Shown: positions 1 to 32,000 of the stretch, piece by piece
How the letters are laid out: each line of letters starts with the position of its first letter
How positions within the stretch are numbered: position 1 is the stretch's first letter
DNA from: Mycolicibacterium smegmatis
Lineage (GTDB): Bacteria > Actinomycetota > Actinomycetes > Mycobacteriales > Mycobacteriaceae
Direction: 5' to 3'
DNA length: 32,000 nt
Assembly (NCBI RefSeq): GCF_001457595.1
Contig: NZ_LN831039.1
Span: forward strand, 3,330,001 to 3,362,000
Translations under genes and position numbers: made by a program
Notes under the pieces: generated by a model
Database searches by the model: none
What the model was told of the DNA's origin: nothing
The model's input: the letters and a program-made list of their open reading frames with translations, nothing else

Positions 1-380
1 AGCCGGGGGCGCTCATGCACGGCCCGACGTTCATGGCCAACGCCCTGGCGTGCGCGGTGGGGGTCGCGGCCGTGGAGCTGCTGATCGACAGCGACTGGCC
101 CGCGCGGGTCGCCGCGATCGAGGAGGGATTGCGCAGCGGACTGGAGCCCGCGCGTGCCCTACCCGGCGTCGCCGACGTGCGGGTTCTCGGTGCGATCGGC
201 GTGATCGAGATGCGCGAGCCCGTGGACATGCCGCTGGCCACGACCACGGCGCTCGCGCACGGGGTGTGGCTGCGGCCGTTCGGCAAGCTCATCTACGCCA
301 TGCCGCCGTTCATCTGCACGCCCGAGGAGGTCGCACAGATCACCGCGGGCATGGTCGGCGTCGCGCGTGCATTAACCTGA
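1..380 (+). CDS. bioA: Adenosylmethionine-8-amino-7-oxononanoate aminotransferase (BioA), C-terminal fragment; the 5' end lies outside the window
   Basis: The frame is open from the window edge (codon phase 3) to the TGA at 378-380. The C-terminal sequence [14 protein letters not shown]...[23 protein letters not shown] closely resembles the mycobacterial BioA C-terminus. bioF and bioD follow immediately. Confidence 0.93.
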
Positions 381-390
381 ACGGTGTTCA
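378..390. promoter_or_regulatory. BioQ-type operator palindrome TGAACGGTGTTCA, overlapping the bioA stop codon upstream of bioF
   Basis: Perfect TGAAC-N3-GTTCA inverted repeat. The same 13-mer (as its reverse complement) occurs twice in the bioQ-bioB intergenic region. All three copies are preceded by TAACC, so TAACCT forms a TANNNT -10-like hexamer at 373-378. Confidence 0.7.
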
Positions 391-458
391 ATTCGGCGGC
401 TCGTCGCCGGTGTTCAATTCGGCGGCTCGCCGCCGTGTTCAATTGGCGGCTCGCCGCC
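383..458 (+). repeat. Three tandem copies (26, 26 and 24 bp) of GGTGTTCAATTCGGCGGCTCG(T/C)CGCC in the bioA-bioF spacer
   Basis: Read directly: units at 383-408, 409-434 and 435-458. Each unit carries a GTTCA operator half-site and a GGCGG-CTCG-CCGCC-type hairpin. Confidence 0.9.
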
Positions 459-484
459 GACGACAACACCTCTAGGGAGAGCTC

Positions 485-1633
485 GTGACGCGCGCAGGTC
501 TTTCACCGTTGGCCTGGCTGGCCGACATCGAACAACGTCGCCGCGCCGAGGGCCTGCGCCGTGAACTGCGGGTCCGTCCGCCCGTCGCCGCCGAACTGGA
601 CCTGGCGTCCAACGACTATCTGGGCCTGTCGCAGCACCCCGACGTGCTCGACGGCGGCGTCGAGGCATTGCGCACCTGGGGAGGCGGCGCCGGAGGATCA
701 CGCCTGGTCACAGGGAACACCGAGCTGCACGAGGCGTTCGAGCACCAGCTTGCGTCGTTCCTCGGCGCCGAATCGGCCCTGGTCTTTTCGTCGGGCTACA
801 CCGCCAACCTCGGTGCGCTGGTGGCACTGTCCGGGCCGGGATCGCTGATCGTCTCCGACGCGCTGTCGCACGCGTCCCTCGTCGACGCGTGCCGGCTGTC
901 GCGGGCCCGGGTGGTCGTCTCGCCGCACCGCGACGTCGACGCGGTCGACGCGGCGCTGGCCGCGCGCACCGAGGAGCGCGCCGTCGTCGTGACGGAGTCG
1001 GTGTTCAGCGCCGACGGTGATCTGGCCCCGCTGCGCGACCTGCACGCGGTGTGCCGCCGCCACGGCGCGCTGTTGCTCGTCGACGAGGCACACGGTCTCG
1101 GGGTGCGCGGCACGCGCGGTCAGGGCCTGCTGCACGAGGTCGGCCTGGCGGGTGCACCCGACATCGTGATGACCACGACGCTGTCGAAAGCACTGGGCAG
1201 CCAGGGCGGTGCGGTCCTGGGCCCCGAGGCCGTGCGCGCGCACCTCATCGACACCGCGCGCTCGTTCATCTTCGACACCGGCCTGGCGCCGGCCGCCGTC
1301 GGCGCCGCATCGGCCGCGCTGCGGGTGCTCGACGCCGAACCGCAGCGTGCCCGCGCGGTACTCGACCGCGCGGCCGAACTGGCCACGATCGCAGGCGTCA
1401 CCGAAGCGCCCGTCTCCGCGGTGGTGTCGGTGATCCTCGGCGATCCGGAGATCGCGGTGGGCGCCGCGGCGGCCTGCCTCGACCGCGGTGTGCGCGTGGG
1501 CTGCTTCCGCCCGCCCACGGTTCCCGCGGGCACCTCGCGGCTGCGCCTGGCCGCCAGGGCCTCGTTGACCGACGACGAGATGGCACTGGCCCATCAGGTG
1601 CTGACCGACGTGCTCGCCACCGCGCGGGCATGA
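485..1633 (+). CDS. bioF: 8-amino-7-oxononanoate synthase (BioF)
   Basis: 382-aa ORF with a GTG start. It has class-II aminotransferase features, including the PLP-lysine motif [11 protein letters not shown] and DEAHG. It sits between bioA and bioD, and its stop overlaps the bioD ATG (ATGA). Confidence 0.96.
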
Positions 1634-2307
1634 CCGTCCTCGCGGTCACCGGCACCGACACCGGTGTCGGCAAGACAGTGACGACGGCCGCGCTGGCCTG
1701 CGCAGCGCGGTTGGCCCGCCGCGACGTCGCGGTGTGCAAGCCCGTGCAGACCGGGACCATCGACGGCGACGACGATCTGGGCGAGGTGCGCCGCCTGTCG
1801 GGGGTCACCGCGCTGCACGGCGGCTGGCGTTACCCCGAGCCCCTGGCACCGGTCGCCGCTGCGGGGCGCGCCGGTGCGCCGCTGCCCACCCGCACCGAAC
1901 TCGTCGGCTCCGTGCGCGCGGTCGACGCCGCCGGGCGTCTGACCATCGTCGAAGGCGCGGGCGGTCTGCTGGTCGCCCTCGGCGCCGACGGCGTCACGCT
2001 GCGGGATCTCGCGCACGATCTGGGCGCGCAGGTGCTCATCGTGGTGTCCCCGGGCCTGGGCACCCTCAACCACACCGCATTGACCCTCGAAGCGCTTGCC
2101 GCGCACGGTCTTTCGTGTGCCGGCCTGGTGATCGGAGCGTGGCCCGCCGAACCCGGCGTCGCAGAACTGGACAACCGCACCGCCCTCGAGGCGCTCGCGC
2201 CCGTGCGTGCCGTGCTGCCGGCAGGGGCCGGCGCGGCGAGCCCTGAACGCTTCGAGGCGTTGAGCGCGGCGGCGTTTGACGCAGACTGGATCACGAGCCT
2301 GAGCTGA
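1630..2307 (+). CDS. bioD: Dethiobiotin synthetase (BioD)
   Basis: The internal ATG at 1630 of the long ORF 1051-2307 gives [22 protein letters not shown] (a P-loop GxxGxGKT typical of BioD). It forms an ATGA overlap with the bioF stop. The upstream part of the ORF overlaps bioF and is Arg-rich shadow sequence. Confidence 0.94.
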
Positions 2308-2331
2308 GGCGTCTGCGGGAGGAGCAAGCGC

Positions 2332-2841
2332 ATGGTGCACTCCGTCGAACTCGTCTTCGACGCCGAGACAGAGGCGACCGTGCGGGCCATCTGGGATGAA
2401 CTGCGCGACGCCGGGATACCCAGCCAGGCCCCCGCGAGCAGGCCGCACGCGACCCTGACCGTCGCCCAGCACATCGACGCCGAGGTCGAACAGATCCTGC
2501 GGCCCGTTGCCGCGCGCCTGCCGCTGCCGTGCCGGTTGGGGGCCACACTCATCTTCGGCCGCTCGGCCGGGGTCCTGGCGCGCCTGCTGCTGCCCTCACC
2601 GGACCTGCTCGACGTGCAGGCCCGGGTGCACCGGGCGTGTGTGCCGTTGATGACGCCTGCGCCCATGCCGCACTCCGAGCCCGGCCAGTGGACCCCGCAC
2701 GTCACCCTGGCGCGCCGCGTCGCCCCGACGCGGCTGGCGACCGCACTGCGGATCGCCGGGCGACCGGCCGAGATCGCCGGCACCGTGATCGGTCTGCGGC
2801 ACTGGAACGGCGACAAGCGCACAGAGCACCCGATCGGGTGA
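2332..2841 (+). CDS. 2H phosphoesterase / 2'-5' RNA ligase (LigT-like) family protein
   Basis: 169 aa with two H-x-T-x motifs (PHATLTV and PHVTLAR) at the spacing typical of the 2H superfamily. A strong SD (GGGAGGAG) lies upstream of the ATG. Confidence 0.75.
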   Translation: MVHSVELVFDAETEATVRAIWDELRDAGIPSQAPASRPHATLTVAQHIDAEVEQILRPVAARLPLPCRLGATLIFGRSAGVLARLLLPSPDLLDVQARVHRACVPLMTPAPMPHSEPGQWTPHVTLARRVAPTRLATALRIAGRPAEIAGTVIGLRHWNGDKRTEHPIG

Positions 2842-2853
2842 CATGCTGGGGGC

Positions 2854-3615
2854 GTGAACCGGCTCGCGATCATCGACGCCGAGTCCCGGCGGTTCGCCGA
2901 GGTGCTGGCCCACACGCCGCCCGACGCACGCTGCCCGACCTGCCCGGACTGGACGGCCGCGGATCTGCTGTGGCATCTGACCGAGGTGCACCTGTTCTGG
3001 GCCGCGGTGCTGTTCCGCAACGTGACAGCAGAGGACGGGGTCGCCGCGGTCGAGCAATCGAAACCGTCGCGGCCCGACTCCGTGGCGGACCTGTTGGCGC
3101 TGCGTGAGGGCGCGACGTCCGTGCTGCTGGCGGAACTGAGCAGGCTGGACGACGCCGAACCGCGGTGGTCGTGGTTCCCATCGGATCAGACGGTCGGCTT
3201 CACGCGGCGGATGCAGACCTACGAGGCGTTGATGCACCGCGTGGACGCCGAACTGGCCGCGGGCCTGCCGATCGGCGCCATTGCCGCCGACGTCGCGGCA
3301 GGTGCGGTCGACCACGCGGTGGACGTCATGTGGGCCTGGCAGCCGGAGGGTTCGCACTTCGAGGGGGCCGCGGTGGTCGAGTTCGTCGCGACCGACACCG
3401 CGCAGCGCTGGCAGGTCGATGTCGGTGCGGCCGGTGACTGGCCGAGCGCGGTTCGCAGCCCGGACACGCAGGTGGTGATTGCCTCGGCGACGGTGCGCGG
3501 CACGGCAGCCGATCTCGCACTGTGGGCGTGGAATCGCGGCGGTTCGGTGGATACCTCCGGTGAGCCCGCGTCGCTTCAAGCGCTGGATGCCGTGGTCGCC
3601 CGCGGTATGCCGTGA
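2854..3615 (+). CDS. DinB-like / mycothiol-dependent maleylpyruvate-isomerase N-terminal domain family protein (actinobacterial conserved hypothetical)
   Basis: 253 aa. The N-terminus (FAEVLAHTPPDA...WTAADLLWHLTEVHLFW) resembles the TIGR03083/MDMPI_N type. GC3-rich codon usage is consistent with the genome. Function is not inferable. Confidence 0.65.
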   Translation: MNRLAIIDAESRRFAEVLAHTPPDARCPTCPDWTAADLLWHLTEVHLFWAAVLFRNVTAEDGVAAVEQSKPSRPDSVADLLALREGATSVLLAELSRLDDAEPRWSWFPSDQTVGFTRRMQTYEALMHRVDAELAAGLPIGAIAADVAAGAVDHAVDVMWAWQPEGSHFEGAAVVEFVATDTAQRWQVDVGAAGDWPSAVRSPDTQVVIASATVRGTAADLALWAWNRGGSVDTSGEPASLQALDAVVARGMP

Positions 3616-4233
3616 CTACTCGAAAGAGCGCTCCGCAGAAGAAAATCCGGTGAATTCACTGCCGCCGCCGTGGGCGGCCAGCCCGTCGACGAGCAACTGC
3701 AGGCCGAAGCGGAACTGGCGGGTGCCGTCGCGGGTGAGCATCGACTGATCGTCACCCAGCGCGCCGACGGCGTCCCACTGCAGCCGGGACTGCTCGTCGA
3801 CGGTGAATCCCAGCACGTAATAGATCACGGTGCGGGCGGCCGCATCGACGTCGGCGTCGCCCACCCCGGCGGCGCGGGCCGCGCGACCCAGCTGCTCCAC
3901 GATCTCGGTGATCACCACCGACTGCCCGGACGCGAAGCTCGCCGACACGAGTTCGGCGCCGTCGGTGTGCGACAACAACGCGTCGCGCAACGCGCGGCAG
4001 GACTCGTGGATCTGTTCGCGCCACGCGAGGTCCGCGGTGTCGGTGCGCGCGGTGCGCAGAATGTGGTCGGCCACTGCCCCCAACAGTTCCTGTTTGTTGG
4101 CGAAATGCCAGTACAGGGCGCCCGGCGTGACGTCGAGCTCGCGCGCCAGGCGCCGCATCGTCAGGTCGGCGATGCCGTGGTCGTCGAGGATCTTCGTCGC
4201 CGCAGCCACCACGTCGGGTTTGTGGAGTTGCAC
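3616..4233 (-). CDS. bioQ: TetR-family biotin-regulon repressor (BioQ)
   Basis: 205 aa with a GTG start. It has an N-terminal TetR helix-turn-helix (LTMRRLARELDVTPGALYWHFANKQELL). It is divergent from bioB, with two TGAAC-N3-GTTCA palindromes in the shared intergenic region. Confidence 0.85.
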   Translation of the reverse strand: MQLHKPDVVAAATKILDDHGIADLTMRRLARELDVTPGALYWHFANKQELLGAVADHILRTARTDTADLAWREQIHESCRALRDALLSHTDGAELVSASFASGQSVVITEIVEQLGRAARAAGVGDADVDAAARTVIYYVLGFTVDEQSRLQWDAVGALGDDQSMLTRDGTRQFRFGLQLLVDGLAAHGGGSEFTGFSSAERSFE

Positions 4234-4248
4234 ACGCTTATCTTAACC

Positions 4249-4261
4249 TGAACACCGTTCA
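4249..4261. promoter_or_regulatory. BioQ-type operator TGAACACCGTTCA, proximal to bioQ
   Basis: Perfect 13-bp palindrome 16 nt upstream of the bioQ GTG. It is part of the 18-bp direct repeat TAACCTGAACACCGTTCA (4244-4261 and 4264-4281). Confidence 0.75.
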
Positions 4262-4268
4262 AGTAACC

Positions 4269-5360
<1,092 letters not shown>

Positions 5361-5366
5361 AACGGG

Positions 5367-5609
5367 GTGGTGATGATCGAGGAAACCCCGGCGCTTCCCG
5401 CGCCCGTCGGTGCCGGCGTCTACAACGTCTACACCGGCGGTCCGGCGGACAGCGCGCTGCCCACGGCCGCGCAACTGGGACTGGAGCCCCCACGGTTCTG
5501 CGCCGAGTGCGGCCGCCGGATGATCGTGCAGGTGCGCCCGGACGGCTGGTGGGCCCAGTGCTCGCGGCACGGGCACGTCGACTCCACCGACCTCGACCCC
5601 CGGCGATGA
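5367..5609 (+). CDS. bsaP: Small Cys/His protein; biotin synthase auxiliary protein (BsaP, Rv1590-like)
   Basis: 80 aa (start GTG 5367, GTG 5370 or ATG 5373), 7 nt after the bioB stop. The conserved core GVYNVYTG...[33 protein letters not shown] (CxxC...CxxH) matches my recollection of Rv1590. Confidence 0.8.
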
Positions 5610-6301
5610 GCAAAGACCTCCACATGAGCGTCTCCGACGCGCCGGCCCCGACGGCGCCGAGCAGGCCCGCGGGCGGACCCCGCATCTCCCGGTCGCGCGC
5701 CGCGGTCATCGTGGTGGCGGCACTCGCCGGCGCAGGCGCGCTGCTCGGTGTGGTGTGGTCGGTCCTGGCGCCCCCGATCCACGGCGTGATCGCACTGACC
5801 CGCAGCGGCGACCGGGCGCGGGCATACCTCGGTGCCGAGTCCGACCATTTCTTCACCGCGGCGTTCATGTTCACTGGCCTGCTGGTGGTGCTCGCCGCGG
5901 TCGCCGCGGTGGCGCTGTGGCAGTGGCGCGCGCACCGCGGGCCGGTTCTGGTGACGGCCCTGGTGGCCGGGTGCGCCGCGGCGGCCGGCACCGCGGCCGG
6001 CATCGGGGCCCTGCTGGTGCACGGCCGTTACGGGTCGATCGACGTGGCGAGCGCGCCCGTCACCCCGGAGAACCGCGTGTTCTACGTCGTCGAGGCGCCG
6101 CCGGTGTTCTTCGGGCACACGCCGCTGCAGATCGCGACGACCATCCTGTTCCCGGCCGCGGTCGCGGCGCTGGTGTACGCGCTGATCGCGGTGTCGACGT
6201 CGCGCGACGACCTGGGCGCCTGGCCGCCGGTCGAAACACCGGTCTATCCGCCCGTGAATCCGCACCTGCCGCCCATGGTCACCCCACCGCCGCAGGCCTG
6301 A
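5606..6301 (+). CDS. Integral membrane protein (Rv1591-like, DUF2567-type) with a proline-rich C-terminus
   Basis: The ATG at 5606 forms an ATGA overlap with the upstream stop. Four clear hydrophobic segments are visible ([88 protein letters not shown]). Confidence 0.75.
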
Positions 6302-6330
6302 CGCTGCAGCGCCGGAAACTGAGAGGGGGC

Positions 6331-7662
6331 TCAGAGGGGGCTGCGCCGCAGCGCGCGTCCGGTGACCACCTTGGCCGCGATACCGGCCAACCGGGCCATC
6401 CCGACGTAGGTGACCGGGTTGAGCAGCGTCGGCCACTTCGACCGCACCAGGTTGGCGGTCAGCGGACGCGCGGCGAAACGGTCGGTCAGCCACCGCAGCG
6501 CCATGGGGGCCGACATGGGGTGCAGCAGCAGATGCTCGCTGAACAGGTCGCGGTGATAGGTCACCGAGGCGCCGCCGGTCAGGTACTTCTCGGCCAGCTC
6601 GTCGATCGAGGAGACCGAGATCAGCTCGTCGTGCACGGCTTGGATCAGCAGCACGGGTGGATTCGGTGTCGCCACACCGAGTTTGATGTCGTCGAAGACC
6701 TCGGTGACCTCGGGGCTGTCGAGGATCTGTTCGAGCGGCAGGTCGACCAGGTCGTCCATGTCCTTGCGCGCCAGCCGCAGCACGGCCTCGATGGTGCTCA
6801 TCTTGTGCAGGCGCTGCAGCAGCTTGCGGCCCTCGGTGGTCGCGTGCTCGGCGATGACCCGATTGAGGCCCGGGTAGATGTCGGCGAGGGCGGCGACGAC
6901 GAGTGCGGGCAGTCCCGAGAACACCGTGCCGTTGAGCCGCCGGAACGTGTGGCCCAGATCGCCGACCGGCGAACCGAGTACGGCGCCGACGATGTTGAGC
7001 TCGGGGGCGTAGGAGCCGCTCATCTCCGCGGCCCAGCCACTTGCCAGACCGCCGCCCGAGTAGCCCCACAGGCCGATGGGCGACGCGTCGGTCAGGGGCA
7101 GGCGCTCGGAGTTCAGCGCGGCACGAAGCCCGTCGAGCACGTGGTACCCGGGTTCGTACGGCGCGCCCCACATGCCGTCGAGGCCTTCGTGGTCGGGCAC
7201 CGAGACGGCCCAGCCCTCGGCCAGCGCCGCGGTGATCAGCAGGAGCTCGAACTGGGCGAGGCCACCGGTGACCTTGGCGTGACGGCGCAGCGCGTACGAC
7301 GGGAAGCACGTGGCCGAGATCGCGTCGATCGCGCACTGGTAGGACACGATCGGGCAGCCCGCGCGCGCGTCGGGCGGCATGATCACCGTGGTGACCGCGG
7401 CCTCGGGAGCGCCGTTGCGATCGGTGGTGCGGTACAGCAGCTGGGTGGCGTGCAGGGCCTGGGGGACCAGCCCGAGGAACGCGAGTTCGACGTCGCGGCT
7501 GCGCAGCACCGTTCCGGGTTCGGCGTGGTGGTAGCCGGCCGGCGGCAGATAGAACGGATCTTCACCGGGGAGCCCCGGCCGCGCGTCGCGGTCGAGTTCC
7601 TCGTGCGGTGCGCGCCCGATCCATTCGGCATCGGCGGCTTTCGCGGCGCTGGACAAGTCCAT
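6331..7662 (-). CDS. Secretory-lipase (LIP) family alpha/beta hydrolase (Rv1592c-like)
   Basis: 443 aa with the nucleophile elbow GLWGYSGGG (GYSGG is typical of the PF03583-type lipase family). Conserved position between the bio and nad clusters. Confidence 0.85.
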
Positions 7663-7704
7663 CCGGGCATTCTTGCTTAAGAAAGGTCTAAGAGTCCAGC
7701 CGAC

Positions 7705-8397
7705 TCACCCGGGCGGTCGCAACGCAGCGAACTCGTCGGTGACGCGATAACGCGACTCGGTGAACCGGAACAGGGCGGCCGGACGCCCGCCGCTGCGGCC
7801 CGACCGCGCGGTGGTCCCGGTGCGGGTGATCACCTTGCGGCGTTCGAGAACCCGCTGCAGGTTGGTGGCGTCCACCTGGTAGTCCAACGCGGCGCTGTAG
7901 ACATCGCGCAGCGACGAGATGGCGAATTCTTTTGGCGCCAGGGCAAATCCGATATTCGTATAGGAAAGCTTGGCGACCAGCCGGGTGCGGGCGTGTTCGA
8001 CCATGGGCGCGTGGTCGAACGCCATCGGGGGCAGTTCGTGCACCGGATGCCAGCGCGTGTCGTCGGGCAGCGCCGGAGTGGCGGGGGAGGGCACGAGGCC
8101 GAGGAACGTCGAGGCGATGGTGCGTTCACCGGGCACGCGCTTCGGATCGGAGAACACCGCGAGTTGCTCCAGGTGGGCGAGCTCGCGAAGGTCCACCTTC
8201 TCGGCGAGCTGACGCCGCACCGACGTGGTCAGGTCCTCGTCGTCGCGCAGGCGTCCGCCGGGGAGCGACCACTTGTCGCGCTCGGGTTCCAGTGCGCGTT
8301 GCCACAGCAGCACGTTGAGAGACGGTTGACGCGTGTCGAGGTCGCGAACCTGGAACACGACGGCGAGCACTTCGTGGGCGGTGCTACGATTGGGCAT
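7705..8397 (-). CDS. nrtR: Nudix-related transcriptional regulator of NAD synthesis (NrtR; Rv1593c-like)
   Basis: Degenerate Nudix box ([24 protein letters not shown]) plus a C-terminal winged-helix-like region. It is divergent from nadABC. I chose the ATG at 8397 (MPNRST...) because the longer ORF to 8457 would run through the nadA promoter and SD. Confidence 0.82.
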
Positions 8398-8420
8398 GTT
8401 TTCGATTATAAGTCGAAAAC
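8398..8420. promoter_or_regulatory. Palindrome GTTTTCGA-TTATAAG-TCGAAAAC; candidate NrtR operator overlapping divergent promoters
   Basis: Perfect 8-bp arms read directly. The centre reads TATAAT on the minus strand (8405-8410), 7 nt from the nrtR ATG. It lies 24 nt upstream of the nadA GTG. Confidence 0.65.
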
Positions 8421-8443
8421 CTGAACTCGATGAGGAGGCCACC

Positions 8444-9487
8444 GTGACCGTGCTCAACGGAACGCCCGCAGGGGCCCTCGCGGACCGGATTGTGGACGGC
8501 CCCGGCGGCTATTCGGGCATCGACGGCGACGAGCAGTGGGCCGCGGAAGTGCGCCGGCTCGTCGAGCTGCGCGGCGCGACGCTGCTGGCGCACAACTACC
8601 AGTTGCCTGCCATCCAGGACGTCGCCGATCACGTCGGGGACTCCCTCGCGCTGTCCCGCATCGCGGCCGAGGCGCCCGAGGACACCATCGTGTTCTGCGG
8701 CGTGCACTTCATGGCCGAGACCGCCAAGATCCTCAGCCCCGACAAGACGGTGCTGATCCCGGATCAGCGGGCCGGGTGCTCGCTGGCCGATTCGATCACC
8801 GCCGAGGAACTCCAGGCGTGGAAGGACGACCATCCAGGGGCGGTCGTCGTGTCCTACGTCAACACCACCGCCGCGGTGAAAGCCCTGACCGACATCTGCT
8901 GCACGTCGTCCAACGCCGTCGAGGTCGTGGCGTCCATCCCCGAGGACCGCGAGGTGCTGTTCTGCCCCGACCAGTTCCTCGGCGCCCACGTCCGGCGCGT
9001 CACGGGCCGCAAGAACATGCACGTGTGGGCCGGTGAGTGCCACGTCCACGCCGGCATCAACGGCGACGAACTCGCGGCCCAGGCCCGTTCGCACCCCGAT
9101 GCCGAGCTGTTCGTGCACCCCGAGTGCGGCTGCGCCACGTCGGCGCTGTACCTCGCAGGCGAGGGCGCGGTCCCCGAAGACCGCGTCAAGATCCTGTCGA
9201 CCGGTGGCATGCTCGACGCCGCGCGCGAGACCTCCGCACGCCAGGTCCTGGTCGCCACCGAGATCGGCATGCTGCACCAGTTGCGCAGGGCCGCACCGGA
9301 AGTCGACTTCCTCGCGGTCAACGACCGGGCCTCGTGCACGTACATGAAGATGATCACCCCGGCCGCGTTGCTGCGGTGCCTCGTCGAGGGCGCCGACGAG
9401 GTGCACGTGGACCCGGAGACCGCACGCCTCGGCCGTGCCAGCGTGCAGCGCATGATCGAGATCGGGCAGCCCGGCGGCGGCGAATGA
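8444..9487 (+). CDS. nadA: Quinolinate synthase (NadA)
   Basis: The GTG at 8444 follows GAGGAGG. The product VTVLNG...[53 protein letters not shown] is near-identical to mycobacterial NadA. Confidence 0.96.
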
Positions 9488-11079
9488 CCGGCGCGGGCAC
9501 GTTCGCCTGCGGCACCTCGGCGTACTGGCAGCAACGAACCGACGTCGTCGTGATCGGCACCGGCGTCGCCGGCCTGGTCGCGGCGCTGGCCGCGCATCGC
9601 GCCGGCCGGCGGGTCACGGTGCTCAGCAAGGTGAGCGAGACCGCGACGTTCTACGCCCAGGGCGGCATCGCCGTCGTCCTGCCGGCCGGTGTCGGCTCGG
9701 CTGACGACACCATCGAGGCTCATGTCGCCGACACGCTCGCCGCAGGCGGCGGGCTGTGCGACGCCGAGGCCGTGCGCTCGATCGTCGCCGACGGCGCCAA
9801 GGCGATCACCGACCTGGTGGCCGACGGCGCCCTGTTCGACGAATCCGCGCCCGGGCGCTGGGCGCTCACCCGCGAGGGCGGGCACACCCGGCGCCGGATC
9901 ATCCACGCGGGCGGCGACGCCACCGGCGCCGAGGTGCAGCGCACGCTGAACCACGCGGCCGCACACCTCGACATCCGCCACAACCACGTGGCGCTGCGAA
10001 TCCTGCAGGACGAGGCCGGCGTCACCGGTGTGCTGGTCCACAACGACGACGGTCCCGGCATCCTGCACGCCCCGTCGGTGGTCCTGGCTACCGGCGGACT
10101 CGGCCACCTCTATGCCGCCACCACCAACCCGGTCGGGTCGACCGGTGACGGCATCGCGCTGGCGCTGTGGGCCGGTGTCGCGGTCAGCGACATCGAGTTC
10201 GTGCAGTTCCACCCGACCATGCTGTTCGGCGCCGCGGCGGGCGGGCGCCGCCCGCTGATCACCGAGGCGCTGCGCGGTGAAGGTGCGGTTCTGATCGACG
10301 CACAGGGACACCCGGTCACCGCGGGCGTGCACCCGATGGGGGACCTGGCGCCGCGCGACGTGGTCGCCGCGGCGATCAACGCGCGCCTGGCCGCCACCGG
10401 GGACCCATGCGTCTACCTCGACGCGCGCGGCGTCGCCGGCGTCGCGGACCGGTTCCCGACCGTCACGGCGGCCTGCCTCGCGGCAGGTATCGACCCGGCG
10501 CGTGAGCCCATCCCGGTGGTTCCCGGCGCGCACTACAGCTGCGGCGGTGTGGTCACCGATGTGTACGGGCGTACCGCTCTGCCGGGACTGTTCGCCGCGG
10601 GCGAGGTCGCGCGCACCGGGATGCACGGCGCGAACCGGTTGGCCTCCAACAGCCTGCTCGAAGGCCTGGTGGTCGGTTCGCGGGCCGGGCGCGCCGCGGC
10701 CGCCCACGCCGAACAAGCCGGGTCCGTGCGCGCGGTGGTCCCGCAGCAGGTCCGGCGCGACGCCGTGGACCGCCAGGTGCTGCAGGCCGCGATGTCCACC
10801 CACGCGTCGGTGGTACGTGACGCGCAGGGTCTGCACCGGCTCGCCGAGACGCTGGACGCCGCGCGTGCCGTGGTGCCCAGCGACCGCGCGTCCTTCGAGG
10901 ACGCCGCGCTGACCTCGGTGGCCCGCGCCGTGGTCAGGGCGGCCACGGCCCGTACCGAGAGCCGCGGCTCCCACCATCGCGGCGACTTCCCGGACACCGA
11001 CCCCACACAGGAGGTCTCGATGACAGTCCGTATCCACGACGGCGACGTCGCCGTCGACATCCCGACGGCGGTGTGCTGA
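9484..11079 (+). CDS. nadB: L-aspartate oxidase (NadB)
   Basis: ATGA overlap with nadA. It has the FAD Rossmann motif [11 protein letters not shown] and the C-terminal signature [14 protein letters not shown]. Confidence 0.96.
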
Positions 11080-11939
11080 TGATGAAACTTTCCGATGCCG
11101 AACTGACGGCGGCCAAGGCGGCCGTCGCGCGCGCGGTCGAAGAAGACCTCGCCTACGGTCCCGACGTGACCACGATGGCCACGGTCGACGCGGCCGCGAC
11201 CACGACGGCGTCCGTCGTCAGCCGCGAACCGGGTGTCATCGCAGGCGTCGACGTCGCGCTGCTGGTGCTCGACGAGATGATCGGCGCCGACCGCTACCGC
11301 GTGCTGCACCGCGTCGACGACGGTGCCCAGCTCGACGCCAAGCAGACCGTGCTGACGGTCGAGGCGCCGACGCGGGAACTGCTCACGGCCGAACGCACCA
11401 TGCTCAACCTGCTGTGTCACCTTTCGGGGGTCGCGACCGCGACGGCCGCCTGGGTCGACGCCGTCGCGGGCACCAAGGCCAAGATCCGCGACACCCGCAA
11501 GACGCTGCCCGGTCTGCGCCTGCTGCAGAAGTACGCCGTGCGCGTCGGCGGCGGCGTCAACCACCGGATGGGACTCGGCGACGCCGCGCTGATCAAGGAC
11601 AACCACGTCGCCGCGGCCGGTTCGGTGGTGGCCGCCCTCAAGGCCGTCCGCGAAGAGGCGCCCGGCCTGCCGTGTGAGGTCGAGGTCGATTCGCTCGAGC
11701 AGCTCGACGAGGTGCTCGCGCTCGGCGTCGAACTGGTCCTGCTGGACAACTTCCCGGTGTGGCAGACGCAGATGGCCGTGCAGCGCCGCGACGCGCGTGC
11801 CCCCGAGACGCTGCTGGAGTCTTCGGGCGGGCTGACGCTGGACACCGCGGCGGACTATGCGGGCACCGGCGTCGACTACCTCGCGATCGGGGCGCTCACA
11901 CACTCGGTGCGGGTGCTCGACCTGGGCCTGGACTTCTGA
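11079..11939 (+). CDS. nadC: Nicotinate-nucleotide pyrophosphorylase / quinolinate phosphoribosyltransferase (NadC)
   Basis: Contains LTAERTMLNLLCHLSGVATAT, KIRDTRKTLPGLR and GGGVNHRMGLGDAALIKDNH. The start is ambiguous (GTG 11073, ATG 11079 or ATG 11082) and overlaps the nadB stop. Confidence 0.94.
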   Translation: MMKLSDAELTAAKAAVARAVEEDLAYGPDVTTMATVDAAATTTASVVSREPGVIAGVDVALLVLDEMIGADRYRVLHRVDDGAQLDAKQTVLTVEAPTRELLTAERTMLNLLCHLSGVATATAAWVDAVAGTKAKIRDTRKTLPGLRLLQKYAVRVGGGVNHRMGLGDAALIKDNHVAAAGSVVAALKAVREEAPGLPCEVEVDSLEQLDEVLALGVELVLLDNFPVWQTQMAVQRRDARAPETLLESSGGLTLDTAADYAGTGVDYLAIGALTHSVRVLDLGLDF

Positions 11940-11942
11940 GGC

Positions 11943-11977
11943 GGTTGCGGCGTCCCCGGTGTGGAGACGCCGCAACC
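11943..11977. terminator. Strong GC hairpin (12-bp perfect stem GGTTGCGGCGTC/GACGCCGCAACC) between the convergent nadC and glycine-rich genes
   Basis: Read directly. It fills most of the 45-nt convergent spacer. There is no U-tract, so it would be the mycobacterial I-shaped terminator type if functional. Confidence 0.55.
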
Positions 11978-11984
11978 TCAGCGG

Positions 11985-13526
11985 CTACTCGCTGTCTTTG
12001 GAGTCCGAACCGGTGCCTGCAGCGCCGCCACCGCTCTTGGTGCCGCTGCTCTTGGTGCCGCCGGCCTTCGAGCTGGTCTTCGAGCTGGACTCCGAGCTGG
12101 ACTCCGAGTTGGACTCCGAGCTGGACGATGTGCGACTGCCGGCCTTGTCCGCGCTGCGTGTGGGCGTCGAACGGCCGGTGACACGGTTGCTCACGTTCTC
12201 GCGGGTGGCAGACCGGTCGGTCGCATTGCCGGGGTTGCCGGTCTTGCCGTCGCGGCCAAATCCGCCGCGGCCGGCCTGACCGCCTTGTCCGGGGCGGGCG
12301 CGGTTCGAAGAGCTCTGTGCATCGCCGCCGTCACCGCCATTGCCGCCGCCGGCAAGTCCGCTGCCGCCGTTGCCACCGTTTCCGCCGTACGCTGCGTTGG
12401 TTCCGGTTGCCTTCCCGCCGTTTCCACCGGCACCACCGGTTCCTATTCCGGTCGAGCCACCGTTTCCGCCGTTGCCGGCTGCTGCATTTCCGTTGCGGGT
12501 GCCGGCGGTTCCATTGTTGGCGTCACCGCCGTCGCCGCCGCGGCCGCCGTTTCCGAAAACCCCGCCGGCCCCGCCGTTGCCGCCGTCGGCGCCGTGGCTG
12601 CCCGCCGTTTCAGGACCTTCGCCGTCACCATCACCACCTCGGCCGCCGTCACCCCCCGACCCGACGAGCAGGCCCCCGTTGCCGCCGTTGCCGCCGCGGC
12701 CGGCGTTGGCGATGTGTGCGCCATTGGAGATGACGTTCGGACTTCCGTCGCCCCCTTTGCCGCCGTTGCCGATCAACCCGGCGTTACCTCCGTTTGCACC
12801 TTCCACACCGCCCACCGAGTTGCCGCCGTCACCGCCGTTACCGAGCAAGCCGGCGTTGCCGCCGTCGCCGGCCCGGCCACCGTTGACGCCTGCGAGCCCA
12901 TCTCCGCCCCTGCCGCCGTTGCCGAGCAGAAATCCACCATTGCCGCCCTTCTGACCGGGTCCGCCGTCGGCACCGTTGCCGATCAGCAGGCCGCCGTTCT
13001 GACCGGGCTCGATGCCATTCCCGATGAGCCAGCCACCCGGGCCGATCATCGGGCGGCCACTGGAATCCACGGCCACCGTCACCTTGGCGTCACCCACCAT
13101 GCCCACGGCGATTGGCGTGACGGTGAGCGCGGTGCCAGACGTCGAGGTCTTGGGTGCGAAGACCAGCCGTGCCGTGCTTGAACCGGGTCGGACGGCGCGT
13201 ACGGCGGTGAAGGCAGGAGAGCCGCTGACCCCCGGCTCCAGGTGACCGATGCCCGATCCGGTCGAGGTCACCGACCCGGGCGAGGTCGCGGGCAGGATCG
13301 CACCGTAGAGGGCGTTGGGGGTGGCAGGTGCGCCCTCCGGCGTCGATGTGACCGTCAGCCATCGCGGAGTCGAGGTCGAGGTCGGGGTTTGGTACGTGGT
13401 TGGCGTTCCGGTACTGGCGGGTGCCGGCGCCTGGGAGACAGCGACGCCTGCGGTGGCGACGATGCTCGCCGCGACGGCGGAAGTCAGGCGCTGATGCTTG
13501 GTCACGGCCGACCTATATCGGGGCAT
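11985..13526 (-). CDS. Secreted PGRS-type glycine-rich repeat protein without a PE domain; Ser-rich C-terminal tail
   Basis: 513 aa. The ATG is preceded by GAAGGA at good spacing. The N-terminus has a signal-like segment (LTSAVAASIVATAGVAVSQAPA). About 270 aa are GGxGG repeats with recurring (L/F)(L/I)GNGG motifs, as in PE_PGRS proteins. The tail is SSSSESNSESSSESSSKTSSK. Confidence 0.8.
   Translation of the reverse strand: MPRYRSAVTKHQRLTSAVAASIVATAGVAVSQAPAPASTGTPTTYQTPTSTSTPRWLTVTSTPEGAPATPNALYGAILPATSPGSVTSTGSGIGHLEPGVSGSPAFTAVRAVRPGSSTARLVFAPKTSTSGTALTVTPIAVGMVGDAKVTVAVDSSGRPMIGPGGWLIGNGIEPGQNGGLLIGNGADGGPGQKGGNGGFLLGNGGRGGDGLAGVNGGRAGDGGNAGLLGNGGDGGNSVGGVEGANGGNAGLIGNGGKGGDGSPNVISNGAHIANAGRGGNGGNGGLLVGSGGDGGRGGDGDGEGPETAGSHGADGGNGGAGGVFGNGGRGGDGGDANNGTAGTRNGNAAAGNGGNGGSTGIGTGGAGGNGGKATGTNAAYGGNGGNGGSGLAGGGNGGDGGDAQSSSNRARPGQGGQAGRGGFGRDGKTGNPGNATDRSATRENVSNRVTGRSTPTRSADKAGSRTSSSSESNSESSSESSSKTSSKAGGTKSSGTKSGGGAAGTGSDSKDSE
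12069..12128 (-). repeat. Five tandem 12-bp units (CGAGCTGGACTC-like) encoding the Ser/Glu-rich tail
   Basis: Read directly: units at 12069-12080, 12081-12092, 12093-12104, 12105-12116 and 12117-12128. Unit length is a multiple of 3, so the repeat is in frame. Confidence 0.9.
12237..13049 (-). repeat. PGRS-like GC-rich repetitive coding DNA (reiterated GGCAACGGCGG-type units on the coding strand)
   Basis: On the + strand this appears as reiterated CCGCCGTTGCC(G) and variants. It corresponds to approximately aa 160-430 of the glycine-rich protein. Confidence 0.8.
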
Positions 13527-13775
13527 GTGGATATTCCTTCATTCGGTTCGAAGAATGGCGAATCGAGCGACGTGAGCTGATTTCCGAAACGCAACTCAAC
13601 GGAAATCCCAATCTTTCTATCAGTTGCTGAGGAACTGTTCTAGCTGGTCGAAGCACATTGATGCGATTGCGTCTGAATAGACGCGCGAGTAAATTGGCGC
13701 GGGGATGCGGTGATCCGGATCGTAATTACTGCGCTGAGTGAACCAACATTCCGGGAAGTGGAAATCTGGCTACCG

Positions 13776-13803
13776 ATAAAAAGGTCGCCACGAATGGCGA
13801 TCC
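13776..13803 (-). terminator. Candidate intrinsic terminator downstream of the LysE-family gene
   Basis: On the minus strand it reads GGATCGCCA-TTCG-TGGCGACC followed by TTTTTAT, about 90 nt after the stop at 13893. The stem is 6-7 bp. Confidence 0.45.
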
Positions 13804-13892
13804 GCGGTTATTTCGGTTTCAAGTAGTCCCAGCAAATTCCATGGAAGCGGTCTCAATGTTGCTGGATACCCGGACTCGAAATAACGCGGGCG

Positions 13893-14528
13893 TCAAACAG
13901 TGGCCGCGCGGCGGACCAACGAAAGCACCACGGCGGCTGCCGCGAACAAACCGGAGAACACGCGGTTGAGAATCGTCTGCTGGCGGGGCGTGTGCAGCCA
14001 CGTCAGCAACCGGACCGCGAGGCCGGTGTAGAGCCCCATCACCACCAGGTCGACGGCGATCATCGTCGCGCCGATCGCCAGGTACTGCGGCAGCAGGGGC
14101 GCGGTGGGCACCACGAACTGTGGCAGCACGGCCAGGAAGAACACCAGGCCCTTGGGGTTGGTGGCATTCACCAGGAACCCGCGGACCACCAGGCCGGTAC
14201 GGCCGGCCTCGGTCGCCTTGCCGAGCTGCGCACGCAGGTCGATGGCGGCCGTGCGCCATTGGCGCACCGCCAGGTAGATCAGATAGGCGACGCCGATCCA
14301 CTTGATGATGTTGAACGCGACGATCGAACCGGCCACCGCGGCGCCCAGCCCGATCGCGACCAGGGCGAGCTGCAGCATGAGCCCGATCTCAAGGCCCAGG
14401 ATGCTCCAGTACCCACGGCGCACACCGTGGGTCAGACCGGTCGCCATGGACTGGATGGCACCGGCGCCGGGGGAGACGCTGATCGCGATCGCCGCGCCGA
14501 AGAACGCCAGCCAGACGTGCCATTCCAT
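13893..14528 (-). CDS. LysE/RhtB-family amino-acid exporter
   Basis: 211 aa with about six hydrophobic helices. The N-terminus MEWHVWLAFFGAAIAISVSPGAGAI and the motif NATNPKGLVFFLAVLPQF are typical of the LysE/RhtB family. Confidence 0.88.
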   Translation of the reverse strand: MEWHVWLAFFGAAIAISVSPGAGAIQSMATGLTHGVRRGYWSILGLEIGLMLQLALVAIGLGAAVAGSIVAFNIIKWIGVAYLIYLAVRQWRTAAIDLRAQLGKATEAGRTGLVVRGFLVNATNPKGLVFFLAVLPQFVVPTAPLLPQYLAIGATMIAVDLVVMGLYTGLAVRLLTWLHTPRQQTILNRVFSGLFAAAAVVLSLVRRAATV

Positions 14529-14549
14529 ACGGGCAGTCTGGCATCGCGG

Positions 14550-14960
14550 TCAAACGATTTCGGCTACCAGGATCCCGGCCTTGCGCGCGCTCAGGCGCGC
14601 GATCCGGGGCAGGGACGGATCGTCGCTGCCGGCGGGCAGGATGCGCGGGTTCGTGATCTCGAACTCGCGGCCGAACATCTTCACCTCCGCGCCACCCGCG
14701 GCCAGGACGTTCTTCACCCAGTTTGTCTTGCCGTGGGCGAGGATCACCGCGAACACATTGTCCTTGCGGTAACTGTTGACCACGGTCTCGTACGCCCGGC
14801 CCGACTTGCGGCCCCGGTGCTTGATGACGGTGAAACCGGGTAGTCGTTTGGCGACGGGCGTCATCACCGGATTGACGTACTTGAGTTGCAGTCGCTCCAG
14901 CCAGGGCGGGAACAGCATCGGTACGCCAGGTGCCTTGTTGGGGTGGTCTTTTGCCGACAA
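14550..14960 (-). CDS. Deazaflavin (F420)-dependent nitroreductase family protein (Ddn/DUF385-like; Rv1598c-like)
   Basis: 136 aa. The motifs VIKHRGRKSGRAYETVV and GKTNWVKNVLAAGGAEV are characteristic of the family. Size and position upstream of hisD match Rv1598c. Confidence 0.82.
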   Translation of the reverse strand: MSAKDHPNKAPGVPMLFPPWLERLQLKYVNPVMTPVAKRLPGFTVIKHRGRKSGRAYETVVNSYRKDNVFAVILAHGKTNWVKNVLAAGGAEVKMFGREFEITNPRILPAGSDDPSLPRIARLSARKAGILVAEIV

Positions 14961-15045
14961 CTCGGGCTCCGTTCGCGGGTACCGCGACCACCCGGAGGTT
15001 GACGGTGGCCGACGGATTTTTATTCAAGTGGACTGATCAGGGACA

Positions 15046-18135
<3,090 letters not shown>

Positions 18136-18139
<4 letters not shown>

Positions 18140-18753
18140 CAAAGAGAGTCGTCGTACTCGACTACGGGTCGGGCAACCTCCGTTCGGCGCAGCGGGCGCT
18201 CGAACGGGTCGGCGCCGACGTCGAGGTGACCGCCGACCCGTCGGCCGCCGCGGCCGCCGACGGCCTGGTGGTTCCCGGTGTCGGGGCGTTCGAGGCCTGC
18301 ATGACCGGACTGCGCGGAATCGGCGGTGAGAAGATCATCGCCGACCGCCTGCGGAACGGGGCCCCGGTTCTCGGGGTGTGCGTCGGCATGCAGATCCTGT
18401 TCGAGCGCGGCGTCGAGTTCGGTGTGGAGACCGCCGGGTGCGGGCAGTGGCCCGGTTCGGTGACCCGCCTCGACGCGCCGGTGATCCCGCACATGGGCTG
18501 GAATGTCGTCGACGCGGCGAAAGGCAGCAGGCTGTTCGCCGGCCTCGACGCCGACACGCGCTTCTACTTCGTGCATTCCTACGCCGCGCAGCAGTGGTCG
18601 GGGCGCGAGGACGCCCTGGTGACCTGGGCGACGCATCACGTGCCCTTCATCGCCGCCGTCGAGGACGGCGCGTTGTCGGCCACGCAATTTCATCCGGAGA
18701 AGAGTGGCGACGCGGGTGCGACGCTGCTCGCGAATTGGGTTGAGGAACTGTGA
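18136..18753 (+). CDS. hisH: Imidazole glycerol phosphate synthase, glutamine amidotransferase subunit (HisH)
   Basis: GTGA overlap with hisB. Triad context [20 protein letters not shown]. Confidence 0.96.
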
Positions 18754-19544
18754 CTTCGAACGAATCCGTGGCGACAGGGGCGACCGAGGCGGCCGGCGCG
18801 GGCAAGCGGGGACTGATCCTGCTGCCCGCCGTCGACGTGGTCAACGGCCAGGCGGTGCGGCTGGTGCAGGGCAAGGCAGGCAGCGAGACCGACTACGGCT
18901 CGGCGATCGAGGCGGCCGAGGCGTGGCAGCGCGACGGTGCCGAGTGGATCCACCTGGTCGACCTCGACGCCGCGTTCGGCCGGGGCAGCAACCGTGAACT
19001 GCTCGCCGAGGTGGTCGGCAAGCTCGACGTGGCCGTCGAGTTGTCCGGCGGCATCCGCGACGACGATTCGCTGCGGGCCGCGCTCGACACCGGCTGCGCC
19101 CGCGTGAACATCGGCACCGCGGCACTGGAGAACCCGCAGTGGTGCGCCAGGGCAATCGCCGAGCACGGCGACCGCGTCGCCGTCGGACTCGACGCCCAGA
19201 CCGACGGCGCGGGGGGCTTCCGCCTGCGTGGCCGCGGCTGGGAGACCGACGGTGGCGACCTCTGGGAGGTGCTCGACCGGCTCGACAGTGAGGGCTGCTC
19301 GCGCTACGTCGTCACCGACGTCAGCAAGGACGGCACCCTCACCGGCCCCAACCTCGATCTCTTGGCCGCGGTGGCCGGGCGCACCGACGCGCCGGTGATC
19401 GCCTCCGGCGGCGTGTCGAGCCTCGACGACCTGCGCGCGATCGCGACGCTGACCGGTGTCGGTGTCGAGGGCGCGATCGTCGGAAAGGCGCTCTACGCCG
19501 GGCGGTTCACCCTGCCGCAGGCCCTGTCTGCGGTCAGCGGATGA
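18750..19544 (+). CDS. priA: ProFAR isomerase; actinobacterial dual-substrate HisA/TrpF (PriA) type
   Basis: GTGA overlap with hisH. Contains [30 protein letters not shown] and [15 protein letters not shown], as in mycobacterial PriA. The N-terminal roughly 18 aa are an extension relative to the M. tuberculosis protein, so the start is uncertain. Confidence 0.93.
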
Positions 19545-20371
19545 CGGTGGTGGGTGAACTGGACCCGCAGAAGCTGACCGCGCTGGTCGCAACGGCGGCC
19601 GAGATCCTCGACGCCGCGTCGGTGCCGTTCGTGGCGGGGCACCGCGCCGATTCGGCAGTCCGGAAACAGGGCAACGATTTCGCCACCGAGGTCGACCTGG
19701 CGATCGAACGCCAGGTGGTGCGTGCGCTCACCGAGGCGACCGGGATCGGCGTGCACGGCGAGGAATTCGGTGGGGAACCGATCGACTCGCCGCTGGTGTG
19801 GGTGCTCGATCCGATCGACGGCACCTTCAACTACGCGGCGGGCTCACCCATGGCCGCGATCCTGCTGGGTCTGCTGGCCGACGGTGAACCCGTCGCGGGG
19901 CTGACCTGGCTGCCGTTCACCGGTGAGAAGTACAGCGCACTGGTCGGTGGTCCGCTGTACTCCGACGGCAAACCGTGTCCGCCGCTGGGTTCGCCCACGC
20001 TCGCCGACTCGATCATCGGCATCCAGACCTTCAACATCGACTCCCGTGGGCGGTTTCCCGGGCGCTACCGCGTGGAGGTGCTCGCCAATCTGAGCCGCGT
20101 GTGCTCGCGGGTGCGCATGCACGGGGCCACCGGCGTGGACCTGGCCTACGTGGCCGCCGGAATCCTCGGCGGTGCAATCAGTTTCGGTCACCACATCTGG
20201 GACCATGCGGCCGGGGTCGCCCTGGTGCGTGCCGCGGGCGGCGTGGTCACCGATCTGACCGGCGCGCCGTGGACCGTCGACTCGAAGTCGGTGCTCGCCG
20301 CCGCACCCGGCGTGCACGAGAAGATGCTGGAAATCGTGAAATCCACCGGAAAGCCCGAGGATTACCTGTGA
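19541..20371 (+). CDS. impA: Inositol monophosphatase-family protein embedded in the his operon (ImpA-like)
   Basis: ATGA overlap with priA. IMPase motifs [12 protein letters not shown] and WDHAAG. Confidence 0.9.
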
Positions 20372-21153
20372 GTGCCAACAGCGATGTCGCGACGAGGGTG
20401 ATCCCGTGTCTCGACGTGGACAACGGACGCGTGGTCAAGGGGGTCAACTTCGAGAACCTGCGCGACGCAGGTGATCCCGTGGAACTCGCGGCGGCCTACG
20501 ACGCCGAGGGCGCCGACGAGCTGACGTTCCTCGACGTCACGGCGTCGTCGTCGGGACGCTCCACCATGCTCGAGGTGGTGCGGCGCACCGCCGAGCAGGT
20601 GTTCATCCCGCTGACCGTCGGCGGTGGCGTGCGCTCGGTCGACGATGTCGACGTGCTGCTGCGCGCCGGTGCCGACAAGGTGTCGGTGAACACCGCGGCC
20701 ATCGCGCGCCCCGAACTGCTCGCCGAGATGGCCCGCCAGTTCGGTTCGCAGTGCATCGTGCTGAGCGTGGACGCCAGGACCGTGCCCAAGGGCGAGCAGC
20801 CCACACCGTCGGGCTGGGAGGTCACCACCCACGGCGGCCGCCGTGGCACCGGCATCGATGCGATCGAATGGGCCACGCGCGGTGCCGAACTCGGCGTCGG
20901 CGAGATCCTGCTGAACTCGATGGACCGTGACGGCACCAAGGCCGGTTTCGACCTGAAGATGCTCAGCGCGGTCCGGGCCGCGGTGTCGGTCCCGGTGATC
21001 GCCAGCGGCGGCGCGGGCGCAGTCGAGCATTTCGCGCCCGCCGTGCAGGCCGGGGCCGACGCCGTGCTGGCCGCCAGCGTCTTCCACTTCCGCGAACTGA
21101 CCGTCGCCGAGGTGAAGGCGTCCATGAAGGCCGCGGGGATCACGGTCAGGTGA
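20368..21153 (+). CDS. hisF: Imidazole glycerol phosphate synthase, cyclase subunit (HisF)
   Basis: GTGA overlap with impA. Contains [19 protein letters not shown] and VIASGGAG. Confidence 0.96.
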
Positions 21154-21163
21154 GGGAGCGCAC

Positions 21164-21511
21164 ATGAGTCTGGACCCCGCCATCGCGGCACGTCTCAAAC
21201 GCAACGCCGACGGCCTGTTCGCCGCCGTCACGCAGGAACGCGGCACCGGCAAGGTGCTCATGGTCGCCTGGATGGACGACGACGCCCTGGCCCGCACGCT
21301 GCAGACGCGTGAGGCGACGTACTTCTCGCGTTCACGCGGTGAGCAGTGGGTCAAGGGCGCCACGTCGGGGCACACCCAGAAGGTGCACTCGGTGCGGTTG
21401 GACTGCGACGGCGACACCGTGCTGCTGGAGGTCGACCAGGTGGGCGGCGCGTGCCACACGGGCGACCACACGTGCTTCGACGCCGATCTGCTGTTGGGCC
21501 CTGACGAGTAG
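21164..21511 (+). CDS. hisI: Phosphoribosyl-AMP cyclohydrolase (HisI)
   Basis: 115 aa containing [10 protein letters not shown]...[22 protein letters not shown]...CHTGDHTCF. Confidence 0.95.
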
Positions 21512-21572
21512 CCGGGTGCGCCGCGGCGTTGCGGTGCGCGGGCTTGTCGGTGGTGTCGTCAACAATGACGGG

Positions 21573-23198
21573 GTGACCGAGACCGCCCAGGATCGCAAGG
21601 CGCGGGGTGCCTTCTTCACCCCCGACGCGATCACCACGTACCTCACGCAGTGGGCGGTGCGTTCGGACGCGGACCGCGTCTTCGAGCCGTCCGCGGGTGA
21701 CGCGGCGTTCCTCGTCGCCGCGATCCGCAGGCTGCAGGCCCTCGGGGTGGACCATCCCACCGTCGACGGCGTCGAGATCCACGCCGCGAGCGCGGCTTCG
21801 GCGCGCAGGCGGGTCGCCGACGCCGGGGGACGCGCGCGCATCCGCACGGCCAACTTCTTCGCGGTCGATCCGCGTCCGGAGTACACCGCGGTCATCGGCA
21901 ATCCGCCCTACATCCGCTATCAGGATTTCCGCGGTCAGACACGCGCCGAGTCGCGGCGTGCGGCGCTTCGCGCGGGCGTGACGCTGTCGGGGCTCGCGTC
22001 GAGTTGGGCGGCGTTCACGGTGCACGCCGCGCTGTTCCTGCGGCCGGGCGGACGCATGGCGCTCGTGCTGCCCGCCGAACTGCTCAGCGTCAACTACGCA
22101 TCCGCGGTCCGCAAGTTCCTGTTCGACCGGTTCGCGAGCGTTGAGTTGGTGATGTTCGACGAGCAGGTGTTCCCCGAGGCCGAGGCGGACGTGGTGCTGC
22201 TGCTCGCCGACGGTTTCGACGGCGGCCCCTCCGGTCACGCGGTGATCCACCGCGCCCGCAACGCCGAGGCACTGACCTCCGAACTGGTGCAACGACGTTG
22301 GCGCCCCCGTGATCCTGCCGAGAAGTGGATCAGCGGGTTGATCGGCAGCGCACCCGTCGAGGTGCTGCACGGCCTGGAGGCGGCCGGTGACTTCACGTGC
22401 CTGGAAACCTGGGCCGACACCACACTCGGCATGGTGACCGGCAACAACGGCTATTTCGCGCTGTCACCGCAGCGCGTGCACGAATTGGGTTTGCGGCAGG
22501 CCGATCTGCTGCCGTTGTCCCCTCCGGGAAGCGCACATCTGCGCGGGCTGACGCTCTCGGCCGATCAGCTGACGCGGCTGGGGGAGGACGGCAGGTCCGT
22601 GCACCTGTTCCGGCCCACCGGCGCGAAGCTCTCGGCGGCCGCGGCACGGTACGTCGAGGCGGGGCACGCCGCGGGCGTGCACCTGGCGTACAAGTGCCGG
22701 GTCCGCACACCGTGGTACCTGGTGCCCCTCGTCGAGCCCGCGGACCTGTTGTTGACGTGTATGAACGCCGATACGCCGCGGCTGGTCACCAACCGTGCCA
22801 GGGCGCACCACCTCAACTCGGTGCACGGGGTGTACCTGCGTGACGGGTTCACCACGCTGGGCCGCGACCTGCTGCCGCTGGCGTCGCTGAACTCGGTGAC
22901 CCTGCTGCACGCCGAGATGGTCGGCCGGTCCTACGGCGGCGGCATCCTCAAGATCGAACCCCGTGAGGCCGACCAGTGGTTGGTGCCGTCACCACAGCTC
23001 ATCGAGACGCATGCGGCCCCGCTGCGGGCCGTACGGCGTCGCGTGGCGGGCCTGCTGGACCGTGGCCGGCTGCTCGACGCCGTGGCCACCGTCGACCAGG
23101 CGCTCGGAGTCGAATCGGGCGCGGCCCTGGAATCCGTTCGCAATGCGCACCATTCGTTGGCGACGCGGCGAACGGTAAGGTCGCGGCGTGCCCGCTGA
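21573..23198 (+). CDS. Gamma-class N6-adenine DNA methyltransferase (Eco57I/TaqI-like, with a C-terminal target-recognition domain)
   Basis: Motif X GAFFTP, motif I VFEPSAGDAAF, motif IV GNPPYIRY, and the TRD-type motif LGMVTGNNGYFAL. The start is uncertain: GTG codons occur in frame at 21516, 21528, 21534, 21546, 21555, 21558 and 21573. I took the one just before the conserved core. Confidence 0.88.
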   Translation: MTETAQDRKARGAFFTPDAITTYLTQWAVRSDADRVFEPSAGDAAFLVAAIRRLQALGVDHPTVDGVEIHAASAASARRRVADAGGRARIRTANFFAVDPRPEYTAVIGNPPYIRYQDFRGQTRAESRRAALRAGVTLSGLASSWAAFTVHAALFLRPGGRMALVLPAELLSVNYASAVRKFLFDRFASVELVMFDEQVFPEAEADVVLLLADGFDGGPSGHAVIHRARNAEALTSELVQRRWRPRDPAEKWISGLIGSAPVEVLHGLEAAGDFTCLETWADTTLGMVTGNNGYFALSPQRVHELGLRQADLLPLSPPGSAHLRGLTLSADQLTRLGEDGRSVHLFRPTGAKLSAAAARYVEAGHAAGVHLAYKCRVRTPWYLVPLVEPADLLLTCMNADTPRLVTNRARAHHLNSVHGVYLRDGFTTLGRDLLPLASLNSVTLLHAEMVGRSYGGGILKIEPREADQWLVPSPQLIETHAAPLRAVRRRVAGLLDRGRLLDAVATVDQALGVESGAALESVRNAHHSLATRRTVRSRRAR

Positions 23199-24180
23199 AC
23201 CCTCCACCAAGGCCACCGCCTGGGCAATCTTCGACCGCATCGTGGCCGACGCCGCACCCGGCGGGGTGCACACCAACCCGTGGCTGCGCAACGGCAACGC
23301 GCTGACGTACGTGCCCGATTTCCGGGTGCTGCGCAAGCTTCTCGCCGTGCCGTTGTATCTCGACGCCCCGTCGACCACGGGCGTCCCGGCGCTCGCGCTC
23401 GACGTGTGGCTGTCCTACGAGTTGCGGCGCGCGGGTTTCGACAGCGACGCGGTGTGGCCGCGCGCAAGCGACCCGCGGATCATGCCGGGCGCGATCTCCA
23501 GCCTGCTCGAGGCGCTCCCGCAGAAGGAGCGCCTGCTCATCGAGCAGCGGCTGCGGCGGTCGATGAAGGGCGTGTCGGGTTCCAGCGCAAGCGTGCTCGG
23601 CAAGCACTACATGAAGCAGGTCGACGTCGTGATGTCGGACTGGGACACCGGCCCGGAGCTGCTCATCAGCACCAAGCGCATGGATTCGAGCTTCGGCAAG
23701 AACGCCGCCAACCGCGTCGAGGAGAGCTACGGCGACGCCAAGAACCTCCGGTTGCGTCACCCTCTCGCGGCGCTGGGCTTCGTGTATGGCCTGCGCTCGA
23801 CGATCCTGTCCACCGAACCGGACAAGGCCGAATGGCTGATCGACCTGCTGGGCAAGCTCGGCACCGAGGACGACGCCTATCATGCCGTCGCACTCGTGAT
23901 GATCGACCACGACGCCGAGGTCAGCGAGCCCGACGACGAGGTGGACAGCCTCGAAAAGGCCGAGCCTGACACGCTTTTCGAGATCGTCGACGTCGAGACC
24001 GCGAAGGTCGACGAGGCGCTCGCGGCGCTGCCCGACATCGCGATCCGCCACGACGCGGTGCCGGAACAACTGCAGCCGGCCAGGTTCCTGCAGACCATGG
24101 TGGCGCGGGTCCTGGACGTCTCGCCCGTGACGCGGCACCGCGAGGCGCGCTTTCGCCGCAACACGGCCCCGCAGATGTGA
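23188..24180 (+). CDS. Unassigned 330-aa protein translationally coupled to the methyltransferase; possible restriction endonuclease or defence effector
   Basis: The GTG start overlaps the MTase stop by 11 nt. Codon usage matches the genome. I recognise no family motif. A weak nuclease-like pattern (VDVVMSD...ELLISTK...EES) and an acidic segment (DHDAEVSEPDDEVDSLEKAEPD) are present. The confidence given is for the CDS call, not the function. Confidence 0.7.
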   Translation: MPAEPSTKATAWAIFDRIVADAAPGGVHTNPWLRNGNALTYVPDFRVLRKLLAVPLYLDAPSTTGVPALALDVWLSYELRRAGFDSDAVWPRASDPRIMPGAISSLLEALPQKERLLIEQRLRRSMKGVSGSSASVLGKHYMKQVDVVMSDWDTGPELLISTKRMDSSFGKNAANRVEESYGDAKNLRLRHPLAALGFVYGLRSTILSTEPDKAEWLIDLLGKLGTEDDAYHAVALVMIDHDAEVSEPDDEVDSLEKAEPDTLFEIVDVETAKVDEALAALPDIAIRHDAVPEQLQPARFLQTMVARVLDVSPVTRHREARFRRNTAPQM

Positions 24181-24187
24181 GCTTGTC

Positions 24188-24985
24188 TCAGAGCACGCGG
24201 GCGCCGGGTTTGGCGCGCGCGGTCCAGCGGCCCTCGTCGTAGGTCACCGTCACCGGATGAGCGAACGCCGTCGTGACGTGGTCGGTGGTGACGGTCTCGA
24301 CCGCACGTCCGGAGGCCACGGTGCGCCCCTCGGCGATCAGGATCGCGTGTGTGGTGCTCGTGGGCAGTTCCTCGAGGTGGTGCGTCACCAGGATCGACGC
24401 CATGTCCGGATGCGTATCATCCAGTGCGTCAAGGGTTTCCAGCAACTGTTCGCGTGCGGCGACGTCGAGGCCCGTGGTGGGTTCGTCGAGCAGCAGCAGC
24501 CGGGGATCCGAGATCAACGCCCGCGCGATCAGCGTGCGACCACGCTCGCCCTGCGACAGGGTCGGCCATTCGGCGTCGACGCGCGCCGACAGGCCCACGG
24601 TGTCGACGAGTTCCTCGGCGCGCGCGATCTGTTCGGGGCTGGGGGTCCAGCGTGCCGCGGTGTCCACCGTGGCGGTGATCCCGGTCAGCACCACCTCGCG
24701 CACCGTCAGCGGGTACTGCAACCGGTGGCGCGGGTTGACGTGGCCGATCGAGCGCCGCAGCACCGACAGGTCCGTGCGGCCCATCTGGGCGCCGAGCACC
24801 CACACCGACCCGGTCGTCGGAAACGTCACCGCCGCACAGAAACCCAACAGCGTGCTCTTGCCTGCCCCGTTCGGGCCCAGCAGCGCCCAGTGCTCGCCGC
24901 TGCGCACGGTCAGCGATATGCCGTCGATGATCTGCTTGCCGTTGCGGCGGAAGGTCACATCGTCGATCTTCAGGACTTCGGTCAC
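24188..24985 (-). CDS. Stand-alone ABC-transporter ATP-binding protein (single NBD, ModF/YlmA-like)
   Basis: GTG start. Walker A GPNGAGKST, signature LSQGERGR, Walker B LLLLDEPTTGLD, H-loop VTHH. No permease gene is adjacent. Confidence 0.9.
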   Translation of the reverse strand: MTEVLKIDDVTFRRNGKQIIDGISLTVRSGEHWALLGPNGAGKSTLLGFCAAVTFPTTGSVWVLGAQMGRTDLSVLRRSIGHVNPRHRLQYPLTVREVVLTGITATVDTAARWTPSPEQIARAEELVDTVGLSARVDAEWPTLSQGERGRTLIARALISDPRLLLLDEPTTGLDVAAREQLLETLDALDDTHPDMASILVTHHLEELPTSTTHAILIAEGRTVASGRAVETVTTDHVTTAFAHPVTVTYDEGRWTARAKPGARVL

Positions 24986-25102
24986 GTAAAGGACTCCATG
25001 TCAGGGCAGATGCTGCACTCATGTCAGGGCCGGGGCGCACCTCGTCGTGCGCGGGACGTCGCCCCGCGTAAGGCTACGCGCCCTTCCTGAAAGGTCCGGC
25101 GG

Positions 25103-25567
25103 TCAACGAGACCTGAGGACCTCGAGTGCCTTGTCGGCGTGGGTGTCCATGTTGATCTCGCTGGAGATCACGGCCAGCACCGTGCTGTCGGTGTCGATGA
25201 CGAAGGTGGTCCGCTTGACCGGCATGAGTTTGCCCAGCAATCCCCGCTTGACGCCGAACCGCGCGGCCACCGTGCCGTCGGCGTCGGAGAGCAGCGGGAA
25301 GGCGAACCGGTGGGTCTCGGCGAACCTGGCCTGTTTGGCAGGCGGATCGGTGCTGATCCCGACGGGATTCGCACCCACCGCGGCGAATTCTTGCGCCAGA
25401 TCACGGAAATGGCAGGCCTCTTTGGTGCACCCTGGGGTCATGGCCGCGGGGTAGAAGAACAGCACAACGGGACCGTCGCCGAGCAAACGCGTCAAGCTGC
25501 GTTTCTGTCCGGTCTGATCCGGCAGTTCGAACTCGGCGACGGTGTCACCCGTCCCTATAGAAGTCAT
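25103..25567 (-). CDS. bcpB: Peroxiredoxin, Bcp type (BcpB-like)
   Basis: The internal ATG at 25567 gives MTSIGTGDTVAEFELPDQTG. Peroxidatic Cys context FYPAAMTPGCTKEAC. The upstream part of the ORF is Arg/Trp-rich and would overlap the trpE promoter. Confidence 0.88.
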   Translation of the reverse strand: MTSIGTGDTVAEFELPDQTGQKRSLTRLLGDGPVVLFFYPAAMTPGCTKEACHFRDLAQEFAAVGANPVGISTDPPAKQARFAETHRFAFPLLSDADGTVAARFGVKRGLLGKLMPVKRTTFVIDTDSTVLAVISSEINMDTHADKALEVLRSR

Positions 25568-25629
25568 GACCGAGAACGCTACGCCGTCTTGATGGCGGGG
25601 CCCTGATGTCGGTCTGGGAGGATTGATCC

Positions 25630-27204
25630 GTGCAGACCACCGCCAACCATTCCTCACGCTCCACGCAGACCGGCACGCGCGCCCACGGCGCCGCACTCGC
25701 CGAGACCACGTCGCGCGAGGACTTCCGGGCGCTGGCGACCGAGCACCGTGTGGTCCCCGTCATCCGCAAGGTGCTCGCCGACAGCGAGACACCCCTGTCG
25801 GCCTACCGCAAGCTCGCCGCCAACCGGCCAGGGACGTTCTTGCTGGAATCCGCGGAGAACGGTCGGTCGTGGTCGCGATGGTCGTTCATCGGCGCGGGAG
25901 CGCCGTCGGCGCTGACCGTGCGCGACAACGCGGCGGCATGGCTGGGCACCGCGCCCGAGGGGGCGCCGAGCGGCGGTGATCCGCTCGATGCGCTGCGCGC
26001 AACCCTCGATCTGCTCAAGACCGAGGCCATGGCGGGTCTGCCGCCCCTGTCGTCGGGTCTGGTCGGCTTCTTCGCCTATGACATGGTGCGCCGGCTCGAA
26101 CGGCTGCCGGAACTCGCGGTCGACGATCTCGGGCTGCCGGACATGCTGCTGCTGCTCGCGACCGACATCGCCGCGGTCGACCACCACGAGGGCACCATCA
26201 CGCTCATCGCCAACGCGGTGAACTGGAACGGCACCGACGAGCGGGTCGACTGGGCCTACGACGACGCGGTCGCGCGTCTGGACGTGATGACCAAGGCGCT
26301 GGGGCAGCCGTTGACCTCGGCGGTGGCGACGTTCAGCAGGCCCGCGCCCGATCACCGGGCGCAGCGCACGATGGAGGAGTACACCGAGATCGTCGACAAG
26401 CTGGTCGGCGACATCGAGGCCGGCGAGGCATTTCAGGTGGTGCCCTCGCAACGGTTCGAGATGGACACCGCGGCCGATCCGTTGGACGTCTACCGCATCC
26501 TGCGGGTGACCAACCCCAGCCCGTACATGTACCTGCTCAACATCCCCGACGCCGACGGAGGACTGGACTTCTCGATCGTCGGGTCGAGCCCAGAGGCGCT
26601 GGTGACGGTCAAGGACGGACGCGCCACCACGCATCCCATCGCGGGCACGCGGTGGCGCGGCGCCACCGAGGAAGAGGACGTGCTGCTCGAAAAGGAGCTG
26701 CTCGCCGACGAGAAGGAACGCGCCGAGCACCTCATGCTCGTCGACCTGGGCCGCAACGACCTGGGCCGGGTGTGCCGGCCCGGCACCGTGCGTGTCGACG
26801 ACTACAGCCACATCGAGCGCTACAGCCACGTCATGCATCTGGTGTCGACGGTCACCGGTGAGCTCGCCGAGGACAAGACCGCCCTTGACGCGGTGACGGC
26901 GTGCTTCCCGGCGGGCACGTTGTCGGGTGCGCCGAAGGTGCGTGCCATGGAGCTCATCGAGGAGGTCGAGAAGACACGCCGCGGCCTCTACGGCGGTGTC
27001 GTCGGGTACCTCGACTTCGCGGGCAACGCCGACTTCGCCATCGCCATCCGCACCGCACTGATGCGCAACGGAACCGCCTACGTGCAGGCCGGCGGGGGAG
27101 TCGTGGCCGACTCCAACGGCCCGTACGAGTACACCGAGGCCGCCAACAAGGCCCGTGCGGTGCTCAACGCGATCGCCGCGGCAGCGACCCTGGCGGAACC
27201 ATGA
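25630..27204 (+). CDS. trpE: Anthranilate synthase component I (TrpE)
   Basis: The GTG at 25630 lies 7 nt after GGGAGGA. Contains [38 protein letters not shown] and GGGVVADS. Confidence 0.96.
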
Positions 27205-27815
27205 CCCGCGCGGCGCAGGCTCTTCTCGTCGTGGCGGCCCTCGGACTGTGGGGCGCGTCGCGGTTCAACTGGGTCGAGGTGCGCTCGTTCGACGGTCTCG
27301 GGCAACCCAAGACCACCGCGCTTACCGGCGCGTCGTGGTCGACGGCGCTGATCCCGCTCGCGTTGCTGGCGCTGGCCGCCGCGGTGGCGGCCCTGGCCGT
27401 TCGGGGCTGGATGCTGCGGTTGCTGGCGATCCTGGTGGCCGCCGCCAGCGCGGGGATGGGATACCTGGCGATCAGTCTGTGGGCGGTGCGCGACGTGGCC
27501 GTCCGCGCAGCTGACCTCGCCCTCGTCCCGGTCGCGCAGCTCACCGGAACACATCGCTACTACACGGGTGCGGTGATCACCCTCGCGGCCGCGGTTTGCA
27601 CGCTGGTCGGCGCTGTGCTGCTGATGCGGTCGGCCAACGGTTCGCAGCGTGCCGTTGCCGCGCGTTACGCCGCGCCTGCGGCCCGGCGGACGGCCGCTCA
27701 ACACGACGTATCCAGCGAATCCATGTCCGAGCGAATGATCTGGGATGCGCTGGATGAGGGACATGATCCGACGGGGGATCAGGACGATACGGACAGAAGG
27801 GGCGGTGACAGATGA
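27201..27815 (+). CDS. Trp-operon-associated membrane protein (Rv1610-like, TIGR02234-type)
   Basis: ATGA overlap with trpE. Several hydrophobic segments, Trp-rich. Conserved position between trpE and trpC in actinobacteria. Confidence 0.8.
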
Positions 27816-27891
27816 GGGTGTGGGGACGGTTACCCTTCGATGGAGGTCAGCCGGGATCGACCCGGGTAAACCGGAAAGGAATGGACGGGCG

Positions 27892-28710
27892 ATGAGTTCG
27901 GCCACAGTGCTCGACTCCATCATCGAGGGAGTCCGCGCCGATGTAGCCGCCCGCGAGGCCGTCATCAGCCTTGACGAGATCAAAGAGCGGGCCAAGGCGG
28001 CGCCACCGCCGCTGAACGTGATGGCCGCCCTGCGGGAACCGGGAATCGGTGTCATCGCGGAGGTCAAGCGCGCGAGTCCCTCGCGGGGCGCACTGGCCTC
28101 GATCGGCGATCCCGCCGAGTTGGCTCAGGCATACCAGGACGGCGGCGCGCGCGTGATCAGCGTGCTGACCGAGCAGCGCAGGTTCAACGGCTCGTTGGAC
28201 GACCTCGACGCGGTTCGGGCAGCGGTGTCGATTCCGGTGCTGCGCAAGGACTTCATCGTCCGGCCGTACCAGATCCACGAGGCCAGGGCACACGGTGCCG
28301 ACATGCTGCTGCTGATCGTGGCCGCGCTCGACCAGCCCGTGTTGGAGTCGCTGCTGGAGCGCACCGAATCCCTGGGGATGACCGCTCTGGTCGAGGTGCA
28401 CACCGAGGAAGAGGCCGACCGCGCGCTGAAGGCGGGCGCGTCGGTGATCGGGGTCAACGCCCGCGACCTCAAGACCCTCGAGGTGGACCGCACCGTCTTC
28501 AGCCGGATCGCTCCGGGCCTTCCCAGCAACGTCATCCGTGTCGCGGAATCCGGCGTGCGCGGTACGGCCGACCTGCTGGCCTACGCGGGCGCGGGCGCCG
28601 ACGCGGTGCTCGTCGGGGAGGGCCTGGTGACCAGCGGGGATCCCCGCAGCGCGGTCGCCGATCTGGTCACCGCAGGCACGCACCCGTCCTGCCCGAAACC
28701 GGCCCGCTGA
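27892..28710 (+). CDS. trpC: Indole-3-glycerol phosphate synthase (TrpC)
   Basis: The internal ATG at 27892 gives [18 protein letters not shown]. Contains [12 protein letters not shown] and [11 protein letters not shown]. Confidence 0.95.
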
Positions 28711-28745
28711 CGCGGCATGAGCCGCCCGTACGAAAAGAAGCACTG

Positions 28746-30023
28746 ATGGCGTATCACGCCGGCCCGGACCTGCCGCGTTCCAGCGCGGGGGTGGCCGAAC
28801 CCACGTCCCACGACCCCGACGCGCGCGGGCACTTCGGTCCGTACGGCGGCCGCCTCGTCCCCGAGGCGCTGATGGCGGTGATCGAAGAGGTCACCGCCGC
28901 CTACGAGAAGTGCCGCGGCGACCAGACGTTCCTCGACGAACTCGACCGCCTGCAGCGTCACTACAGCGGCAGGCCGTCGCCGCTGTACGAGGCGACGCGG
29001 TTGTCCGAGCACGCCGGCGGCGCGCGCATCTTCCTCAAGCGGGAAGACTTGAACCACACCGGATCTCACAAGATCAACAACGTGCTGGGGCAGGCCCTGC
29101 TGGCGCGTCAGATGGGCAAGACGCGCGTCATCGCCGAGACCGGCGCCGGTCAGCACGGCGTGGCCACCGCGACCGCGTGTGCCCTGCTGGGACTCGAGTG
29201 CGTCATCTACATGGGCGCGGTCGACACGGCCCGCCAGGCGCTCAACGTCGCCCGCATGCGACTGCTCGGCGCGACCGTGGTGTCGGTCGAGGCCGGTTCC
29301 AAGACCCTCAAGGACGCCATCAACGAGGCGTTCCGCGACTGGGTGACCAACGCCGACGAGACGTACTACTGCTTCGGCACCGCCGCGGGCCCGCATCCGT
29401 TCCCGCTCATGGTCCGTGACTTCCAGCGGATCATCGGCCTGGAGGCCCGGGTTCAGGTCCAGGACCAGGCCGGGCGGCTGCCCGACGCGGTGACCGCATG
29501 CGTCGGCGGCGGCTCGAACGCCATCGGCATCTTCCACGCCTTCATCGACGATCCGGGTGTCCGTCTGATCGGATTCGAGGCCGCAGGCGACGGCGTGGAG
29601 ACCGGCAGGCACGCCGCGACCTTCACCGGTGGTTCGCCCGGCGCGTTCCAGGGGTCGTTCTCCTACCTGTTGCAGGACGAGGACGGGCAGACCATCGAGT
29701 CCCATTCGATCTCGGCGGGTCTGGACTACCCGGGCGTCGGACCCGAGCACGCCCTGCTCAAGGACATCGGGCGCGCCGAATACCGGCCCATCACCGACAC
29801 CGAGGCCATGGACGCCTTCCGCCTGCTGTGCCGCACCGAGGGGATCATCCCGGCGATCGAATCCGCGCACGCCGTGGCGGGTGCGCTCAAGCTGGGCCCC
29901 GAACTCGGCGCGGGATCGGTCATCGTGGTGAACCTGTCCGGACGTGGTGACAAGGACGTCGAGACCGCGGCCAAGTGGTTCGGCCTGCTCGACGAAGGAC
30001 AGGGCGAAGGAGAAGCCCGATGA
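28746..30023 (+). CDS. trpB: Tryptophan synthase beta chain (TrpB)
   Basis: PLP-lysine motif [11 protein letters not shown] and [10 protein letters not shown]. An alternative GTG start at 28791 (VAEPTSHDP) matches the M. tuberculosis N-terminus better. Confidence 0.96.
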
Positions 30024-30808
30024 GCCGACTGGGCGCAATGTTCGACAGCTGCCGCGCCGAAGACCGCGCCGCGCTGATCGGTTACCTGCCGACCGGGTTC
30101 CCCGATGTGCCGACCTCGATCGCCGCGATGACCGCACTGGTCGAATCCGGTTGCGATCTGGTCGAAGTCGGCGTCCCGTACTCCGATCCCGGCATGGACG
30201 GCCCGACGATCGCCGCGGCGACCGAGACGGCGCTCGCCGGCGGGGTCAAGGTGCGTGACACCCTGACCGCAGTCGAGGCCATCAGCAACGCTGGCGGCCG
30301 CGCCGTGGTGATGACGTACTGGAATCCGGTGCTGCGCAAGGGTGTCGACGCCTTTGCGCGTGACCTGGCCAATGCGGGCGGCTACGGTCTGATCACCCCG
30401 GACCTGATCCCCGAGGAAGCCGACGAGTGGATGGCGGCTTCCGAGGCGAACGACCTCGACCGCATCTTCCTGGTCGCCCCGTCGTCGACGCACGAACGCC
30501 TCGCCAAGACCATCGAGGTGAGCCGCGGATTCGTCTACGCCGCCTCGACCATGGGTGTGACCGGCGCCCGCGACGCGGTGTCGTCGTCGGCCCCCGAACT
30601 GGTGCGGCGCATCCGCGAGGTGTCCGACATCCCGGTCGGGGTCGGCCTCGGCGTGCGTTCAGGTGAGCAGGCCGCCCAGATCGGGTCGTACAGTGACGGC
30701 GTGATCGTGGGCTCGGCATTGGTCGCCGCACTGCAGGACGGTGTGGATGCGGTGAGCCGCCTGACCGAAGAACTCGCCGGTGGTGTTCGGCGGAGGGTGT
30801 CAGCTTGA
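30020..30808 (+). CDS. trpA: Tryptophan synthase alpha chain (TrpA)
   Basis: ATGA overlap with trpB. Contains [18 protein letters not shown]. Confidence 0.95.
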
Positions 30809-32000
30809 CCACAACCGTGCTCGCATACCTGCCCAGCCCCTCTCAGGGCGTCTGGCATCTGGGCCCGGTACCGATCCGCGCGTACGCGCTCTGCATCATC
30901 GTCGGCATCGTCGCCGCGCTGGTCATCGGTGACCGTCGTTGGCAGGCCCGGGGTGGCGAGCCCGGCGTCATCTACGACATCGCGCTGTGGGCCGTGCCGT
31001 TCGGCCTGGCCGGTGGCCGGATCTACCACGTCATCACCGACTGGAAGACCTACTTCGGGCCCACCGGAAAAGGTTTCGGCGCGGCTCTGCAGATCTGGGA
31101 GGGCGGCCTCGGGATCTGGGGCGCGGTGGCGTTCGGTGCGGTGGGCGCGTGGATCGCCTGCCGCCTGCGCGGAATTCCCCTGCCCGCGTTCGGCGATGCG
31201 ATCGCGCCGGGCATCATCCTGGCGCAGGGCATCGGCCGGCTGGGCAACTACTTCAACCAGGAGCTTTACGGCCGGCCCACCGACGTGCCGTGGGGTCTGG
31301 AGATCTACGAACGGCTCAACAAGTTCGGGCAGTCCGATCAGCTCAACGGGGTGTCCACAGGCCAGGTCACGGCCGTGGTCCACCCCACGTTCCTGTACGA
31401 GTTGATCTGGAACATCGCGGTTTTCGGCTTCCTCATCTGGGTCGACCGCAAGTTCCGCATCGGTCATGGACGGCTGTTCGCCCTCTACGTGGCGTCGTAC
31501 TGCGTGGGCCGGTTCTGGGTCGAGTTGATGCGCAGCGACACCGCGACCGAGTTCGCCGGCATCCGCGTCAACACCTTCACCTCGACGTTCGTGTTCATCG
31601 GCGCCGTCGTCTACATCATGCTCGCACCCAAGGGCCGCGAGGAACCGGAATCGTTGCGTGGCAAGGCCGCCGACGAGACCGAAGAGGGCGACGAGGAGTC
31701 CCTGGTCGACGAGGCAGGCAAAGAACTGGTGGCGGCCGCCGCCGGAACCGGGGTGGTGGCTGCCGCCACGGCCGCGGCACGTGAGGACACCGACGACACC
31801 GACGGGACCACCGACCCCGCCGCGGCGTCCGACGAACCCGGCGACGAGGCCGAACCCGAAACCGAAGCGGCCACCGCGGTACTCACCGCGGATGGCGCCG
31901 AGGCCATGTCGGTCGACGAACAGCCCGACGATGACGAGGCCGTCGACGAAGGAGCCGGTCAGGAAGCCGAAGAACCGGCCGACGAGCTCGTCGAACTCGC
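30805..32000 (+). CDS. lgt: Prolipoprotein diacylglyceryl transferase (Lgt) with an acidic low-complexity C-terminal extension; the 3' end lies outside the window
   Basis: Absent from the ORF track because it has no stop in the window. I translated frame 1 from the TTG at 30805 (TTGA overlap with trpA): [28 protein letters not shown]...GRLGNYFNQELYGRPTDVPWGLEI...HPTFLYE. I checked codon by codon from 31261 to 32000 and found no stop. The GTG at 30817 is an alternative start. Confidence 0.92.
   Translation, partial: MTTTVLAYLPSPSQGVWHLGPVPIRAYALCIIVGIVAALVIGDRRWQARGGEPGVIYDIALWAVPFGLAGGRIYHVITDWKTYFGPTGKGFGAALQIWEGGLGIWGAVAFGAVGAWIACRLRGIPLPAFGDAIAPGIILAQGIGRLGNYFNQELYGRPTDVPWGLEIYERLNKFGQSDQLNGVSTGQVTAVVHPTFLYELIWNIAVFGFLIWVDRKFRIGHGRLFALYVASYCVGRFWVELMRSDTATEFAGIRVNTFTSTFVFIGAVVYIMLAPKGREEPESLRGKAADETEEGDEESLVDEAGKELVAAAAGTGVVAAATAAAREDTDDTDGTTDPAAASDEPGDEAEPETEAATAVLTADGAEAMSVDEQPDDDEAVDEGAGQEAEEPADELVEL

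Follow-up and report, generated by a model that had tools for sequence, protein, structure and literature searches.

The 32,000-nucleotide stretch of the Mycolicibacterium smegmatis genome that was analyzed here (the window) carries, in the interval between nadC and hisD at about 3.34 Mb in the genome, a gene for a glycine-rich protein of the PGRS type, with its predicted parts and flanking elements collected in Table 1. The gene is real and intact. It has a Shine-Dalgarno sequence at a fitting distance, GC content is highest at third codon positions in each of the four sections of its frame, and an identical 513-residue product in the same synteny was found on contigs of at least 20 samples. 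An antisense open frame at 11961..13181 only mirrors the frame of the PGRS gene. The promoter and the 5' leader are presumably located in the intergenic region upstream. A sigma-70 consensus promoter was looked for and none was found. The nadABC operon corresponds to MSMEG_3199-3201, and by gene order the PGRS gene is probably MSMEG_3202.

Table 1. Features of the PGRS gene and its upstream region (positions in the window)
Feature	Position	Strand	Description
Upstream intergenic region	13527..13892	minus	366 bp, AT-richer; GC 0.62 in 13001-14000 versus ~0.70 elsewhere
Terminator-like hairpin	13807-13785		belongs to the upstream LysE gene
Shine-Dalgarno sequence	13540-13535		GAAGGA, 8 nt 5' of the ATG
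PGRS gene	11985..13526	minus	intact 513-aa ORF; start is the first ATG past an in-frame stop
Sec-type signal peptide (predicted)	13416..13526	minus	aa 1-37; basic, then hydrophobic, then c-region SQAPAPA
Thr/Ser/Pro-rich linker	13056..13415	minus	aa 38-157; 33% S+T, 11% P; predicted disordered
PGRS domain	12192..13055	minus	aa 158-445; opens with GRPMIGPGGWLIGNGIEPGQNGGLLIGNGADGGPGQKGGNGGFLLGNGGRGGDG; GGX triplets and seven hydrophobic doublets
Ser/Thr/Lys/Glu-rich disordered tail	11988..12191	minus	aa 446-513; ~45% S+T, net charge ~+4
12-bp tandem repeat, in frame	12069..12126	minus	Tandem Repeats Finder: 4.8 copies, 91% matches, score 95
Stop codon of the PGRS gene	11985-11987		

The preliminary description of this locus had assigned the repeats to the PGRS type, and our sequence comparisons support homology between the glycine-rich region and genuine PGRS domains. 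Residues 158 to 445 consist of 42 to 44% Gly and 12% Asn, and they contain seven punctuations in which a hydrophobic doublet is followed by G(N/D/S)G, where 0.2 were expected from 2,000 shuffles, along with 19 occurrences of GGxGG (8.5 expected by shuffling). The autocorrelation of Gly at lag 3 is 0.38, versus 0.36 in PecA of M. tuberculosis, and the spacing of the doublets is 14-19-27-24-36-36, versus 5-19-25-25-31-32 in PecA. On the DNA level, Tandem Repeats Finder returned 9-bp units (GCCGCCGTT and CCGTTGCCG) in the domain whose complement equals the PGRS core as given in the literature (TTGCCGCCG; PMC1660551). BLASTP against PecA was uninformative because the composition adjustment removed the Gly-rich alignment, and profile-profile comparison was used instead. 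With hhalign, a profile of the family described below matched PE-bearing PGRS proteins at a probability of 99.4% (E 2e-21, 55% identity, 116 columns), and the Pfam PGRS model (PF21526) matched 10 of the 11 aligned family members, with a best E of 1.7e-10, but scored the M. smegmatis protein alone (aa 182-237) below its gathering score of 27, at 22 bits (E 2e-4), all of these being profile scores that composition inflates on Gly-rich sequence. In the hhalign register, LLIGNGADGGPGQKGGNGGFLLGNGG falls on PLIGDGANGGPGQNGGDGGLLYGNGG of PecA, at the GRPLI entry. PE_PGRS proteins conserve the GRPLI motif where their PGRS domain is entered (PMC9436101), and it is present here as a variant with M for L in an entry that is duplicated, GRPMIGPGG at aa 157-165 being followed by LLIGNGADGG, the latter aligned to GRPLIGDGANGG of PecA. 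Searches in NCBIfam and PHROGs and a PDB sequence search with the family profile gave no match.

The predicted structure is a polyglycine-II (PGII) bundle. In the AF2 model, based on an input alignment of 11 rows, 180 residues in aa 160-445 have a pLDDT of at least 90 (mostly 90 to 97), with almost no helix or strand by DSSP. The only significant matches of the model in a Foldseek comparison with the PDB (E ≤ 0.001) were PPII/PGII bundles, with 7JJV at an E of 7e-6 and 3BOG at a TM of 0.68 and an rmsd of 2.6. The PGRS domain is thus predicted to fold as a PGII helix sandwich, or "sail." The idea of a phage tail-adhesin origin was dropped, as Foldseek against viral models gave nothing significant.

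The gene is not a one-off but a member of a widespread Mycolicibacterium family of PGRS proteins with a putative signal peptide. Matches to the family profile were present in 90 of the 151 congeners sampled from the genus, and a congener often had more than one. Of the 29 invariant columns in the family alignment (A1, 11 rows), 28 lie within the PGRS region, and the entry block PGxNGGxLIGNGAxGGPGQxGGxGGLLxGNGG is near-invariant. The M. smegmatis protein has all features of the aligned family, namely, the signal layout, a variable region rich in S, T, P, and A, short islands, and the entry block, and it has its full architecture in common with M. frederiksbergense P0008, M. austroafricanum P0016, and M. 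lacusdiani P0011. Mycolicibacterium proteins annotated as "PGRS repeat-containing" or hypothetical share the islands in the forms TPNxLYAA and FAPxT and often an S/T-rich tail, and the S/T/D/K-rich tails of P0011 and P0004 are similar to that of the M. smegmatis protein. In contrast, the overall identity to the family is only 32 to 46%, the N-terminal 170 residues are undetectable by HMMER in other species, and the genomic slot is species specific. The absence of a PE domain, which had been noted from the sequence, was confirmed by searches with Pfam PF00934, which gave no match at E up to 1 in the M. smegmatis protein and none in 11 plus 9 family members, while an ORF of a congener used as a positive control (L054) scored 119 bits. 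One of the 29 PGRS ORFs examined in the genus is a true PE_PGRS, carried by one congener, so both solutions coexist in the genus.

The segments that flank the PGRS domain had been described as a Thr/Ser/Pro-rich region followed by a nonrepetitive domain of roughly 100 residues on the N-terminal side and as a Ser/Lys-rich tail on the C-terminal side. The Thr/Ser/Pro-rich region is borne out by the composition and the tail is present, but a folded nonrepetitive domain is not supported. The AF2 model has a pLDDT of <50 over aa 23-153, thus throughout this segment, and homologs of the N-terminal 170 residues were sought by a word-index search, which gave nothing, by exhaustive phmmer against 1.84 billion representatives, which returned only a 96%-identical allele, and in 24 congeners, where matches were at chance level. 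We therefore find no conserved folded N-terminal domain, only short motif islands in the family alignment, TPNALYGA and VFAPKT, which lie in the linker. The linker is a candidate region for O-mannosylation. The tail likewise has a pLDDT of <50 (aa 450-513), and its SSE/SNSE reiteration is encoded by the 12-bp repeat.

The N terminus had been read as signal-like, and this reading holds, with a layout that is kept across a fast-diverging family. A 13-residue n-region (MPRYRSAVTKHQR) with a net charge of +4 precedes an h-region of 17 residues (LTSAVAASIVATAGVAV) that is uncharged and hydrophobic, with a mean Kyte-Doolittle value of ~2.0, and rich in Ser, Thr, and Gly. We looked for a Cys/lipobox and a twin-arginine motif in the N terminus and found no Cys and no RR. 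The same basic and hydrophobic layout recurs in 27 of the 29 PGRS ORFs examined across the genus and in every one of the 11 rows of the family alignment, and its conservation in a family that otherwise diverges fast argues against a miscalled start. By eye, the candidate cleavage sites are APA↓ST (37/38; A35-P-A37↓S) and AVS↓QA (31/32; A29-V-S31↓Q), and many relatives have classic sites in their N termini (AFA↓Q, ASA↓D, or AAA↓D).

Slow growers alone are reported to have ESX-5 (PMC12209268), and M. smegmatis to keep only pe/ppe pairs linked to ESX-1 and ESX-3 (PMC12209268, PMC1660551). The reported restriction of ESX-5 to slow growers means that the PGRS protein of M. smegmatis needs another export route. 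We consider it probable, at roughly 0.65, that this PE-less protein takes the general Sec pathway for its export, and not type VII secretion (ESX-5). The basic and hydrophobic residues 1 to 37 would then target the unfolded chain to SecYEG, and signal peptidase I would remove the signal, most likely after Ala37 or Ser31. Residues 38 to 157 would remain a disordered stalk and a likely substrate of Sec-coupled O-mannosylation, while residues 158 to 445 would fold outside the cytoplasm into the flat PGII sail. The seven hydrophobic doublets would line one edge of the sail and could mediate peripheral docking on the mycomembrane or the cell wall, with the Ser/Lys-rich tail staying flexible. We infer expression, signal cleavage, glycosylation, localization, and the physiological role of the protein, which likely concerns the surface or the envelope properties of this soil saprophyte.

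The N-terminal segment might instead be an uncleaved signal-anchor, giving a type II plasma membrane protein. The stalk would then keep the PGRS domain in the periplasm or cell wall, with no release of the protein to the mycomembrane or the medium. Residues 11 to 26 form a single helix in the AF2 model, and Pro directly follows two AxA-like sites of the N terminus (e.g., SQA↓P), which makes the position of cleavage uncertain, as Pro at +1 blocks signal peptidase I. A disordered S/T/P stalk of ~120 residues is also typical of tethered wall-spanning proteins, and the corresponding segments of some family members are longer and more hydrophobic. However, an h-region of 17 residues with its Ser, Thr, and Gly content is rather short to form a stable transmembrane helix, the APA↓S site at 37/38 is usable, and the textbook sites of many relatives speak for cleavage, so that we regard a permanent anchor as unlikely and retain export through Sec with cleavage as the preferred reading.

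The genomic setting raises a different doubt. As had been suggested from the sequence, the gene occupies a variable slot, flanked by nadC and hisD; across nine congeners, this slot ranges from 20 bp to 3.2 kb with unrelated cargo or nothing, and only M. smegmatis, where the gene is single copy, has the PGRS gene there. This would fit a horizontally acquired passenger that is silent or decaying, with an ORF that looks intact but is unexpressed or functionless, and so would the GC3 of 0.77 versus ~0.90 in nadC, hisD, and LysE, the AT-richer upstream region, and a literature search in which MSMEG_3202 was not found mentioned in the main text of papers. In the same direction, the N-terminal region shows seven differences from a second allele, of which six are nonsynonymous and one is synonymous, and this is compatible with weak constraint. 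The allele, on contig L026, also has a 1-nt deletion at codon 179, but a pseudogene in this second strain was rejected as probably an assembly error because hisD is frameshifted on the same contig. Against a passenger, the repeat-rich frame stays open over 1.5 kb behind a good Shine-Dalgarno sequence and ATG, the full architecture, the islands, and the entry block match a family kept in many species, and RS04235 and RS25935, PGRS genes elsewhere in the M. smegmatis genome, are reported as expressed (PMC11939664). A functionless passenger therefore appears improbable to us, and we continue to read the gene as probably encoding an exported PGRS protein.

Ca-binding-style turns had also been proposed for the repeats, and turns of the RTX style were not supported. 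The GGxGxD motif is enriched, with 8 occurrences versus 1.1 expected by shuffling, whereas the full RTX nonapeptide GGxGx(D/N)xUx is not (2 versus 0.4, with 132 of 2,000 shuffles reaching 2), and no Pfam RTX match was found. That the glycine-rich region forms a Ca2+-binding beta-roll of the RTX kind, or a triple helix like that of collagen, and not PGRS/PGII is hardly credible despite the GGxGxD enrichment and the Ca2+ binding proposed for PGRS domains in the literature (PMC8430768). The nonapeptide, which includes a hydrophobic position, shows no enrichment, neither HemolysinCabind (PF00353) nor Collagen of Pfam matches at E up to 1, the repeat is GGX with two Gly per triplet (~43% Gly) and not G-X-Y, and beta strand is almost absent from the model, whose only significant matches are PGII bundles.

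M. smegmatis would offer a tractable nonpathogenic system for the export, localization, glycosylation, Ca2+ binding, and structure of PGRS proteins. Pathogenic mycobacteria devote a large part of their coding capacity to PGRS domains, whose dependence on the PE domain and ESX-5 makes them difficult to study; to our knowledge, neither an experimental structure nor a consensus on function exists for them. The prevailing view is that fast growers, including M. smegmatis, are without PGRS (PMC1660551, PMC12209268, PMC10216338). Our results add a third PGRS gene in M. smegmatis to the two in a 2025 review (PMC11939664), and they indicate that a putative Sec-type signal typically precedes the PGRS domains of fast growers and that these proteins constitute a widespread and sometimes multicopy family that has hitherto barely been described. 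Taken together, the third gene, the Sec-type leaders, and the breadth of the family would break the tie between the PGRS fold and type VII secretion. This also bears on how the expansion of PE_PGRS began. It is possible, if rather doubtful, that the PGRS domain was ancestrally of the Sec-signal type now seen in environmental fast growers and that a PE/ESX module later replaced the Sec signal to give the PE_PGRS proteins of pathogens. If that were true, M. smegmatis would be a safe, ESX-5-free model for the role of PGRS sails in the mycobacterial envelope.

Among known systems, the PE_PGRS proteins, such as PecA (PE_PGRS35) and PE_PGRS33, are the natural comparison. They share with the M. smegmatis protein the in-register entry GRP(L/M)IG ... 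LIGNGAxGGPGQxGGxGGLLxGNGG, the GGX periodicity, the widening spacing of the doublets, the 9-bp DNA core, and the predicted PGII sail. In contrast to them, the M. smegmatis protein is without a PE domain and hence without the YxxxD/E-type ESX signal and the PE-linker helix, it has a predicted Sec-type signal and a 120-residue disordered S/T/P stalk in their place, its host is reported to be devoid of ESX-5 (PMC12209268), and it is rich in Asn (12%) and not in Ala and Leu, with a Ser/Lys tail.

Within the same genome, RS04235 and RS25935 were presented in the 2025 review as two PGRS-fold proteins of M. smegmatis, with the nature of their N termini left open and the present gene unmentioned (PMC11939664). 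They share the predicted sail-like PGRS fold and are likewise without a demonstrated PE domain, and the reading frame of RS04235 also holds an upstream basic and hydrophobic segment. They are nevertheless different genes, located at 0.99 and 5.47 Mb versus 3.34 Mb, and their N-terminal regions differ from that of the protein described here.

The antifreeze proteins of springtails and snow fleas (7JJV, 2PNE, and 3BOG) are also antiparallel PPII/PGII helix bundles built on Gly-rich triplets, but they are eukaryotic, ice-binding proteins of 81 to 126 residues with 22 to 38% identity in the aligned stretches. The likeness is one of fold type only, the low identity being as expected from Gly-rich composition. 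MspA, a porin in the mycomembrane of M. smegmatis, has a cleavable Sec signal peptide, which shows that proteins of this organism can reach the mycomembrane by way of Sec, and four Msp porin paralogs with 91 to 99% identity are present in this genome. As a beta-barrel octamer, MspA is unlike the PGRS protein in both fold and function, but the export route that we propose would resemble that of Sec-exported MspA and not that of PE_PGRS.

The product of the gene at 11985-13526 (minus strand, 513 aa) combines a PGRS-type repeat region with a signal-like hydrophobic N-terminus in the place of a PE domain. The open reading frame of the preliminary description is exact. No start codon lies between the preceding in-frame stop and its ATG, upstream of which GAAGGA stands at an 8-nt spacing. 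At 70% GC, chance leaves a number of overlapping frames open in this genome, so codon-position composition was used to choose among them, and in the studied frame, GC3 was the highest of the three codon positions in every section. The long antisense ORF just mirrors this composition.

The signal-like N-terminus held up on closer inspection: a stretch of net charge +4 precedes a 17-aa uncharged hydrophobic segment, and the sole long helix of the AlphaFold2 model spans aa 11-26. There is no Cys in the protein, and hence no lipobox, nor is there a twin-arginine motif. The basic-plus-hydrophobic layout is kept throughout the family, represented here by an 11-row alignment and profile (A1) of the studied protein and its Mycolicibacterium relatives, in which TPNALYGA and VFAPKT are the only two short N-terminal islands in common. 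The N-termini otherwise cannot be aligned, and that they nevertheless keep a signal-like feature is the strongest reason to accept the start codon and to regard the segment as functional. The Thr/Ser/Pro-rich region is also present as described (see the table), but the roughly 100-aa nonrepetitive domain does not stand as a folded domain, being predicted to be disordered and having no homolog beyond one allele. A search of 1.84 billion cluster representatives with the N-terminal region returned only this allele, at 96% identity, and no homolog was found among 24 congeners. Over 178 codons of the N-terminal region, the second allele shows 6 nonsynonymous differences and 1 synonymous difference, which is weak evidence because its contig has signs of assembly error. 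This M. smegmatis-like contig (L026, a Logan contig from sample ERR2303787) is 99.3% identical over 3.35 kb and has 1-nt deletions in the studied gene (codon 179) and in hisD, with clustered mismatches adjoining; most likely, it is a low-quality assembly and the deletions do not reflect pseudogenization.

Features of the studied gene, its product, and the upstream region (nucleotide positions are those of the window)
Feature	Position	Sequence or composition	Remark
Basic stretch	aa 1-13	MPRYRSAVTKHQR	net charge +4
Hydrophobic segment	aa 14-30	LTSAVAASIVATAGVAV	uncharged
Segment after hydrophobic segment	aa 31-37	SQAPAPA	AxA-type candidate cleavage sites
Linker	aa 38-157	Ser+Thr 33%, Pro 11%	pLDDT <50 throughout
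Glycine-rich region	aa 158-445	Gly 43%, Asn 12%	
C-terminal tail	aa 446-513	Ser+Thr ~45%, plus Lys, Arg, Glu	predicted disordered
Tandem repeat	12069-12126	12 bp x 4.8 copies	encodes part of the C-terminal tail
Intergenic region	13527-13892	366 bp, AT-richer than rest of window	upstream of the studied gene
Terminator-like hairpin	13807-13785		for LysE

The assignment of the repeats to the PGRS type, also proposed earlier, is borne out by several lines of evidence. The Pfam PGRS model scores only 22 bits against a gathering score of 27 on the studied protein itself (aa 182-237; E value, 2e-4), and it matches 10 of the 11 A1 members, at best with an E value of 1.7e-10. The best database relatives are glycine-rich and come from genomes and metagenomes of Mycolicibacterium; NCBI names several "PGRS repeat-containing protein," and A1 shows a near-invariant entry block, PGxNGGxLIGNGAxGGPGQxGGxGGLLxGNGGxGGDG. 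Aligned with A2, a profile built from the PE-domain-bearing PGRS proteins of the same match list, including M. tuberculosis PecA (PE_PGRS35), A1 gave a probability of 99.4%, an E value of 2e-21, and 55% identity over 116 columns, although profile scores on such repeats are inflated by composition. The register places LLIGNGADGGPGQKGGNGGFLLGNGG of the studied protein on (GR)PLIGDGANGGPGQNGGDGGLLYGNGG of PecA, the GRPLI entry conserved among PE_PGRS proteins (PMC9436101); GRPMIGPGG also occurs 20 residues before LLIGNGADGGPGQKGGNGGFLLGNGG. Glycine autocorrelation at lags 3 and 6 is 0.38 and 0.20, versus 0.36 and 0.23 in PecA. Punctuations made of a hydrophobic doublet plus G(N/D/S)G number seven, versus 0.2 expected in shuffles, and their spacing widens much as in PecA (14-19-27-24-36-36 versus 5-19-25-25-31-32). 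In the DNA itself, Tandem Repeats Finder detected 9-bp units on the plus strand, GCCGCCGTT and CCGTTGCCG, each a cyclic permutation of TTGCCGCCG; the classical PGRS core, as given in PMC1660551, is complementary to that sequence. The shared register and these quantitative features are not explained by composition alone. As anticipated, an HMM search with Pfam found no PE domain in the studied protein or in 20 family members, while the PE model scored 119 bits on the congener ORF L054 as a positive control. The suggested Ca-binding-style turns fared less well: GGxGxD is enriched, as a by-product of the GGxGG(D) pattern, but RTX-type nonapeptides are not (2 versus 0.4 expected; not significant), and Pfam gave no HemolysinCabind or Collagen match in the studied protein.

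To our knowledge, there is no experimental structure of a PGRS domain, and searching the PDB by sequence gave no match. AlphaFold2, run on the 11-row alignment, returned a pLDDT of >=90 for 180 residues, essentially all in aa 160-445, where DSSP assigns hardly any helix or strand. Stacked polyglycine-II (PGII) helices appear as near-zero DSSP helix and strand. In a Foldseek search of the PDB, the only two significant matches were chains of 7JJV, a nine-helix polyproline-II springtail antifreeze protein (E value, 7e-6; probability, 1.0), followed by the snow-flea antifreeze structures 2PNE and 3BOG (for 3BOG, TM score of 0.68 on the target and rmsd of 2.6 A over 73 columns); the remainder was beta-helix noise (E value, >0.7). 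The predicted fold thus fits the "sail," a PGII sandwich, that has been put forward for PGRS domains (PMC9436101).

The family is widespread in the genus. At an E value of <=1e-5, the A1 profile matched in 90 of 151 sampled species and 67 of 111 high-quality genomes, counts that take in any PGRS-like protein and not the signal type alone. Matches covered nearly the whole architecture in at least 15 species, and several distinct loci per genome were common (6 in G024, 6 in G066, and 8 in G047). Beyond the genus, matches came from 2 of 33 other genera of the bacterial family, and none was found in the 183 genomes searched from 18 other families of the order. Among PGRS ORFs extracted from 29 fetched loci, 27 have a basic stretch, a 15- to 20-residue A/V/L/G-rich segment, and then the PGRS domain, many with textbook cleavage sites (AFA|Q, ASA|D, or AAA|D). 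One of the other two, L045, runs off its locus, and the second, L054 (1483-3423, plus strand; G138:C1), is a true PE_PGRS gene from a genus of fast growers, with an N-terminus of MSFLITTPEVVATAATDLSSIGSAIGAAN and Pfam PE (119 bits; E value, 1e-34) followed by PGRS (36 bits). This runs against the common statement that Mycolicibacterium lacks PE_PGRS genes. In several family proteins from metagenomes and genomes (P0007, P0008, P0016, and P0005), the repeat region turns part-way into an Ala/Pro/Val/Arg-rich sequence that resembles PGRS DNA translated out of frame, either because assembly of the GC-rich repeats introduced frameshifts or because the copies are truly decaying.

No second copy of the studied gene was found in the M. 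smegmatis genome, which has two more PGRS-like loci, at 0.99 Mb (Pfam PGRS, 53.8 bits) and 5.47 Mb. They correspond to RS04235 and RS25935 of a 2025 review, whose Table S1 sequences differ from the studied protein; both are described there as expressed (unpublished RNA-seq), with N-terminal annotation called questionable (PMC11939664). For RS04235 (L001; G000:C1:987094-990303, minus strand), the other strong PGRS gene of the species, the annotated Met (MHERLRERAG...) is preceded by ~190 further open codons, and the extension includes a basic stretch and a hydrophobic segment, HRAARARGERSLSRP-IASAGLASVAFAGAGVMLLLG. The true start probably lies upstream of the annotated one, and judging by this extension, the protein may also begin with a signal or anchor. 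The third locus (G000:C1:5466657-5467256, plus strand), whose position fits RS25935, has one in-frame TGA in the matched stretch and may therefore be split, frameshifted, or misassembled.

The gene order in the window is nrtR, nadABC, the studied gene, LysE, an F420H2-quinone-reductase-like gene, and hisD. NrtR corresponds to MSMEG_3198 and the R-M pair to MSMEG_3213/3214. MSMEG_3199-3200-3201 are listed as a plus-strand three-gene operon (Martini et al. 2019). Counted from this operon and these tags, the studied gene is probably MSMEG_3202, a tag not mentioned in the searchable literature. The interval between nadC and hisD is indeed a variable slot: nine congeners (L017 to L025) carry unrelated cargo there, ranging from 20 bp to 3.2 kb, and none of them a homolog of the studied gene. 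This hotspot of gene turnover holds a TetR regulator with a Zn-dependent alcohol-dehydrogenase-like gene in three species, small unrelated exported proteins (148 to 194 aa) in two, or nothing. LysE is present in only some of the nine; it and the F420H2-quinone-reductase-like gene are in swapped order in G011 (L023) and also in G002 (L024), but in the latter, LysE is a 53-aa fragment only.

Horizontal acquisition is suggested by the AT-richer island upstream of the gene (local 1-kb GC of 0.62 versus ~0.70 elsewhere) together with a GC3 of 0.77 versus 0.90 in nadC, hisD, and LysE. The island may be a target of an Lsr2-type nucleoid protein, and no sigma-70 consensus promoter was found in it. The identical 513-aa product occurs in the same gene context on contigs from at least 20 public samples, which are probably mostly one laboratory strain and so not independent.

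A Sec-to-mycomembrane route exists in M. smegmatis, as MspA shows, and the genome encodes four Msp porin paralogs (91-99% identity to M. smegmatis MspA). We infer that the studied protein would be exported through SecYEG/SecA1 and that signal peptidase I would cut it behind Ala37 or Ser31; at the other AxA sites, a following Pro would prevent cleavage. The S/T/P stalk could undergo Sec-coupled O-mannosylation, the PGII sail would fold outside the cytoplasm, and its hydrophobic-doublet edge might dock peripherally to the mycomembrane, in the way that has been suggested for PE_PGRS proteins (PMC9436101). Whatever the details, export must bypass ESX-5, which is reportedly confined to slow growers (PMC12209268). 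The main rival to a cleaved signal peptide is an uncleaved signal-anchor. A silent acquired gene is possible but less likely.

The prevailing view is that Mycolicibacterium has 0 pe_pgrs genes (PMC12209268) and that PE_PGRS proteins occur "only in pathogenic strains" (PMC10216338). One earlier report describes PGRS-fold proteins from M. smegmatis and Mycolicibacterium (PMC11939664), and some relatives already carry PGRS names at NCBI. Within the searchable literature, three points appear to be new: a third such gene in M. smegmatis, a family of this breadth and copy number, and a putative Sec-type leader as the typical N-terminus of Mycolicibacterium PGRS proteins. The predicted fold of the repeat region resembles the antifreeze proteins 7JJV, 2PNE, and 3BOG. 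The studied protein is like PecA and other PE_PGRS proteins in PGRS entry register, glycine periodicity, doublet spacing, and DNA core, but where those proteins begin with a PE domain, it begins with a signal-like segment.

Follow-up and report, generated by a model that had tools for sequence, protein, structure and literature searches.

The locus lies on the plus strand of a 32-kb window, the whole stretch of Mycolicibacterium smegmatis DNA that was analysed, directly downstream of hisI. The hisI product is a PRA-CH domain protein and its TAG stop is at 21509-21511. A methyltransferase gene of 560 aa follows at 21516-23198, ending with a TGA at 23196-23198. It is sequence-identical to ABK71058.1 (MSMEG_3213). 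The next gene is 993 nt long (23188-24180) and encodes a 330 aa partner 100% identical to M. smegmatis WP_003894603.1 (MSMEG_3214). Its length agrees with the deletion of nt 29-993 made by Randall et al. (PMC7526240). The partner starts with GTG at 23188 and overlaps the methyltransferase stop by 11 nt (23188-23198). A Shine-Dalgarno-like GGTAAGG is located 7 nt upstream of this GTG within the methyltransferase 3' end (23174-23180, plus strand) and is a candidate element for translational coupling. The TGA of the partner (24178-24180) is separated by 7 nt from the stop (24188-24190) of an ABC ATPase gene that converges on it from the minus strand. The coordinates, gene overlap and motifs reported in a first-pass annotation of this DNA were all confirmed in the sequence.

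The GC content is 0.68-0.71 over the cassette and 0.67-0.71 in the flanks. Flanking repeats were limited to chance matches of 12-31 nt, giving no sign of recent insertion. No terminator-like or sigma-70-like sites were found in a consensus scan of 21100-24400. These results agree with the earlier remarks that the cassette shows no compositional shift and no flanking repeat, and that hisI and the methyltransferase are not separated by a convincing terminator.

Three in-frame GTG starts are available to the methyltransferase (21516, 21534 and 21573, plus strand), leaving a spacer to hisI of 4 to 61 nt. All three are used in public annotations, giving products of 560, 554 and 541 aa, respectively. 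The sgRNA and PAM coordinates of PMC7526240 map exactly onto the window. In that study the PAMs were mutated at the C residues of coding nt 96 and 99, which fall on GCC/TTC at 21609-21614, and the first coding nt is thereby fixed at 21516. Randall et al. used the native promoter of MSMEG_3213 with its known 42-nt 5' UTR (PMC7526240). Mapping this UTR onto the window places the putative transcription start of the operon at 21474 on the plus strand, 42 nt upstream of the GTG and inside the hisI 3' end. Read-through from the his operon had been proposed at the outset. It is possible, but it is not needed as an explanation because a native promoter with a 42-nt 5' UTR is published and maps to this position.

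MSMEG_3213, also called a "MamA homologue", was classed as a gamma-class N6-adenine DNA methyltransferase from Pfam, PADLOC and sequence identity. Three Pfam domains exceeded their cut-offs, N6_Mtase (46 bits, residues 24-229), Eco57I (42 bits) and M_Eco57I_C (55 bits), and the PADLOC MTase_II model PDLC03301 scored 1244 bits. The GAFFTP motif (21606-21623) is within the N6_Mtase match, N-terminal to the AdoMet-binding motif I, FEPSAGDAAF (21681-21710). Motif IV, the NPPY catalytic loop, is present as GNPPYIRY (21897-21920). All three motifs are on the plus strand, and the order of GAFFTP before motif I is typical of the gamma class. The protein therefore contains an AdoMet-dependent N6-adenine domain with motif I and NPPY, as had been predicted from the letters alone.

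The closest solved relatives of MSMEG_3213 by sequence were M.BseCI and M.TaqI. The N6_Mtase, Eco57I and M_Eco57I_C domains, the NPPY and the motif order are common to MSMEG_3213 and the M.TaqI/M.BseCI/Eco57I type, but MSMEG_3213 resembles the solved enzymes only weakly (E = 3e-7 to 1e-4 across ~200 residues) and has a different target site. Membership of MADS MAD2 was rejected (37 bits against an NCBIfam cut-off of 720), as was membership of BREX-6 PglX (10.8 bits against 900). Mycobacterium tuberculosis MamA (Rv3263) is described in the literature as a homologue of MSMEG_3213 and both are m6A methyltransferases (PMC7526240). MamA is described as an orphan with no cognate endonuclease, non-essential and of other specificity, unlike MSMEG_3213, and its locus differs by Rv numbering, in a comparison made from published descriptions.

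No Pfam or NCBIfam matches were obtained for MSMEG_3214, including XhoI (PF04555) at E <= 1, in keeping with the earlier view of a protein of no recognisable family. In homologues, conservation of the N-terminus begins at residue 1. Alignments of relatives showed the most conserved core to be KQVDVV...ELLISTK...NRVEES...RHP (23614-23763, plus strand). Across 39 relatives with 32-67% identity to MSMEG_3214, and in an 85-sequence alignment, D146, S161, N172, N175, R176 and E178 were invariant and E157, K163 and E179 near-invariant. This conservation makes D146 (23623-23625), E157, S161, K163 (23674-23676) and E178 (23719-23721) candidates for the catalytic residues.

The Pfam XhoI profile was matched by 14 of the 39 relatives at 11-20.7 bits, over profile positions ~46-131 and in the same core region. 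The gathering threshold is 25 bits and no relative reached it, placing MSMEG_3214 outside this Pfam family. XhoI/PaeR7I-type systems have the same reported site, CTCGAG, and the same layout of an m6A methylase and a separate endonuclease, and the sub-threshold matches of the relatives are co-linear with the central part of the profile. MSMEG_3214 differs in having 330 aa against 191 profile positions and in itself giving no XhoI match. As judged from sequence, it would at best be a distinct family distantly related to XhoI. A marginal match of MSMEG_3214 to the PADLOC REase_II model PDLC03558 was also seen (E = 0.014). This model was matched by 22/39 relatives (best E 2.7e-5), with PDLC03540 matched by 15/39 and PDLC03400 by 7/39. 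Like the XhoI matches, the REase_II matches come from the conserved core.

Sequence and profile searches of MSMEG_3214 against PDB sequences returned noise only. Modelling with AF2 from 29 close homologues left the conserved core poorly predicted (pLDDT 62), while the 85-sequence alignment gave a good model (pLDDT 87). In this model the core is a beta hairpin (147-151, 155-165) leading into a helix (173-190). Foldseek comparison of the pLDDT 87 model to the PDB gave no significant match (best E 0.2). The top weak matches included the PD-(D/E)XK nucleases Mus81, BstEII and XisH. The PD-(D/E)XK fold is defined by an alpha-beta-beta-beta-alpha-beta core with D...(D/E/S)xK and by structural likeness to its members. 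Both the nuclease fold and the catalytic residues of MSMEG_3214 are given as predictions. Published HHpred analysis of MSMEG_3214 had indicated a BbvCI subunit (PMC7647400).

The cassette is the already known MSMEG_3213/MSMEG_3214 restriction-modification system of M. smegmatis. Compared to the mc2155 genes (PMC7526240, PMC7647400) it is the same locus with no difference. The pair is catalogued in REBASE and DefenseFinder, and the REBASE names cited are M.Msms1ORF2534P for the methylase and Msms1ORF2534P for the endonuclease. The two genes were shown to be co-transcribed in earlier published work. Knock-down of MSMEG_3213 lowered CFU ~100-fold and caused filamentation and DNA-free cells, and deletion of MSMEG_3214 rescued the knock-down (Randall et al. 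2020, PMC7526240). An SOS-like transcriptome on methylase depletion was reported independently, with rescue by dual CRISPRi (de Wet et al. 2020, PMC7647400). SMRT sequencing of the wild type found m6A at 87% of CTCGAG sites (2026 preprint). The first-pass annotation had suggested an uncharacterised restriction-modification or defence system. The pair is a restriction-modification system, but it was characterised in the two 2020 papers and is listed in REBASE.

Genomic neighbourhoods were compared in 80 loci encoding an MSMEG_3214 homologue. A methyltransferase homologue was directly upstream in all 80, ending ~0-125 nt from the partner, which answers the question of linkage raised with the original annotation. 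Full-length relatives with 60-82% identity accounted for 78 of these methyltransferases. The exceptions were L054, where only residues 77-404 were matched, and L080, with a methyltransferase at 34%. A methyltransferase gene next to a separate endonuclease gene in the same orientation is thus a conserved arrangement. MSMEG_3214 homologues were also present on 24 plasmid records, and among the matches listed those with annotation commonly adjoin an N-6 methylase gene. The pair was found in unrelated genera as well. The his-trp position is kept in ~48 Mycolicibacterium/Mycobacterium loci, and the description of the cassette as old or domesticated is reasonable on these grounds.

The window contains 10 CTCGAG sites, one of which is within the endonuclease gene (23506-23511), against 13-28 expected depending on Markov order, and this count is uninformative. 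In mycobacteriophages D29, Bxb1 and TM4 CTCGAG was depleted 5- to 20-fold, and in Bxb1 it ranked first for depletion among all 64 palindromes. Many other GC-rich palindromes were depleted as much or more in these phages, and for this reason the depletion is not specific evidence. Each of the three phages retains 2-4 CTCGAG sites. CTCAAG and CTTGAG were present at 7-32 copies each (raw counts without expectations). The REBASE endonuclease site is reportedly CTYRAG rather than CTCGAG (2026 preprint), which counts against cutting at CTCGAG only. The window has 13 CTYRAG sites other than CTCGAG, and these must stay uncut. No methyltransferase homologues were found in the mycobacteriophages of the phage collection, so phage self-methylation by the MSMEG_3213 family is not a visible counter-defence.

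The preferred reading, with a probability of about 0.88, is that of a conventional type II (IIP-like) restriction-modification operon in which MSMEG_3213 methylates CTCGAG and MSMEG_3214 cuts the unmethylated site. MSMEG_3213 would use AdoMet to form m6A at the palindrome's adenine in the host chromosome. MSMEG_3214 would be made from the same transcript, its start lying in the 11-nt overlap and preceded by the GGTAAGG. It would act as the cognate endonuclease on unmethylated CTCGAG, this exact cleavage specificity being presumed, and its active site is probably metal-dependent and of PD-(D/E)XK type, made up of D146, S161-x-K163 and E178 or E157. Incoming unmodified DNA would be cut, giving a presumptive role in defence. 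On loss of the methylase the chromosome would be cut instead, which would also make the pair addictive.

The weight of this addictive property can be placed differently. The pair may persist mainly as a selfish addiction module that kills cells losing the methylase and gives M. smegmatis little protection from phages or plasmids. Lethality of methylase depletion in both studies (PMC7526240, PMC7647400) is consistent with this, as is the horizontal spread indicated by copies on plasmids and in unrelated genera. The CTCGAG sites kept by D29, Bxb1 and TM4 point the same way, as do the thousands of phages that plate on mc2155. However, the strong depletion of CTCGAG in these phages, at the top of the 64 palindromes in Bxb1, argues for CTCGAG-specific restriction in the host range, and the stable position in the ~48 loci is more like that of a retained useful trait. 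Persistence mainly through addiction is considered rather unlikely, and addiction and defence are compatible roles that are not mutually exclusive.

The other two alternatives change the role of one of the proteins. That MSMEG_3213 is chiefly an epigenetic regulator with an incidental downstream gene is suggested by its naming as a homologue of MamA, which affects gene expression in M. tuberculosis (PMC7526240), and by a promoter embedded in a housekeeping gene. The essentiality of MSMEG_3213 disappears once MSMEG_3214 is removed (PMC7526240, PMC7647400), making protection from the partner its essential job, and the partner linkage is strict (80/80 loci), so that a mainly regulatory role is very unlikely, although regulation may be a secondary function. 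MSMEG_3214 could also be a methylation-sensitive DNA-binding toxin, rather than a site-specific nuclease, that acts at unmethylated sites by blocking replication or bringing in other nucleases. It has no significant match to solved nucleases by sequence or fold, and no biochemical assay of it is published (Limitations of PMC7526240). This option is very improbable given the invariant acidic/lysine D...S-x-K...E core on a hairpin-plus-helix element, the recurrent co-linear sub-threshold matches to restriction-enzyme models only (XhoI and the three PADLOC REase_II models), the PD-(D/E)XK nucleases among the weak Foldseek matches and the published HHpred indication of a BbvCI subunit. The SOS response and anucleate cells described (PMC7526240, PMC7647400) also fit DNA breaks.

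A broader proposal built on the orthodox restriction-modification reading concerns the family. MSMEG_3214 may represent a sizeable endonuclease family (389 clusters at 50% identity) that has neither a Pfam or NCBIfam model nor a solved structure, in which remote kin of XhoI carry a rearranged D...S-x-K...E active site, and whose pair was kept between hisI and trpE through the Mycolicibacterium radiation. This proposal as a whole is speculative and, on balance, unlikely. If true, retention at one hisI-trpE site would set the pair apart from type II systems, which are normally mobile, and the methylase could have gained a second, regulatory role like that of MamA in M. tuberculosis. The window leaves existing knowledge of the MSMEG_3213/MSMEG_3214 pair unchanged. 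Mycobacteriophage isolation and mycobacterial genetics use M. smegmatis mc2155 as their standard host, and active CTCGAG restriction in this strain could bias the phages and plasmids recovered, as already argued by de Wet et al. 2020 (PMC7647400).

The cassette between the his and trp operons is an ordinary type II restriction-modification operon in which the endonuclease member is predicted. The first-pass annotation had proposed a restriction-modification pair here and was right in this. On the plus strand hisI (Pfam PRA-CH) ends with a stop codon at 21509-21511. In the long methyltransferase ORF that follows in the same direction, GTG codons lie in frame at 21516, 21534 and 21573, and the stop is at 23196-23198. 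Its motifs GAFFTP (21606-21623), FEPSAGDAAF (21681-21710) and GNPPYIRY (21897-21920) were located on the same strand. The partner ORF of 330 amino acids (plus strand) runs from a GTG at 23188, 11 nt before the methyltransferase stop, to 24180. A convergent ABC ATPase gene (Pfam ABC_tran, minus strand) stops at 24188-24190, leaving a gap of 7 nt to the partner end. The layout described from sequence, with its 11 nt overlap and 7 nt convergent gap, matched these coordinates. Also borne out were the claimed absences of a terminator, a compositional shift and flanking repeats. A consensus scan of 21100-24400 found no terminator-like site, GC content was unchanged across the cassette and no flanking repeats were above chance level.

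Composition varied elsewhere in the window. Between 11500 and 13500 the AT skew was strongly negative (to -0.33) and the GC skew was negative. Long ORFs on opposite strands overlap at 11985-13526 (minus) and 11961-13181 (plus), and the product of the former scored 22 bits against PGRS repeats, under the cut-off of 27. Local GC content dipped to 0.62 at 13000-14500 compared to approximately 0.70 elsewhere, overlapping a LysE-type translocator gene (13893-14528, minus).

The label "uncharacterised" given to the cassette did not hold, as the pair is MSMEG_3213/MSMEG_3214 of Mycolicibacterium smegmatis, known since 2020 and catalogued in REBASE. CRISPRi depletion of MSMEG_3213 halted growth, reduced CFU approximately 100-fold and produced filaments and DNA-free cells, and deletion of MSMEG_3214 removed this phenotype (Randall et al. 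2020, PMC7526240). The same study described the genes as co-transcribed and gave CTCGAG as the REBASE prediction for both. In an independent study the cells became filamentous, oriC positioning was disturbed and the transcriptome was SOS-like, and knocking down both genes together rescued the cells; HHpred weakly linked MSMEG_3214 with a BbvCI subunit (de Wet et al. 2020, PMC7647400). The pair was cited as a retained cognate system in a 2024 paper, and according to a 2026 preprint (10.64898/2026.03.26.714485) it is called by DefenseFinder. No published enzymatic or phage-restriction assays of the pair were found in a full-text literature search.

The 560 amino acid product from GTG 21516 exactly matched ABK71058.1 of strain mc2155. 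The cluster of this protein also contains 554 and 541 amino acid versions corresponding to the other two GTG codons, so that all three starts (21516, 21534 and 21573) occur in public annotations. Alignment to methyltransferase homologues of other genera begins only at around residue 22, which favours a conserved protein start near 21573. The published reagents agree with the window coordinates. Randall et al. (2020, PMC7526240) destroyed a PAM by the synonymous changes C96G and C99T in the MSMEG_3213 coding sequence; counting 21516 as nt 1, the two changes land on the GCC and TTC codons of the G-A-F-F motif (21609-21614). Their MSMEG_3214 deletion covered nt 29-993, and the partner ORF in the window is 993 nt. 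The "known UTR" of the operon is 42 nt in that study, which assumes a start at 21516. Mapped onto the window, this places the transcription start at 21474, within hisI. The operon would then have its own promoter, making his read-through dispensable; the cassette may be open to read-through as was suggested, but dependence on the his operon is not needed.

Pfam N6_Mtase, Eco57I and M_Eco57I_C all scored above cut-off for the methyltransferase, and PADLOC MTase_II PDLC03301 scored 1244 bits. By sequence the nearest solved relatives were M.BseCI and M.TaqI. Identity as MADS MAD2 or BREX PglX was rejected, with scores far under the cut-offs. Among the mycobacteriophages of the phage collection, none encoded a homologue.

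The partner matched the M. smegmatis hypothetical protein WP_003894603.1 with 100% identity. As had been stated, it has no recognisable family, with no match in Pfam and NCBIfam searches. There was a marginal match to PADLOC REase_II (E = 0.014, residues 159-200). The family is sizeable, with 389 clusters (50% identity) at E <= 0.001. In a panel of 39 relatives (32-67% identity to the partner) the invariant residues included K143, D146, S161, N172, N175, R176 and E178, while E157, K163 and E179 were near-invariant; an 85-sequence alignment concurred. Co-linear sub-threshold matches to Pfam XhoI (profile positions ~46-131) were present in 14 of the 39, the best at 20.7 bits (cut-off 25). PADLOC REase_II models PDLC03558, PDLC03540 and PDLC03400 were matched by 22 (best E = 2.7e-5), 15 and 7 relatives, respectively. 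At the conserved ELRRAGF helix, seven relatives had short matches to Bclx_interact, a model of 39 residues, and no other model family recurred in the panel. The predicted endonuclease is a member of a family with no curated model or solved structure.

The 2026 preprint reports m6A at CTCGAG from SMRT sequencing, with 87% of sites in the wild type, and gives CTYRAG as the REBASE entry of the endonuclease (10.64898/2026.03.26.714485). The window contains 10 CTCGAG and 13 other CTYRAG sites. A CTYRAG cutter would be lethal because the reported methylome shows CTCGAG only, and we infer that the predicted endonuclease is restricted to CTCGAG. Phage D29 has 4 CTCGAG sites (~33 expected), TM4 has 4 (20-53 expected) and Bxb1 has 2 (28-42 expected), where it ranks first for depletion among all 64 six-base palindromes. 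CTCAAG and CTTGAG were observed in 7-32 copies each in these phages, as counts without expected values. The scarcity of CTCGAG in these three phages fits, indirectly, selection imposed by mycobacterial hosts that restrict CTCGAG. Many other GC-rich palindromes were depleted as much or more. D29 and TM4 both have zero copies of CAGCTG, GAGCTC and GGGCCC; D29 additionally has no TCCGGA or GTGCAC, and TM4 no CCCGGG or ACCGGT, where 10-44 copies would be expected. Avoidance in D29 and TM4 extends far beyond CTCGAG, pointing to further restriction systems in the host range.

A genome scan returned 80 loci encoding a partner homologue (58-89% identity). A methyltransferase homologue ended approximately 0-125 nt upstream in all 80, which answers the earlier question of whether the two genes are consistently adjacent. 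Flanks were unrelated in Curtobacterium, Corynebacterium, Microbacterium, Arthrobacter, a Leifsonia plasmid, Methylibium, Paraburkholderia and others. A partner homologue was found in 24 plasmid records, and where the listed records were annotated an N-6 methylase gene was commonly adjacent. On Leifsonia sp. P73 plasmid pLP73.2 (L054, 4543-5523) the upstream methyltransferase match covers residues 77-404 only, and the gene may be disrupted beside an intact endonuclease homologue. In a Caulobacterales MAG (L080, 1361-2752) the endonuclease was 58% identical and the methyltransferase only 34%, which suggests partner swapping.

Approximately 48 Mycolicibacterium/Mycobacterium loci have the pair placed between hisI and bcp/trpE, and the ABC ATPase gene usually accompanies it. 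Identities were 77-89% for the endonuclease and 72-82% for the methyltransferase, somewhat under those of hisF and trpE (85-94%). This pattern is compatible with long residence at the site and with the earlier view of the cassette as old. Three further loci, from Mycobacterium sp. MAGs and Mycolicibacterium palauense (L047, L048, L056), carry a more divergent pair in the same place, 65-69% identical to that of M. smegmatis compared to 85-91% for the flanking hisF and trpE. This could be allelic replacement or old divergence at a fixed site. The hisI-trpE interval of ten loci (L011, L018, L021, L024, L027, L032-L035 and L046) was compared with window 21511-21516 and 24985-25103, and the interval varies within Mycolicibacterium. 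In several species an additional 0.6-3 kb separates hisI from the methyltransferase gene. A stretch of ~2.5 kb between the ABC ATPase and bcp genes, present in most, is missing from M. smegmatis, and in locus L016 ~1.7 kb separates the endonuclease and ABC genes. Judged from these sequences, the hisI-trpE interval in Mycolicibacterium looks like an insertion hot spot.
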